Of a DNA stretch of 56,030 nt, positions 1 to 56,030 are shown in pieces; position 1 is the stretch's first letter, and each line of letters begins with the position of its first letter. Under the pieces are notes generated by a model that was given only the letters and a program-made list of their open reading frames with translations, had not been told where the DNA came from and searched no databases. Both the position numbers and the translations under genes were made by a program. Source of the DNA: a virus (taxonomy: Duplodnaviria; Caudoviricetes). The DNA lies in the IMG/VR virus record IMGVR_UViG_3300022744_000033, positions 1-56,030 of that record; one strand, written 5' to 3'.

Positions 1-127
<127 letters not shown>

Positions 128-584
128 TGCTGCTGGCGCTGGCCCTCGGGCTGCTGGCGCTGGCCCTCGTGCTGCTGGCCCTCGATGCCGCCAGTCCGCA
201 CCCGGGCTCGAGCCGCTGGCGCTGGCCTCGTGCTGCTGGCGCTGGCCCTCGTGCTGCTGGCGCTGGCCCTCGTGCTGCTGGCGCGGCCGCATGTCCGCGC
301 CGCGCTATTTGCGCCTCGCTAAGCCCCGATCGCACCCCGGACCCTTACCGCACCACACCAGGACCGCGTTAGGCGATCCTGCGCCGCCCTAGGCCGCTCT
401 ACAGGCCATCGTCGCGACTGGTGCTGGCCGCGACTGGCGGGCAACGGGTCCCATCCAGGGGCAAATTAGGGGGCGCGCAACGGTGAGCGCCTTTCGCCAG
501 CCTATATGCGAATCGTTCTCATTCGGGTTACGGACGGGGCGGGCCTGCACCACCGGCACCTGGGCTGTCCCACGGGGTGCCCCA

Positions 585-875
585 CCCGTCTCCACCAATT
601 ACGTCGGGGTGGGGGCGCGCTAAGTTGTTGATTTGATTGGGCTATCGCCTCCTTCTCTACCTTCTCCACCTAAAATAAATATATAAGGAGAACGTGCCCC
701 TCGCTATTTAGCTATTTGGCTATTTGCTGGTAATCAGCGCTGCGCGGGAATTCCAGGTAAAAGGTACGGTGGCGGTGGAGAAGTGGGGGAGTGGTGGAGT
801 AGGGTCGAAAACTTCAATGAAGTCAACCACTTACGCATTCTCCACACGCCGTAACCCGAGGTGGCGGTGGAGTAG
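585..875. other. Putative replication origin
   Basis: Lies directly downstream of the primase/VirE gene. Converging CTCCACC/GGTGGAG repeats, an AT-rich core (TAAAATAAATATATAAG), three GCTATTT repeats, and two inverted IHF-like sites (TAAGTTGTTGATT at 621-633; AGTCAACCACTTA at ~820-832). Confidence 0.6.
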
Positions 876-882
876 GGGAGCC

Positions 883-906
883 AAAAAATAAGGCCCCGAA
901 GGGCCT
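883..906 (-). terminator. Intrinsic terminator of the leftward replication operon
   Basis: Hairpin AGGCCC-CGAA-GGGCCT followed on the minus strand by TTATTTTTT, just after the primase stop codon. Confidence 0.65.
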
Positions 907-922
907 CCATAATTTATGTAAT

Positions 923-3115
923 TTAGCGGGTCCACCATCGGCCCCGTTTGCCGTCAATCATGCGCTCTTTTTTAATGTACCCAAATTTAGCCATAATTTT
1001 AGCAGCGCGCATCTGGTCGGCCTTGGTGGCGTCACCCTTCCTAATTTGCAGCGCACCGTGCAGGATCTGGCTCAACTCGAAGGGTCGATCGCCGTTGCGG
1101 GGGGCCTCGCCGAACGGGGGTTTCGCGTCCAGCCACTCGCCGATGTAGGACTCCCACGGGTCGTCCTCGGTGCTGAACTCCCCATGCACGGCGGGCGCAG
1201 CTTCCATCGCCCCCTGCCACTGGATGCCACCCTGCTTCCACAGCGCGATCCCCTCGGCCCACAGCTGATCCCGGTCGGCGGCCAGCGCCTCGTGGTCGCC
1301 CGTGCGGACCACCTCGATCGGGAGCCAACGACGGGCACCCGTGGGGTCGTCCAGGATGGCCTTGTCGTTGCCGGTGCCCATGATGACGAAGCGCCGCGGG
1401 TAGGTGGTCACGTCGTTGGAGTGCATGCCGCGCCACTGCTCGTGCGTGCGGGTCACCCAGTCGCGGATGTGGGCGGTGGCGCGCTTGTTCCACCCGACCA
1501 TCTCGGGAATCTCCACCACCAGCCGGCCACGCACGCGCATGGACAGTTCCTTGTCGTCCTGGCCAAAGTCGACGGTGCTGTACGCCTCGATGTCGGGCAC
1601 CAGCGCCTTGATGCAGGTCGACTTGCGCCGACCCTGGGCCTCGCTGATGAGGATGACGGCCATGTCGGCCTGGCACCCCGGGGAGTACAGCCGGCCGGCG
1701 AGCGCGGTGAACAGGTACAGGGCCACCGTGCGGGCATAGTGGCTGTCCTCGGTTCCGAAGTACCTGGACATGGCCGTTTCGACCCGGCGCACGCCGTCCC
1801 ACTTGAGGGTGTCGGCCCACATGATGGCGCTGTCGAAGCGCGCGTGCGCCGAGTGCTCGGCGATGACGTCCAGGAAGTCGTCCTTGGGCACTTTCTTGAA
1901 GCCCCGCGCCAGCAGCATGCGGCGCATCCAGGTGACATCCTCGTCGCGCAGTTGCCGCCACTGACCCTGCGTGCCCAGCATGAGGCGGTCGCGGAACTGG
2001 TCGTGAGCCACCTTGAACAGCGGCGCGCACTCGGTCAGTTCCTCGTACATGGCCACCAGGGTCGCCTGGCCGCCGAACTTGGTGGCCGTCATGCTGGACA
2101 GCCCATCCCACACCCCGGTCGGCGCGGGCATCGAGCCCGGCCCGGGGGCGGCTGCAGCGGGCACGACCGCCCCGGTAAACACTGTTTCAGGGTCCACCCG
2201 GCGGCGGTTGACCCAGCCGGCGTCCTTCGCCATCTGAAACACCGTGGCCCGCCGCACCTTGCCGGCGTAGGGGCGGGACCACTGCCACTCCAGGTGGTCC
2301 TCCGGGGCCGTCTCGCCGCTCCAGGCCAGCTGGTTCGGGAGTTGCCCCCGCGACCAGTCAAACCAGATTTGCTTGCCGTCCTCGCCGATGGACTTCAGGG
2401 CGTTCATGACCTTGATCCACTTGGCGTTGCCCTCGTCGGACACGAACGCCAGCGCGGCGCGCAGTTCCTCGACCGTGGCGGCCCGCTGCTCGGGCGTCAG
2501 GGTCGCCCAGTCATCGGGGGCCTGGTGCTCGACGCGCTCGCCGTCGTCCGGCCACACCATCGAGGCCAGCATCGTGATGCCGGCGGTGCAGTCGGTGGCC
2601 GCGTCGCCGCTCAGGTAGGTGCCCATCGCCACGAACGCGACGTCGGACTGGAACAAGTCGAAGTCCCCCATCGTCGGGTGGCCCTTGACCGCCCGCTTGC
2701 CGTGGCCGGCGTCCGTGTAGGTGAACCAGAAGTGCAGGCCCCGGCCGCTCACGGACAGTTCGATGGCCGCGCCCGGCAAGATCAGGTCGCGCACCATCAG
2801 CGCCGCAGGGCTCCAGGCCCCCGTCGTGGGGTCGACGCAGTTGTCCAGGTCCAGGCACCCGATGCCCGGCTGCGGCCGGAATCCCAGGCCGACGTACCCC
2901 TCATTCGAGGGGGTAGCGTGGCGCTGGCCCGTGGCGCGCAGGTAGTTCACCCACTGTAGGGCCTGCTCGTGGCTCAGGAGGGGTGCGGGGCTTGTGGTGG
3001 AATGGTGGGTCCAGCCGTCATAGTGGACCGGCACCTTGCGCAGTTTCTTCGGGCCGGGCTCGGTGACCCACAGGGTCCAGGAGTTGACGGCCAGCAGGGC
3101 ATCAAGTGCGGGCAT
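923..3115 (-). CDS. DNA primase-helicase (prim-pol + PriCT-2 + VirE/VapE-type P-loop domain)
   Basis: N-terminal LDLDNC and ELSVSGRGLHFW prim-pol motifs; WIKVMNALKS...WFDWS PriCT-2-like segment; QGRRKST Walker A, VVEIPEM, GTGN and DPTGARRW VirE motifs. Confidence 0.85.
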   Translation of the reverse strand: MPALDALLAVNSWTLWVTEPGPKKLRKVPVHYDGWTHHSTTSPAPLLSHEQALQWVNYLRATGQRHATPSNEGYVGLGFRPQPGIGCLDLDNCVDPTTGAWSPAALMVRDLILPGAAIELSVSGRGLHFWFTYTDAGHGKRAVKGHPTMGDFDLFQSDVAFVAMGTYLSGDAATDCTAGITMLASMVWPDDGERVEHQAPDDWATLTPEQRAATVEELRAALAFVSDEGNAKWIKVMNALKSIGEDGKQIWFDWSRGQLPNQLAWSGETAPEDHLEWQWSRPYAGKVRRATVFQMAKDAGWVNRRRVDPETVFTGAVVPAAAAPGPGSMPAPTGVWDGLSSMTATKFGGQATLVAMYEELTECAPLFKVAHDQFRDRLMLGTQGQWRQLRDEDVTWMRRMLLARGFKKVPKDDFLDVIAEHSAHARFDSAIMWADTLKWDGVRRVETAMSRYFGTEDSHYARTVALYLFTALAGRLYSPGCQADMAVILISEAQGRRKSTCIKALVPDIEAYSTVDFGQDDKELSMRVRGRLVVEIPEMVGWNKRATAHIRDWVTRTHEQWRGMHSNDVTTYPRRFVIMGTGNDKAILDDPTGARRWLPIEVVRTGDHEALAADRDQLWAEGIALWKQGGIQWQGAMEAAPAVHGEFSTEDDPWESYIGEWLDAKPPFGEAPRNGDRPFELSQILHGALQIRKGDATKADQMRAAKIMAKFGYIKKERMIDGKRGRWWTR

Positions 3116-3284
3116 TGGCGACCACCTTCATCAGCGCCTGATAGGTGGCAAGGGTGACGTTGGCCACACTGCCGGCGTGGATGCGTTGGACGGTGGCGAA
3201 GGCGCACCCCGATCGCCGCGCCACTTCGCGCATGGTCAGGCCCGAGGCCACCAAGGCGCGCACATGCTCAATGAGTTGATCCAT
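3102..3284 (-). CDS. Small Cro-like HTH DNA-binding protein
   Basis: 60 aa with LTMREVARRSGCAFATVQRI helix-turn-helix pattern. Confidence 0.7.
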   Translation of the reverse strand: MDQLIEHVRALVASGLTMREVARRSGCAFATVQRIHAGSVANVTLATYQALMKVVANART

Positions 3285-3339
3285 AGTAGGGTCACGTTAC
3301 AGGTGAGCGCGCATAGTAGCGCAAAGACTCAGGTATGGG

Positions 3340-3483
3340 TCAATCCGCTGCCCACACGCAACTGACGTAAACCCCCACCGCGAACACGAACACCGCTGCT
3401 GCAGCGGCCGGGTCCGCCAGGTTGCGGGCGATGCACCCAGCAACCTTGGCGGCGAACCACAGTTCGAGGATGCGGGTGGTCAC
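3340..3483 (-). CDS. Small hydrophobic hypothetical protein
   Basis: GTG start overlaps the methylase TGA (GTGA coupling); 47 aa. Confidence 0.4.
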   Translation of the reverse strand: MTTRILELWFAAKVAGCIARNLADPAAAAAVFVFAVGVYVSCVWAAD

Positions 3484-5522
3484 TTCAGCGCCCCCAGGCA
3501 CCGCGCCTCGGCAATCGCCACGTACTCGGGCGTCATGTCGATGCCGATGAACTGGAAGCCCTCCAGGATCGCCGCCTTGCCCGTGCTGCCGCTGCCCATG
3601 AACGGGTCCAGCACCACGCCGCCAGGAGGCGTCACCAGCCGGCACAGGTAGCGCATGAGGTCGGTGGGCTTGACGGTGGGGTGGACGTTCCCATCGCCAC
3701 GGTCGGACTTGCTTGCCTTCGCGCAGTAATAGAACCGGGCAGCACTGCCGGTGTCGAGCCGTCGCATCCCGGGCTCACCTTCGCGCCGCATATTCCCGTA
3801 GACGTTGCTGGTCTTCGGGCTGGGCGCGGTCGTGCTCACGTCGGCCATCTGCCCCGGCGCTTGCGGAAACGCCGCCAGAACCTCGTCGCTGCCGTCGTGA
3901 ATGATATTGGCGGGCCAGCGGCCGACGCGCTCGGAGTGGTCGAGGCCCTCGCGCTGGTCTTGCTTGCGCCCGCTTTCCTCGGCGCTCGTCTCGCCCGGCC
4001 GCTTCGGAAAAGCGCCGTTGGAGCCCCGTGAATGCGTGCTCACCACGTCAGTCCCCACCCTGCACCCGTCGATGTTCATCGCCCCCGTGCCATGCGTCAG
4101 GACGTTCTCACTCACGGTCCCGATCAGTGGCTTGCGGGCCACGCAGATCGGCTCCCATGCCGGTTTCAGGGCGGTGCCCCAGCCTTGCCATTGGCGGGCG
4201 GCGTCGGTGGCGGGGGCGAAGTCCCAGTGCGAGTTCTCAACCTTCTCCGGGTCGTTCATCCAGGGGCGTGCATAGCCCCCTTCAGCCGATCCGACAGTGC
4301 CGCCGTCACGCAGGCCCTTGAGGTTGTCGCGGCCGACGAAGTTTTCGTGCCCAGCCTTCGGCTTCATCCGCTCGGTGCGTTCCGCGCCAGCCGCCTTGTC
4401 GATGGCCTTCGACACGTCCAACGACTTCGGGAACCCCGACCCGTACACCCAAGCCATCTGATCCCGCACCTCGAACCCCGCATCCTCGATCGCGCACACC
4501 ATCCGGTGATAGGTCCGCGTGCCCGAGAACGCCAGCATGTGCCCGCCCGGCTTCAGCACGCGCAGCGCCTCGGCCCACATCTCGACGTTGTAAGCGACCT
4601 TTGTGCCATCCCAGTCCTTGCCCATAAACCCAGAAGCGGCTACGCTTGTCGGATGGACAACAAGATCGAACGTCAGTGCCCGGCCTGCGGAACCACCTAT
4701 CACGCTGACCCGGCGCGATTGAAGTTTGGCCGGCAAACCACTTGCAGCCGGGAATGCTCGTATCGCCTTCGCGGTGCCGGCCTTCAGCGTAGCCAACAGT
4801 ACCAGTGCGGCGGCTGCGGGAAGGTCGTCATTCGCCCGCCATCCCATAGCGATGCACGCCATGGGGCTGTGTTCTGTTCCGCAGGCTGCGCTTATGCGAA
4901 TCGCAAGCGAATCGTCGAAAAACCCTACAACTTCATTTCCGACGTCGACCGCTCCGCAGCCGCGAACAAGGCTTGGGAGACTCGCCGCCGGAACCCGAAG
5001 CCCTACCCCGATAGCGCCAGAAAGAAAGCCGCAGCCAGAGCGGTTGAGCGCATCCAGCAGGGGGGTGGTGTCAGCGCATTCGAGAATGAAGCAGCCCAGG
5101 TGTTGCGCGGCCTCGGGTTCGACGTCAGGCAGTCCGTTGCGATGCGGTCCAGCAACGGAACATTCGCCCATGTTTTCGACATCCTGATTCCGGCGCGTCG
5201 ACTCGTCATTGAATGCCACGGCACTTACTTCCACGGTGGCCGATGGAGTTGGCTCGACGCCGACGCCACCCAGCGCAAGAACTTGCTCTATGAGGAACGA
5301 AAGGTGGCAGCCGCTCGCAGGGTCGGCATTGACCTTCGCATCCTTTGGGAGCATGAGTTCAAGAAAGACAAGCGCGGCGCTTGCCTTTCCGTCGTTCGAT
5401 AGTTCATACGGCGGGTCGGTGACGATGCTGTCGACGCTGGCGTCGGGCATGCCGCGCATCACGTCGATGCAGTCGCCCAGGCGCAAGCTCACGCCCATCA
5501 GTTCCAGCAGTTCGCGACTCAT
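3480..5522 (-). CDS. N6-adenine/N4-cytosine DNA methyltransferase carrying a 256-codon in-frame insertion
   Basis: GDCIDVM...IVTDPPYEL catalytic motif, RVLKPGG, HPTVKP, and VLDPFMGSGSTG SAM-binding motif. ATG at 5522 overlaps the upstream stop. Removing 4632-5399 restores DPPYEL-GFMGKDWD. Confidence 0.9.
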   Translation of the reverse strand: MSRELLELMGVSLRLGDCIDVMRGMPDASVDSIVTDPPYELSNDGKASAALVFLELMLPKDAKVNADPASGCHLSFLIEQVLALGGVGVEPTPSATVEVSAVAFNDESTRRNQDVENMGECSVAGPHRNGLPDVEPEAAQHLGCFILECADTTPLLDALNRSGCGFLSGAIGVGLRVPAASLPSLVRGCGAVDVGNEVVGFFDDSLAIRISAACGTEHSPMACIAMGWRANDDLPAAAALVLLATLKAGTAKAIRAFPAASGLPAKLQSRRVSVIGGSAGRALTFDLVVHPTSVAASGFMGKDWDGTKVAYNVEMWAEALRVLKPGGHMLAFSGTRTYHRMVCAIEDAGFEVRDQMAWVYGSGFPKSLDVSKAIDKAAGAERTERMKPKAGHENFVGRDNLKGLRDGGTVGSAEGGYARPWMNDPEKVENSHWDFAPATDAARQWQGWGTALKPAWEPICVARKPLIGTVSENVLTHGTGAMNIDGCRVGTDVVSTHSRGSNGAFPKRPGETSAEESGRKQDQREGLDHSERVGRWPANIIHDGSDEVLAAFPQAPGQMADVSTTAPSPKTSNVYGNMRREGEPGMRRLDTGSAARFYYCAKASKSDRGDGNVHPTVKPTDLMRYLCRLVTPPGGVVLDPFMGSGSTGKAAILEGFQFIGIDMTPEYVAIAEARCLGALK
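4618..4646 (+). promoter_or_regulatory. Putative sigma70 junction promoter for the antisense endonuclease (leaderless)
   Basis: TTGCCC (4618-4623) - 17 nt - TACGCT (4641-4646), with the ATG starting at 4653. Confidence 0.5.
4632..5399. mobile_element. In-frame insertion element in the methylase (putative homing element; not an intein or intron)
   Basis: 768 bp separating PPYEL from GFMGK, almost entirely occupied by an antisense endonuclease ORF, with no Hint motifs. Confidence 0.8.
4653..5402 (+). CDS. Zn-finger + Vsr/DUF559-like (PD-(D/E)XK) putative homing endonuclease, antisense within the methylase
   Basis: CPACG, CSREC, CGGCG and CSAGC Cys pairs; C-terminal SAFE...FDILIPARRLVIECHGTYFHG...ILWEHE typical of Vsr-like nucleases; 249 aa. 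Confidence 0.85.
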   Translation: MDNKIERQCPACGTTYHADPARLKFGRQTTCSRECSYRLRGAGLQRSQQYQCGGCGKVVIRPPSHSDARHGAVFCSAGCAYANRKRIVEKPYNFISDVDRSAAANKAWETRRRNPKPYPDSARKKAAARAVERIQQGGGVSAFENEAAQVLRGLGFDVRQSVAMRSSNGTFAHVFDILIPARRLVIECHGTYFHGGRWSWLDADATQRKNLLYEERKVAAARRVGIDLRILWEHEFKKDKRGACLSVVR

Positions 5523-5809
5523 TTGATCCCCCGCGCAGCTGCCGCCCGCACCGCTTCCGGCGCATCCATCGCGTGCTTGTCCCGCATCGCCAGGCCCTGG
5601 GCCACCACCGGCAGCACCTTGCGGGTCACGGCGGCGCGCATGATGGCTCGGCGCATGGCCGGCATCGTGCCCAGGTAGGCGGACACCAGCCCCGGGCTGC
5701 AATCGGCCTCGGCCGCAATGGCGTCGCGCGTCATGCGCATGTAGCCGTCGCGCTCGGCCACGGCCAGGGCGGCGGTCATGATGGCCTCTCGGCGGTCGTT
5801 GGATTTCAT
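5519..5809 (-). CDS. TetR-like HTH transcriptional regulator
   Basis: RREAIMTAALAVAERDGY..MTRDAIAAEADCSPGLVSAY matches the TetR N-terminal HTH pattern. Confidence 0.75.
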   Translation of the reverse strand: MKSNDRREAIMTAALAVAERDGYMRMTRDAIAAEADCSPGLVSAYLGTMPAMRRAIMRAAVTRKVLPVVAQGLAMRDKHAMDAPEAVRAAAARGIK

Positions 5810-5828
5810 GGCAGTATGGTCGTAAAAG

Positions 5829-5844
5829 TTGACGGCATCGTCAC
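5829..5844. promoter_or_regulatory. Palindromic operator-like site (TGAC-N6-GTCA)
   Basis: Reads GTGACGATGCCGTCAA on the minus strand upstream of the TetR-like gene; matches the sites at 10245 and 13243. Confidence 0.5.
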
Positions 5845-6311
5845 AGTGTACCCCTTCCGGTGGCAAACGCAGCATCCCCGCCGCTGGCGAGCACCAGAGT
5901 GGCCCAACGCAACTGAGCAAGCTCGTGGTCATCGCCCCGCCAGCGCCAGCCGTGGTGCTTCACCTCGCGGCTGACGAACTGGGCGATGGTGTGGCCGACG
6001 TGGGCCTGGGTGATGACCACCGGCCGCCAGCCGATGAGGTCGGCGGACTTGATGTGCGCGTTCTCGGCCTTGGACTCGTTCGCCAGGCCGAAGCGGACCG
6101 GCACGCCGCGTGCGTCCACGAGGCACCCTGTGTTGTTGCGGTAGAGGTAGACCCCCTTGCGGGCTGCGTCCAGGCGTACCTCGACCTGCATGGCCGCTTC
6201 GCTGTTCCCCTTGATCGGCGGGGGCACCCGCGACTGGTCGGTCAGCAGGTGGCGCAGGTCATCCAGCGCGGCCGGGGGGATGGCCCACTTGCGAGCCCAT
6301 TCGGTCAGCAT
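5841..6311 (-). CDS. VRR-NUC domain nuclease
   Basis: SADLIG...SREVK...Q..W...V...GG motif pattern; adjacent to the helicase module. Confidence 0.75.
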   Translation of the reverse strand: MLTEWARKWAIPPAALDDLRHLLTDQSRVPPPIKGNSEAAMQVEVRLDAARKGVYLYRNNTGCLVDARGVPVRFGLANESKAENAHIKSADLIGWRPVVITQAHVGHTIAQFVSREVKHHGWRWRGDDHELAQLRWATLVLASGGDAAFATGRGTL

Positions 6312-7366
6312 TGCATCACCGCTTCGATGAACGCTTGCGCGGCGGGAGCCACGAGTCCATTGCCGTAGCCGCGCAACTGGACCACTCGGGCGGGAGCCCC
6401 ATCAGCCAGCGGGAATGTGCCGGGCTCAACCGGCCGCCACTTGCCGTCCCGGCAAGCGAGCCAGTCAGCAGATGACCAGTGGCCGTTAGTCGGGCCGGAC
6501 CTTGGGGCACCAGCGTGAACACTTGCTCGCTCAAGGGCTTGCCCGTTTTCATCTGCGCCCGTGACTCCAGCCACTCCTGGCCCGCAAAGGGGCTGATCCA
6601 GTCTCGGGCTGTCGGGGCTGCCCAGCCGGTCAGGCACACCGACGCCGCCAGATCCGGCCCCGTGCTGCGCATCGCTTCCGCCAGCCCGCCCTCGAATGAG
6701 CGCACGCCCTTCTCGGCCAGGGCCGCTGTTGGAGTCGGCCAGCCGGCCAAGTTCGCGGTGGTCCCCACCGGCCACTGGTCGTCCCAGTCGGTCAGACGTG
6801 CCGCTCCGTAGGTCTTCAAATGAATCGTGTGGTCCGGGCCGTAGCAGTGCGTGTTCGCTTCGGTAGTTGGAGTCGGCCACCCAGTACAGCCGCTGTCGGA
6901 TGTGGGGTGCGCCGACGCCCGCAGCGCACAGATCGACCGCCCCAACGGCGTAGTTCTCGCCTTCCAGGTCAGTCGCCACAAGGTCGAGCCAAGCGAGGCC
7001 GTCTTTGCTTGCAACTTGCTCGCCAAGGACGACTGAAGGGCGGCAGACTCGGATGAGGTGCAGGAAGTGTGGCCATAGATGCCGCTCGTCAGCAAACCCA
7101 TCTCCTTTGCCTGCGTTGCTGAAAGGCTGGCAAGGGCATGAGCCGGTCCACACAGGGCGGTCATCAGCCCAGCCGGCCCTTCGGAGGGCGTAGGACCAAA
7201 TGCCGATTCCGGCGAAGAAATGACATTGTGTAAAGCCAGCCAAGTCTGCGGGTCGCACGTCCGCAATGCTTCGCGTATCGACGTATCCGTAGGGAATGTG
7301 CCCTGCATAAATCAACTCCTGCAGCCAAGCTGCGGTCTTAGGGTCGAACTCGTTGTAGTAGTTCAT
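6305..7366 (-). CDS. C5-cytosine DNA methyltransferase, large (alpha-like) subunit
   Basis: FFAGIG (motif I), GSCPCQPFS (IV), GEQV (VI), APHIRQRLYWVA (VIII), QLRGYGN (X). Motif IX is absent from this frame. Confidence 0.85.
   Translation of the reverse strand: MNYYNEFDPKTAAWLQELIYAGHIPYGYVDTRSIADVRPADLAGFTQCHFFAGIGIWSYALRRAGWADDRPVWTGSCPCQPFSNAGKGDGFADERHLWPHFLHLIRVCRPSVVLGEQVASKDGLAWLDLVATDLEGENYAVGAVDLCAAGVGAPHIRQRLYWVADSNYRSEHALLRPGPHDSFEDLRSGTSDRLGRPVAGGDHRELGRLADSNSGPGREGRALIRGRAGGSDAQHGAGSGGVGVPDRLGSPDSPRLDQPLCGPGVAGVTGADENGQALERASVHAGAPRSGPTNGHWSSADWLACRDGKWRPVEPGTFPLADGAPARVVQLRGYGNGLVAPAAQAFIEAVMQC
6316..7308 (-). CDS. C5 methyltransferase small (beta-like) subunit in an overlapping frame (start uncertain, possibly near 7101)
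   Basis: Repeated GWPTP units and GRLSPAHSRWLMGLP, resembling motif IX, nested in a different frame of the alpha gene. Confidence 0.7.
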   Translation of the reverse strand: MQGTFPTDTSIREALRTCDPQTWLALHNVISSPESAFGPTPSEGPAGLMTALCGPAHALASLSATQAKEMGLLTSGIYGHTSCTSSESAALQSSLASKLQAKTASLGSTLWRLTWKARTTPLGRSICALRASAHPTSDSGCTGWPTPTTEANTHCYGPDHTIHLKTYGAARLTDWDDQWPVGTTANLAGWPTPTAALAEKGVRSFEGGLAEAMRSTGPDLAASVCLTGWAAPTARDWISPFAGQEWLESRAQMKTGKPLSEQVFTLVPQGPARLTATGHLLTGSLAGTASGGRLSPAHSRWLMGLPPEWSSCAATAMDSWLPPRKRSSKR

Positions 7367-9944
7367 TCGTCAAGCTCCGTGCATCCGCCGCATTGAGCGC
7401 CAGCGCGCTCACGACGTCAACACCAAATGTGTGCCAAAAACGACGTTGCATCACGCGGTCGTCATCGCCCGCCGCCTTGCGCACGCCGCCCCAGGTGGCC
7501 ATCGCCTCGCGCAGTTCGGCCTGGGCCTCGGTCTTCGCGTGGTGGTGTTTCTTGATCGCGCCCACGACCGCCAAGCTGGCACCGTGCGGGAACTTGGGGG
7601 CCGCGTCCACGTCGCGCCACATGCGCTCAAAGACCGACCGGTCCAGCAGAGTCAGATCGCCCTCCACCAGTTCCGGCGCGCTGCGGCCAGCAGGCTCCAC
7701 GGCGTGGCCGCAGAAGGGGCATGCAGGCAGCACACGCTCATAGGGCCTCGTGCATTGGGGGCATACCCGCATCGGGATGCTGTCCGAGGCCCCCTTGCTG
7801 GACGACCGTTTCTCGCGGCGGTCCAGCGACCACTTGCGCGGCATGTCCGGCGGGCCACGGTGGCGCACGACGTTGCCCACATGGTCGAGCACCGTGGCAA
7901 CGGTCTTGCCCTCGGCGATGCGCAGCGCGCGGCCAAACTGCTGGGCGTAGAGGCTGAACGACTGGGTGGGCCGGCACATGCTCACCATGTCCAGGCCGGG
8001 GAGGTCGAAGCCCTCGCCCACGAGGTCCACGTTCGTGACCTGCAGCACCTCGCCGTTGCGCAGCTTGCGCAGGATCTGCGCGCGGATGAGGTCGGGCGTC
8101 TTGCTGCTGATGACTTCGGCCGGCACGCCCGCCGCGCGGTACGCCTGGCACTGCTCGGTCGCGGCCTCGATGTCGACGCAGAAGGTGATGCCGCGCTGGC
8201 CGGCGCAGTGCTTGAGGTAGTGGGCCACCGCATCGCCGACGATGTGGCTGGAGTGGACGGCTTTGCGCAAGGGTTCTGGGCTGTAGTCGCCGCTGGCGCT
8301 GGTCGGGACCGCGCTCAGGTCCAGGTCGGACGGCGGGCAGAAGATTTGGTAGTCGGACAGGAACCCCATGTCGATCAACTCGCGCATGGTCGGGCCTTCC
8401 ACCATCCAGTCAATGAGCCCGTCAGCATGCCGGCCGAGCCCCAGTCCGTCAGCGCGGCAAGGGGTGGCAGTGACGGCTAGGCCTTGCGCGTTCGGCATCA
8501 TCTTGGTTGCCGCGCCCCACTTGTTTTCCCGCAGGAGGTGGTGGCAGTTGTGGACCACGATCCCGCCGGCTATGTAGGTGTGAAGCCCAGCGACTTCAAT
8601 ATTGAAGACATAACCTCGTTCATCACCTTCGGCCAGTCGTTCAGTATTTGGTCGTTCGAGAATCTCAACACTGTCCAGCCCGACCCACGCAGAAACTCGT
8701 CTTTCTTCGCGTCCTGCAGCTTGCGCGACGCCAGTTTGTGGGAGTGCCCGTCCGCCTCGATGCCGATTTTCAACGTCGGATTCCCACAGTCGATTTTGTA
8801 GCAAGGGGGTAGCTTCAGCGGATTGCCGCTTCGCATCCCGGTTTTCACCACGCATTGCTCCACAAACCCGAGTCCGCGCAAGTTCGTCACCAGCATCACC
8901 TCGGCGGCTGTCGGAGCCTTGCCGTTGCCCCCGCGCACCTTCGGCTGATACCCGATCGCTTTGAGCGAGGCGCTCACCTTCTCCTTCACCCCGGGTTTGG
9001 ACATCGGGTTGTTGGCCTTCATGCGCGCCGAGGCGTACTTGAGATTCGTTCGCGCCATCGTCTCCGAGGAAATCCTGGACCGGTACGCCGAACTGCACAC
9101 CTTGCTGCAGTAACAGCGACCGACTTTCCTCAGTTGCAGTTCCTGCGTCCTGGACCCTAGGAAGGGCGTCCTGCACTCCGTACAGGTCAGTTTCGGTGCT
9201 GTCTCGATATTCAAGGACATGATCGTCTTTCCGAAGGTTCGCCGCTTCCACCCAGCCACGCTGAGTGAAGAAGGGGTGCCCTGGAGTGCAGTGTAAAACA
9301 TGGTGTCTTTTCGTGGTCACACGCACCATGTTTTTCGGCATCGGGTTGCGGAACAGGCGCACGACCGGCCGCTGCTCAAAGCCGCCGGTTTCCTCGTTGA
9401 AGGCGGTCACGAGGTCGCCGGGCTTCAGCGACTCGATCGGCTTCCCGTCAACGAGGGTGCCGGCCGGGAAGCACTCGTCCTGCACCCATAGCCCCACCCG
9501 CGACAGCCACGGCTCGCTCGGGTTGACCCGGATGAGGGTGTCCACGCTGGCGACCTTGACGCGGGCCGAGGGCTCATAGAACGACCGCCCGAACTCGTCC
9601 ATGTGCAGCCGCACGATGCCGCGAATCGTGGCATCAGCTGCCACGATGCCGTGGCGCACGCCGGCCTGGCCGAGCGCAAGGCTGATCTGCGCGACAAGCT
9701 CATGCCGGTGCGCGATGGCCACGGCCGGGCCGTCGAACTCGCGGATGATGTGGCTGAAGGTCCGGGTCTTGCCCGCGCCCGTGGGGAGAACGGCCAGCAC
9801 GTTGCGGAATCCCAGCGCCCAGGCGCTGTAAACCTCGCTGACGACCTTCTGCTGATAGGGGCGTAGGGTGAAGCCCGCCCCAGGGGTCGGCAGGACCGGG
9901 TGGTCCTTCAACCACGCTTGGGCTTCGTTGCGGATCTGGCTCAC
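7338..9944 (-). CDS. Superfamily 2 DExH helicase with C-terminal Zn finger, containing an intein
   Basis: LRPYQ, PTGAGKT, DE|CH split by the intein, TATPCR, GEGFD, QQFGRALR, CPQC...CPFCG. Confidence 0.9.
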   Translation of the reverse strand: MSQIRNEAQAWLKDHPVLPTPGAGFTLRPYQQKVVSEVYSAWALGFRNVLAVLPTGAGKTRTFSHIIREFDGPAVAIAHRHELVAQISLALGQAGVRHGIVAADATIRGIVRLHMDEFGRSFYEPSARVKVASVDTLIRVNPSEPWLSRVGLWVQDECFPAGTLVDGKPIESLKPGDLVTAFNEETGGFEQRPVVRLFRNPMPKNMVRVTTKRHHVLHCTPGHPFFTQRGWVEAANLRKDDHVLEYRDSTETDLYGVQDALPRVQDAGTATEESRSLLLQQGVQFGVPVQDFLGDDGANESQVRLGAHEGQQPDVQTRGEGEGERLAQSDRVSAEGARGQRQGSDSRRGDAGDELARTRVCGAMRGENRDAKRQSAEATPLLQNRLWESDVENRHRGGRALPQTGVAQAAGREERRVSAWVGLDSVEILERPNTERLAEGDERGYVFNIEVAGLHTYIAGGIVVHNCHHLLRENKWGAATKMMPNAQGLAVTATPCRADGLGLGRHADGLIDWMVEGPTMRELIDMGFLSDYQIFCPPSDLDLSAVPTSASGDYSPEPLRKAVHSSHIVGDAVAHYLKHCAGQRGITFCVDIEAATEQCQAYRAAGVPAEVISSKTPDLIRAQILRKLRNGEVLQVTNVDLVGEGFDLPGLDMVSMCRPTQSFSLYAQQFGRALRIAEGKTVATVLDHVGNVVRHRGPPDMPRKWSLDRREKRSSSKGASDSIPMRVCPQCTRPYERVLPACPFCGHAVEPAGRSAPELVEGDLTLLDRSVFERMWRDVDAAPKFPHGASLAVVGAIKKHHHAKTEAQAELREAMATWGGVRKAAGDDDRVMQRRFWHTFGVDVVSALALNAADARSLTNELLQRVRP
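8547..9473 (-). mobile_element. Intein (309 aa) inserted in the helicase DExH motif
   Basis: Starts CFPAGTLV; block B CTPGHPF; ends VFNIEVAGLHTYIAGGIVVHN followed by a +1 Cys. Confidence 0.92.
8570..9220 (-). CDS. Zn-finger + DUF559/Vsr-like endonuclease nested out of frame inside the intein
   Basis: CTEC, YCSKVC, NNPM, YKIDCG...IGIEADGHSH...DAKKDEFLRGSGWTVLRFSN. ATG at 9220 is preceded by GGAAAG and lies in the +1 frame relative to the intein. Confidence 0.85.
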   Translation of the reverse strand: MSLNIETAPKLTCTECRTPFLGSRTQELQLRKVGRCYCSKVCSSAYRSRISSETMARTNLKYASARMKANNPMSKPGVKEKVSASLKAIGYQPKVRGGNGKAPTAAEVMLVTNLRGLGFVEQCVVKTGMRSGNPLKLPPCYKIDCGNPTLKIGIEADGHSHKLASRKLQDAKKDEFLRGSGWTVLRFSNDQILNDWPKVMNEVMSSILKSLGFTPT

Positions 9945-10225
9945 TGCCCGCGACCCTCATGCATCCGCGCCGCCCGCGCCTGCCGCTCCGGCTCGCCCAG
10001 CCGGTACTCGCACCATTCCAGCACCGCCAGCGGCCGGTAGGTCTGCGTCACGGTGCCGTCAGCGGCGGCTGGTTCGCGCAGGATCGGCAGGGGCCAGTTC
10101 TCGGGGCGCGTCCAGCCGGCGGGATGCTGGCAGGTCACCGGCTGGCGCATCAACATGCAGGTCGTCGCCTCGTTCATCAGGGCGGCAACGGTGCCCAGGT
10201 CGGGCTCGCTGTTCACGGCGATCAT
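9941..10225 (-). CDS. Hypothetical protein
   Basis: Its stop overlaps the helicase start; first gene of the leftward operon. Confidence 0.55.
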   Translation of the reverse strand: MIAVNSEPDLGTVAALMNEATTCMLMRQPVTCQHPAGWTRPENWPLPILREPAAADGTVTQTYRPLAVLEWCEYRLGEPERQARAARMHEGRGQ

Positions 10226-10244
10226 AATTTAGGCGTCCGGGTTG

Positions 10245-10260
10245 TTGACAGTGCCGTCAA
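10245..10260. promoter_or_regulatory. Palindromic operator overlapping a TTGACA -35 at the divergence point
   Basis: TTGACAGTGCCGTCAA between the divergent operons. Confidence 0.6.
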
Positions 10261-10304
10261 ATTTAGCTCAGAATGGGAACTCCTGCAACCCACTGGACCC
10301 ACTC

Positions 10305-10916
10305 ATGTCCCTGAACCTTCCCCTGACCACCCCGGCCGAGCGCCGCGCTGCCCTGGCCGCCCTGGCGACCTACATCGAACGCCTCGATGCCGTCATCGCC
10401 CCCGAGGACAACCCCGAGGTCGGCGCAGTGCCGATTCCCGCGCCCGTGGTGGCCGAGGTCATCCCGACCGCGACTGCCGTGTTCGCCCCGCCGGCTCCCC
10501 AACTGGAGGCCCCGCCGGCCCCCGCGCCGAGCATGACCCCGCTGCCCAACACTCCCCCGCCGGCCGTCGAGGTCGACAGCAAGGGCGTGGCCTGGAGCGC
10601 CGAACTGCACGCGGGCAACAAGTCCAAGAACAAGGACGGCACCTGGCGTGCGCGGCGCAACAGCGGCGGCGCGACCGATGACGCCCCCGAGGCCCCGCCG
10701 GCACCGCCCGCCGCTCCGGTGGCCGCTCCGACCGATGCCCCCGCCGACTTCCAGGCCCTGATGGCTCGCGTGATGCCGGCCATCACCGGCGGCAAGGTCC
10801 AGGTCGCCAAGGTCAACGAGGTGCTGGGTATGTGCGGCGTGCCGAACCTGCCGGCGCTGGCCACGATGCCCGCCGCCGTGCCGGTCGTGTGGCAGATGCT
10901 GTCTCCGCTGCTCTGA
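10305..10916 (+). CDS. Pro/Ala-rich phage replication-region protein
   Basis: GC3-biased codons; conserved-looking DSKGVAWSAELH...KNKDGTWRARR core. Confidence 0.65.
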   Translation: MSLNLPLTTPAERRAALAALATYIERLDAVIAPEDNPEVGAVPIPAPVVAEVIPTATAVFAPPAPQLEAPPAPAPSMTPLPNTPPPAVEVDSKGVAWSAELHAGNKSKNKDGTWRARRNSGGATDDAPEAPPAPPAAPVAAPTDAPADFQALMARVMPAITGGKVQVAKVNEVLGMCGVPNLPALATMPAAVPVVWQMLSPLL

Positions 10917-10918
10917 CC

Positions 10919-12004
10919 ATGAGCGCGCACGCCTACCTGCCGCCCTCCGGGGCGGACGAGTGGGTGGCGTGCGCCATGTGGCCCGAGATGAACCGCCGGT
11001 TCCCCGACCTGGGGGACGAGACGGCCAGCATCGAGGGCACCCTGGCGCATGCCACCTTGCAGGCCCGCATCGAGGGTCAACCCGAGCCGCCCGGCGCAAC
11101 CGACGAGATGCGCGAGGCGGCTCAACTCGTTGTGGACCACCTATCCACTCTACCGGTGCCGACCTGGACGGTCGAGCGCCGGCTGACCGGGACGGCCATC
11201 CACGACAGCCAGAACTGGGGCACGCCCGACCTGATCGGCTGGCACGGCATGACGCTGTACGTGGGCGACTTCAAGTTCGGCCATGGCTACGTCGAGCACG
11301 TCCGCAACCTGCAGTGCCTGAACTACGCGATCCTGGAAATCGACCGGGCGGTGCGCGAGGACGGCATCGACCTGTCGGCGCTGCGCGTGGTCATCACGAT
11401 CTATCAGCCGCGGTGCTTCACCGCCGCGCCGATCCGCCAGTGGTCGTGCTCGGGCGTCGAGGCGCTGGAGGTGCGCGCCGACCTGCGTGCGGCGGCCATC
11501 GCCGCGACGCGCCTGGACCGCAAGGCCACCACCGGCCCCCAGTGCAAGCACTGCAACGGGCGGCATGCGTGCGACGCGCTGCGCGGCGTGGCGCACCTGG
11601 GCATTGATGTCAGCCGCCAGGTCATGCCGATGGACGTCAGCCTGGACGCGATCGGCAGGGAACTGCGGTTGCTCCAGGACGTGCAGGAGCGCTTGGCCGC
11701 GCGCATCAGCGGCTACGAGGAACACGTCCAGCACGCGCTGAAGTCCGGCAAGACCGTGCCGGGCTGGGCGCTGCAACCGTCAGTTGGCCGTGAACGCTGG
11801 GTGCTGCCATCGGCGGACGTCATCGCGCTGTACGGCCAGCAGTTCGCCAAGCCGCCCGAGGCCATCACGCCGACCCAGGCCATCCAGCGCAAGCTGGCCC
11901 CGCCCGAGGTCATCAAGGCCATCAGTGAGCGCCCGGCCGGCGCGGTCAAGCTGGTGCGCGCAGAAGCATTGGCAGCGAAGGCTGCGGAGGTGTTCAAGCC
12001 ATGA
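10919..12004 (+). CDS. Cas4-like PD-(D/E)XK nuclease (DUF2800-like)
   Basis: HAYLPPS..W..C, EGTLAH, WGTPD, DFKFG, Q...YA, QPR, and a GPQCKHC...C Cys cluster. Confidence 0.8.
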   Translation: MSAHAYLPPSGADEWVACAMWPEMNRRFPDLGDETASIEGTLAHATLQARIEGQPEPPGATDEMREAAQLVVDHLSTLPVPTWTVERRLTGTAIHDSQNWGTPDLIGWHGMTLYVGDFKFGHGYVEHVRNLQCLNYAILEIDRAVREDGIDLSALRVVITIYQPRCFTAAPIRQWSCSGVEALEVRADLRAAAIAATRLDRKATTGPQCKHCNGRHACDALRGVAHLGIDVSRQVMPMDVSLDAIGRELRLLQDVQERLAARISGYEEHVQHALKSGKTVPGWALQPSVGRERWVLPSADVIALYGQQFAKPPEAITPTQAIQRKLAPPEVIKAISERPAGAVKLVRAEALAAKAAEVFKP

Positions 12005-12189
12005 TCGACCAAGAGGCACTTCAACGGCGGCTAGCAGCAGCTTGGCGCGACGGCTTCAACGCCGGGGCAGCTTTCGGGCAGGCGCAGGAGCGGCATGACC
12101 CGCAATGGGATTGGGATGGACCGCCCCAGGCTCCGAGTAATCCGTATCTTGCTGAGCGCCCTGTACCCCCGCAGTCAAGGGATAGTTAG
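12001..12189 (+). CDS. Small hypothetical protein
   Basis: ATGA-coupled to the upstream gene; 62 aa. Confidence 0.5.
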   Translation: MIDQEALQRRLAAAWRDGFNAGAAFGQAQERHDPQWDWDGPPQAPSNPYLAERPVPPQSRDS

Positions 12190-12239
12190 GACGTTTGGAC
12201 ACGCGCATGATTGAAGCTCACACCAACCGGAGCCCAATC

Positions 12240-13028
12240 ATGCGAAAGATCACACCCTGGCTTGTCGCCACGTTCCTCACGGTCGCCATCGGCGCGCTGG
12301 CCGCGTCCGAGGCCCAGGCGGGCAAGTCGTGCGGGTGCTCGGGCAGCAAGCCGAGCCCGGCCCCCGTGCCCGCCCCGGCCCCTGCGCCCGCGCCCGCCCC
12401 GGCACCTGCCCCTGCACCGGCACCCAAGCCCAGCGCCAGCCCCGCGCCCTCCCCGGCACCCAGCGGCGGCACCTGGAAGCCCTGGAACGATCCGCAGTAC
12501 ATGGCGACCGTCGAGCGCCGCGACTACCTGCCGCCCACCGTGGCCGTGGCGGACCTGGAGGAAGACCCGCCCAGTGCCGGCGTGACCGAGCGCGTCATCC
12601 GGATTGACTACCCGCCCGAGGTCCGCGTCATCCGCGAAGTGGTGCCCGTTCCGGTCGCCACGGTGACCCCGGTGCTGGCCCCCGTCTACGCCACACACGT
12701 CCTGTTCGACACGAACCGCTGGGACATGAGCCCCGTCGCCCAGGTCACGCTGAAGATCGCCGCGCAGCGGGCGCTGGCCATCCCGGGCTCGCGCATCGGT
12801 GTCGCCGCTGGCCACGCCGACGTGACCGGGAACAAGCAGCGCAACCGTCAGCTGGCGCAGAACCGCGCTGAGTCGGTCATCGCCTTCCTGGTCGGCTACG
12901 GCTACCCGCGTGACCAGATCGAGGTCGTGAACGAGGGTGACGATTCGCCGCTGTTTGCCGGCCGCACCGCGCGGGACCACCAGGGCAACCGCCGCGTGGA
13001 CGTGACCGTCGTGGGGGTGGTCAAGTGA
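12240..13028 (+). CDS. Secreted OmpA-like (peptidoglycan-binding) domain protein with Pro-Ala linker
   Basis: Signal peptide ending AQA; (PA)n tract; LFDTN...GHAD..G....N..LAQNRAESV...NRRVDV OmpA_C motifs; GGAG RBS. Confidence 0.85.
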   Translation: MRKITPWLVATFLTVAIGALAASEAQAGKSCGCSGSKPSPAPVPAPAPAPAPAPAPAPAPAPKPSASPAPSPAPSGGTWKPWNDPQYMATVERRDYLPPTVAVADLEEDPPSAGVTERVIRIDYPPEVRVIREVVPVPVATVTPVLAPVYATHVLFDTNRWDMSPVAQVTLKIAAQRALAIPGSRIGVAAGHADVTGNKQRNRQLAQNRAESVIAFLVGYGYPRDQIEVVNEGDDSPLFAGRTARDHQGNRRVDVTVVGVVK

Positions 13029-13246
13029 AGCTCATCCTCACCATCATCTTCTGGCCCTGGATGCTGGGCCTCGCCGATGCGTTGTCCTGGCGCTACGTGG
13101 GCATGCAGGCCACCGCCATCAACTGGGCGAGCAACCTCGCGATCTTCCTGGTTCTGTGGCCGGCGGGCGCGATCGGCGCGTTCGCAGTGCTGGCCATCTG
13201 GCGCGAGCGCGACCATCCGGTGCGCTGGCCTGGCGAGCAAGGTTGA
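13025..13246 (+). CDS. Small membrane protein
   Basis: Two hydrophobic segments; GTGA-coupled to the OmpA-like gene. Confidence 0.55.
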   Translation: MKLILTIIFWPWMLGLADALSWRYVGMQATAINWASNLAIFLVLWPAGAIGAFAVLAIWRERDHPVRWPGEQG

Positions 13247-13271
13247 CACCGCCGTCAAAACTCGCCACACT
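13243..13271 (+). promoter_or_regulatory. Promoter with palindromic operator upstream of ssb
   Basis: TTGACACCGCCGTCAA palindrome; TTGACA - 17 nt - CACACT. Confidence 0.55.
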
Positions 13272-13311
13272 CAAGTCTCCCTCAACCACTTCCACCCGCG
13301 AAAGAACCGCA

Positions 13312-14217
13312 ATGGAACGCATCAACTTCACCACCCCGGTCGGCCGCCTCGTGGCCGGCAGTCTCTACAAGGGCGCGGACAAGGACGCCGAAGGCCGCCC
13401 CCTCGTCGTCAAGAACGGCCCCGATGCCGGCAAGCCGCGCCTGGACTTCTACCACGCCATCGCCATCGAGAAGGCCGGTGAGAAGCACTGGGCAGAGACG
13501 GCCTGGGGCCGCATCATCTGGGACGCGGGCCACAAGTTCCTGGCGCACGCCGGCCAGATGCCGGCCTTCGCGTGGAAGATCACGGACGGCGACAGCCAAG
13601 TTCCGAACAAGCGCGGAAAGCGCCCGTGCGACCGCGAGGGCTACCCGAAGCACTGGGTGCTCGGTTTCTCGTCGGGCTTCCCGTCGCAACTGTTCACGGT
13701 CGCCGGTCTGCAGTCCCCCGTCCCCCTGCATGGTGAGAACGCCATCAACCTCGGCGACTTCGTGCAGGTCAACGGCAGCGTGACGGGCAACGGCAGCACC
13801 AGCCAGCCGGGCGTGTACCTGAACCACAACATGACCTGCCTGATCGGCTACGGCCAGCGCATCGTGGTCGGCCCGGACGTGGAGAGCGCGGGTTTCGGGG
13901 GAGCCCTGCCGGCGGGGGCGAGCCTCACGCCGCCGGCCGGTTTCGTGCCGCCCCAGCACGGTGCCTCGACCCCGCAGCCTGCGCCGGTCGCCGCTGCGCC
14001 GCAATTCACGGCCCCGCCGACTCCGACACCTGCCCAGTCGACGGCGCCCGTGTCCTCGGCCCCGCCGTACACCGGATTCATGCAGCCGCCTGGTGCGCCG
14101 ACCGCGCCGCCCGCCGGCCCCGTGATGACCGCGAAGGCGGGCGGCGCGACCTACCAGTCGTTCCGTGACGCCGGCTGGACCGACGAACAGATGCGCCAGC
14201 AGGGCTATCTGGCCTGA
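13312..14217 (+). CDS. Putative single-stranded DNA-binding protein
   Basis: Position between the Cas4-like nuclease and the polymerase; TPVGRLV.GS, WKITDGD and GVYLN motifs; Pro-rich tail. Confidence 0.6.
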   Translation: MERINFTTPVGRLVAGSLYKGADKDAEGRPLVVKNGPDAGKPRLDFYHAIAIEKAGEKHWAETAWGRIIWDAGHKFLAHAGQMPAFAWKITDGDSQVPNKRGKRPCDREGYPKHWVLGFSSGFPSQLFTVAGLQSPVPLHGENAINLGDFVQVNGSVTGNGSTSQPGVYLNHNMTCLIGYGQRIVVGPDVESAGFGGALPAGASLTPPAGFVPPQHGASTPQPAPVAAAPQFTAPPTPTPAQSTAPVSSAPPYTGFMQPPGAPTAPPAGPVMTAKAGGATYQSFRDAGWTDEQMRQQGYLA

Positions 14218-14224
14218 GTTCTCC

Positions 14225-14530
14225 GACCGCAGCGACCAGCCCCGGCCAGGGGGTAGACGGATGGTTGCAGACCTGACCCCGAGCGCGACATAGGGGACGG
14301 GCAGGCCGGTGGAAGTCCGGCGTCATCAGGTCAGCGGCAGCACGGAAGGACGTGCCTGAATCCGTTCGACGTTGGCGGGCCTTGTGCCCATCAGCAGGTG
14401 CTAGACGGATACGGTGAACGCAAAGCACGAAGCCGGTGTCAAGCCCGGCCCGCTGACCTGATGGCGAATGCGGGGGCTGACCCGCAGTGACTAGGGACAC
14501 CGGATCGAGAAACCCCCAGCCGCTCGATTC
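14225..14530 (+). ncRNA. Putative structured RNA with a tRNA-like cloverleaf
   Basis: 17-bp stem 14321-14337/14450-14466 enclosing D-arm-like and T-arm-like hairpins; further hairpins on both sides; no credible ORF in ~370 nt. Confidence 0.55.
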
Positions 14531-14586
14531 ACGCCGGGACCGCGCGCAGCACCGGCCGCCATCAACCACCCTCACACCTACAGCAC

Positions 14587-16407
14587 ATGACCCACATCCC
14601 CCATCCGCCAGCTGATCGCATCCTGGACATCGAGTGCTACGTCAATTACGTATTGCTGGCGTTCCGTCGTGTGGACAACGCGACGCCCGCGCTGCGCTTT
14701 GAGGCCCGCGACGGCGCACCTTTTACGCCCGAGCAAATCGCCGAGGTCCAGCAGGTGCTGGCTGTCTCGCGCATATACACCTTCAACGGCCGGGGTTACG
14801 ACATTCCTGTCCTGACGTTCGCCATGCTGGGCTACGCGACGCACGCGCTCAAGCAGATCGGCGACCAGATCATCCAGCAGGGTATGAAATCCTGGGATCT
14901 GGAAAAGATGTACGGCATCACCATGCTGGACCTGGATCACGTCGACCTGATGGAAGTCGCGCCAGGCCAGGGGAGCCTCAAGATTTACGCCGGCCGGCTG
15001 CACTCGCGTCGCCTGCAGGACTTGCCGATCGCCCCCGAGGCTGTGACCACGGTGGAAGACCAGCGCGATCTGGCCGACTACTGCGTGAACAGCGACTGCG
15101 TGGCCACGATCGACCTGCGCAACGCCCTCGCGCCGCAGCTAGCGCTGCGTGACGCCATGAGCGCCGAATACGGGCTGGACCTGCGCAGCAAGTCCGACGC
15201 GCAGATCGCCGAGTCCGTCATCCGCAAGCAGGTCGAGGCACTGCTGGGCCGTCGCGTGTACCGCCCCGAGATTCCGCCTGGCACGCGCTTTCAGTACCGA
15301 CCGCCCGAATGGTTGCATTACGGCACGCAACACATGCGCGACGTACTCGCCAAGGTGTGCGGCGCGTGGTTCACGGTGGCATCCAATGGCAGCGTGGAGA
15401 TGCCGCCAGAACTGGACGATTACGCGGTGCCGATCGGACGTGGCGTGTACCGCATGGGGATCGGCGGATTGCACAGCAGCGAAAAGTGCGTCAGCTACGA
15501 GGCCGGTGAGGACTACCTGCTGATCGACCGCGACGTGGCCAGCTACTACCCCGCGATCATCCTGAACTGCGGCCTGTACCCGCGTCACCTTGGAACTGAG
15601 TTCCTGCAGGTCTATCGGGGCATCGTGCAGCGCCGGCTGGCCGCCAAGCGTGCGGGTGACAAGGTGACGGCCGACAGCCTCAAGATCACGATCAACGGGT
15701 CGTTCGGCAAGCTCGGTTCAATGTGGTCGGTGCTGTACTCGCCGGACCTGATGATCCAGGTGACGATTACCGGACAGCTTGCCCTGATGATGCTCATTGA
15801 GGCGTTGGAACTGTCCGGCATCCAGGTCGTCAGCGCCAACACGGACGGCATCGTCATCCGCGCTCACCGCAGCCAGTACGACCACCTGAATGCGCTCGTG
15901 GCCTGGTGGGAAGCCTGCACCGGCTTTGAGACGGAAGAATCTCGCTATCGCGCACTGTACTCGCGCGACGTGAACAACTACGTCGCGATCAAGGCCAAGG
16001 GTGGCGTCAAGACCAAGGGGGCCTTCAACACGGGCGAGGTGCCGCTGGCGAAGAACCCTGTCAACAACGTGTGCCTGGACGCCGTGGTGGCCTATCTGGA
16101 GCATGGTGTGCCCATCGAGGCGACTATCCTTGGCTGCGCCGACATCCGCAAGTTCGTCACGCTGCGCAAGGTCCAGGGCGGCGGCAAGTGGGGCGACAAG
16201 TACCTTGGCAAGACCGTGCGCTGGGTCTACTCGACGCAGGGCGCACCGATCACCTATGTCACCAGTGGCAACCGGGTTGCTCGCTCGGAAGGGGCATTCC
16301 CGGTGATGGACTTGCCGGACGCCCTGCCTGACCACCTGGACTATGGGTGGTATGCGACCGAGGCGCGGAGCATTCTGAAGGACTTGGGGGTAAACTATGT
16401 GTCATGA
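14587..16407 (+). CDS. Family B DNA polymerase with 3'-5' exonuclease
   Basis: DIECY, FNG..YD and YC..D exonuclease motifs; DVASYYP, K...NGSFGK and NTDG polymerase motifs. Confidence 0.9.
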   Translation: MTHIPHPPADRILDIECYVNYVLLAFRRVDNATPALRFEARDGAPFTPEQIAEVQQVLAVSRIYTFNGRGYDIPVLTFAMLGYATHALKQIGDQIIQQGMKSWDLEKMYGITMLDLDHVDLMEVAPGQGSLKIYAGRLHSRRLQDLPIAPEAVTTVEDQRDLADYCVNSDCVATIDLRNALAPQLALRDAMSAEYGLDLRSKSDAQIAESVIRKQVEALLGRRVYRPEIPPGTRFQYRPPEWLHYGTQHMRDVLAKVCGAWFTVASNGSVEMPPELDDYAVPIGRGVYRMGIGGLHSSEKCVSYEAGEDYLLIDRDVASYYPAIILNCGLYPRHLGTEFLQVYRGIVQRRLAAKRAGDKVTADSLKITINGSFGKLGSMWSVLYSPDLMIQVTITGQLALMMLIEALELSGIQVVSANTDGIVIRAHRSQYDHLNALVAWWEACTGFETEESRYRALYSRDVNNYVAIKAKGGVKTKGAFNTGEVPLAKNPVNNVCLDAVVAYLEHGVPIEATILGCADIRKFVTLRKVQGGGKWGDKYLGKTVRWVYSTQGAPITYVTSGNRVARSEGAFPVMDLPDALPDHLDYGWYATEARSILKDLGVNYVS

Positions 16408-16610
16408 CTCCCCTCGCCCGCCTGGCCTTTGAGGCAGAACTGGACAACCGCAAGCTCTGCCGCGTGCTTGGGGTGAGCCGTCAGCACATGAACCACTTCC
16501 ACGCGGGGCGTCCGGTGCCGGCCTACGTGCAGGCCCACATCGACACCTTGCTCCTGCTGCCCGCCGACGTGCGGGCGCGGGTCATTCTGGAGCACCTTAC
16601 ACATGACTGA
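16404..16610 (+). CDS. Small HTH protein
   Basis: NRKLCRVLGVSRQHM HTH-like pattern; ATGA-coupled to pol. Confidence 0.55.
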   Translation: MTPLARLAFEAELDNRKLCRVLGVSRQHMNHFHAGRPVPAYVQAHIDTLLLLPADVRARVILEHLTHD

Positions 16611-16809
16611 GTTCACTGTGACCGAAGACGAAGGTGAGGCGCACGTCGTCGGGTCGTACCAATGCCGCGCGGGGTGGTGCGGGGGAATCGCGTTTCCCCG
16701 GTCTTGCAAACGTTGCGGGGGTCTTCTGCACGCCGAGTTCGTGGATCAAACGTTTGACGGCCCGGAACTGGCGGTCAAGTGCGACACCTGCGGGGGAGGT
16801 GAGCGATGA
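16603..16809 (+). CDS. Small Cys-rich (Zn-ribbon) protein
   Basis: CRAGWC, CKRCG and CDTCG motifs. Confidence 0.55.
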   Translation: MTEFTVTEDEGEAHVVGSYQCRAGWCGGIAFPRSCKRCGGLLHAEFVDQTFDGPELAVKCDTCGGGER

Positions 16810-17162
16810 TCTCCCGCAAGCCTGAACCCGCGCGGGCGTGGGATCACCCCGAGCGCACCTACCGCTGGACGGACGCCGAGCTCGACTGGATCGCCAAGCG
16901 AGATGCGCAGTGGGCGGCCTGGGGCTACTCGCTGGCACCGCTGACGCCCACGCCACCCCTCAAGCGCCGGCCCGCGTACATTCGGCTGCGCATCCGCGCA
17001 AAACGTGCGTTGGAGTGGGTGCGCTTTGGGAAAATCCGCGTTGAGATGCGCAGTGCCGGTGACGGGGAGCCGTCCGAAATTGCCTTCCTCGGCCGTGGCG
17101 GAAAGCTGATCGGGTACTGGGCACAAGGCTGCTACGACCCTTCGCTTCCATACCGAGGCTGA
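16806..17162 (+). CDS. Hypothetical protein, paralog A
   Basis: Similar over its full length to 17318-17683. Confidence 0.65.
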   Translation: MISRKPEPARAWDHPERTYRWTDAELDWIAKRDAQWAAWGYSLAPLTPTPPLKRRPAYIRLRIRAKRALEWVRFGKIRVEMRSAGDGEPSEIAFLGRGGKLIGYWAQGCYDPSLPYRG

Positions 17163-17163
17163 C

Positions 17164-17337
17164 ATGACGCCGATCACCTTTCCCCCCACGGTCGGCGGCA
17201 CCGAGACGGTCGTGATGGCCGAGCACATTCAGACCGTTGAGCCCCAGCACTACTATAGGGAGCACAGCACCCTGGTGCTGGTTGGCGGTCGTCGGGTCAT
17301 CCTGGAGCACCTGAGCCGTGAACAACCGCAAGCCTGA
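17164..17337 (+). CDS. Small hypothetical protein (57 aa)
   Basis: Translated by hand (MTPITFPP...RVILEHLSREQPQA); fills the gap between the paralogs. Confidence 0.45.
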   Translation: MTPITFPPTVGGTETVVMAEHIQTVEPQHYYREHSTLVLVGGRRVILEHLSREQPQA

Positions 17338-17683
17338 GCCGGTCACCCAACGGGATCACCCCTACGCATCCTGGTCGTCGGCCGAGCTCGACTGGATCGC
17401 CAAGCGAGATGCGCAGTGGGCGGCCTGGGGCTACTCGCTGGCACCGCTGACGCCCGCACCGGAGCCCGTGCGCGAGCGCGCCGCGTGGTGGCCTATGAGT
17501 GTCCGCGTGCGCAACTGCGTCAAGCGCGCGGTGGAGTGGCTGCGCTTCGGTGACATCCGCGCCGAAACCCGTAGCGTTGACGGCGGGGTCGCGTCCGAAA
17601 TCGCGTTCATTGGACGCGGCGGGAAGACCGTAGGCTACTGGGCTTACGGGAGCTTCGACCCGTCCTTTCCATACCGGGGCTGA
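17318..17683 (+). CDS. Hypothetical protein, paralog B
   Basis: Shares AELDWIAKRDAQWAAWGYSLAPLTP and SEIAF.GRGGK..GYWA.G..DPS.PYRG with paralog A. Confidence 0.65.
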   Translation: MNNRKPEPVTQRDHPYASWSSAELDWIAKRDAQWAAWGYSLAPLTPAPEPVRERAAWWPMSVRVRNCVKRAVEWLRFGDIRAETRSVDGGVASEIAFIGRGGKTVGYWAYGSFDPSFPYRG

Positions 17684-17684
17684 A

Positions 17685-18299
17685 ATGAGCACCGACCTGC
17701 CTGACCACGGCCCCGCCATCGCCCGCATGGTGGCCCAGGGCATCACCATTCCCGATCTGGCCAGCATGTACGGCATGAGCCAGGAGGACGTGAAGGAAGC
17801 CCTGGCGCTGGTCAAGCCGATCCGGGGCAAGCAGATTCGCACGTCCGTCTACGCGCTGTGGGACGCCTTGGGCGCACTGCGCGGCACGGAAGACGCGGGC
17901 GTCAGCGCCGAGCAGATCGCCGACTACATCAGCAAGATGAAGCCCTCGCAGCTGCCCGTGGCGCTGCAGGAAGCGTTCTGGTCGGCGGCCCTCAAGCGCC
18001 AGAAGTTCGAGGCCGAGCAGGGCGACCTGTGGCGCACGGCCACGGTCATGAAGGTCATCAGCGAACTGCTGCGCGTGACCCGCCAATCCATGACCCTCAT
18101 GGTGGACAACGTGGACCAGCAGACGTCCCTGACGCCGCGCCAGCGCGAAATCATCCGGGGCATCGGCGACAGCGTGCTGGCCGACATGCGCGAGCGCGTC
18201 ATCGAGGCGTTCGAGGGCTGGGACCCGTCCGAGGACAAGGACGACGCCGACCCGTCGCGCGGCGCGGCGGCGATCGTCCCGGAGGTGCCTGAGTCGTGA
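17685..18299 (+). CDS. Terminase small subunit
   Basis: Immediately upstream of and coupled to TerL; N-terminal HTH; FWSA..KRQKFE...GDLWRT segment resembling Chi-like small terminases. Confidence 0.7.
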   Translation: MSTDLPDHGPAIARMVAQGITIPDLASMYGMSQEDVKEALALVKPIRGKQIRTSVYALWDALGALRGTEDAGVSAEQIADYISKMKPSQLPVALQEAFWSAALKRQKFEAEQGDLWRTATVMKVISELLRVTRQSMTLMVDNVDQQTSLTPRQREIIRGIGDSVLADMRERVIEAFEGWDPSEDKDDADPSRGAAAIVPEVPES

Positions 18300-20380
18300 G
18301 CATCCGCCGCCCCCGTGACGCTGCCCGCGCCGCCGCGTTCCCGTCGTTCCGCGAGATGATGCTGGAACTGGCGACCGCGTTGGAGCCGCCCGAGCGCCTG
18401 ACGCCGACCGAGGCGGCCGAGAAGTACCGCATCCTGCAGATCCCGGGCGCGTACAACGGCCCCTACCTGAGCAGCACGACGCCCTATATGCGCGAGCCGC
18501 TGGACTGCCAGGCCGACCCGTCGATCAAGGCGGTCATCTTCGTGGGCGGCGCGCAGATCGGAAAGACCGCATCGTTGGTGCTGAACGCGATCGTCTACGC
18601 CATCATGTGCGACCCGATCGACGCGATCGTCTATCAGACCAGCCAAACGGTTGCGGCGGACTTCAGTCGCACCCAGGTCGACCGCATGTTCCGTCACTCG
18701 CCCAAGATCGGCGAGCGCCTACTGCCTGGCGGCTCGGACGACACGGTGCATGCCAAATACTTCAAGTCGGGTACGGTGCTCAACTTGTCCTGGCCGACCA
18801 TCAACGAAATGTCGGGCCGCCCGCGCGGCCTCGTCATCCTGACCGACTACGACCGCATGCCGCAGGACATTGACGGCGAAGGCTCGCCGTTCGACCTGGG
18901 CATGAAGCGGACCACGACGTTCCGGTCCAAGGCCAAGACTATTGCCGAGTCGAGCCCAGGCTTCGAGGTCATCGCCGGCAGCACCTGGATTCCAAAGACG
19001 AAGCACGAGGCCCCGCCGTGCGAGGGTATCCTGAGCCTGTACAACCGGGGCGATCGACGCCGCTATTACTGGCAGTGCGACGAGTGCCGGGACTGGTTCG
19101 AGCCCACGTTTGAACTGCTGCAGTACGACGCCGACCAGGAACCCACCGCCGCCGGCCGCACCGCCGTCATGGTGTGCCCGCACTGCGGCAAGCCGCACGG
19201 CCCGGAACGGAAGTACGACCTGAACCTGGGCGGGCGCTGGGTGAAGGATGGCCAGTGGCTGGACAAGGCCGGCACCCTGCAGGGCACGCCCGTTCACAGC
19301 AACATCGCCAGCTTCTGGCTGTTCGGGGTGTGCGCGGCGTTCATGCCCTGGTCCGATCTGGTCAGCAAGTATCTGCAGGCCGAACAGGAATTCCAGCGCA
19401 CCGGGAGCCAGGAAGCCCTCAAGGCTACGGTCAACACCGACCAGGCCATGCCGTACCGGCGGCGCGGCCAGAACGTCGAGCGCCTGCCCGAAGACCTGAA
19501 GCAGCGGGCCGAGCAGTGGCCGCGCAAGACCGCGCCGGCCGACGTGCGGTTCCTCCTGGCCACGGTGGACGTCCAGGGCCGCAAGTTCGTCGTCCAGGTC
19601 CACGGCATCACGCCGGGGAGCCCGTTCGGCATCCGGCTGGTTGACCGCTACGACATCGTGCGCTCCGAGCGCCTGAACGAACACGGTGAGCGCCATGTGG
19701 TCGAGCCGGCCGCCTACGCCGAGGACTGGGACCTGCTGCGCGACGTCATCAATGCCGAATACCCCGTCGAGGGTACGGCTAGGCTCATGCGCGTGCGCAT
19801 GGTCGGTTGCGACTCGGGCGGCAAGGAAGGCGTCACGCACCGGGCCTATGAGTTCTGGACGAAGCTCCGCAACGAGGGCGACGGGCTGCACAACCGGTTC
19901 CAGCTGGTCAAGGGGGGCACTGAGCCCCGCGACCCGCGCGCCCGCATCACCTACCCGGACTCAACCCGCAAGGACAAGAACACCGGACTGCGGGGCAACG
20001 TGCCCGTGCTGATGTTCAACCCCAATTTGCTGAAGGACCAACTGGACGCACTGCTGAACCGGGTCGGCGCGGTGACGTGGCCCGAGTGGCTACCTGACGA
20101 GTTCTTCGCGGAACTGTGCGTCGAGGTGCGGACGATCAAGGGGTGGGTGAACTCGGCCCGCAAACGCAATGAGGCCTGGGACCTACTCTATTACTGCGTC
20201 GGCCTGTGCGTGTGGTCGCAGATCGAGCACATCAACTGGGAACAGCCGCCCGGGTGGGCGCGGCCGGCGGCGGACAACGACCTGTGCCGCGACGTGCAGG
20301 AAGCGTCTAAACTCGCCCCAGTACAGCCCAAACGCGGGGGGCTGACGATGGCTGAAATGGCCCGCGCCCTTGCAGGATGA
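18296..20380 (+). CDS. Terminase large subunit (lambda GpA family)
   Basis: TPYMREP, AQIGKT Walker A, DYDR, ESSP, CDEC/CPHC Zn finger, TVDVQ, CDSGG, RNEAWDLLYY. Confidence 0.92.
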   Translation: MSIRRPRDAARAAAFPSFREMMLELATALEPPERLTPTEAAEKYRILQIPGAYNGPYLSSTTPYMREPLDCQADPSIKAVIFVGGAQIGKTASLVLNAIVYAIMCDPIDAIVYQTSQTVAADFSRTQVDRMFRHSPKIGERLLPGGSDDTVHAKYFKSGTVLNLSWPTINEMSGRPRGLVILTDYDRMPQDIDGEGSPFDLGMKRTTTFRSKAKTIAESSPGFEVIAGSTWIPKTKHEAPPCEGILSLYNRGDRRRYYWQCDECRDWFEPTFELLQYDADQEPTAAGRTAVMVCPHCGKPHGPERKYDLNLGGRWVKDGQWLDKAGTLQGTPVHSNIASFWLFGVCAAFMPWSDLVSKYLQAEQEFQRTGSQEALKATVNTDQAMPYRRRGQNVERLPEDLKQRAEQWPRKTAPADVRFLLATVDVQGRKFVVQVHGITPGSPFGIRLVDRYDIVRSERLNEHGERHVVEPAAYAEDWDLLRDVINAEYPVEGTARLMRVRMVGCDSGGKEGVTHRAYEFWTKLRNEGDGLHNRFQLVKGGTEPRDPRARITYPDSTRKDKNTGLRGNVPVLMFNPNLLKDQLDALLNRVGAVTWPEWLPDEFFAELCVEVRTIKGWVNSARKRNEAWDLLYYCVGLCVWSQIEHINWEQPPGWARPAADNDLCRDVQEASKLAPVQPKRGGLTMAEMARALAG

Positions 20381-20384
20381 CCCC

Positions 20385-20633
20385 ATGACCACCCTCATCA
20401 CCAAGCTGTCCGAGCGCAGCACCTGGACCGGCCTTGGCAAAGTGCTGCTGTCGGCGGGCGTCCTGTACGCCGGCCAGACCGCATGCGGCGCGCAGCCCGG
20501 CGTGGACGTGTCGAGCATCACGCTCGGCCAGATCGCCGGCCACCTGGGCATGACCGATGCGCTCGGCGCGCTCGGCCTGCTGCTGGGCGGCTACGACATG
20601 GCCCGGAAGGAGGCTCCCCGTGCTGCACCTTGA
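20385..20633 (+). CDS. Putative holin-like membrane protein
   Basis: KLSERSTW.G motif plus hydrophobic segments; first gene of the lysis cassette. Confidence 0.5.
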   Translation: MTTLITKLSERSTWTGLGKVLLSAGVLYAGQTACGAQPGVDVSSITLGQIAGHLGMTDALGALGLLLGGYDMARKEAPRAAP

Positions 20634-21039
20634 CCTGAGCATCACCCTCGTGTGGCTGGACCTGCTGTGGATCTTCCCGGCGGCCAGCGTCATCATGTGG
20701 GTCGGCTACCTCGCCCTCACGAACCTGGAGCGCGTGCGCGTGGCCCAGGGCCTCACCAAGCCGCAGCGGGCGCTGGCCGGCGTGCTGCTGCTGATCTTCG
20801 GCACGCTGGACGTGCTGCTGAACTGGACGTTCTGTGTGCTGCTGTTCCTGGAGCTGCCGCAGGAGGCCACCGTCAGCCGCCGCTGCACTCGGCACTTCAA
20901 GGATGACGGCTGGCGCGGTGACGTCGCCCGCTGGCTGGGCCGGCATGCCCTGGACCCGTTCGACCACCGCGGCGCTCACATCCAGGCGGACGTGATTGCT
21001 GCCTACTACCGCGCCCGACAGGAGGTCCGCCATGTCTGA
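20620..21039 (+). CDS. Membrane protein in the lysis cassette
   Basis: Two to three hydrophobic helices; DVLLN...ATVSRR segment. Confidence 0.55.
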   Translation: MLHLDLSITLVWLDLLWIFPAASVIMWVGYLALTNLERVRVAQGLTKPQRALAGVLLLIFGTLDVLLNWTFCVLLFLELPQEATVSRRCTRHFKDDGWRGDVARWLGRHALDPFDHRGAHIQADVIAAYYRARQEVRHV

Positions 21040-21985
21040 CCTGCAACGACTGTTCCGCCTGCTGCGCAAGGATCTGCTGCGCTGGCTCCTGCTGTCCCTG
21101 GTGGCCGGCGGGGTGCTGGCCGCGTCCGCGCCTCTCGCCCTGGCCTTCGACCAGCCCGCCATCGGCTGGTTCGGCATGGTGACCGCCGGTTCGCTGTTCG
21201 GCGGCGGGTTCATCCCGGTAATGCGCCGGCTGCTGTTCGACTACATCGACTTGCGCCAGGTCTACGAGGCTTCGATGATCCGCGACCCGGGCCGGGTGTT
21301 CCTTGGCGTGTGCGTGGTCATTGCGGCCTTGGTGCTGGCGCTGGCCGGCGGCAAGGCCCAGGCGAACGTGCCGGCCCAGGCCCTGCAGGTGCTGCCCGTG
21401 CTCGGGGCCGAGGTGAGCCAGCACTGGCCGGACGCCCCGGACTGGGCGCTGTTCGCCGGCCAGATCGAGAAGGAATCGTGCATCACGCTGAAGCACAGCA
21501 AGTGCTGGAACCCGCGCGCCGAGTTGCGCACCAGCCGTGAGCAGGGCGTCGGCCTGGGCCAGATCACGCGCACGGCCCGCTTCGACGCGCTGGCCGAGAT
21601 GGTCCAGCAGTTCCCGCGCGAGCTTGCCGGCTGGTCCTGGGACTCGCCGACCCTCTACGACCCCGCGTTCCAGGTGCGCGCCCTGCTGCTGATGGACCGC
21701 CGCAACCACCGCCAACTGACCGACGTGCTTGAGCCCGACCGCATGGACATGGCCCTGGCCGCGTACAACGGCGGCATGGGCGGCCTGATCGGTGAGCGCC
21801 AACTGTGCCGGTCGACGCGCGGGTGCGACCCGAACCGCTGGGCGGGGCACGTCGAGAACACCAGCATGAAGCGCCGCACGCCGTTCCCGGGGTACTCGGT
21901 CAGCCCCTTCGCCATCAATCGCGCCTACAGCCCCGGCGTGCGCGCTCGCGCCGAGAAGTACCGGCCGCTGTTCGGGGGCGCGTGA
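21032..21985 (+). CDS. SLT-type lytic transglycosylase (endolysin) with a multi-TM N-terminus
   Basis: QIEKES catalytic Glu, GLGQIT and ALAAYNGG motifs; ~110-aa hydrophobic N-terminal region ending AQA. Confidence 0.8.
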   Translation: MSDLQRLFRLLRKDLLRWLLLSLVAGGVLAASAPLALAFDQPAIGWFGMVTAGSLFGGGFIPVMRRLLFDYIDLRQVYEASMIRDPGRVFLGVCVVIAALVLALAGGKAQANVPAQALQVLPVLGAEVSQHWPDAPDWALFAGQIEKESCITLKHSKCWNPRAELRTSREQGVGLGQITRTARFDALAEMVQQFPRELAGWSWDSPTLYDPAFQVRALLLMDRRNHRQLTDVLEPDRMDMALAAYNGGMGGLIGERQLCRSTRGCDPNRWAGHVENTSMKRRTPFPGYSVSPFAINRAYSPGVRARAEKYRPLFGGA

Positions 21986-22353
21986 TGGGGCTGCTTTCAC
22001 CAATCTTGCGCAACGCAGAAGGCAACCGTTTGACTTGGTGGTGCCCAGGCTGTGACGGCCCGCACCAGATCGCCCACGGCGCCGGCAACGGACCGCGCTG
22101 GGGATGGAACGGCAGCGCCGACCGGCCGACCTTCACGCCGTCAGTGCTGGTGCGTGGGCACGGCTTGACACCGGCCGGCCAAGCCGAAGCTGATGCGTGG
22201 TTCAAGGCCGGCAAGCCGTCGCCGGTCCCAAGGTTTGAGTCAGCGCCGACGGTCTGCCACAGCTTCGTGGTGGACGGTCAGATGCAGTTTCTGACCGACT
22301 GCACGCACGCACTGGCCGGGCAGACCGTGCCGATCCCCAACTGGGACGACTGA
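21985..22353 (+). CDS. Cys/His-rich protein (DUF6527-like), function unknown
   Basis: CPGC...H...WNG...PTFTPS...CHSFV.DG...FL.DC.H pattern. Confidence 0.65.
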   Translation: MGLLSPILRNAEGNRLTWWCPGCDGPHQIAHGAGNGPRWGWNGSADRPTFTPSVLVRGHGLTPAGQAEADAWFKAGKPSPVPRFESAPTVCHSFVVDGQMQFLTDCTHALAGQTVPIPNWDD

Positions 22354-22354
22354 C

Positions 22355-22873
22355 GTGGGGGCCATCCTCGCCGTCATCCCCAAGTCCGCCCTGGCGCTGG
22401 CCGTGGCGGTGCTGGCCGCCCTGCTGATGGCTCAGACTTTCGTGGCCCAGCGCAACGCCGGCCGGCTGGCCGATGAGCGCGCCGCCCGCGCGACCGAGCG
22501 TGCCCAGGCCACCGCCGCAGCGGCCAGCGCCGCCGAGGCCGAGCGGGCGCGTGAACAGGGCTGGACCGAGCGGTACGGCCAGATCCAGGAGGCATACAAC
22601 CATGTGGCCCAAGAATTGCTTGCTCATCGCGCTGCTGCCGATGTTGCTGCTGTCGGCCTGCGGGACGCTGCCCGTGGCCTCGCCGCCCGTGGCCGTGCGG
22701 CCTGCCCGCGTGCCTCCGCTGCCCCAGGCAGCGCGCCAGCCCCCGATGCCCTCGATTTGCTCGCCGACGTGCTTGGAAGGGTTGACGCGCGAGCGGGGGA
22801 GTTGGCAGCAGCTGCTGACGCAGCCCGAGCCGCTGGCCTCGCCTGCGAGCGCGCCCACGAAGCCCTGAGGTAG
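22355..22873 (+). CDS. Rz-like inner-membrane spanin
   Basis: N-terminal TM helix, Ala-rich coiled coil, C-terminal AGLACER. Confidence 0.75.
   Translation: MGAILAVIPKSALALAVAVLAALLMAQTFVAQRNAGRLADERAARATERAQATAAAASAAEAERAREQGWTERYGQIQEAYNHVAQELLAHRAAADVAAVGLRDAARGLAARGRAACPRASAAPGSAPAPDALDLLADVLGRVDARAGELAAAADAARAAGLACERAHEALR
22602..22868 (+). CDS. Rz1-like outer-membrane lipoprotein spanin embedded in Rz
   Basis: Lipobox LLLSAC; Pro-rich mature part; fully nested in the +1 frame. Confidence 0.75.
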   Translation: MWPKNCLLIALLPMLLLSACGTLPVASPPVAVRPARVPPLPQAARQPPMPSICSPTCLEGLTRERGSWQQLLTQPEPLASPASAPTKP

Positions 22874-22884
22874 ACTCGCGCGCT

Positions 22885-23109
22885 ATGGCTACCACCCTCC
22901 CGACCGCCGCTCAACGCCTCGTTGAAGCCGAGATGGCCTACCACCGCCTGATGATCGGTCAGTCGGCGGTCGAGGTGCGCGACCAGAACAACGAGGCCGT
23001 GGTCTACAGCCGCGCCGACGCGACCCGGCTCAAGGCGTACATCGAGGCGCTGCGCCTGGAGATTGCCGGCACGCCTGGCACTCGCGGCCCGATGGGGGTG
23101 TGGCTGTGA
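22885..23109 (+). CDS. Head-tail joining protein (gpW-like)
   Basis: AYHRLMIG..V.V....VVYSRAD...LKAYI..L; directly before the portal. Confidence 0.8.
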   Translation: MATTLPTAAQRLVEAEMAYHRLMIGQSAVEVRDQNNEAVVYSRADATRLKAYIEALRLEIAGTPGTRGPMGVWL

Positions 23110-24710
23110 AGCCCGACGTGCGCATCGGCGTGACGGTCGAGGGCCGCGACATGGCGATGGGCGGCGGCCTGCAGGGCGCGCAGACCCTGGACCGTGCGCT
23201 GGCCTCGTGGTCGCCCGACCTGCGCCCGATCGACGCCATGATCGGCCCAGGCAAGGAACTGCTGGACGCTCGCGGCCGGGACATGGCCCTGAACGACGGC
23301 TTCGTGTCGTCGGCGCAGACGCTCACCCAGGACTCGATCGTCGGCACCCAGTACGTGCTGAACGCCACGCCCAACGCGCAGATGCTGGGCCTGGAGTCGG
23401 ACGACCCGTGGCTGGAGGAGTTCCAGGCCATCACCGAGAACCGATTCAACACCCTGGGCGACTCGGACCGCAACTGGTTTGACGCCCAGCGCGTCAAGAA
23501 CTTTACCGACATCGTGCGGCTGGCCGTGGGCCAGTACGTGGTGCGGGGCGAGGTGCTGGCCGTGGCCGAGTGGATTCGCCAGGCCGACCGCCCGTTCAAG
23601 ACCGCCGTGCAGATGGTCAACCCCGACCGCCTGACGAACCCGAACGACATGGAAGACACGGTGAACATCCGGCGCGGCATCGTGCGGGATGGCTTCGGCG
23701 CACCGCAGGCCTACTGGATTCGCAAGGCGCACAAGTTCTCGCCCTACGCGGCGGCGCAGACCTACGAGTGGGCGCGCGTGGACGCCTACCTGCCGTGGGG
23801 CCGCTCGCAGGTGCTGCACATCTTCGAGCAGGCTGAGCCCGACCAGTCGCGCGGTGTCGCTGCGATGGTCAGCGTGCTCAAGGAAATGCGCATGACCCGG
23901 AAGTACCGGGACATCGTGCTGCAGAACGCCGTGGTGAACAGCATGTACGCGGCGGCGGTCGAGTCCGAACTGCCGGCCGACGTGGTGTTCGGCCAGCTGG
24001 GATCGGCGGCCAACCCCGATGTCAACACCCCGGTCATGCAGTACATGCAGGGCCTGATGAGCTACGTCGGCGAGGCCAACGGCATCCGCCTGGACGGCGC
24101 GAAGATCCCGCATTTGTACCCCGGCACCAAGCTGAAGATGATCCCCGCCGGCCAGATCGGGGACACGAAATATGAGCAGTCGCTGCTGCGCCACCTTGCC
24201 GCCGCGTTCGGCATGAGCTACGAGGAATTCAGCCGCGACTTCAGCCAGACGAACTACTCGTCGGCCCGCGCCGCCATGATGATGTCCTGGCGGCACATGA
24301 CTGCCAAGAAACGCAAGGCGGCGGACGGCACGGCGCGCTGGGTCTACGGCCTGTGGCTGGAAGAACAGATCAACATGGGAGAAATTCCCATGCCGCCTGG
24401 GATGACCGCCCAGGACTTCTATCGCCCCGGCGTGCGCGAGGCCCTGTCCGCCAGCACCTGGATCGGCGCGGCGCGCGGCCAGATCGACGAGGGCAAGGAA
24501 ACCGACGCAGCGCTCAAGCGCGTGGCCGGTGGCCTGTCGACCCTGGAGGACGAACTGGCCCGGCTCGGCAAGGATTGGCGCGTGGTCATCCCGCAACTGG
24601 CCCGCGAGAAGAAACTGCTGTCCAAGTACGGCATCACGCTGGCATCGGCCGACATGACCGTGACCCCGCCTGACCAGCCGGCGGCGCAACCCACTCAGGC
24701 CCAGCCATGA
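23100..24710 (+). CDS. Portal protein (lambda family)
   Basis: ARGRDM..N, GEVL, VLHIFE...QSRGV, DFSQTNYSSARA motifs. Confidence 0.92.
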   Translation: MAVKPDVRIGVTVEGRDMAMGGGLQGAQTLDRALASWSPDLRPIDAMIGPGKELLDARGRDMALNDGFVSSAQTLTQDSIVGTQYVLNATPNAQMLGLESDDPWLEEFQAITENRFNTLGDSDRNWFDAQRVKNFTDIVRLAVGQYVVRGEVLAVAEWIRQADRPFKTAVQMVNPDRLTNPNDMEDTVNIRRGIVRDGFGAPQAYWIRKAHKFSPYAAAQTYEWARVDAYLPWGRSQVLHIFEQAEPDQSRGVAAMVSVLKEMRMTRKYRDIVLQNAVVNSMYAAAVESELPADVVFGQLGSAANPDVNTPVMQYMQGLMSYVGEANGIRLDGAKIPHLYPGTKLKMIPAGQIGDTKYEQSLLRHLAAAFGMSYEEFSRDFSQTNYSSARAAMMMSWRHMTAKKRKAADGTARWVYGLWLEEQINMGEIPMPPGMTAQDFYRPGVREALSASTWIGAARGQIDEGKETDAALKRVAGGLSTLEDELARLGKDWRVVIPQLAREKKLLSKYGITLASADMTVTPPDQPAAQPTQAQP

Positions 24711-25948
24711 ACCACCACGACATCGCCACCATCGCCGCCGAGCCCCTGCTGGTCGCCCCGACGCACGCGCACGCCATGCTGGAGGCGTTGCGCCGCGAGC
24801 CGGGCGCGGAAGCCTACGACCATGCGCTCGACGTGGCGGCGGTCTACGGCGTGACGCCCAGCGCGCCCGAGAAGGCTTTCGCGTTCGCCGATGGCGTCGC
24901 GTTCATCCCGGTGCGCGGCTCGCTGATGAACCGCACGACCGCCAGCTACTCGTGGGTCACGGGTTACAAGGGCATCATCCAGCGCGTCGCGGCGGCCGTG
25001 GCCGACCCGGACGTGCGCGGCATCGTGCTGGACGTGGACAGCTACGGCGGCGAGGCTGCGGGCTGCTTCGAGTGTGCCGCCGAGGTGCGCGCCATGATCC
25101 GCGAGTCGGGCAAGCCCAGCTTGGCGATGGTCGACAGCAACGCCTACAGCGCCGGCTACGCGCTGGCCGTGGCAGCTGACCGCGTGGCCATCATCCCGTC
25201 CGGCGGCGCGGGCAGCATCGGCGTCATCACGATGCACGTCGACTTCAGCAAGGCGCTGGACAACTACGGCGTCAAGTACACCCTGATCTACTCGGGCAAG
25301 CACAAGGCGGACGGCAACCCCTATGAAGCCCTGCCCGACGACGTGCGCGCTGCCACCCAGGCCCGGGTGGACAGCAAGCGCGAGGCGTTCATCGCCCACG
25401 TTGCCGCCATGCGCAGCATGGACCCGCAGCGCGTGCGCGACACGGAAGCCGATGCCTACGAGGCCGGCAAGGCGCTTGAATTGGGCCTCGTGGACGCCGT
25501 GATGACCGCGCCCGCCGCTCTGGCACAATTCCAGTCGAATCTTCCCGCACCATCCGGTGCTTTCTTCATGGAGGCCAACATGGCTGACCCGACCGCCCCG
25601 GACGTTGCGACCGTCCAAGCCGATGCACGCAGCGCCGAGAAGGCGCGTTGCGCTGCCATCCTCAACCATGCCGAAGCCGCCGGCCGCGCCGATCTGGCCG
25701 CGCACCTGGCCTTCGAGACGGACATGAGCGCCGACCAAGCCGCCACCATGCTGGCGAAGGCCCCGCGCGCTGCAGCCGCCGCGCCGGCCGCTGCCGCCAC
25801 CGCGAACCCGCTGGAGGCCGCGATGGCCGCCAAGGGCACCCCTGGTGTCGGTGCGGATGACGCCGCCGGCACCACCGCACCCAAGGCCGACAGCGCGGAG
25901 TTCCTGCTGGCGTCCCTGGCCCTTGCCACCGGCCAAAAGGCCGGCTGA
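24707..25948 (+). CDS. S49 family head maturation protease with C-terminal scaffold region
   Basis: LDVDSYGG, AYSAGY, GSIGV, GKHKADGNPY, GLVD; Ala-rich C-terminus with a possible internal start (GGAGG before MADP). Confidence 0.9.
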   Translation: MNHHDIATIAAEPLLVAPTHAHAMLEALRREPGAEAYDHALDVAAVYGVTPSAPEKAFAFADGVAFIPVRGSLMNRTTASYSWVTGYKGIIQRVAAAVADPDVRGIVLDVDSYGGEAAGCFECAAEVRAMIRESGKPSLAMVDSNAYSAGYALAVAADRVAIIPSGGAGSIGVITMHVDFSKALDNYGVKYTLIYSGKHKADGNPYEALPDDVRAATQARVDSKREAFIAHVAAMRSMDPQRVRDTEADAYEAGKALELGLVDAVMTAPAALAQFQSNLPAPSGAFFMEANMADPTAPDVATVQADARSAEKARCAAILNHAEAAGRADLAAHLAFETDMSADQAATMLAKAPRAAAAAPAAAATANPLEAAMAAKGTPGVGADDAAGTTAPKADSAEFLLASLALATGQKAG

Positions 25949-25968
25949 TCGTCACCTAGGAGCCCATC

Positions 25969-26364
25969 ATGGCTGACACCCCGATCGTTTCGTACTCGTC
26001 CGCCGCTGGCCCCGTCCACGGTGACATCTTCGCCGGCTCGTCCGACGTCATCACCAAGCCGGGCACCCTCGTGTCCGGCCAGGGCACGGTCGTTCGCGGC
26101 CAGGTCCTGGGTCTGGTGACCGCCTCGGGCAAGTTCGCCAAGCACAACCCCAGCGCGACCAACGGCTCGCAGACCGCGGTGGCCATCGCCGCGTTCCCGG
26201 CCGACGCCACCAGCGCGGACGCGGCCCTGGCCGTGTACGTGGCCGGCGAGTTCGCGATGGACCTGCTGGTGTGGCACGCCGACACCGACACCGAGGCCGA
26301 GCGCCTCGCAGCCTTCGCCATCGGCTCGCCGATCGTGGTGAAGAAGCGCTACTTCAGCGCCTGA
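25969..26364 (+). CDS. Head decoration protein (gpD-like)
   Basis: Between protease and capsid; RGQVLG...GSQTAVAI...GEF. Confidence 0.8.
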   Translation: MADTPIVSYSSAAGPVHGDIFAGSSDVITKPGTLVSGQGTVVRGQVLGLVTASGKFAKHNPSATNGSQTAVAIAAFPADATSADAALAVYVAGEFAMDLLVWHADTDTEAERLAAFAIGSPIVVKKRYFSA

Positions 26365-26392
26365 TCGACCACCCCAGCAACAGGAGCCCATC

Positions 26393-27421
26393 ATGGCCGA
26401 TACCTTCTCGACTGACACCCTGCTGGGTGTGGTCCGTACCGTCAAGCCGACCAGCCTGAACTTCTGGCTGTCGATCGCTTTCCCCCGTGTGGTCACCAGC
26501 ACCGACCAGACGATCAACTTCGACACCGTGACTCGTTCGCGCCGCATGGCCGCGTTCGTGGCCCCGACCCTCGCGGGCGTGGTGCAGACGGCCGAGGGCT
26601 TCAGCACGAAGACCTTCAAGCCGGCCTACCTCAAGCCGAAGGACATCGTGGACCCGAACCACCTGTTCAAGCGCATGGCCGGCGAGGCGTTCGGCGGCAC
26701 CATGTCGCCGGATCAGCGCCGCGCCGCCATCGTGGCTGACCTGCTGGCCACGCAGCGCGAGATGATTGAGCGCCGCTGGGAATGGATGGCCGCCCAGGTC
26801 GTCCTGAACGGCTCCGTGGTCGTCGCGGGCGAGAACTACCCGAGCGTCACCGTGGACTTCGGCCGTGCCGGTGGCCACACCGTCACGCTGGGCAGCGGCT
26901 CGCGCTGGGGTGACTCGGGTATCGTCCCGCTCGACAACATCGAGACGTGGAGCGAAACCGTGTTCCAGGCGTCCGGCTTCGCGCCGACCCTGGTGGTCAT
27001 GGGCTCGACGGCCTGGACGGCGTTCCGCAACAGCACCGACCTGTCGGCCAAGCTGGACATCCGCCGGGGCACGAACCTGAACATCAACATCGGCCCGGGT
27101 TCCGGCGAGGCCATCCAGTACCGCGGCAGCGACGGTGTGCGCGAATACTGGACCTACAACGACTTCTACGAGGACGCATCGGGCACCCCGACCCGCATGA
27201 TGGACCCCCGCGATGTCGTGCTGCTGAACCCGGCCGGTGTCGACGGCGTGCGTGCCTTCGGTGCCATCCTGGACCCGCGTGCGGGCTACCAGGCGCTCCC
27301 GATCTACCCGAAGAACTGGATCGCTGAAGATCCGGCCGCCGAGTACATCATGAGCCAGTCGGCCCCGCTGATGGTCCCGGGCCGCCCCGACGCCACGTTC
27401 AAGGCCCGCGTGGTCGCCTGA
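26393..27421 (+). CDS. Major capsid protein (lambda gpE family)
   Basis: MAAFVAP, FKPAYLKPK, RRWEWMAAQ, VDFGR, QSAPL motifs. Confidence 0.92.
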   Translation: MADTFSTDTLLGVVRTVKPTSLNFWLSIAFPRVVTSTDQTINFDTVTRSRRMAAFVAPTLAGVVQTAEGFSTKTFKPAYLKPKDIVDPNHLFKRMAGEAFGGTMSPDQRRAAIVADLLATQREMIERRWEWMAAQVVLNGSVVVAGENYPSVTVDFGRAGGHTVTLGSGSRWGDSGIVPLDNIETWSETVFQASGFAPTLVVMGSTAWTAFRNSTDLSAKLDIRRGTNLNINIGPGSGEAIQYRGSDGVREYWTYNDFYEDASGTPTRMMDPRDVVLLNPAGVDGVRAFGAILDPRAGYQALPIYPKNWIAEDPAAEYIMSQSAPLMVPGRPDATFKARVVA

Positions 27422-27429
27422 TGACCCGA

Positions 27430-27452
27430 GGCCCCTGGCGCAAGCTGGGGGC
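27430..27452 (+). terminator. Hairpin after the capsid gene
   Basis: GGCCCCTGGC-GCAA-GCTGGGGGCC-like stem-loop; weak U-tract. Confidence 0.4.
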
Positions 27453-27473
27453 CTATCCACTTCGGAGACTCGC

Positions 27474-27710
27474 ATGGCACTGAAGATCGAAATGGTGGCC
27501 CTGACCACCGTGACGCTGGGCAAGCCCGGCGCGCAAGTGAACGTCGCCCCGGGCGAGAAGTTCACCCTGGACGACGGCAAGGAAGCCAAGTGGCTCGTGG
27601 AAGCCGGTGCGGCCCTGCTGCTGGGCGAGGCCGAGGCGCAAGCCAAGGTCAAGGCCAAGGCCCCCAAGGGTGCTGAAGTCGCGCCCACGGTCGACGCGCC
27701 GCAGGAGTGA
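27474..27710 (+). CDS. Small capsid-region hypothetical protein
   Basis: GGAG RBS; position after the capsid gene. Confidence 0.65.
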   Translation: MALKIEMVALTTVTLGKPGAQVNVAPGEKFTLDDGKEAKWLVEAGAALLLGEAEAQAKVKAKAPKGAEVAPTVDAPQE

Positions 27711-27713
27711 CGC

Positions 27714-28052
27714 ATGGGCTGGGCTGACATCCGATCGACTGCACGCTCCGTCGTGCATGAGACGTTTGGCCTGGCCGCTACCTATTTGCCGCCGGGCGTT
27801 GACCCGGTGCTGGTGGAAGGGCTGGCCGTGCGCTGGCACACCCGCACCGTCCGCCACGGCGATCTGGACCGCGAGGGCTACGCCCAGGTCCAGGAAGACG
27901 TCAACCGGCTGATGATCGACACGGCGCAGGTCGCCGACCCGCAGCGCGGGGGGATCATCACGCTGACCGACGACGGCCGGCAGTACCGCATCGATTACGT
28001 GCTGCCCTACGACGGGGCGTTCGCGCCCTGCGACGTCGTGCAGGTGCCGTGA
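27714..28052 (+). CDS. Head-tail joining protein (FII-like)
   Basis: Synteny; R..VHETF...A.Y pattern. Confidence 0.65.
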   Translation: MGWADIRSTARSVVHETFGLAATYLPPGVDPVLVEGLAVRWHTRTVRHGDLDREGYAQVQEDVNRLMIDTAQVADPQRGGIITLTDDGRQYRIDYVLPYDGAFAPCDVVQVP

Positions 28053-28636
28053 TGCTGGTCGTCGCTGGCAAGGGCATTGACGCGCTGGACCGCTACATCG
28101 CCCGCCTGGGCGACGGGGCGAACAAGGCCGCTGTCATGGCCGTCAACGACACCGCCGACTGGGCGCGCACGCGCATCAAGCGCCAGATGCAAGCCGAGGT
28201 GACGCTGGCCGAGTCCGCGTTCTCTAACCGGCAGTTCTACGTCAGCCGCCGCGCCAACACGGCCGACCTGCAGGCCATCCTGACCGCGAGCCGCCAGCCC
28301 TACAGCCTGAGCCGGTTCAAGGTCGGCGACGTGGGATTCGGCCCGAGCGCCGGCCCCGTCAAGGTCCGCATCAAGGCCGGTGGATCTACGGTCAACCTCA
28401 AGCGCGCCTTCTACGTGCGCGCACCGAACGGTGCCGTGGGCATCGCGGTGCGCTCCAAGCAGCCCCTGGACAACTCCCGGGGCGCTCGCCGCATCAAGGG
28501 CACGGACGTCTACGTCCTGTTCGGCCCGAGCCCGGACCAGCTGATGCGCCGCCTCGCGCCCGCATCGGTGCCGGACGTCGAGAACTACCTGAACCGCGAG
28601 TTCTCGCGGCAGATCGTGAGGGTCATCAATGGCTGA
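28049..28636 (+). CDS. Neck/tail completion protein (gpZ-like)
   Basis: Basic protein, AVNDTA...LFGPSPDQ; synteny. Confidence 0.65.
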   Translation: MMLVVAGKGIDALDRYIARLGDGANKAAVMAVNDTADWARTRIKRQMQAEVTLAESAFSNRQFYVSRRANTADLQAILTASRQPYSLSRFKVGDVGFGPSAGPVKVRIKAGGSTVNLKRAFYVRAPNGAVGIAVRSKQPLDNSRGARRIKGTDVYVLFGPSPDQLMRRLAPASVPDVENYLNREFSRQIVRVING

Positions 28637-29123
28637 CAGCAAGCGCCTGGCAATCGCCAAGGCTCTGACCAACGTGCTGGAAACCGAGGTCGCAGTTGCG
28701 AATGGTTATCAACACGATCTGGCCGGCAAGGTGCATCGCGGTCGGATCACCTTCAGCGCGCGTGAGGCCATGCCTCGCGTGGTGCTCATGGAGACGCTGA
28801 ACCCCGACCGGGAGCCGATCCGCGCAGGCTGGCAACCCACGCAGAAGGACAGCTTGATCCTGCTGCTGCAGGGGCACGCCGAGGACGACCAGGATCACCC
28901 GACCGACCCGGCGCACCTGCTGATGGCTGACATCAAGAAGGCCTTGGCCCGCATCATGCTGACCACCAGCCCGTACTTCCGCCTGGGTGGGCTCATCGCC
29001 GACTTCAACATGGAGCCCGGCATCGTGCGCCCGCCGGACGATCTGTCCAGCATGGCATACTTCTACATGCGTGTCCGACTCGAAGTGGTCGAGCACTTGG
29101 CTGACCCGTATCGCCTCAACTGA
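28629..29123 (+). CDS. Tail terminator protein
   Basis: NGYQHDL...V.RGR..F; DHPTDPAHLLMAD; directly before the major tail gene. Confidence 0.65.
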   Translation: MADSKRLAIAKALTNVLETEVAVANGYQHDLAGKVHRGRITFSAREAMPRVVLMETLNPDREPIRAGWQPTQKDSLILLLQGHAEDDQDHPTDPAHLLMADIKKALARIMLTTSPYFRLGGLIADFNMEPGIVRPPDDLSSMAYFYMRVRLEVVEHLADPYRLN

Positions 29124-29142
29124 GGTTTTCTAGGAGCACACC

Positions 29143-29937
29143 ATGGCATTCACCCATGCTGCCGACGACATCACCCTCGGTCGTGGCGAACTCTATTTCT
29201 TCCCGTTCCTGGCCGGCACCACCACGCCGTCCAAGGATGGCCGCTACTTCGGCAACACCCCGGGCTTCAACCTGTCGGCGTCCGTCGAGAAGCTGGCCCA
29301 CTTCAGCGCCGACCGCGGCCTGAAGGTGAAGGATCGCAACGTCACGCTGTCGGTGGACTACACCGGCACGATGGAATGCGACAACATCAACGCCGACAAC
29401 CTGGCGCTGTTCTTCATGGGTGGGAAGTCGACCGTCACCCAGGGTGCGCTGACCGCACAGACCGAAACCTTCGCTGGCGGCACGCTGTCGGCTGGTGCCT
29501 ACATCCAACTGGGCGTGACCGATGCGAACCCGCAGGGCTACCGCAACGTGACCGTTGACACCGTGACGCTGGGTGGGGTGGCCCAGGTGCTCGGGACGGA
29601 CTACGAACTGGACGAGGCCGCCGGTCAGATCCACCTGCTGGGCGGAATTGACTTGGAGGGCCTGGACCTGGACCCCCTCGTCGTCACCTACGATGTCGCC
29701 GCCAGCACCCGCGAGCGCGTCATCAGCGCCGGCACGGAAGCCAAGGGCGTCCTCAAGCTGGTGTCGTTCAACCCCGAGGGCACCAAGCGCGACTACCTGC
29801 TGCCCAGCGTGACGATCACCCCCAACGGTGACTTCGCGCTCAAGGGCGACGACTGGCAGGTCATGTCCTTCAACCTGGAAGTGCTGGCCAAGAACAGCAC
29901 GACCGCCGCCGTCTACATTGACGGTCGCCCCGCCTGA
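29143..29937 (+). CDS. Major tail tube protein
   Basis: LGRGELYF...YFGNTPGF...ITPNGDFALKGDDWQ pattern; followed by a terminator and the chaperone genes. Confidence 0.8.
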   Translation: MAFTHAADDITLGRGELYFFPFLAGTTTPSKDGRYFGNTPGFNLSASVEKLAHFSADRGLKVKDRNVTLSVDYTGTMECDNINADNLALFFMGGKSTVTQGALTAQTETFAGGTLSAGAYIQLGVTDANPQGYRNVTVDTVTLGGVAQVLGTDYELDEAAGQIHLLGGIDLEGLDLDPLVVTYDVAASTRERVISAGTEAKGVLKLVSFNPEGTKRDYLLPSVTITPNGDFALKGDDWQVMSFNLEVLAKNSTTAAVYIDGRPA

Positions 29938-29959
29938 TTTCCTCTGTGAGTGGACCTTG

Positions 29960-29983
29960 GGGAGCCTTCGGGCTCCCTTTTTT
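29960..29983 (+). terminator. Intrinsic terminator
   Basis: GGGAGCC-TTCG-GGCTCCC followed by TTTTTT. Confidence 0.85.
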
Positions 29984-30049
29984 CATGGGCGCTTGACGGC
30001 CGGGGCGTGTACGCCGTAAACTATGTTTACCATAACCCGAGGCCGTCAC

Positions 30050-30205
30050 ATGTCCATCATCCCCTTCCTCACGCTACCCGTCGCCATCGTGTGCTTTGTC
30101 GTGGCGCGCGGGGCGTACCGCAGCAACAGCCGCATGACGGTCCCGCTCCTGTTCCTCGGGGCGTTCAACACCGCCATGTTCTTCGCCAGCATCATCCCCC
30201 ACTGA
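30050..30205 (+). CDS. Small two-TM membrane protein (moron-like)
   Basis: GAGG RBS; upstream TTGACG...TAAACT promoter-like sequence after the terminator. Confidence 0.5.
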   Translation: MSIIPFLTLPVAIVCFVVARGAYRSNSRMTVPLLFLGAFNTAMFFASIIPH

Positions 30206-30208
30206 GCC

Positions 30209-30637
30209 ATGTCCCTCTCCAACATCGTCATCCCCCGCCGCACCATCGCCATCCCGGGCTCCCCCGAGCCGCTGGTGGTCCGTGGCCTCTCGTCGTTCGA
30301 CTTCAGCCTGCTGCTGACGAACCGCCGCGAGGACTTCCTGGCCGCCATCGGCGTGTTCCAGTCCAACCAGGACAACCCGACCGAGGCCGCCATCGAACTC
30401 GTGCGCATCCTGCCGACCCTGGTGGCCCTGGGCATCGCCCTGGCCGCCGATGAGCCCGAGGCCGTGGGCAAGGCCGCGCAACTGCCCGCGCCAATCCAGA
30501 TCCAGGCCTTGCTGGACATCGCCGAGTTGACCGTGAGCGACCCGGGTGCCCTCCCAAACTTGGCGGGGCGTCTGCGCAACATGGTGGCCGGGGCCGCCGC
30601 AGCCGCCCGGGTGCCGACCCCCTCGCTTGGCTCCTAA
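30209..30637 (+). CDS. Tail assembly chaperone (G-like)
   Basis: Between the tail tube and tape measure genes; VRGLS..D motif; contains a slippery site. Confidence 0.75.
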   Translation: MSLSNIVIPRRTIAIPGSPEPLVVRGLSSFDFSLLLTNRREDFLAAIGVFQSNQDNPTEAAIELVRILPTLVALGIALAADEPEAVGKAAQLPAPIQIQALLDIAELTVSDPGALPNLAGRLRNMVAGAAAAARVPTPSLGS

Positions 30638-30858
30638 GAGTTCGCCGGCAGGTCAGCCTGCTGATGGCCGAGGGTCACCCCGACGCGGCCCGCTATCCCT
30701 TGGGGATCTTGTGGACTGAGGCGACAATCGCCACCCAACGAGTCAACCAGCGCCATGTGACCGACGCCCTGCTGGTGCAGGGGGCCATCGGGTCGGCGCT
30801 GGGCGGCGGGAAAGAGTTCGGCAAGATGGTCAAGGGGCTACAGCATGGCGACGAGTGA
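30553..30858 (+). CDS. Tail assembly chaperone -1 frameshift extension (GT-like)
   Basis: In-phase heptamer C CCA AAC at 30553-30559. The -1 frame is open to 30858 and includes WLLRVRRQVSLLMAEGHPDAARYPLG. Confidence 0.7.
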   Translation, partial: PKLGGASAQHGGRGRRSRPGADPLAWLLRVRRQVSLLMAEGHPDAARYPLGILWTEATIATQRVNQRHVTDALLVQGAIGSALGGGKEFGKMVKGLQHGDE

Positions 30859-33800
30859 GAACAGTGTCGATCTGGTCATCCGGGCCAAGGATCTGACCAG
30901 CAAGACGCTGGACGAACTGCAGGCAACCCTGGGCCGGCTGACCGGAGGGCTTGACGCCCTTGAGGCGGCTGGCGGCCCGGCCACGCGGACCTTCCGCGAA
31001 CTGTCGATCGCGGCCGAGGACTTCAAGAAAGTCGCCAACGAACTCACGGCACGCCGAGGGCTGGCCGAGCAGTTCATGGAGGCAGGCAAGGCCGCCACCC
31101 AGGCCCGCGAGGGCGTGGACGCCGCCAAGGCCGCCATCAAGCAGTTCCAGGACACCCTGGAGGCTGGCAAGCGCAAGACCGACGACCAGAAGGCGGCGCT
31201 GGCCGCGCTCAACGCCACGCTGAAGGAGCAGGAGCGCCTGCTGAAGTCGGCGATCACCGCCGAGAACGCCGCCAAGCGCGGCGCGGAACTGCGCGGCATC
31301 AGCATCCAGGAACTGGTCGACGGCTACGACGCGCTGGTGCAGGCCGAGAAGCGCGCCGATGACGCGGCGGTGCAGGCCGAGGCGAACATGCGCCGCCGGG
31401 ACGAGGCGGTGCGCGCAGCTGCGGCCAAGCGCAAGGCGGACGAGGAAGCGGAGGCGATCCGCCGCAAGGCCCTGGCCGAGCAGGAAGCGAGCATCGCCCG
31501 CGACGTGCTGGCGATCAAGGAACGGCTGGCCGCTGCCGATGCTGCCGTGTCCGCCCAGCAGGCTCGCACCGCCCAGGAACGCGCGGCCGAGCAGTCGCGC
31601 CTGGCCGCCCTGGAGAAGCAGCGGGAAACCGCGCTGGCCCAGCGCCAGAAGGAAGCGGACATCCAGAAACGCGTCCAGGAAGGACTGCGCGAGCTTGCCG
31701 CCGACGCCGAGCGCGCCGCTGCGGCCACCCAGCAGGTCAGCACCGCCGGGGTCAAGCCCGAGCCGGTGCGCAAGCTGGCCGAGGAAATGCGCGGGCTGGT
31801 GGACCCTGCGAGCAAGGCCGTCCAGTCGCTCACCGCGGTCGAGGACACGCTGCGCCAGGTCGACGCACTGCAGGCCAAGGCCGCCAAGGGCGCGAGCCTG
31901 GGTGCGGACGAAACGCGGGCGCTGGCCACCGGATACCGCTTCCTGGGTGACGCCATCAAGTCCGTGCAGGGGCAGGCCGCCCTGGTCGACAGCTTCGCGC
32001 AAGCCCAGGCCGAGGCCGTCCGCCTGGAGGCTGAACTGGCCGCCGTGCGCACACGCCTGCTGGATCTGGCCCAGGCCGCCCGCACCGCCGAGGCCGAGGA
32101 CGCCGGCCTGCAGCGCAGCATCCGCGAGTCGAGCGCCGAGGCGCTTCGGCTCACCAAGGCCCTGGAGACGACCCAGGGCACCGTGCAGCGGTACGGCCGG
32201 CAGTTGGCCGACGCGGGCATCGACACCGGCAAGCTCAACGCCGAGCAGGAACGCCTGCTGGCCACGGCCAGCCGCCTCAAGGCGTCCTATGACGCGGCCA
32301 GCGACGCGCAGACCACCCTGGGCCGCACGGTGGCCAAGGCCAACGCCGAGCAGAAGAACGGCTTTGAGCTTCAGCGCACCAGCCTGAGCCTGTATCAGCG
32401 CATCCGTGGGCAGATCCTGTCGCTGACGGCGGCCTACGTGGGCCTGTTTGGCGTGCTGTCCGAGGCCAAGGCCGTGCTGGACACCGCCCAGGCCAACCAG
32501 CGCCTGACGACGCAGCTGGGCGTGGCGTTCGGCAACGACCCGAAGGTGGTCGCCCAGGAAATGGACTTCGTGCGCGCGAGCGCCGAGCGCCTGGGTGTGG
32601 ACCTGAAGGCGGTCGGCGCGGCCTATGGTCGGTTCGCCATCAGCGCGACCAGCGCCGGCCTGAGCATCGCCGACACCCGGCAAATCTTCGAGTCCTTCGC
32701 CACCACGACCCGCGTGTTCGGCCTGAGCGCCGACGACACGGCCGGCGTGTTCCGGGCGCTGGAGCAGTCGCTGGGCAAGGGCAAGGTGCAGGCCGAAGAA
32801 CTGCGCGGCCAGATCGCCGACCGCTTGCCAGGTGCAGTCACCACATTCGCCCGCGCGCTGGACATCCCGGTCGACCAACTCGACAAGCTGTTCGAGAAGG
32901 GCGCGATCAAAGCCCCGGCCGCCATCAAGCTGTTCGCCGACGAGTACCGCAAGAGCATCGCCGGTCAGGTGGTGCCAGCCAGCGCCCGCTTCGATGCGGA
33001 ACTGGGCCGGCTGCAGACCAGCCTGTTCAACTTCCGCACGATCGTCGCCGACTCGGGGTTCCTGGAGTCCATGACCCGGCTGGCCAAGAGCTTGACCGAG
33101 TTCCTGAAGTCCGCCGAGGGCCAGCAGTTGGCGCGTGACCTGGGCGCGGCGTTCACCCTGCTGGGCGACGCCGCCGGCTACGTGGCGCAAGCGGTGCGCG
33201 GCATGCTCGACGGCTTCCGCACGGTCGGGTCGGCGCTGGCATCGGTGCGCGATCTGGTCACGGGCGTGACGGGGCCGATGGGCGATGCCCTGGGCATCAC
33301 CGTGGACTGGAACGCCGCCATGCGCGGACTGGGCGTGGCCATCGCGTTCGTGGTCACCGGGCTGGCCGTCGCCAAGATCGCCGCCTGGGCTGATGCCGCC
33401 GTGGTCGCCGCGACCGCCACGGAGGGGCTTGCCATCTCGTTCGCTTCTCTGGGCGCGGCCATCAAGACCGTGCTGCTACCCGTGCTGGCCGCCCTGGTCG
33501 GCTTCAAGGTGGGCGAATGGCTGTACGACCAATCGCTGATGGTGCGCAAGGCCGGCGCTGCGATCGTGTCGGGTATCGCCATCGCCATCGAGGCGGTCAA
33601 GGGCGCGGCCAACATCGTCGTGGCCGGTGTGAAACTGCTGGTGCTGGAGGGCTTTGCGAGCCTCGTGTCCGCCGTCACCGACCGCATGCAGTCGCTGGGC
33701 AAGGTGCTGGCCGCTGCCGCGCGCTTCCTGGGCCTGGAGGACATGGCCGCCAAGATCGAGGCGGGCCTGGGACAGTTCGGCGCTGGCCTGGAGGACAGCC

Positions 33801-35404
33801 TGAAGCAGTCGGCCGCCGACGCTCGAAAGGCCGTGCTGGACGAGACGCGGAAGATGCGCGAGGGCATCAAGGGCGAGGTCAGCCTGATGAACGATGCGTT
33901 CGCGGGGCTGGACGCCAACATGGCCGACCGCAACAAGCCGCCCAGCAATCGTGGGCTGCTGAACGCTGCCGACGCGGGGATCAACGCGCTGCCCGCCGGC
34001 CTGAGCGAAGCCGAGAAAGCCGCGCTGCGCCAGCAGGCGATCGGCGGCGCGGCCGGAACCGACAAGGAAGCCCTGCGCCTCAAGAAAGAGCAGGACGCAC
34101 TGGTGGCCAGCGCCCGCAAGGACGTGGGGGCCTTGAGCCTGCGCGCCGCCAAGAAAGAGGCGACGGACCTGGACGCGGCGCTGGCGGCGGTTGACCAGCA
34201 GTACCTGAACCTGTTTGACAACATCGCCAAGATCGAGGCGTTCAACGTCGGCGAGGCGGCGCTGCTGCGCGCCCAGGCCGAGGCCGAGGTCGAGCGCGTC
34301 AAGGCCAGCATCCGGGCGGACTTCGAGTTAAAGGCGGCAGGTGAGCGCGTCAAGGCGCTGGAGGCCGAGCGCGACGCGCAGCTGGAGCTTCAGCGCATCC
34401 GTGCCGGTGATGACCCGGCCGCCCAGGCGCAACTGGTGCGCGACCAGGCCGCCACGGTCGCCGACTACACGGCGCGCATCGTGGAAGCCACCAGGGCCGA
34501 GGAAGCCCTGGCCATCGCCCAGGGCAACGTCCTGAAGGCTGCGGAGGCCCGCGCCCGCATCACCAAGCTGACCGCGGCCGACCCGGAGCGCGCCGCCAAG
34601 CAGGCGGAACTCAAGGCCCTGGACGTCGAGTTGCAGCGCCTGACCGCCGAGCGCGACGCCCGCGTGGCCGAGTCCGAGGCGCTGCGGCCCGGCCCGGGTA
34701 GTGACCAGGAGCGCCTGGACATCGCGGCGGCCTACAAGGACAAGCTGATCGAGACGGCCACGGCGGCGCGCGACCTGGCGCTGGCGCTGGGCGACGTCAC
34801 GAAGGCGGCGCAGTTGAACGCATTCATCGGCTCGCTGGACGTCGCCGGCCAGAAGATCGCCGAAACCAGCCGGTCGCTGCAACAGGACTTCGCCAGCGGG
34901 TTCGTCAACGCCATCGCCAGCGCCGACCAGTCGTTCGGGGACTTCGCCAAGTCGTTCGTGCGCAACATCCTCATCATGATCGCCCAGCAGCGGGTGCTCA
35001 ACGCCCTGCAGGGGTCAGCCGGCGCGCAGTCGCTGTTCAGCACCGTGGCCGGTGCGGCGGTGGGCACAAAGCACTCGGGCGGCATGGTGGGCGCGCGGGG
35101 CAGCAGCCGCACCGTCAGCCCCGGCCTGTTCGCCAACGCCGCGCGCTACCACGCGGGCGGCATCCCGGGCCTCAAGCCTGGCGAGGTGCCGGCGATCCTG
35201 ATGAACAACGAGGAAGTGCTGACCCGCAACGATCCGCGCCACGCCCTGAACGGCGGCAAGTCGGCCGGCGGCGGGGTCACCATCGTCAACACGATCGACC
35301 CGGGCGAGGTCGCCAGCGCCGGCCTGGGCACCACCATCGGCCAGCGGGCGCTCATCAACGCCATGACCCTCAACCGCACGACCATCAAGAAGGTGCTGGC
35401 ATGA
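30845..35404 (+). CDS. Tape measure protein
   Basis: 1519 aa, Ala-rich and helical; KGKVQAEELRGQIADRLPGA tape-measure motif; C-terminal YHAGG...EVPAIL..NEEVLT. Confidence 0.92.
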   Translation: MATSENSVDLVIRAKDLTSKTLDELQATLGRLTGGLDALEAAGGPATRTFRELSIAAEDFKKVANELTARRGLAEQFMEAGKAATQAREGVDAAKAAIKQFQDTLEAGKRKTDDQKAALAALNATLKEQERLLKSAITAENAAKRGAELRGISIQELVDGYDALVQAEKRADDAAVQAEANMRRRDEAVRAAAAKRKADEEAEAIRRKALAEQEASIARDVLAIKERLAAADAAVSAQQARTAQERAAEQSRLAALEKQRETALAQRQKEADIQKRVQEGLRELAADAERAAAATQQVSTAGVKPEPVRKLAEEMRGLVDPASKAVQSLTAVEDTLRQVDALQAKAAKGASLGADETRALATGYRFLGDAIKSVQGQAALVDSFAQAQAEAVRLEAELAAVRTRLLDLAQAARTAEAEDAGLQRSIRESSAEALRLTKALETTQGTVQRYGRQLADAGIDTGKLNAEQERLLATASRLKASYDAASDAQTTLGRTVAKANAEQKNGFELQRTSLSLYQRIRGQILSLTAAYVGLFGVLSEAKAVLDTAQANQRLTTQLGVAFGNDPKVVAQEMDFVRASAERLGVDLKAVGAAYGRFAISATSAGLSIADTRQIFESFATTTRVFGLSADDTAGVFRALEQSLGKGKVQAEELRGQIADRLPGAVTTFARALDIPVDQLDKLFEKGAIKAPAAIKLFADEYRKSIAGQVVPASARFDAELGRLQTSLFNFRTIVADSGFLESMTRLAKSLTEFLKSAEGQQLARDLGAAFTLLGDAAGYVAQAVRGMLDGFRTVGSALASVRDLVTGVTGPMGDALGITVDWNAAMRGLGVAIAFVVTGLAVAKIAAWADAAVVAATATEGLAISFASLGAAIKTVLLPVLAALVGFKVGEWLYDQSLMVRKAGAAIVSGIAIAIEAVKGAANIVVAGVKLLVLEGFASLVSAVTDRMQSLGKVLAAAARFLGLEDMAAKIEAGLGQFGAGLEDSLKQSAADARKAVLDETRKMREGIKGEVSLMNDAFAGLDANMADRNKPPSNRGLLNAADAGINALPAGLSEAEKAALRQQAIGGAAGTDKEALRLKKEQDALVASARKDVGALSLRAAKKEATDLDAALAAVDQQYLNLFDNIAKIEAFNVGEAALLRAQAEAEVERVKASIRADFELKAAGERVKALEAERDAQLELQRIRAGDDPAAQAQLVRDQAATVADYTARIVEATRAEEALAIAQGNVLKAAEARARITKLTAADPERAAKQAELKALDVELQRLTAERDARVAESEALRPGPGSDQERLDIAAAYKDKLIETATAARDLALALGDVTKAAQLNAFIGSLDVAGQKIAETSRSLQQDFASGFVNAIASADQSFGDFAKSFVRNILIMIAQQRVLNALQGSAGAQSLFSTVAGAAVGTKHSGGMVGARGSSRTVSPGLFANAARYHAGGIPGLKPGEVPAILMNNEEVLTRNDPRHALNGGKSAGGGVTIVNTIDPGEVASAGLGTTIGQRALINAMTLNRTTIKKVLA

Positions 35405-37032
35405 CGCCATTCAAGCCGTGGGAGGACGTGCCGGACGCCGAGCACGTCGCGCTGGTCCTGCCGTTCGAGCCGGACTGGTCCGTGCCGGTGGTCGAGCGCC
35501 TGGGCTGGAAGATGGGCGCGCACACCAGCCAGGCCGGCGTGGAGCATCGCCGCAACCTGCGCCGCGAGCCGCGCCAGGCCATCGAGTTCAACACGCTCGT
35601 GACCGGCACTGATGTGCCGCTGCTTCGCAACGTGGTCGAGGCGTGGGGCGCGCGCACGTTCGCCGTGCCCTTGTGGTACGGGGTGACGCGCTTGTCGGCG
35701 GATGCCGCCTCGGGCGCGCTGGAGGTCGAGACGCTGGACAGCCTGGAGACGCTGGCCCAGGTCGACGGCTGGGTCATCTTGTGGGCCGGCACGCGCGACT
35801 TCGAGGTCATGCAGGTGTCCGACGTCGGCTCGGACTTCATCGGCTTCTACGACCCCCTGCCGGCGGCGTTCGCGGCGGGCGTGCGCATCGCACCCCTGCA
35901 GTTCATGCAACTGCAGGCCAACCAGTCGCTGCCGTCGCCCACACCCACCGTGCTCACCGTGGCCTGGGTGTTTGAGCAGGTGCCGGGCTACGCGCCGACC
36001 CTGGAACGCTACGACCCGACCGTGTGGACCGATGTGTTCCCGACCGGGGTACCCGCCGACGACCCGCGCAACCACTTCCTGACCTTCGCCCACAACTGGG
36101 CCGGCCAGCCCGACGTGTCGGTCAGCACCCAGGCGGACGTGTTCGACCCGGGCGTGGGTGTGCTGTCGCGCCGGCTGTCGGTCGATCGCACGTCGCCGCA
36201 GTGGTCGCTGGACGTGTTGCTGGACGATCGCGCCAAGACTGCCCAGTTGCGTCAGTTCCTGTCCGCGCACCGTGGCCCAGCTGTCTCGTTCTGGGCCGCC
36301 AGCCCGCTGCGCGACCTGGGGCTGGCCGAGGACATCGCCGGGGCGGATCTGGTGCTGGAGAACAACGGCCAGCACCTCGCGCCGCCGGTCCTGCGCATGG
36401 GTGTCCACATCACCCACGTCGGCGGGGAGGTGCGCGAGTCGGCCAGCGCCATCACCGGGACCGGGGTCACCCTGCGCAACGACCCGGGGCCGATCGCGCT
36501 GGCCGACGTGTGGCGGCAGTCGTGGGTGTCCCGCTGCCGGCTGGCCATCGAGACGGTCAGCATCTCGCACCTGACGAACCGGGTTGCCCAGGTGCGCCTG
36601 CCGGTCATGGCGGTTGACGTGGGCAGCGGGAGCCAGGACGTGCCGACCAGCGGCACCGTGGCGGGAGGTACTGGTGGGGGCCTGCCGACCCTGCAGTGGG
36701 CCAACAGCGCGTTTACCCGCGTGGTGGGCGTCGAGGCCGTGGCCAGCGCCACGCTCACGCTGTCGGCCGCGCTGGCGGGCGATCTGGTGGCCACGATCAC
36801 GGCGACCACGGCCAACGGCGGGTTCCCGAGCGTGACGGCCTCCTGGAACGTGACGATCCCGGCCGGCGACACGTCGCTGGTGGTGACGATCCCGGTGGCC
36901 GTTGACACGGGCGGCGTGGATCTGCGGGCCGGCATGGGCATCGTCGGGTCCGTCTACACTCTGACGGTCGCCGAGTCGAGCGCGCTGGCCGCGCTGGGCA
37001 CCCCCTCAACCTGCACGATCACGTCGGTCTAA
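35401..37032 (+). CDS. Distal tail/tail-tip protein with a C-terminal Ig-like extension
   Basis: Follows the TMP; PDWS..V.ERL.W pattern occurs twice; Thr/Val-rich beta C-terminus. Confidence 0.65.
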   Translation: MTPFKPWEDVPDAEHVALVLPFEPDWSVPVVERLGWKMGAHTSQAGVEHRRNLRREPRQAIEFNTLVTGTDVPLLRNVVEAWGARTFAVPLWYGVTRLSADAASGALEVETLDSLETLAQVDGWVILWAGTRDFEVMQVSDVGSDFIGFYDPLPAAFAAGVRIAPLQFMQLQANQSLPSPTPTVLTVAWVFEQVPGYAPTLERYDPTVWTDVFPTGVPADDPRNHFLTFAHNWAGQPDVSVSTQADVFDPGVGVLSRRLSVDRTSPQWSLDVLLDDRAKTAQLRQFLSAHRGPAVSFWAASPLRDLGLAEDIAGADLVLENNGQHLAPPVLRMGVHITHVGGEVRESASAITGTGVTLRNDPGPIALADVWRQSWVSRCRLAIETVSISHLTNRVAQVRLPVMAVDVGSGSQDVPTSGTVAGGTGGGLPTLQWANSAFTRVVGVEAVASATLTLSAALAGDLVATITATTANGGFPSVTASWNVTIPAGDTSLVVTIPVAVDTGGVDLRAGMGIVGSVYTLTVAESSALAALGTPSTCTITSV

Positions 37033-38561
37033 TGGACGCATCCAAAGTCGTCGCCCACGCCATCCTGGGCTCCAGCACCGACCAGGTGCAGGCGTCCGGC
37101 GTGTCGGCCTTCGCGGTCCTGGGCTCCAGCGCGGCGCGGGCCGAGGCCAGCAAGGTGGTCGCCTTCGCGGTGCTGGAGCCGCCCGTCGTCGTCCCGCCGC
37201 CGACCATCATTGACCCCGCCGACTGGGTTGACGGCGACGACCCGGTGGAGCTTTACACCTTCACCGTGCCAGACACGACACTGGTGTGGCGCTACTGCAC
37301 CGACTCGGCCCCCTATGTGTTCCAAGGCCTGACGTTCATCCCCGAGGCCATCACGCGCTCCGAGGTGACCCGCACCATCGGGGAACTGTCGTCGGACGTG
37401 ACGGTCGAGGCCGGGGACACGAACCCCTTCGCGCTGCAAATGCTGGCGGGCCTGAGCGCCCGCCCGGTCGACGTGCTGATTCAGCGCGTGCAGCGCGGCG
37501 CGACGTCGGCAGACACCGTGTTCACCGGCAAGGCCACCAGCGTGAGCCTGGACGGCCCCAAGGCGGCCATCAACTGCGTGCCTCGCGGCGCGGTGGCCAG
37601 CAAGCGCAAGATCCCGTGGCTGACCTATCAGTCGGGCTGCAACTGGCAGTTGTTCAGCGCCGGCTGCACGCTCAATCGGGACTCGTTCCTGCTGGGGCCG
37701 TACACCCTGGCCGCCAGCGCGTTCGTCGGGTCGGTCATGACGATCACGGGCGACCACGAGAACGGCGACCTGAGCAACGGCTACGTGGAGCGCGTGGCCG
37801 ATGGCGACCGCCGGTTCATTGAGCAGAACGTCGGCGGGGCGTTGACCCTGCAAGGGGCGTTCCAGAACATTGTGGACGGCGAGCAGTGGAAGGTGTACCC
37901 GGGATGCCGGCGCACCGAGGCCGACTGCGCGGGTCGGTACAACAACCTCGTCCACTTCCTGGGCTGGGAGCGCCTGCCGGCGGTCAACCCGTTCAACCGC
38001 AGCGCCTTCTACCTGGCGGGTCCGACGCCGACCGCGCCGCCGTCCGGCACGACCTACGACCTGGGCGGCGGGTATCTCCTGACGCTTTCGCCGCAGAAGG
38101 TGCGGGTGACGGTCCCGGGTAGTTACGGCGGAACGGTCATCAGTACCCGTCCCATCAGCGCAAGCACTTCCGGCGTGCTTTCGGTCGGCATCGCGTTCCC
38201 CGGGCGCTACATCAGCCCGAACCCGTGCCCGCCGGCTGTCGTGTCGGACCTTGACATCTGGTTTGATTCAACTGGTGTCGCCTCGGATGCAAACCCTCGG
38301 GTGGTACTCGGCGCAGGGTGGAATACTTGGCTTCCGCTGACGTCTAATCAGGCGGCCTCAATGGACGTTTGGGCGTCAGAAATCATGAACCCGAACGGTG
38401 GGGCGATGGCCAGCATTTACACAATTCGGACGGTCCACATTCGCGTTCGCCGCCGCAGCACGGGCTTGGTGCTGGCGGAAGGTGACATGAGCGTGGGCTT
38501 CACCGCAAGCGTTGGCACCCGCAGTGGCTACGCAAGCGGTGGCCCTCCCCCAGGCTGGTGA
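37032..38561 (+). CDS. Tail tip/hub protein (BR0599/DUF2163-like) with extra N- and C-terminal domains
   Basis: PVELYTF, CNWQLFSAGC, and YPGCRRT..DC..RYNN..HF.G Cys motifs. Confidence 0.75.
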   Translation: MDASKVVAHAILGSSTDQVQASGVSAFAVLGSSAARAEASKVVAFAVLEPPVVVPPPTIIDPADWVDGDDPVELYTFTVPDTTLVWRYCTDSAPYVFQGLTFIPEAITRSEVTRTIGELSSDVTVEAGDTNPFALQMLAGLSARPVDVLIQRVQRGATSADTVFTGKATSVSLDGPKAAINCVPRGAVASKRKIPWLTYQSGCNWQLFSAGCTLNRDSFLLGPYTLAASAFVGSVMTITGDHENGDLSNGYVERVADGDRRFIEQNVGGALTLQGAFQNIVDGEQWKVYPGCRRTEADCAGRYNNLVHFLGWERLPAVNPFNRSAFYLAGPTPTAPPSGTTYDLGGGYLLTLSPQKVRVTVPGSYGGTVISTRPISASTSGVLSVGIAFPGRYISPNPCPPAVVSDLDIWFDSTGVASDANPRVVLGAGWNTWLPLTSNQAASMDVWASEIMNPNGGAMASIYTIRTVHIRVRRRSTGLVLAEGDMSVGFTASVGTRSGYASGGPPPGW

Positions 38562-38565
38562 CACC

Positions 38566-40953
38566 ATGAACTTCCTCATTCAACTGGCCTGGGCCGTCTT
38601 CTTTGCCTACGCGAGCCGCGTCTTCGCGCCCAGCCGCACGGGCGAGGACGCCAAGGCCGCCACGCTGGCCGAGGTCGACGCGCCGAACATCAGCGAAGGC
38701 AGTACCGTGCCGGTGTTCGTGGGCACGGTCAAGCTCGACGGGCAGAACGTGTCCTGGTTCGGTGGGCTATCGGCCAACGCCATCACCCAGCAGGGGGTGG
38801 TGACCGGTTACCGATACAACCTGACCGTGCAGCTGACTTTTGCGTTCGGCCCGATCGACGGCATCAAGGAAATCCGCTTCGAGGACAACGTGGTCGCCTA
38901 CACGGCGACCGAGACGATCGACTACTGGGATCTGGCGATCAACGCCCCGGGCCTGTTCGGCGGAGACCAGCAGGAGGGCGGCGTTGCCGGCACGATGCGC
39001 CTCTACAAAGGCACGACGACGCAGACGCGCGACATCGAGGTCAACACGCTGATCGGGGCCGAGACGCCCTCGTTCCGGCGTGTGTGCTACGCCGTGGCCC
39101 GGAATTTCTACTGGGGAACCAGCCCGCGCTTGAAGCCCTTCGCGCCCGTGCTGCAGCGGTGGCCGAACACGCTCGGGCTGACCGGCGACGCGCACCGCAT
39201 CGGCACGGACGACGCGAACCCGATCGCCTTCCTGTACGAGTGCATGACGGACCCGATCTGGGGTGCCGGCGAGCCGTCCAGCCGCTTTGATCTGGCCTCG
39301 TGGCGGGCCGCCGCCGTGCAAGTCAAGGACGAGGGCCTGGGCATCAGCTTGCGCCTCTCCAGCGCCGACACCCTGGATTCGGTCGTGGCCTCGCTGCTGA
39401 AGTATGTGGACGGCACGGTCTACGAAGACCCGGCGACCGGCCTGTACACGCTGGTGCTGATCCGCGACGTGGGTGAGCCCGCGCTGGTGCTGGACAAGCA
39501 GGTGCTGTCCAAGGCGGCGGTCAGCCGCATCAGCTGGACCGAGTTGCGCAACACGGTCAAGGTGACCTACACCGATCGGTCGCGCAACTACGAAACCGGC
39601 GCGATCCAGGCCCAGCAGTCGGCGGCGCTGGCCAGCGTGGGCAACGTGGCGGATCTGGAATCGGTGGACCTGCCTGGGTTCATGAGCCCGGAGCCCGCCG
39701 TGTTCGCCGCGACGCGCCTGCTGCGCACGGTCAGCTACCCGCTGTCCAAGGTGTCCCTGGGGGGCACTGCGGCCGAGTTGTCCGTGCTGCGGCCTGGGAT
39801 GGCCTTCCGCCTGGAATGGGAGCGCCCGACCCTGAGCGCGGTCTACCGCGCGACGAAGGTGAACTACGGCACCCTGGAGTCGCCGGTCGTCACGGTTGAG
39901 GCCCTGGAGGACGTGTTCAGCACCGACAGCAACACCTTCACCGTGCCGCCGGCCTCGGGCTGGTCCGGCGCGGGCGTCGAGGCCCGGCAGGTGACCGAGG
40001 CACTGCTGGTCGAGCAGCCCTACCATTGGACCCGGGCCGAGACGCGCGACCTGATCTATGGGGTCGTCGCGCCCAACAGCGGGCACGTCACCTACAAGGT
40101 GGTCACGGACGGCTCCTATGCCGACACGACGCCCTACCCGTTCGCCGCGGTGGCCGTGCTCAACACGGCGCTGGCGCAGTGGACGGGCGCGTCCGAGGTT
40201 GACCTGACGCTGACCGTGGCGAATCTACCGTCGACCCTGGCGAGCCCGAACGCGGCGCAGTACGACGCCGGCCAGGCGCTGCTGCAGATCGACGGTGAAC
40301 TGCTGGCCTACCGCACGCTGACCCGCAACCCGGACGGCACCGTGACGTTCGGCCAGTGCGCGCGGGGCTCGCTGGACACCGTGCCGGCGGCCCACGTCGC
40401 GGGCGCTCGCGTGTGGGTCATCACCAGCATCTACACGCGGCCGGCGCTGGCGCTGGCAACCGACACGACGGTGGCAATGGGCGCGCTGACCAGCACGCTG
40501 TCGGACGCCCAGGTGGCCGGCGAGGAAGCCGTCACCACGATCACCACGGCCAGCCGCGCGCACAAGCCGATCGCCCCGGGCGCGTTCCAGATCAACGGGC
40601 AGTTCTACCCGGCCGAGGCCGAGTCCGAGCCGGTGCTGACCTGGACCACCCGCACGCGCGCCGCCACCCAGGTTGTCCTGCAGGATGCGGCCGACCAGGG
40701 CGCGGAGGCCAGCACCGCCTACCACGTCACGGTCACGGGTGACACCACCCACACGCACACCACCTCGTCGCAGACCCACACCCTCCCGGGCACGGTCTAC
40801 GGCAATGTCCGCGTGCAGGTGGCCGCCAGCCGGACGGGGCACGACTCGTTCCAGGCCCAATTCTGCGACCTGTACATCCACCCGCCCGCGCTCGCCCTAG
40901 AATCCGGCGACCGGCTCCTGCTTGAGACGGGCGTTCGCCTGGCCCTGGAGTGA
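38566..40953 (+). CDS. Tail tip/central tail protein
   Basis: VPVFVGT, GY.Y, DANPI..LYE..T...WG, DG.VY.DP.TG, N.VKV.YTDR, RG.LDT.P..H motifs. Confidence 0.8.
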   Translation: MNFLIQLAWAVFFAYASRVFAPSRTGEDAKAATLAEVDAPNISEGSTVPVFVGTVKLDGQNVSWFGGLSANAITQQGVVTGYRYNLTVQLTFAFGPIDGIKEIRFEDNVVAYTATETIDYWDLAINAPGLFGGDQQEGGVAGTMRLYKGTTTQTRDIEVNTLIGAETPSFRRVCYAVARNFYWGTSPRLKPFAPVLQRWPNTLGLTGDAHRIGTDDANPIAFLYECMTDPIWGAGEPSSRFDLASWRAAAVQVKDEGLGISLRLSSADTLDSVVASLLKYVDGTVYEDPATGLYTLVLIRDVGEPALVLDKQVLSKAAVSRISWTELRNTVKVTYTDRSRNYETGAIQAQQSAALASVGNVADLESVDLPGFMSPEPAVFAATRLLRTVSYPLSKVSLGGTAAELSVLRPGMAFRLEWERPTLSAVYRATKVNYGTLESPVVTVEALEDVFSTDSNTFTVPPASGWSGAGVEARQVTEALLVEQPYHWTRAETRDLIYGVVAPNSGHVTYKVVTDGSYADTTPYPFAAVAVLNTALAQWTGASEVDLTLTVANLPSTLASPNAAQYDAGQALLQIDGELLAYRTLTRNPDGTVTFGQCARGSLDTVPAAHVAGARVWVITSIYTRPALALATDTTVAMGALTSTLSDAQVAGEEAVTTITTASRAHKPIAPGAFQINGQFYPAEAESEPVLTWTTRTRAATQVVLQDAADQGAEASTAYHVTVTGDTTHTHTTSSQTHTLPGTVYGNVRVQVAASRTGHDSFQAQFCDLYIHPPALALESGDRLLLETGVRLALE

Positions 40954-40959
40954 CCCACG

Positions 40960-41754
40960 ATGGCTGACCTGAAACTCTCCGAACTGACCGATGCTGGCAT
41001 CGCGCTAGACGGCACCGCGCTCGTCTACGTGGTGGCCGGCGGCGTGAGCCATCAGACCACCGTGGCGGACCTTCTGGCGCTGGCCACGACATCCGTGGCG
41101 CTGGGCTACACGGCCAGCCCGACCGGTGGCACCGTCACGAACGACGCGGGTGCTGACGCCGTGCTGACGCTGGCGGATGGTACGAACGCAGGCCTGATGG
41201 CCCCAGCGCAGCACACCAAGCTGGCAGGCATCGCCACGGGGGCCACGGCCAACAGCAGCGACGCGACCCTGCTGGCGCGGGCGAACCACACCGGCACGCA
41301 AGCGGCGAGCACCATCAGCGACTTCTCCGAGGCCGTGGACGACCGCGTGGCGACGCTTCTGGTGGCCGGCGCGGGTATTGGGCTGACCTACGACGATGCG
41401 AGCAACACGCTCACCATCAGCCGCACCGTGGCCGCCCCCGTGACGGTCACCTACGGCGCAAGCACGACCATCGACGTGACGGGACAGTCGGACAGCCGCC
41501 TGCACCGCATGACGCTCACCGGCAACCTGACGCTCAACTTCACGGGCGCGGCGGACGGCCAGAAGGTGCTGGTGGAGTTGACCCAGGACGGCACCGGCTC
41601 GCGCACCGTCACCCTGGGCACGTCGGTCAGCTACGGCACCGACATCACATCGTTTACCGCAACCACGACGGCCGGCGCAACCGACGTCCTCGGATTCATC
41701 TACAACTCTGCGGCCGGCAAATACCGTCTGGTCGCTGTGGCTAAGGGGTATTGA
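40960..41754 (+). CDS. Tail fiber-associated protein
   Basis: KLSEL N-terminus; KLAGIATGAT and RANHTGTQ fiber-type motifs; LTQDGTGSRTVT C-terminal domain. Confidence 0.7.
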   Translation: MADLKLSELTDAGIALDGTALVYVVAGGVSHQTTVADLLALATTSVALGYTASPTGGTVTNDAGADAVLTLADGTNAGLMAPAQHTKLAGIATGATANSSDATLLARANHTGTQAASTISDFSEAVDDRVATLLVAGAGIGLTYDDASNTLTISRTVAAPVTVTYGASTTIDVTGQSDSRLHRMTLTGNLTLNFTGAADGQKVLVELTQDGTGSRTVTLGTSVSYGTDITSFTATTTAGATDVLGFIYNSAAGKYRLVAVAKGY

Positions 41755-41755
41755 C

Positions 41756-42757
41756 ATGGGCATCCTGTTTGCAGGCGGCGAGGATATTTGCTTCACGACG
41801 GTGGGAACAACGTCCGTCGATACCGCCACCACGGCGGCGCGGCGCACGGGGTTCGCGCGGTGTGCGCTGGTGGCCGGTGCAAGTGTGCAAACCCCGCAGT
41901 CGGACGGCTGGCGAGGAAGTTTCTCGGCGGCGTCCGCCTTTTGGTTTACCGCGCGGATGTACTCCAGCACCACGGCGGCCAGCGGGATCGGATGGATGCT
42001 CCAGTTTCTGGACGGTGCAACGATTCGTCTTCGTTTTAAACCCGCTTCGGCTGGTTCGGCAATTTCATTGTACAAAGTGAATTCCGCTGGAACTGAGACC
42101 CTACTCGGAACTTCGTCATGGACTCCGAGTAGTAGCACGCTGTCCAAAATTGACGTTCAAATTACCTACGGAACTTCGGGAAACGTCAAGCTCTACAACA
42201 ACGGAACCCTCATGCTGGATTACTCGGGCGACGTCACGACTGACAGCGCGACGACCTTGAGCGGCATTCATCTCGGGTCGTATAGTGGGAACGGGCGGGC
42301 GTGCATGTGGTCCGAGCCCATCGTCCACACCGACGACACCCGCAGCATGACCCTGGCCACGATGGAACCGAGCGCCAACGGCAACGCCTTCACGTTCGAC
42401 AGCGGCAGCTACACCGACGTCAACGAGACGACGAACAGCGACGCGACGATCATCAGCAGCGCGACGGCCAACCAGGTCGCCCAGTTCGCCGTGACGAACA
42501 CGCGCATCACCGGGAACCCTTCCGTCAAGGGCCTGGCCGTGTGGGCACGGGCGCAGCGTGGCGGCACCGGCCCGCAGAACATGCAGATCGGCGTGCGCAC
42601 GGCCAGCGCCGACCACTGGAGCGCGAACAAGTCCCTGGTCGCATCCATGCAGCCGGTGGTGAACAACTTTGACGTGAACCCGGGCACGTCCGGCGCGTGG
42701 GGCTATACCGACCTGACCGCCGCTGGCTTCAACGTCGGCGTCAAGTCGATCACCTGA
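41756..42757 (+). CDS. Putative virion/receptor-binding protein
   Basis: Ser/Thr/Gly-rich beta protein after the fiber gene; N-terminal half has atypical AT-richer codons. Confidence 0.6.
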   Translation: MGILFAGGEDICFTTVGTTSVDTATTAARRTGFARCALVAGASVQTPQSDGWRGSFSAASAFWFTARMYSSTTAASGIGWMLQFLDGATIRLRFKPASAGSAISLYKVNSAGTETLLGTSSWTPSSSTLSKIDVQITYGTSGNVKLYNNGTLMLDYSGDVTTDSATTLSGIHLGSYSGNGRACMWSEPIVHTDDTRSMTLATMEPSANGNAFTFDSGSYTDVNETTNSDATIISSATANQVAQFAVTNTRITGNPSVKGLAVWARAQRGGTGPQNMQIGVRTASADHWSANKSLVASMQPVVNNFDVNPGTSGAWGYTDLTAAGFNVGVKSIT

Positions 42758-42758
42758 C

Positions 42759-42956
42759 ATGGACGCCGCCAAGGTCGTAGCCCACGCGGTGCTGGGCTCA
42801 AGCACGGATCGGGTCGAGGCCACCAAGGTCGTGACCTTTGCCGTGCTGGGCACTGCCAGCACCACGATGGACGCCGGTAAGGTGGTCGCCTTCGCCGTGC
42901 TGGAGCCTGGAGTCGCCACGCCTTCTGGCCAGCATCGGATGCTCGCCCTGTTTTAA
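42759..42956 (+). CDS. Small triple-repeat protein homologous to the N-terminus of 37032-38561
   Basis: KVVAHAVLG / KVVTFAVLG / KVVAFAVLEP repeats. Confidence 0.6.
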   Translation: MDAAKVVAHAVLGSSTDRVEATKVVTFAVLGTASTTMDAGKVVAFAVLEPGVATPSGQHRMLALF

Positions 42957-43054
42957 GGCAATCCCCTGGTTGCGGGGGTACGATCATCCCGGTACAGACC
43001 GGCTGGGAGCGCCAAATGGGTCACAATCTGGCAATTCTCGCAGTGGGGCGGTTC

Positions 43055-43348
43055 ATGGGTTCTGACACGGGCTGGGGCGATCTGGACCCCGATGTGGTGC
43101 GCAAGGCGATCCGGGATGAGGGCGTGGCCGTCATCAAGGCGGTCGTATCCGACAAGGAAGTCATGCGCGCCTTCTGGTCCGCCGGCATCGAGGCTGCTCA
43201 GGACCACGCGCAGCGCAAGGCCGGTGCCTGGCTGTTCGACGGCGTGGGCGTGGTCTTCAAGCGCGTCACCCTGTGGGCCGCCATCTGCGCGGTCATCTAC
43301 TTCACCGGAGGCTGGTCGGCCCTGAAGGCTTGGCTAGCGTTCAAGTGA
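43055..43348 (+). CDS. Membrane protein with a C-terminal TM helix
   Basis: Hydrophobic VTLWAAICAVIYFTGGW segment; coupled to the next gene. Confidence 0.55.
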   Translation: MGSDTGWGDLDPDVVRKAIRDEGVAVIKAVVSDKEVMRAFWSAGIEAAQDHAQRKAGAWLFDGVGVVFKRVTLWAAICAVIYFTGGWSALKAWLAFK

Positions 43349-43866
43349 TGCTCGACTGCGACGAGGGCGGTCCTCGGGTCACACCGAAGGCCACCCCGTG
43401 CGGGTCGGTGCTGGTCACCCCGGTCGACCGCGAAGGTCGCGTGCTGCAACCCCAGGCTGCGCCGGCCGCCCAGGCCCCCACGCATCCCGGCGGCATCCTT
43501 CGCCGACTCACCGCGCTCCTGGCGGTTCTTCCCATGCGCATCGGCCGCCATCACAGTTCCGGCTCCCTGAGCGTGACGCTCGCAGCTGACGACGTGGGGA
43601 TGCCCGGCGCAACGGTCGTGGCGGTCGAGGGGCGCGGCCTGCTGGCGCTGGCCCAGGCGAACGCCAAGCGGCGGCGCTTCTACATCCTGAACGACCACGA
43701 CACGGAGCCCCTGCGGGTCAAGTTCGGCCTGGGTTGCGGGCCGGGCAGTGCGACCCTGGTGCTGCAGCCGGGCTGCTTCTATGACTCCAAGGGCTACCCG
43801 GCCTACACCGGCATCATCACCTGCTACGGCAAGCGCGTGAACGCGCAGGTCACTGAGGTGTTCTAG
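43348..43866 (+). CDS. Hypothetical protein
   Basis: TGATG coupling; last gene of the rightward late region. Confidence 0.55.
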   Translation: MLDCDEGGPRVTPKATPCGSVLVTPVDREGRVLQPQAAPAAQAPTHPGGILRRLTALLAVLPMRIGRHHSSGSLSVTLAADDVGMPGATVVAVEGRGLLALAQANAKRRRFYILNDHDTEPLRVKFGLGCGPGSATLVLQPGCFYDSKGYPAYTGIITCYGKRVNAQVTEVF

Positions 43867-44164
43867 TCGCCAGGTCCCACACGCTGGTGGGCTGCGTGGC
43901 GATGGCGTGCGCCACGATTTCACCCACGTCGGCGCTGTCGCGGCCCAGGGCGTCCGCGTAGTCCTGCGGGTCCATGTCGCCCAGGTAGGCCGTGCCACGC
44001 GGCGTGCGCGAGTACAGCGCCCCGGTGCAGGCGGCGGCCCCGTGGCGGACCAGCAATTGCACTGCGGTCGCGGCCACCATCTTGCTGGTCGACATCGCGC
44101 ACGCCAGTTCCAGGAGGCTGCGCGGGCGATCCAGCGCCACGAGGGCGCGCTGCCAGGTCTTCAC
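43850..44164 (-). CDS. Possible winged-helix protein
   Basis: PRSLLELACAM...AVQLLVRHG...YSRTPRG pattern; GTGA coupling. Confidence 0.45.
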   Translation of the reverse strand: MKTWQRALVALDRPRSLLELACAMSTSKMVAATAVQLLVRHGAAACTGALYSRTPRGTAYLGDMDPQDYADALGRDSADVGEIVAHAIATQPTSVWDLATRTPQ

Positions 44165-44367
44165 AGGTTGCCCCCGGGGTGGTCGTGCGTGCGAGCGGCC
44201 CCCGCCGGCGCGGTGAACACCGGGATGAACCGGCCGTTGCAGCCGTGCTCGCCTCGGCTGAAGTCCATCGCCGTCCCACCGAACGGGATGACGCGCAGGA
44301 AGCGGGCGCAACGGTCCTGGTGCGGGCAGGGCTTGAGGGGCCTGCAGCGGATCATGGGGTCGGTCAT
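44161..44367 (-). CDS. Small Cys-rich protein
   Basis: CRPLKPCPHQDRCARF; GAGG RBS. Confidence 0.55.
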   Translation of the reverse strand: MTDPMIRCRPLKPCPHQDRCARFLRVIPFGGTAMDFSRGEHGCNGRFIPVFTAPAGAARTHDHPGGNL

Positions 44368-44369
44368 GG

Positions 44370-44702
44370 CTACCTCGCGGTGATGACGGTGACGGTGTGC
44401 CCATGCTTCGCCATTTCGGCAAGCTCGTCAAGGATGGGCTGGGCGTCAAACAAGTGGGTGTCGTCCAGGCCGACCGCGATGCGGTCAGTCCTGCCGAATT
44501 CGTCCCGGAGCCGGTGCATCGCCAAGATGGGGTCCAAGACGAGAAAGCTGTGCCCGGGTTTCCGCCAAAATTCAAGCGCAGATATCACGGTCGGCTTGAC
44601 CATGATTGCGAGGAAGCCCCGTGACCGAAGCCCGTCCAGCATGGCGGACATGATGGTCGTGCGTCCCGTTTGGTTGACGCTTCCGAGGTCGATTTCGGTC
44701 AT
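44370..44702 (-). CDS. Mini P-loop protein, thymidine-kinase-core-like (paralog 1)
   Basis: IDLGS...GRTT, MVKP, AVGLDD..LF...LAEMA..G..V.V. Confidence 0.5.
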   Translation of the reverse strand: MTEIDLGSVNQTGRTTIMSAMLDGLRSRGFLAIMVKPTVISALEFWRKPGHSFLVLDPILAMHRLRDEFGRTDRIAVGLDDTHLFDAQPILDELAEMAKHGHTVTVITAR

Positions 44703-44704
44703 GG

Positions 44705-45034
44705 TCAGTCGCTCCTGAGAATGAGCGCAGGGCGACGGTGCCGGATCAGTTCGGTCACCCGGTCCTGATAGGCGTAGCCCCACATGCCCACATTGTCCAG
44801 CCCGATCGCGGCGTAGTCCACCGCGCCCTGGCACTTGATGAATTGCTCAACGCTCATGCAGCGCAGGTCATGACCCGTCTGCGCACGCGCCAGGGCTGAC
44901 CGGGTGCTGGTGTCGGTCACGTACAGCGCGGCGGTTCCCATGCGCTGCAGGCCCGCCAGCGTGGCCAGCATCAGCGTGGTGCGGCCCGAGCGGGGCTCGC
45001 TGCCCAGGTCGATGGTGCGGTGGGTGGTGGTCAT
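44705..45034 (-). CDS. Mini P-loop protein (paralog 2)
   Basis: IDLGS..RSGRTT, ALYVT, AIGLDN. Confidence 0.5.
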   Translation of the reverse strand: MTTTHRTIDLGSEPRSGRTTLMLATLAGLQRMGTAALYVTDTSTRSALARAQTGHDLRCMSVEQFIKCQGAVDYAAIGLDNVGMWGYAYQDRVTELIRHRRPALILRSD

Positions 45035-45525
45035 GCGCCTGTACTTCCAAAACCGCCAGCGCCGCGCTCGGTCGGCGACAGGAACAGCACCATGTCGAAC
45101 ACGACACGCGGTGCCGGCACGACCATACCCTGGGCGATGCGGTCGCCGGCCTTGACCAGCATGCCATCCTCCAGCGGGTGGTCGCTGACCAGCGGAACCA
45201 TGACGGGGCCACGGTAATCGGCGTCCACAACGCCGACGCAATTGGCCGGTCGGATGCCTCGCTTGCTGGCGTTGCCGCTGCGGGCGAACAGCAGCAGGGC
45301 GTGACCTGCCGGCACCGCGAAGGACAGGCCGGTGTTCACCAGCGATGCCTGTTCCTGGGCCGTCCAGACCAGGATGTCCTCGGCGGCGTACAGGTCGAAC
45401 GCCCCGCTGCCGTCTGTGGCGTAGGTCGGCATCCTGGCGGCGGGGTGCAGCTTGGCGATCTGCACGCGCATCACGTCGGGCGTGTCGCCCTCGCCGTCGT
45501 CGGCGTCATCGTTCGGTCCGCGCAT
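45031..45525 (-). CDS. dut: Trimeric dUTPase
   Basis: All five motifs: AFDL, RSG, GVVDADYRG, GDRIAQ, RGAGGFGSTG. Confidence 0.93.
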   Translation of the reverse strand: MRGPNDDADDGEGDTPDVMRVQIAKLHPAARMPTYATDGSGAFDLYAAEDILVWTAQEQASLVNTGLSFAVPAGHALLLFARSGNASKRGIRPANCVGVVDADYRGPVMVPLVSDHPLEDGMLVKAGDRIAQGMVVPAPRVVFDMVLFLSPTERGAGGFGSTGA

Positions 45526-46244
45526 CACATCACTCCCCTTCGGATCATGTCCAGGCGCAGCACCACGCTGCGGCGCGCACGCCAGGCGCTCTGGTTGAAC
45601 ATCCAGCACAGCAGGCCGGCGTCGCGGTACTCAGTGGGTGTGGGCACGGGTGGCCTCCTTCAGTCGTTCGGCCATGCGGTCGGCCAGCCAGTTGAGCCGG
45701 TCGCGTTCGTTGCGACTCGGGGTGCAGAAAGCGTTCCAGCGCAGGTCGTTGATGCGCTGGGTCATCTTGATGGCGGTGCCTTGGGTCATTTGCTGGGCTC
45801 CTGTGAGTGTGTGTGTCCTAATACTGCCGGAACTACGCCAGAACGTCAAGCCCCATCAGCAACCTTGCGCTGTCCACCGCTGAATTGAGCCCGGGAGCGT
45901 GGCCTTGATCCAACAGCCAGCATCCCAGGGCTTGCGCTCGGACGTACTGCTGCCAGGGCTCGACCGGCATGCTCAGGTCCAGCAGCCACCACGGCGGCGT
46001 GGCGTAGCCGTAGCGCGCGGCGTTGGCGGACAGCCAGGCGGGGGTCACGGCTGGGTGACGGGCCGTTGCGGGCAGATGACCACCTCGCCGGGGCGCAGCG
46101 GGGCGGCATCCAGGAGGGCCTGCAGCGACTGGCCGGGACCTGAGAACCGCTGCAGGCCGCCCTCGGGGTCGACCGCGCCGACGATGCGGCCGGCGGTGTC
46201 CAGCACGGTGTGCTCGGGCGTGACGATGTAGGTGAGCATGGGTG

Positions 46245-46508
46245 TCATGGCAGGTTGCGGGCCTTCGCCCACGCGATGATCTTGTGCAGCTTGCATTTTC
46301 CAGGAATGCGCAGCGCACCCTGGGCGATGCGGCCTTCGAGCCGCTTGACGGGCACGCCCGTGGCCAGCGATGCGGCCGGCAGTGAGCCGTGGGTCACCAG
46401 CGCGTCCCAGGTTGCCGCCTGCAGCGGCGTGAGGCCGTAGGGTATCCACGGCTTGGGGCTCGGCTCCGGGTCGGGCAAGCGGTGCCGCAGGGTCAGCTGG
46501 TGGAACAT
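46245..46508 (-). CDS. LuxR/GerE-like HTH protein (single PYGLT domain)
   Basis: PYGLTPLQ...HGS...A...GV...IPG..W; paralogous to 49486-50368. Confidence 0.55.
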   Translation of the reverse strand: MFHQLTLRHRLPDPEPSPKPWIPYGLTPLQAATWDALVTHGSLPAASLATGVPVKRLEGRIAQGALRIPGKCKLHKIIAWAKARNLP

Positions 46509-46509
46509 C

Positions 46510-46905
46510 TCAGGCCTTGCCCTTGGCGGCCTTGAATGCGGCGTGCGCGTTGATGGACACCAGGATCGCCAGGCCGGTGATGGCCAGATAGTCGATCGCG
46601 CTGAACACCATGACGCCCTCCAGCAGCGCGGTGAAGCCCCAGGCTTTCCACCGGTTCTTGCACCAGCGTTCGGACCAGTCGGCCAGGGTCGGCGCGCTGT
46701 AGACCAGGGCGGCGACCACCAGCGGCCACATCCACGGGCGGTCCGGGGCCTCGATGTGCGCGATGACGTAGGACGCCACGGGCAGGAAGCCTGCCGCCAC
46801 CGCGGCGATGACCTGACCGAACGTGCGCTGATCGCTGGCGGTCAGCTTGGGCAGCACCTTGCGAGACTTGGATGGCTTGGGCTTGAGTTGGACGACGGCG
46901 CTCAT
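46510..46905 (-). CDS. Multi-TM membrane protein
   Basis: Basic N-terminus followed by about four hydrophobic segments. Confidence 0.6.
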   Translation of the reverse strand: MSAVVQLKPKPSKSRKVLPKLTASDQRTFGQVIAAVAAGFLPVASYVIAHIEAPDRPWMWPLVVAALVYSAPTLADWSERWCKNRWKAWGFTALLEGVMVFSAIDYLAITGLAILVSINAHAAFKAAKGKA

Positions 46906-47213
46906 GCCAGCACCTCGGTCCAGTCGGTGAGCCAGCGGACGAAGCCCGGGCGACCCTGCAGGCGGTGTTCCTCTTGCAAACTGTCCACCGCGGCGGGACA
47001 GTGCTCCCCGTTGCTCTGTGCCAGCAGCGCCACCCGGTAGCGCACCATCACCGGCTTGATGCGGTAGCCCGTGCTGCTGCGGTACAGGTGCGGGAGCTTG
47101 TCGGCCACGTCGGCGTTCGGAATGTCAACCCAGACTTCGCCGTCCAGGTACTGCAGGGTCTTGCCGTCCAGCCACGCGCGGACCAGCGCACCGTGGGGGT
47201 ATTTCTCGCTCAT
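46902..47213 (-). CDS. Hypothetical phage protein
   Basis: H..LVRAWLDGKTLQY...YRIKP pattern; coupled start and stop. Confidence 0.55.
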   Translation of the reverse strand: MSEKYPHGALVRAWLDGKTLQYLDGEVWVDIPNADVADKLPHLYRSSTGYRIKPVMVRYRVALLAQSNGEHCPAAVDSLQEEHRLQGRPGFVRWLTDWTEVLA

Positions 47214-47425
47214 GGAAGTTGCTCCAGTTTGTCGGCCCACATTTCGGCCTCCGCTTCACTGCGGGTTGCGCCAGCGCGCAGGGCCAGGTAGTAGGCGGAT
47301 CGGGGACCGTGGACGCACGCGCCGCCCATCCGACGATGAGGGAACCAGTAGCCCCCGCAATCGCAGCGCAAGCGGGTGTTGCGCCAAGTGCTCAGGGCAC
47401 GTTGATTGCCGGGGGCGTTCTTCAC
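47210..47425 (-). CDS. Small Cys/His protein
   Basis: CDCGGYWFPHR....C motif. Confidence 0.5.
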   Translation of the reverse strand: MKNAPGNQRALSTWRNTRLRCDCGGYWFPHRRMGGACVHGPRSAYYLALRAGATRSEAEAEMWADKLEQLP

Positions 47426-47566
47426 GTCAATAGACGCTGTTGCGGACCGGGTATTTGGTCACGCGGCTGCCGTCGCTGTAGACGTGGATCAGCCGACCGT
47501 CGCAGGTGGGCTCGGTGCGCAGCAGACGCGGCGCGGGCTTGGTGCAGTGGCACATGGTGTGCTCCT

Positions 47567-47962
47567 TCAGGTTGATGCCGGTGGCCGACCGGCGGCGGTT
47601 TTCAGTCGCTCGACCTCTGCCCGCAGCGCGTCACGCTCGGCCTCGACCTCAAACATCTTGACGTTCCACCATTCCTGGCGCTTGGCGAATTCCTCGTTCG
47701 CCTGTTTCAGCGCGTCGCGCTCGGCCTCGGCGTTCTCGGAGCGGATGCGCCAATCGTGGACGGCCTCGCCCAGGCGGTCGATCCGGTCAGCCTTCGTGGC
47801 GCAACTGTCGGCCAGCGCGTCGCGCTCTTTCTCGACCGCATCGAGGCGGCGCAGCTCGGCGGCGGCCTCGCGGTCCTTGTCGCCTTCGGGCTTCGTGCGG
47901 CCGAACCTCATGTACTCCAGCCATTCGGCGCAGGCTTGCGCCTTGCTCTTGGTGTCAGCCAT
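47567..47962 (-). CDS. Coiled-coil hypothetical protein
   Basis: AAAELRRL and repeated ERDAL units; GGAG RBS. Confidence 0.55.
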   Translation of the reverse strand: MADTKSKAQACAEWLEYMRFGRTKPEGDKDREAAAELRRLDAVEKERDALADSCATKADRIDRLGEAVHDWRIRSENAEAERDALKQANEEFAKRQEWWNVKMFEVEAERDALRAEVERLKTAAGRPPAST

Positions 47963-48213
47963 TGCGGGGCTCCTTCGTGGCGGTTGCCGCCTTGAGTTCG
48001 TAGAAGGTGCGCTCGTTCACCAGGAAGGCTCGGCCCATACACATGACCTCACCGTCTTTCACCAGCGGCTTCTGAAAACCGCAGACCATGCGCGACCATG
48101 ATGCGAACTCAGCGCGCGTCATGCCTGTCGGCGGCGGTACATCGGGCGGCAGGACGTAGCGAGGCCGCTTCGGCTCAACGTGGACCGGAAGCCCGTAGAC
48201 GCTCAGTGACGTG

Positions 48214-48564
48214 TCAGCCATGATCCTTGCCCCCTTCCTGGCCCGTGGCCAGTGTGACGCCCCATGCCTCGGCACAGGCGCGCTCGACGGCGCGGACAAA
48301 CTCGGTCGTGTTGTCGGGCAAGATCGCAAGACCTAGACAGGCGAGGCCGGAATCACACACGCACTTGTTGATCGCCTCAGCCGTCAACACCTCCCCCACT
48401 GGAACAGGCGCAGCGGCAAGCATGTCGGCATAAAGCTCGGCCAACTCGACTCTCGGAAGGCCCCATTGCTTGTAAATCTTTAGCAGCATTTCCGGCGTCG
48501 GCTCTCTTGGAACAGACACCCAGCCCGGCCGATCCACTGGCCCCGTCGCATCTTTGTCGCTCAT
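48214..48564 (-). CDS. Hypothetical protein
   Basis: GWVSVPREPTPEM...Y..MLAAAP modular motif. Confidence 0.55.
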   Translation of the reverse strand: MSDKDATGPVDRPGWVSVPREPTPEMLLKIYKQWGLPRVELAELYADMLAAAPVPVGEVLTAEAINKCVCDSGLACLGLAILPDNTTEFVRAVERACAEAWGVTLATGQEGGKDHG

Positions 48565-49274
48565 GCGGCACCGCCTTCCTGGCCCGTGGCCTCGATCTTG
48601 GCGAGGACAGCAATCTCCATCGGCCTGAACATCATCTGAAGCGCTGTCAGGGCCTCAACCATCTCATCGGCATGCTGCTGTGCCGGGGTCAGCACAGGCG
48701 CGGGGGCTGGGACTGCATACAACGGCGTCGGGCGGACATAGCTCACGCCGTCGTCATTGCTTCGCAGGTAGTCCGCGCCGCAGACGCCGAACGGGTAGTT
48801 GAGCTGTGACAGCGACACCTTCTTGTCTGCAACCGTCTTGCCGTACTCCAGTGTGTAGAGCCACGCCACCGGAGCGGGGGCGGAGAACTCGGCAGCGACC
48901 TTACCTGCGAATCGGTCGGCAGTCCCTAGGTTGAACGCGGCGCACTGGCCCGACTCCAGGGTCAAGTGCAGCCACAGCAAGCCGTCATCATCGGGGCCGG
49001 TGATGCGCATAGACCGGCCGGCCTGCGCCACCGGAGCGGGGGCGGGGGCGGCGAGCGAGCCCTCGACGTGCATCAGGCGGTGCCTCTCGTCAGGCGTGAC
49101 CCACCGCACGGCGGCATCCCACAGCACGGCGCTGCGGTCGCCGTCCTTTTCCAGCACGTAGCCGGCGACCTCGTAGCCTTGAGCCCTCAGATCGGCGGCC
49201 TTGAGCTTTGCCACGCTTGACATGCGATCGGCCGGATGCGCCACCGGAGCGGGGGCGTTCGCGTCATCATTCAT
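48561..49274 (-). CDS. Modular hypothetical protein with APAPVA linkers
   Basis: GGAG RBS; three identical 18-nt linkers. Confidence 0.55.
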   Translation of the reverse strand: MNDDANAPAPVAHPADRMSSVAKLKAADLRAQGYEVAGYVLEKDGDRSAVLWDAAVRWVTPDERHRLMHVEGSLAAPAPAPVAQAGRSMRITGPDDDGLLWLHLTLESGQCAAFNLGTADRFAGKVAAEFSAPAPVAWLYTLEYGKTVADKKVSLSQLNYPFGVCGADYLRSNDDGVSYVRPTPLYAVPAPAPVLTPAQQHADEMVEALTALQMMFRPMEIAVLAKIEATGQEGGAA

Positions 49275-49485
49275 TTGCTTCTCCTGGTGTGAGTGGTGGC
49301 CTTGCGGTCCATGACGCAAATATGGCGTATGGCGGCGCGCTTGTCAACGTCTGAATTGAACCACCACTCGACGTGTTGCTGGACTGCACATTGCACCGGG
49401 GCCGGCGGGGGTGGTGGAGCTGGCGGCAAGGGCCACAGGTACACGGCCAGCATCCCGGAGCACAGCGCCCCGGTGAGAAACCAGG

Positions 49486-49944
49486 CTACTCGGTGCCACA
49501 TGCTCGCGCTCGCTTCCATGCTGCCTGCTTGTTGCCCATGCGCTCGCCGGGGATCTTGCTGGCGCTGGCTTTGATATGGCTGTACACCGCGCCAGGACTT
49601 ACGCCCAGTCGTTCGGCAATCTCTGCCACTGAAGCACCCTCCGCGTACAAGTCCCACACCCAGGCCTGGCGCACAGATAGGCCGTAGGGGGCCGACTCGG
49701 GCATCGGCGGCCACTCGGGCATCGGGACCAGCCCCCGGTACTCGCGCCACCACATGAGCCTGTGCAGTCGGGGTGCTGGTGGCAGCTGGTCCAGGCTGCG
49801 GCAGACCATCGCCTCCAGTGCGTGCGCGTCGCGGCCCAGGTGACGCGCAGCCTCGGCCGACCCGCCGTGCGTCACGTAGGCATCCAGTGCCTCGATGGCG
49901 CGCGGGGTGAGGCCCCAGGGGTTGTCAACGATGGGTTGCGGCAC
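49486..49944 (-). CDS. Tandem LuxR/sigma-region-4-like HTH protein
   Basis: PWGLT... and PYGLS...GASVAEIAERLGVSPGAVYSHI domains. Confidence 0.65.
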   Translation of the reverse strand: MPQPIVDNPWGLTPRAIEALDAYVTHGGSAEAARHLGRDAHALEAMVCRSLDQLPPAPRLHRLMWWREYRGLVPMPEWPPMPESAPYGLSVRQAWVWDLYAEGASVAEIAERLGVSPGAVYSHIKASASKIPGERMGNKQAAWKRARACGTE

Positions 49945-50368
49945 GCCATGCCTCCAGTTTGAGAAAGTCCGAGTGCCCGGGGAGCTTGAGCAGCGCGCCC
50001 AGGTAGCGAGCGTGGAAGGTGGCACGGCTGACACCCATGGCACGGGCCGCGAGGTACTGCCGGCCATGCTTGATGACCGCCTCGACCGCATGCGCCTGCA
50101 CCTCGGTCAGCCCGTATGGCAGGGCGACGGCCGGCACCGGGGGCGGCGGGCTGGGGCACAGGCCTCGTGCGTCACGCCAGGCCATGCGCTTGTGGAAGAC
50201 GGACGGCCCGGGGATCTTCTCGGCGGCGGCACGCCAGTGCGTGTCAATGGTGCTCAGGCTCACGCCCAACATTTTGACGGTGCTGGCGTTGATGGTGCCG
50301 ACCTGCACGATGGCGTCGAGCACGCGGGCCTGGGCATCGGTGAGGCCCCAGGGGTGTTGCGCGCTCAT
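49925..50368 (-). CDS. Tandem LuxR-like HTH protein
   Basis: PWGLT...LGVSLSTIDTH...KIPG and PYGLT...AARAMGVSRATF...KLPG domains. Confidence 0.65.
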   Translation of the reverse strand: MSAQHPWGLTDAQARVLDAIVQVGTINASTVKMLGVSLSTIDTHWRAAAEKIPGPSVFHKRMAWRDARGLCPSPPPPVPAVALPYGLTEVQAHAVEAVIKHGRQYLAARAMGVSRATFHARYLGALLKLPGHSDFLKLEAWRAATHR

Positions 50369-50877
50369 GCGTCCTCGCCGTACTTGAGCTTCAGCAGCAA
50401 CTGGCAGTAGTGCAGCGCCTTGCGCACGTCGGCCGCGCCGTTCTTCGAGCCGTGGCGGGTGACGTACTTGATGACGTTGCCCTCCAGGTAGCCGATGCCG
50501 TTGGCGTGGATGTACTCCACCGGCTGGATCTTCAGGCCCTTGTAGTGGCTGCCGTCGACCTGGGTTGCGAGGGGGTCCATTGGTGCCGGGGTGGTACGCA
50601 CGGGGACAGACCCCAAGCGCCAGCGGTAGACATTCGACCAGTCCACGGCGGTGTGGTCGACGTAGACCCATTCGCCATTCGGGTCGATCTTGACCTGCAC
50701 GCTGTCGCCGAAGGCAGGCCGCTTGAGCTTGGGGTCGAACTCGCCACTGTCGGCCATCACGGGCTCCCGGAAATTGACGTACCTACCGGCCGGGGTGATG
50801 CAGTCAACGCAGGGCTTGACATGGGCCGGAACATCGCGGTGGGCGCAGTCGTTGCAGGGCTCAGGGGCGCTCATCAC
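50365..50877 (-). CDS. DUF3310-like domain protein
   Basis: QVDGSHYK..IQP.EYI...GNVIKY..R...KNG..D..KA.HY. Confidence 0.7.
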   Translation of the reverse strand: MMSAPEPCNDCAHRDVPAHVKPCVDCITPAGRYVNFREPVMADSGEFDPKLKRPAFGDSVQVKIDPNGEWVYVDHTAVDWSNVYRWRLGSVPVRTTPAPMDPLATQVDGSHYKGLKIQPVEYIHANGIGYLEGNVIKYVTRHGSKNGAADVRKALHYCQLLLKLKYGEDA

Positions 50878-51208
50878 CTTCTCCCATCGGCCGCGCGGCC
50901 ATCTCGAAGACCACCTCGGTCAGCCCGACGTAGCCAATCACCGCGGCCATTGCCGGCCATCCGATGTCGATGCAAGCCGCAACGGCCAACATTCCAGAGA
51001 ACAGACGCCACAGCTGGTGCGGCGGATCGCCGTCCTCGATCATGTCGCGGCACTTGATGACCGCGGCCTTGAAGTTGACGCCGAGCACGGCGGTGACGGC
51101 GGCCAGCACGGTCAAGCCGACGTACAGGGCCATGGTCATGCTGGCGGGTTGCTCGGGGCCGCATAGGACGTAAGCCCATAGCAACAGGGGGAGGATGAGG
51201 GTGTTCAT
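50861..51208 (-). CDS. Membrane protein
   Basis: Several hydrophobic segments; coupled to neighbouring genes. Confidence 0.5.
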   Translation of the reverse strand: MNTLILPLLLWAYVLCGPEQPASMTMALYVGLTVLAAVTAVLGVNFKAAVIKCRDMIEDGDPPHQLWRLFSGMLAVAACIDIGWPAMAAVIGYVGLTEVVFEMAARPMGEGDERP

Positions 51209-51678
51209 TGGCCCCACCCCGCTGCCTTGAGCACGCCCATGATGTCCACCTGGACGACCGGCACGGTGCGGTCGACCTTCGGCGTCTTGTCGGTCGGCAT
51301 GTACTTGACCAGGTCGGGCGCGGCCTCGCGCAACTGCTTCAGGGTGGTGCAGCCGTAGGCGAGGGTTCGAACCTGCTTGCGAACACCCTGCACCTTCTCG
51401 CTTTCGGCTGCCGCCGCGCTCACGAGGTCGTCAAGCACGGGGGCCACGTCTTCCGGGCACGGCAGTTCTCCCAGGCCGCTGACCCAGTGGGTGCTGCGGC
51501 GGGCGAAACCCAGCTCGATGATTTTCTCGAACACCTTGGGGTCGATGCTGTGCTCGCGCAGGGCGTCATACATCTCGTCAAGGCATCGGACGTGCGCCTT
51601 GGACTTGGCGGTGCCGGCCGGAACGTCACGCATCACGGCGTTGACGAATTGGTCGCGGATGGTGTTGGTCAGTCGCAT
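51205..51678 (-). CDS. Nmad5-like (nucleotide-modification-associated) protein
   Basis: MRLT..IR...V..V and TTLKQLRE..P.L.KY.P pattern. Confidence 0.5.
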   Translation of the reverse strand: MRLTNTIRDQFVNAVMRDVPAGTAKSKAHVRCLDEMYDALREHSIDPKVFEKIIELGFARRSTHWVSGLGELPCPEDVAPVLDDLVSAAAAESEKVQGVRKQVRTLAYGCTTLKQLREAAPDLVKYMPTDKTPKVDRTVPVVQVDIMGVLKAAGWGQ

Positions 51679-52071
51679 AGTGAGTAGGGTGGTTGAGGTT
51701 TTTGAAAGGGCCAAAAGCTACGCCCCTACATTCTGGGCGCGCTGGTGGGCGGGGTGGGGATGAGGCGGATGTAGAGCACGATGTCCGGGATGGCCGCATA
51801 GGTGCGGGCGGCTTCGCTGGTCAGCAGGCTGACGTCATGCCACTGGCCCGACTTGGCGATCGTCCATTCCGTGCGGAACGAGTGGCCCGCCAGGTGCATG
51901 TAGTCCAGCAGGTCCAGGACGTGCATCAAGGTGAGCTTGCGGCTGTCCTGCAGGTCGTCCAGCAATCCGGCACGCAGCACGCAGCGGCAGTGCATCTCGA
52001 CGTCGCGGTGCTGGCCGTTGCGCAGGACATCCATCACGCTGGCATGGTGCAGACGAAGCCACATGGCCGGC

Positions 52072-52356
52072 TCACTTGGTGCGGGTGATGGTGATGGTCA
52101 CCTGGAGCACTTTGGTTCGACCGATCCTGCCGGCTTCCGTGCAACCGGAGAACTCGCGGTTCGGGAAGTCCTTGCGGGCACGCTCGATGGCCTTCTGGAA
52201 CGCATTGGACAGCCGGCGCTTCATGTCCGGCACTTCGGCCTCGTTGCACGGGTGGTGCTCGCTGACCGATTCGCCGCGCTTCAGGGCACGCAGTTGCGAG
52301 GGGCGGCTGTCCGGGTTGCGGGGACGGCCAACGGGGTTCTTCTTTGCGACGGGCAT
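52072..52356 (-). CDS. Small basic, probably DNA-binding protein
   Basis: GRPR motif; L.AL..GES; first gene after a strong promoter. Confidence 0.55.
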   Translation of the reverse strand: MPVAKKNPVGRPRNPDSRPSQLRALKRGESVSEHHPCNEAEVPDMKRRLSNAFQKAIERARKDFPNREFSGCTEAGRIGRTKVLQVTITITRTK

Positions 52357-52387
52357 TTCGTTCGTCTCGGTGGGTTGCGGTGAGGTC

Positions 52388-52416
52388 AATGTAGGGCGTA
52401 GGTTTGGGCGTGTCAA
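52388..52416 (-). promoter_or_regulatory. Sigma70 promoter of the leftward accessory operon
   Basis: TTGACA - 17 nt - TACATT on the minus strand. Confidence 0.75.
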
Positions 52417-52716
52417 GGGCTATTTTGGACAGGCCAGCACGCCGATGCGTGTGGAAAATTTGGGACGGGGCAAGTTGGCAAAGCGTCTTAGGGAGGATTC
52501 GGGCAGGCCGAGGGCGGCCGAGGGTGGCCGAGGGCTGCAGGGGTCGCCCGGCCGTTTGAGCCGGCCCCCTCGCGCCCCGGAATTTATACCCCCCGGGGGT
52601 ATTTTTGGGGCAAATCCCCCGAAAACCCGCCCGGCCGGGGTCAAAAGCAGCCCAAAACGGCCCCTTTTGCTGCTTTTTTAGGCGTTTTTGGCCGGGGGTA
52701 CCCCCTCCCCCTGCCT

Positions 52717-53013
52717 GTCTGCGCTGACCTGCTGGCGCTGGCCCTCGTGCTGCTGGCGCTGGCCCTCGATGCCGCCTGTCCGCGCTGACCTGCTGGCGCT
52801 GGCCCTCGTGCTGCTGGCGCTGGCGCTCGATGCCGCCAGTCCGCGCTAACCTGCTGGCGCTGGCGCTCGTGCTGCTGGCGCTGGCGCTCGATGCCGCCAG
52901 TCCGCGCTAACCTGCTGGCGCTGGCGCTCGATGCCGCCAGTCCGCGCTAACCTGCTGGCGCTGGCGCTCGATGCCGCCAGTCCGCGCTAACCTGCTGGCG
53001 CTGGCGCTCGATG
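52717..53013 (+). repeat. Tandem array B (40- and 61-bp units) related to array A
   Basis: Unit GCCGCCAGTCCGCGCTAACCTGCTGGCGCTGGCGCTCGAT; 15 GCTGGCGC octamers counting overlaps. Confidence 0.9.
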
Positions 53014-53099
53014 CACTCAACTTTTTTTGTCCGGGGGCTTGCACGTCGTTTTGTTCTGTGTCCTAATTGATCCCAACACGCAACGAACCGGAGCAACCC

Positions 53100-53270
53100 A
53101 TGAAGACCGCCCTCATCTCTGCTGCAGCCTTCCTCGCCACTGGCGCCGCTTTCGCTGGCCTCATGCTCCCCGCGCTGGCTATCGGCGGGTTCTCGGCCTT
53201 CGGGGTCGTGTTCGCTGGCGTCATGGGCACGATGCTGTCCGGCATGGTTGCCATCTGCGCGGCGGCCTGA
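53100..53270 (+). CDS. Small hydrophobic early protein
   Basis: GGAG RBS; two TM-like segments. Confidence 0.55.
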   Translation: MKTALISAAAFLATGAAFAGLMLPALAIGGFSAFGVVFAGVMGTMLSGMVAICAAA

Positions 53271-53375
53271 GTCATGCTCTACGCCCTCGCCTTCCTCGTC
53301 ATCTTTGCGGGCCTCGTGGTCCGCGCCAACATCCTTCACAAGCCGGTCGACGGCTACACCACGGAGTAACACACC

Positions 53376-53573
53376 ATGAAAGTGACTGAGCAACACACCG
53401 CGCAGGGGGTCTACTTCCGCGCCGTGACTCCCGAAGGCGACTACACGTTTCGGACGGAAACCGGCGACAAGTCCGAGCTTCTGCGCGCGGCCATCGATGC
53501 CGAATTCCGCGCCCGCCAACTGCTGAAGCGCGCGGAATTGTTGCGCGCGATCGTTGACACGCCGACGAATTAA
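53376..53573 (+). CDS. Early hypothetical protein
   Basis: GGAG-N-ACACCATG leader. Confidence 0.6.
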   Translation: MKVTEQHTAQGVYFRAVTPEGDYTFRTETGDKSELLRAAIDAEFRARQLLKRAELLRAIVDTPTN

Positions 53574-53583
53574 GGCGTAGACT
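53554..53583 (+). promoter_or_regulatory. Early sigma70 promoter
   Basis: TTGACA - 18 nt - TAGACT followed by the AACGAACCGGAGC leader. Confidence 0.7.
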
Positions 53584-53817
53584 TGCATCACACCATCAAC
53601 GAACCGGAGCCACACCATGCAAGCCGCTATCAGCACCTACACCTACATGCGCAACCAACAGTGCATGAACGCTAAGGATGCATGCCGCGATGCCGCAGAG
53701 TTCCACGGCGTGCCAGTCGGCGCGCTGGCGCGCGAACTGATCGCGCGCGGCATCGACGCGGCACGGCTCGCACTGTTGGCCTGACTCACTCACACCAAAC
53801 AACCTGGAGAACCTCAA

Positions 53818-54072
53818 ATGACCATCCAAAATTCGCACTGCCAAGCCATCCGCACTGTCTACCTCGGTCCGACCAATTCGCGCGGCTCGCGCATCAAGGC
53901 CACGGCGGCCGCCGGTTCCATCACGGTCCCCTATGAATACGGCTCCGAGTGCGCGCATACGATCGCGGCTCGGGCCCTGCTGGACAAGCTCGGATGGGAG
54001 GGTGACATGTTCGGGGGCACCCTGCCTGACGGCTCGCATGCTTTCGTGTTCATCAATCGCACTGGGGAGTGA
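53818..54072 (+). CDS. Early hypothetical protein
   Basis: GGAG RBS; QAIRT.YLGPTN.RGSRIKA motif. Confidence 0.65.
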   Translation: MTIQNSHCQAIRTVYLGPTNSRGSRIKATAAAGSITVPYEYGSECAHTIAARALLDKLGWEGDMFGGTLPDGSHAFVFINRTGE

Positions 54073-54078
54073 CGCACC

Positions 54079-54609
54079 ATGTATCACCTGAACATCCGCA
54101 CGTGGTTTGACCGTACCAACGGCAACACCTATCAGTCTTGGTTGCTTCGCGCGGCTCATGGCACCGTGTTGCACGTGAGCCCGATGCAATACGGTACGGC
54201 CCAGCAAGCGGCGCACGATGCGGCCCGCTACCTCAAGGCCGCTGGGCTTGTCCCGGAGTCAGTCCAGTACCCCCGGGAATGCATGACCATCGAGCATGCG
54301 GGGGACGGCCTGCAGCGCGACATGCACCGGTACACCTGGAGCGTGACGGACCACAAGCCCAGCAAGCCGGCCGGCCTCAAATGGGCTCGCGACTGGCGGC
54401 GTGCCACGGGGGAGAATCACACGGAATGGGCCGTGATGTCGGCACACGGCATGCACTCGGGTCATGCCAGTCTGACAGAAGCGCGCGCAGCTGCGGCGCG
54501 GCTCATGCGCGACGGAATGCGCGAGTGCTGGATCGAACGGCGCGCGTACAACGGCGTCCGGTCGCGCGGGATCGTCTGGTCCACCTACACCCGGACGGGG
54601 CCGGCGTGA
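54079..54609 (+). CDS. Early hypothetical protein
   Basis: GGAG RBS; WFDRTNGNTY motif. Confidence 0.6.
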   Translation: MYHLNIRTWFDRTNGNTYQSWLLRAAHGTVLHVSPMQYGTAQQAAHDAARYLKAAGLVPESVQYPRECMTIEHAGDGLQRDMHRYTWSVTDHKPSKPAGLKWARDWRRATGENHTEWAVMSAHGMHSGHASLTEARAAAARLMRDGMRECWIERRAYNGVRSRGIVWSTYTRTGPA

Positions 54610-54726
54610 TGCGAGCCGTCCGCATCGTCTGCCTGTCGGGCATCGTGGCCACATCGCGTCCGGCGGCCTTCCTCGCTGCACTGGTCATATGTGAACTAGT
54701 GCGCGCGCTTTGTGGCGTTTTTGGGC

Positions 54727-54756
54727 TTGCGCGATCGGATGATTAGGGCGTAGACT
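54727..54756 (+). promoter_or_regulatory. Early sigma70 promoter
   Basis: TTGCGC - 18 nt - TAGACT with the same GGCGTAGACTT and AACGAACC leader. Confidence 0.6.
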
Positions 54757-54958
54757 TCGCTCACACTAGCAACGAACCCGGACCCCTGACATGCACCGCA
54801 CCGCTACCCCCACACCTGCACCGCGCGCCACGATCGGCCGCCACGCACTCAAGCCCGCGCCTGTCCGCCGGGCCGCCGCGCGCCCCTCGCGACTGCGCCT
54901 CATGCTGGCCCTTCTGTCCGTCTGCCTCATTGCCTAACCACTACCGGAGCAACACACC

Positions 54959-55393
54959 ATGCACGCCCTCCCCGTCGAATTCACCTTTGCCTCGTTCACC
55001 TTCCCCCGCTACATCGCCGACTTGACCCCTGCGGCCGGACTGCGCCGCAAGCGTGAGATGCGCCGAGTCGTCGGGGGCTACTACCATGCACCGCGCCCGA
55101 ACCAATCGGATGGATGGTCGTTCTATCTCGGTTCGGACTTCGCACCGAGCCGCGTCGAGCAAACCGGGGATTTCTACAGCTGCGGCGATCTGGACGCCTA
55201 CGAAGGCATCATCGTTCGCCTGAATCACGGCCGGGGCTTTCTGGCCGGCTGGACCCTGGGCCAGCATATGGCATCGAGCGTTGACGCCTACATCTGGACC
55301 GACGAATCGGACGCACGCCGGGCCGCTGCAGATGCTGCCCAGCGCGCGGCGGAAGATGAATTTGAGTGCCAGTCGGAAGAGGTGACCGAATGA
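54959..55393 (+). CDS. Early hypothetical protein
   Basis: GGAG-N-ACACCATG leader; acidic C-terminus. Confidence 0.6.
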   Translation: MHALPVEFTFASFTFPRYIADLTPAAGLRRKREMRRVVGGYYHAPRPNQSDGWSFYLGSDFAPSRVEQTGDFYSCGDLDAYEGIIVRLNHGRGFLAGWTLGQHMASSVDAYIWTDESDARRAAADAAQRAAEDEFECQSEEVTE

Positions 55394-55677
55394 ACCGCCC
55401 CCTCGCATCCGTACAGCGCGGCCTGTCGCGTATGGTCACGCTCGACACTGGCGCACGCGTCGAGTGCATCGCCGAATCTGTCAACCTGATGACGGGTCGG
55501 CCCTTTCTGGTCATCGGCGGACCGGTCCCGTTCGGGGTCTGGCCCGATGAGCTGGACTGGCAAAGCCTCACGACCGACACCCAGCGCGCGGACTGGTGCG
55601 ACAGCATGCAGGCGCGCGGCCGGGCCATTCCGCAGCACTCGCCGGCTGCGCGCTGGCTGAAAGGGGAGCCAGCATGA
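55390..55677 (+). CDS. Early hypothetical protein
   Basis: ATGA coupling; GAGG RBS. Confidence 0.5.
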   Translation: MNRPLASVQRGLSRMVTLDTGARVECIAESVNLMTGRPFLVIGGPVPFGVWPDELDWQSLTTDTQRADWCDSMQARGRAIPQHSPAARWLKGEPA

Positions 55678-55866
55678 CTCGCAAGGATCGAAGCAATTCC
55701 GCGCCATGGGTCGTCACGGTCCGACTGAAAGGCAAGGAAAAGGAAATCAGGATGCCCGGGGGCCTGCATGAACCCGAAGCTATCCGGGGTGCCTGCATGA
55801 AGTCCGGCGGGATGTACGTCCGCATCCGGAGACTGGCCGACTAGCACCCCGCTCCCCCTACACCTC

Positions 55867-55980
<114 letters not shown>

Positions 55981-56030
55981 GGCCCTCGGGCTGCTGGCGC
56001 TGGCCCTCGGGCTGCTGGCGCTGGCCCTCG

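What the first reader, a model, noticed from the sequence alone, without database searches (positions are those of the whole stretch)
4618..5402. Splicing-free homing-like element: antisense endonuclease gene inserted in frame at a methyltransferase active-site motif
Seen: exactly 768 bp (256 codons, no stops) separate DPPYEL from GFMGKDWD in the N6/N4 methylase, and deleting them restores a typical continuous motif. In the methylase frame the insert has no recognisable domain, no Hint blocks and no terminal HN, so it is not an intein. Only ~21 nt of it lie outside the antisense ORF, leaving no room for a group I/II ribozyme core. The opposite strand encodes a 249-aa Zn-finger + Vsr/DUF559-type nuclease whose TAG stop is the complement of the host's Leu (CTA) codon. 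Inference: this is a minimal selfish homing element that avoids truncating its host gene by lying antisense and in codon register instead of splicing out. I recall a partial precedent (the 'ShiLan' methylase insertion in actinobacteriophages, with an out-of-frame HNH), which should be verified; an antisense Vsr-like version would be a distinct variant. Caveat: in-register antisense frames of GC-rich genes are often stop-free by chance.
Basis: partly seen in the sequence, partly recalled or inferred. Interest (0 to 1): 0.88.

Follow-up and report, generated by a model that had tools for sequence, protein, structure and literature searches.

The report
Antisense homing nuclease nested in methylase
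A phage DNA methylase gene carries, two codons after its catalytic DPPY motif, a selfish nuclease gene on the opposite strand whose codons never create a stop in the methylase frame, so the methylase can probably be translated straight through it without splicing.

Summary
Window 4632-5399 (768 bp) interrupts an N6/N4 methylase (5522..3480, minus strand) between DPPYEL and GFMGKDWD. A 249-aa zinc-finger plus Vsr-like nuclease (4653-5402, plus strand) fills all but 21 nt.

For the window alone, a stop-free methylase frame could be chance (P about 0.04-0.39). The family settles it. Among 55 non-redundant related loci, all 38 with both flanking motifs have the insert in register and stop-free (expected 1.7-11 stops each; joint P about 1e-91). 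Nine of 15 copies outside that context carry 3-16 such codons.

The nuclease frame is under purifying selection and the methylase-frame reading is not. No intron RNA, Hint domain or terminal HN was found. Empty alleles exist in close homologs and in the same metagenomes. Insert-bearing methylases are not one clade (AU p = 0.006), and a flank signature travels with the insert.

Cleavage, homing, absence of splicing and methylase activity are all untested.

This is an antisense, Vsr-type, different-site variant of the published ShiLan element, in the same methylase family. Antisense Vsr-like nucleases were previously reported only inside inteins.

The parts
3480..5522 (-). Whole N6/N4 DNA methylase reading frame including the insert (680 aa plus stop)
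   Evidence: Pfam PF01555 1.3e-30. phrog_67 DNA methyltransferase 9.4e-74.
5400..5522 (-). Methylase part upstream of the insert (aa 1-41, ending DPPYEL). Leu41 (CTA, 5400-5402) doubles as the nuclease TAG stop.
   Evidence: These 41 residues are identical in the insert-free homolog P0053.
4632..5399 (.). The 768-bp insert (256 methylase-frame codons, no stop)
   Evidence: Boundaries follow from the alignment with insert-free homologs and from the empty-allele contig in run X4. G+C is 0.585-0.635 against 0.66-0.735 in the flanks. AlphaFold2 gives mostly pLDDT 27-74 for aa 42-298, against 83-98 for the core blocks flanking it (aa 1-40, 310-360).
4653..5402 (+). Nuclease gene: 249 aa, N-terminal Cys-rich zinc-finger region plus C-terminal Vsr-like nuclease domain
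   Evidence: 43 homologs at E <= 1e-3. phrog_3339 'homing endonuclease' 2e-8. Profile against E. coli Vsr 1cw0 E = 4e-4, with Vsr Asp51 and His69 aligned to the invariant D176 and H194. AlphaFold2 mean pLDDT 84. Foldseek: Vsr 1cw0 E = 1.1e-4; I-Bth0305I 3r3p target TM 0.67, E = 0.018. dN/dS 0.14-0.5.
4618..4646 (+). Candidate junction-spanning promoter for the nuclease. The -35-like TTGCCC (4618-4623) is the antisense of the methylase M-G-K codons. A 17-nt spacer follows. The -10-like TACGCT (4641-4646) lies inside the insert, 6 nt before the ATG, which suggests a leaderless mRNA.
   Evidence: Inference from positional conservation. TAnnnT lies 17/18 nt after the antisense Met codon in 13 of 20 loci and in 9 of 19 further loci. 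TAnnnT lies exactly 6 nt before the start codon in 13 of 37 loci, against at most 3 at any other distance from 0 to 33. The window's hexamers are weak (4/6 and 3/6), and the standard sigma-70 scan found none.
3483..4631 (-). Methylase part downstream of the insert (aa 298-680, starting GFMGKDWD), intact and in frame
   Evidence: 56-66% identical to insert-free homologs. pN/pS median 0.56 among insert-bearing loci.
4587..4616 (-). Flank tract (aa 303-312, DWDGTKVAYN) carrying the 'WDG.K' signature that travels with the insert. Candidate co-conversion tract.
   Evidence: WDG.K occurs in 12 of 14 loci with a nuclease >= 49% identical to the window's, and in 0 of 89 insert-free homologs. Empty-allele contigs align only up to 4587-4591 on this side.

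Best explanation
This is a splice-free homing-type selfish element.

- The unit is a Vsr-like endonuclease gene with its own start signals. It is inserted on the antisense strand, in codon register, between DPPYEL and GFMGK of a phage N6/N4 DNA methylase.
- By inference, the nuclease cuts the uninterrupted DPPYEL|GFMGK-coding DNA of insert-free alleles during co-infection. Repair then copies the element in, together with about ten codons of flanking methylase sequence.
- The element has no intron or intein. It limits harm to its host gene in another way. Its length is a multiple of three, and selection removes every TTA, CTA or TCA codon from the nuclease gene, because those would read as stops on the methylase strand.
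- The methylase can therefore be translated straight through a roughly 256-aa stretch that evolves neutrally and is probably unstructured, and the rest of the enzyme is made in frame.
- The nuclease appears to be transcribed from a promoter that straddles the junction. The -35 comes from the antisense of the conserved FMGK codons and the -10 from the insert. In the window's subgroup the mRNA would be leaderless.

Shown: anatomy, conservation of register and open frame, the direction of selection, patchy distribution and empty alleles.
Inferred: cleavage, homing, lack of splicing, methylase activity and the promoter.
For: (1) Fixed site and register. Among 55 non-redundant loci with a nuclease homolog, 38 have DPPY upstream and [GS]F[ML]x..W[DN] downstream. 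All 38 are in register with zero methylase-frame stops, and none has both motifs with a stop (first seen as 22 of 25).

(2) Stop avoidance beyond chance. Expected TTA/CTA/TCA counts are 1.7-11.2 per gene and the observed count is 0, even at G+C 0.39 (L034, L038, L104, L105). The summed log10 P is -91. The other two antisense frames and the two alternative sense frames carry 1-36 stops.

(3) Natural control. Of 15 copies without the motif pair, 9 carry 3-16 such codons. In L032 and L051 the DPPY part of the methylase is missing.

(4) Direction of selection. The nuclease frame has dN/dS 0.14-0.5 and the methylase-frame reading of the same codons 0.7-1.65. Mean amino-acid identity is 43% against 26.5% over 253 pairs.

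(5) No splicing apparatus. Rfam finds no intron and Pfam no Hint or intein domain. The residue after the insert is always Gly and the insert ends are not conserved. Only 21 nt lie outside the nuclease ORF.

(6) Real nuclease. It matches Vsr by profile and by fold, with catalytic-position residues invariant.

(7) Mobility signs.
- The nearest methylase relatives are insert-free (56-66% identity), while insert-bearing ones are 34-51% identical.
- The insert needs at least 5 changes on the methylase tree, 3 of them forced by well-supported branches.
- One clade of insert-bearing methylases is rejected (AU p = 0.0058).
- Contigs of runs from three studies hold an empty allele. X3 and X6 have contigs that join about 4591 to 5404. 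An X4 contig reads DPPYEL-GFMGKGWD. The same runs hold insert-internal contigs.
- The WDG.K flank signature occurs in 12 of 14 against 0 of 89.

(8) The methylase around the insert stays intact and constrained. Its core is predicted confidently while the insert is not.
Against: - No experiment shows cleavage, homing, absence of splicing or methylase activity.
- The insert lies two residues after the catalytic DPPY, so activity may be impaired.
- For the window alone the open frame is compatible with chance (P 0.04-0.39).
- Six of the 15 copies without the flanking motif pair (L086, L116, L122, L126, L127, L133) also have zero antisense-stop codons, although the open antisense frame ends just outside the nuclease gene. 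Read-through into the methylase therefore does not explain every case of avoidance. Recent derivation, or another use of that frame, remains possible.
- The AU test did not reject a single clade for methylases carrying the window-type nuclease (p = 0.099). Nuclease-versus-host incongruence is therefore not statistically shown within that subgroup.
- The standard promoter scan found no sigma-70 site in 3300-6000, and the window's -10-like hexamer matches only 3 of 6.
- The WDG.K motif was chosen after looking. The 89 insert-free homologs are the window's nearest hits, not a balanced sample.
- L021 and L024 lack a clear start codon at the usual place, so some copies may be decaying.
Confidence: 0.8

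Rival explanations
1. The methylase is simply a gene killed by insertion of a free-standing nuclease gene. The open, in-register antisense frame is a by-product of G+C-rich codon usage.
For: For the window alone, P(no stop) is 0.39 under local codon usage. In this register only three sense codons give antisense stops, and all three are rare in G+C-rich genomes.
Against: 38 of 38 motif-flanked, non-redundant loci are open and in register, including ones at G+C 0.39-0.49 where 5-11 stops are expected. Lengths are always multiples of three. The downstream methylase part remains intact and constrained. Copies outside the context do carry these codons (9 of 15).
Confidence: 0.03
2. The insert is removed by a cryptic splicing process, either an unrecognised ribozyme or a non-canonical protein splicing or cleavage step, so the mature methylase lacks it.
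For: Nothing positive. Splicing cannot be excluded by sequence alone. The same methylase family does host true inteins at another site, YG|C...N|SGFPK.
Against: No Rfam intron match. Only 21 nt lie outside the nuclease ORF. RNA splicing would remove any need for the stop-free, in-register frame that is in fact conserved. No Hint domain. The +1 residue is always Gly, there is no terminal His-Asn, and the insert ends are variable. The methylase-frame peptide evolves neutrally and has no confident fold.
Confidence: 0.05
3. The frame is kept open mainly to avoid premature termination, with its polarity or mRNA-decay effects on downstream phage genes, and not to keep the methylase active. The read-through protein would be inactive.
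For: The insertion lies two residues after the catalytic DPPY and adds about 256 poorly structured residues. Six copies with no methylase read-through also avoid antisense stops, which hints at a benefit of translation as such. All neighbouring long ORFs lie on the methylase strand.
Against: The insert length is always a multiple of three, so the downstream 383 aa are read in the methylase frame. That part keeps its invariant motifs and a pN/pS of about 0.4-0.56 in insert-bearing lineages. Short natural length variation at exactly this site exists in otherwise normal homologs: P0051 and P0104 have about 28-31 extra residues. So the loop tolerates insertions.
Confidence: 0.1
4. The nuclease is not a mobile homing enzyme. 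It is a fixed functional partner of the methylase, a nested restriction-modification-like or addiction pair.
For: Nuclease and methylase are physically inseparable here. Vsr-like and DUF559-like folds also occur in restriction and repair enzymes.
Against: Most close methylase homologs lack it (89 insert-free among P0046-P0164). Insert-bearing methylases are not one clade. Both alleles occur in the same metagenomes. The element occupies a conserved active-site motif, as homing elements do. A partner gene would not need to sit inside the catalytic loop at the price of 256 junk codons.
Confidence: 0.02

Closest known systems
ShiLan domain: a hidden out-of-frame HNH endonuclease inside an actinophage DNA methylase (Arsenault, Gosselin and Gogarten 2025, PMC11855218; Gosselin et al. 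2023, PMC9957025)
   Same: - Same methylase family. tblastn of the insert-free homolog P0053 finds 375 Mycobacterium phage records. Filuzino gp74 is 70% identical over the N-terminal 113 residues.
- The host frame runs through the insert without stops.
- No intron or intein features.
- The nuclease is read in another frame and fills nearly the whole insert.
- Patchy distribution.
- The host-frame peptide is predicted with poor confidence.
- Both nucleases carry a similar N-terminal Cys-rich region (CxxC ... CSRxCS).
   Different: - ShiLan's nuclease is on the sense strand in the +3 frame, and it is an HNH enzyme.
- It sits at a different site. In Filuzino it lies between ALKPSYEP and AFEPVVVARKP, while DPPYEL|AFMGK is uninterrupted there.
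- The present element is antisense and Vsr-like, sits at DPPYxL|GFMG, and was found only in uncultured viral contigs, metagenomes and MAGs. It has no tblastn match in 50,697 GenBank phage records.
Anti-sense VSR-like and LAGLIDADG homing nucleases inside actinophage inteins (bioRxiv 10.1101/2025.01.02.630785; section 8 read)
   Same: A Vsr-like (possibly EDxHD) homing nuclease is encoded on the strand opposite to an open host reading frame.
   Different: There, the antisense nuclease lies inside an intein whose splicing domain removes the region from the protein. [quoted passage not shown] Here there is no splicing domain, and the host is a methylase.
Vsr-like / EDxHD homing endonucleases: I-Bth0305I (PMC3239194, search listing only) and the free-standing Vsr-like genes of 'fractured genes' (Dassa et al. 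2009, PMC2677866, passages read)
   Same: The catalytic domain resembles Vsr. I-Bth0305I (3r3p) is among the fold matches (target TM 0.67, E = 0.018). The genes occupy conserved sites of phage genes.
   Different: I-Bth0305I is carried by a self-splicing group I intron. The fractured-gene nucleases split the host gene into two genes that are joined by split inteins. Here the host gene stays one reading frame and nothing splices.
Free-standing homing endonucleases of T-even phages with intronless homing
   Same: A nuclease gene without intron or intein that spreads by cleavage and co-conversion of flanking sequence.
   Different: Those lie between genes, or split genes, rather than being read through in frame.

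Membership tests
Homing endonuclease element (generic) | Encodes an apparently intact site-specific nuclease | tested here: met
   Full-length ORF under purifying selection. Vsr-like profile and fold, with D176, E187 and H194 invariant in 31 sequences.
Homing endonuclease element (generic) | Occupies one precise site in a conserved motif of a conserved host gene | tested here: met
   DPPYxx|[GS]F[ML]G in 38 of 38 motif-flanked non-redundant loci.
Homing endonuclease element (generic) | Sporadic distribution, with empty alleles in close relatives | tested here: met
   89 insert-free homologs. P0053 has an identical N-terminus. AU test p = 0.0058 against one clade. Empty-allele and filled-allele contigs occur in the same runs.
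Homing endonuclease element (generic) | The nuclease cleaves the empty allele and the element is copied in by repair | not testable with these tools
   Only an indirect hint: the WDG.K flank signature linked to the insert (12 of 14 against 0 of 89).
Intein | Hint splicing domain; N-terminal Cys/Ser/Ala; C-terminal His-Asn followed by Cys/Ser/Thr | tested here: not met
   No intein or Hint Pfam hit at E <= 0.1. The insert ends ...AAS followed by Gly. The +1 residue is Gly in all loci. The host-frame peptide evolves neutrally.
Group I / group II intron | Ribozyme core RNA | tested here: not met
   No Rfam intron match at E <= 10. Only 21 nt lie outside the nuclease ORF. The conserved open host frame would be unnecessary if the RNA were spliced.
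ShiLan-type read-through nuclease insertion | Insert in a conserved methylase motif, host frame uninterrupted, nuclease read in a different frame, no splicing signatures | tested here: met
ShiLan-type read-through nuclease insertion | Sense-strand, out-of-frame HNH nuclease at the ShiLan insertion site | tested here: not met
   The nuclease here is antisense and Vsr-like. The ShiLan-type insert of Filuzino lies at ALKPSYEP|...|AFEPVVVARKP, and its DPPYEL|AFMGK site is empty.
Vsr-like / EDxHD homing endonuclease family | Vsr-type catalytic fold with the conserved acidic and histidine residues | tested here: met
   hmmsearch against 1cw0 E = 4e-4, with Vsr Asp51 and His69 aligned to D176 and H194. 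Foldseek 1cw0 E = 1.1e-4 and 3r3p target TM 0.67. The Pfam Vsr score of 15.2 is below the 27-bit cut-off.
Vsr-like / EDxHD homing endonuclease family | The literal EDxHD motif of I-Bth0305I | not tested
   No residue-level alignment to 3r3p was made. The motif is recalled from paper titles and abstracts only.

The most novel reading that the evidence does not exclude
A widespread, previously undescribed class of homing element dispenses with splicing altogether.

- It nests antisense and in register inside a catalytic-loop codon boundary.
- It keeps the host gene translatable purely by never using the three codons (TTA, CTA, TCA) that would read as stops on the other strand.
- It builds its own promoter across the junction from the host's conserved FMGK codons (-35) and an insert-borne -10, often giving a leaderless mRNA.
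- The methylase stays active while carrying a neutrally evolving loop of about 27 kDa.

The six copies that keep the antisense frame open without any methylase read-through would then suggest that translation of that strand has a further role, for example in controlling nuclease expression.
Probability: 0.55. Interest if true: 0.78.

Novelty: new variant of a known kind. Interest (0 to 1): 0.68.

Why it matters
Homing endonuclease genes are thought to persist inside essential or useful genes only by hiding in self-splicing introns or inteins. The ShiLan element (2025) was the first hint of a third route: simply being translated through.

This family makes that route general and measurable.
- It involves a different nuclease fold, the opposite strand and a different site.
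- It spans dozens of diverged lineages, from G+C 0.39 to 0.70.
- It shows a clean codon-level signature: complete avoidance of three sense codons.

That signature is a searchable criterion for finding more such elements. The family gives a natural example of selection on one strand shaped only by stop avoidance on the other.

It also gives testable systems for three questions. How much insertion does a methylase catalytic loop tolerate? How are nested antisense genes expressed? Where do site-specific Vsr-type nucleases get their specificity?

Finally, it warns annotators that oversized methylases in viral metagenomes may hide an unannotated nuclease gene on the other strand.

Tried and rejected
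- Intron search: Rfam at E <= 10 over 3400-6000 gave only three chance-level, non-intron matches.
- Intein or other domain in the methylase-frame insert: none at E <= 0.1.
- Standard promoter scan of 3300-6000: 0 sigma-70 sites. The promoter proposal therefore rests only on positional conservation.
- tblastn of the nuclease against 50,697 GenBank phage records: no match.
- RNA evidence: no RNA holder listed among the 24 runs, so nothing can be said about expression or splicing. Parts of the stretch without contig cover were not interpreted.
- AU test for one clade of the methylases that carry the window-type nuclease: p = 0.099, not rejected. I therefore do not claim nuclease-versus-host incongruence within that subgroup.
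- The first background codon-usage model used crude ORF sets. L003 had no background, and several loci had under 600 codons. I therefore replaced it with the composition model.
- In one search the junction anchor was misplaced for L029, L030, L035 and L038. The analysis was redone with a frame-based anchor.
- L035 was left out of the methylase tree because its downstream part is only 178 aa. Only every third insert-free homolog was used, 26 of 79.
- Complex prediction, the search of protein representatives, the protein-atlas search, the listing of cluster members and the RNA-model tools were not used.
- Literature searches found no report of an antisense, intein-less, read-through nuclease insertion in a methylase.
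- Supplementary files and the GitHub repository of PMC11855218 were not seen. That paper says it surveys further out-of-frame endonuclease insertions, so those files may list related cases.
- What I read of each paper:
  - PMC11855218: outline, abstract and sections 5, 12, 19 and 32.
  - PMC9957025: outline, abstract, section 10 (part 1) and section 27.
  - bioRxiv 10.1101/2025.01.02.630785: found passages and section 8.
  - bioRxiv 10.64898/2026.09.14.751524: found passages only.
  - PMC2677866: found passages only.
  - PMC3239194: search listing only.


Full report
**What is there.** The window is a complete 56,030-bp viral record with direct terminal repeats, and it holds one copy of the element. 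On the minus strand, 5522..3480 is one uninterrupted reading frame of 680 aa (P0001). It matches N6_N4_Mtase (PF01555, 1.3e-30, best stretch aa 311-672) and phrog_67 DNA methyltransferase (9.4e-74). DPPYEL is aa 36-41 and GFMGKDWD begins at aa 298. The 256 codons between them are window 4632-5399.

On the plus strand, 4653-5402 encodes 249 aa (P0002). Twenty-one nucleotides of the insert (4632-4652) lie outside this ORF. Its TAG stop is the complement of the methylase Leu41 codon CTA. The insert has lower G+C (0.585-0.635) than its flanks (0.66-0.735).

**The nuclease is real.** P0002 has 43 homologs at E <= 1e-3. Many are 248-251 aa long and 54-67% identical. An alignment of 31 shows invariant cysteines in an N-terminal zinc-finger-like region, and invariant D176, E187 and H194 in the C-terminal part.

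- PHROGs gives 'homing endonuclease' (phrog_3339, 2e-8, aa 135-247) and, for aa 4-107, 'HNH endonuclease' families.
- The Pfam Vsr match is weak (15.2 bits against a cut-off of 27).
- A family profile hits E. coli Vsr (1cw0, E = 4e-4), with Vsr Asp51 and His69 aligned to D176 and H194.
- An AlphaFold2 model (mean pLDDT 84) matches Vsr (1cw0, E = 1.1e-4). Less strongly, it matches the catalytic domain of the homing endonuclease I-Bth0305I (3r3p, target TM 0.67, E = 0.018).

**Not an intron, not an intein.**
- Rfam at E <= 10 gives three chance-level, non-intron matches.
- No Hint or intein family matches the methylase-frame protein.
- Across loci the insert begins with variable residues (SNDGK, SKGDS, TSGRP, NDGTE, FSPDD ...).
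- It ends without His-Asn and is always followed by Gly.

**The decisive comparison.** I fetched loci encoding nuclease homologs from three collections. In the first set, 22 of the 25 loci with a near-full-length match had the antisense frame open across the whole nuclease gene. All were in the same register, with DPPY upstream in that frame; a downstream FMGxxW[DN] motif was found in 19 of them by the first pattern, and the other three (L020, L023, L034) carry FMS/FMN variants.

After adding the metagenome set and removing 8 near-identical copies, 55 non-redundant loci remain.

| Category | Loci |
|---|---|
| Both flanking motifs, in register, no methylase-frame stop | 38 |
| Both flanking motifs with a stop | 0 |
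| Contig ends at the junction (L113) | 1 |
| Broken nuclease (L107) | 1 |
| No flanking motif pair | 15 |

One further locus with a partial nuclease match (L042) also has a stop-free 255-codon insert at the site.

In this register, a methylase-frame stop corresponds to a TTA, CTA or TCA codon in the nuclease gene. A position-specific composition model expects 1.7-11.2 such codons per gene. The observed number is 0 in all 38, including genes at G+C 0.39. The summed log10 probability is -91 (-45.7 for the first 20). In the first 20 in-frame loci examined, the other four alternative frames carry 1-36 stops each.

For the window alone the probability is only 0.04 or 0.39, so the single sequence would not have been convincing.

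**A natural control.** Of the 15 copies without the motif pair, 9 carry 3-16 of the 'forbidden' codons. In L032 and L051 the nuclease lies next to a methylase fragment that begins at the FMGK motif and has no DPPY part upstream.

Six others (L086, L116, L122, L126, L127, L133) still have none, although their open antisense frame ends just outside the nuclease gene. I cannot explain these. They may have left the in-frame state recently, or translation of that strand may matter for another reason.

**Which strand is selected.** For the same aligned codons, the nuclease frame gives dN/dS 0.14-0.5. The methylase-frame reading gives 0.7-1.65. Mean amino-acid identity over 253 pairs is 43% against 26.5%, and the most variable position is nuclease codon position 3. 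The methylase-frame peptide is thus unconstrained except for the ban on stops.

AlphaFold2 on the whole 680-aa protein, with a 50-sequence alignment, predicts the core blocks flanking the insert (aa 1-40 and 310-360) at pLDDT 83-98 and the insert mostly at 27-74. The methylase part downstream of the insert is intact in the loci that reach its end. It has an uncorrected pN/pS median of 0.56 among insert-bearing loci.

**Evidence for mobility.**
- Insert-free homologs are abundant. 89 of the proteins P0046-P0164 read DPPYxx directly followed by [GS]F[ML]G.
- P0053 (416 aa) shares the window's first 41 residues exactly and most of its C-terminus, and it reads DPPYEL-GFMGKGWD.
- The window's methylase is 56-66% identical to insert-free homologs. 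It is only 34-51% identical to most other insert-bearing ones (L035 and L039 are higher, but only over 44% and 21% of the query).
- On a methylase tree (19 insert-bearing and 26 insert-free rows; L035 and two thirds of the insert-free rows left out), the insert needs at least 5 changes, 3 of them forced by well-supported branches.
- A single clade of insert-bearing methylases is rejected (AU p = 0.0058).
- A single clade of the seven methylases carrying the window-type nuclease is not rejected (p = 0.099).

Public freshwater and aquatic metagenome contigs add direct evidence. Runs X3 and X6 contain contigs that join about 4591 to 5404. An X4 contig matches 5404-5552 with 2 differences, and its loose end reads, in the methylase frame, DPPYEL-GFMGKGWD. 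The same three runs, from three studies, also hold contigs lying wholly inside the insert. Both alleles therefore occur in the same samples. These are assembled contigs laid at 88% likeness, so I draw no conclusion from depths.

**A flank that travels with the insert.** Right after the insertion site, 12 of the 14 loci whose nuclease is >= 49% identical to the window's read WDG.K, as in the window's DWDGTKVAYN. None of the 89 insert-free homologs does; they read WD[AKSR][ST]G... or WDYDVP.... The empty-allele contigs align only up to 4587-4591 on that side.

This looks like a co-conversion tract of about ten codons. The motif was chosen after inspection, and the insert-free sample is biased towards the window's relatives.

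**Expression of the nuclease (inferred).** A TAnnnT hexamer lies 17/18 nt after the antisense Met codon of FMG in 13 of 20 loci and in 9 of 19 further loci. With TTGCCC, the antisense of the M-G-K codons, lying 17 nt upstream, this gives a junction-spanning promoter. L001 has TTGCCC, a 17-nt spacer and TG-n-TATAAT.

Counted from the start codon, TAnnnT ends exactly 6 nt upstream in 13 of 37 loci. At any other distance from 0 to 33 the count is at most 3. Many of the rest have Shine-Dalgarno-like sequences.

The window has TTGCCC (4618-4623), a 17-nt spacer, TACGCT (4641-4646), 6 nt and then ATG. That is the leaderless arrangement, but with weak hexamers. The standard scan called no promoter.

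**Relation to what is known.** It is an insertion in an actinophage methylase that adds no stop to the host frame, encodes an out-of-frame HNH nuclease on the same strand, and shows no intron or intein features (PMC11855218; PMC9957025).

The window's methylase belongs to the same family. The insert-free homolog P0053 matches 375 Mycobacterium phage records. Filuzino gp74 is 70% identical over its N-terminal 113 residues. It has an uninterrupted DPPYEL-AFMGK site and carries a sense-strand, out-of-frame HNH ORF. That ORF lies between ALKPSYEP and AFEPVVVARKP, a different site.

A 2025 preprint reports anti-sense LAGLIDADG and VSR-like nucleases, but inside inteins (10.1101/2025.01.02.630785, section 8). 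Vsr-like homing nucleases are otherwise known from a group I intron (I-Bth0305I) and from 'fractured genes' joined by split inteins (PMC2677866).

Five literature searches found no antisense, intein-less, read-through case. Supplements and the ShiLan paper's repository were not visible. The nuclease has no match in GenBank phage records.

**Verdict.** The element is best described as an antisense, Vsr-type, different-site variant of the ShiLan kind of splice-free, read-through homing element.

The comparative evidence for selection on the open host frame is very strong. Cleavage, homing, absence of splicing, methylase activity and the promoter remain to be shown at the bench.

Noticed in passing
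L086 3986-4795; L116; L122 1271-2125; L126; L127 2483-3289; L133: Six nuclease copies are not flanked by DPPY and FMG, yet they have zero TTA/CTA/TCA codons (composition-model P 0.0002-0.04 each). Their open antisense frame covers just the nuclease gene. In L127 and L122 the nuclease sits inside arrays of split and duplicated methylase pieces. In L127 it lies next to an intact, empty DPPYELSFMGKGWD site. Unexplained.
   Followed up: partly
P0104 (680 aa); L181 1395-1904 (Filuzino): The homolog P0104 carries a second in-frame insertion, between ALKPAQE and PIIVARKPL. The start of that insertion (IIVVARK) repeats the downstream flank. This is the same site and the same repeat feature as the ShiLan-type insert of Filuzino. 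It is probably another read-through nuclease insert, but its DNA could not be fetched.
   Followed up: partly
P0051 and P0104, at the DPPYxL|GFMG site: Two otherwise normal homologs have about 28-31 extra residues exactly at the insertion site. These could be in-frame remnants of degraded inserts, or natural loop variation showing that the site tolerates length changes.
   Followed up: no
P0050, P0093, P0095; L051 2102-3862; L086 2378-3844: The same methylase family carries intein-like insertions at YG|C...N|SGFPK. P0093 has a precomputed LAGLIDADG Pfam hit. The family thus hosts at least three kinds of selfish insert at three sites.
   Followed up: no
L020 1942-2643 (minus strand): A distant paralog of the nuclease lies free-standing immediately downstream of the insert-bearing methylase, on the methylase strand. 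It is 24% identical (E = 2e-6) and has the same zinc-finger plus Vsr-like layout.
   Followed up: partly
window 6305-7366 (minus strand): A C5 cytosine methylase-like gene (motifs FAGIG, PCQPFS) lies next to the methylase operon. A second ORF of 330 aa (6316-7308) overlaps it almost entirely in another frame on the same strand. In this G+C-rich sequence that is probably chance.
   Followed up: no
L021 and L024, nuclease 5' ends: Two in-frame copies lack an ATG or GTG at the usual start position. L021 has only a TTG directly after the -10-like hexamer, and L024 has no start at all. These may be nuclease genes that are beginning to decay while the methylase frame stays open.
   Followed up: no
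L107 118-866: This is a window-type copy (64% identity) on a low-coverage 1,005-bp contig. Its nuclease frame is interrupted after 94 codons and no DPPY is found in frame. It is either a decaying copy or an assembly error.
   Followed up: no
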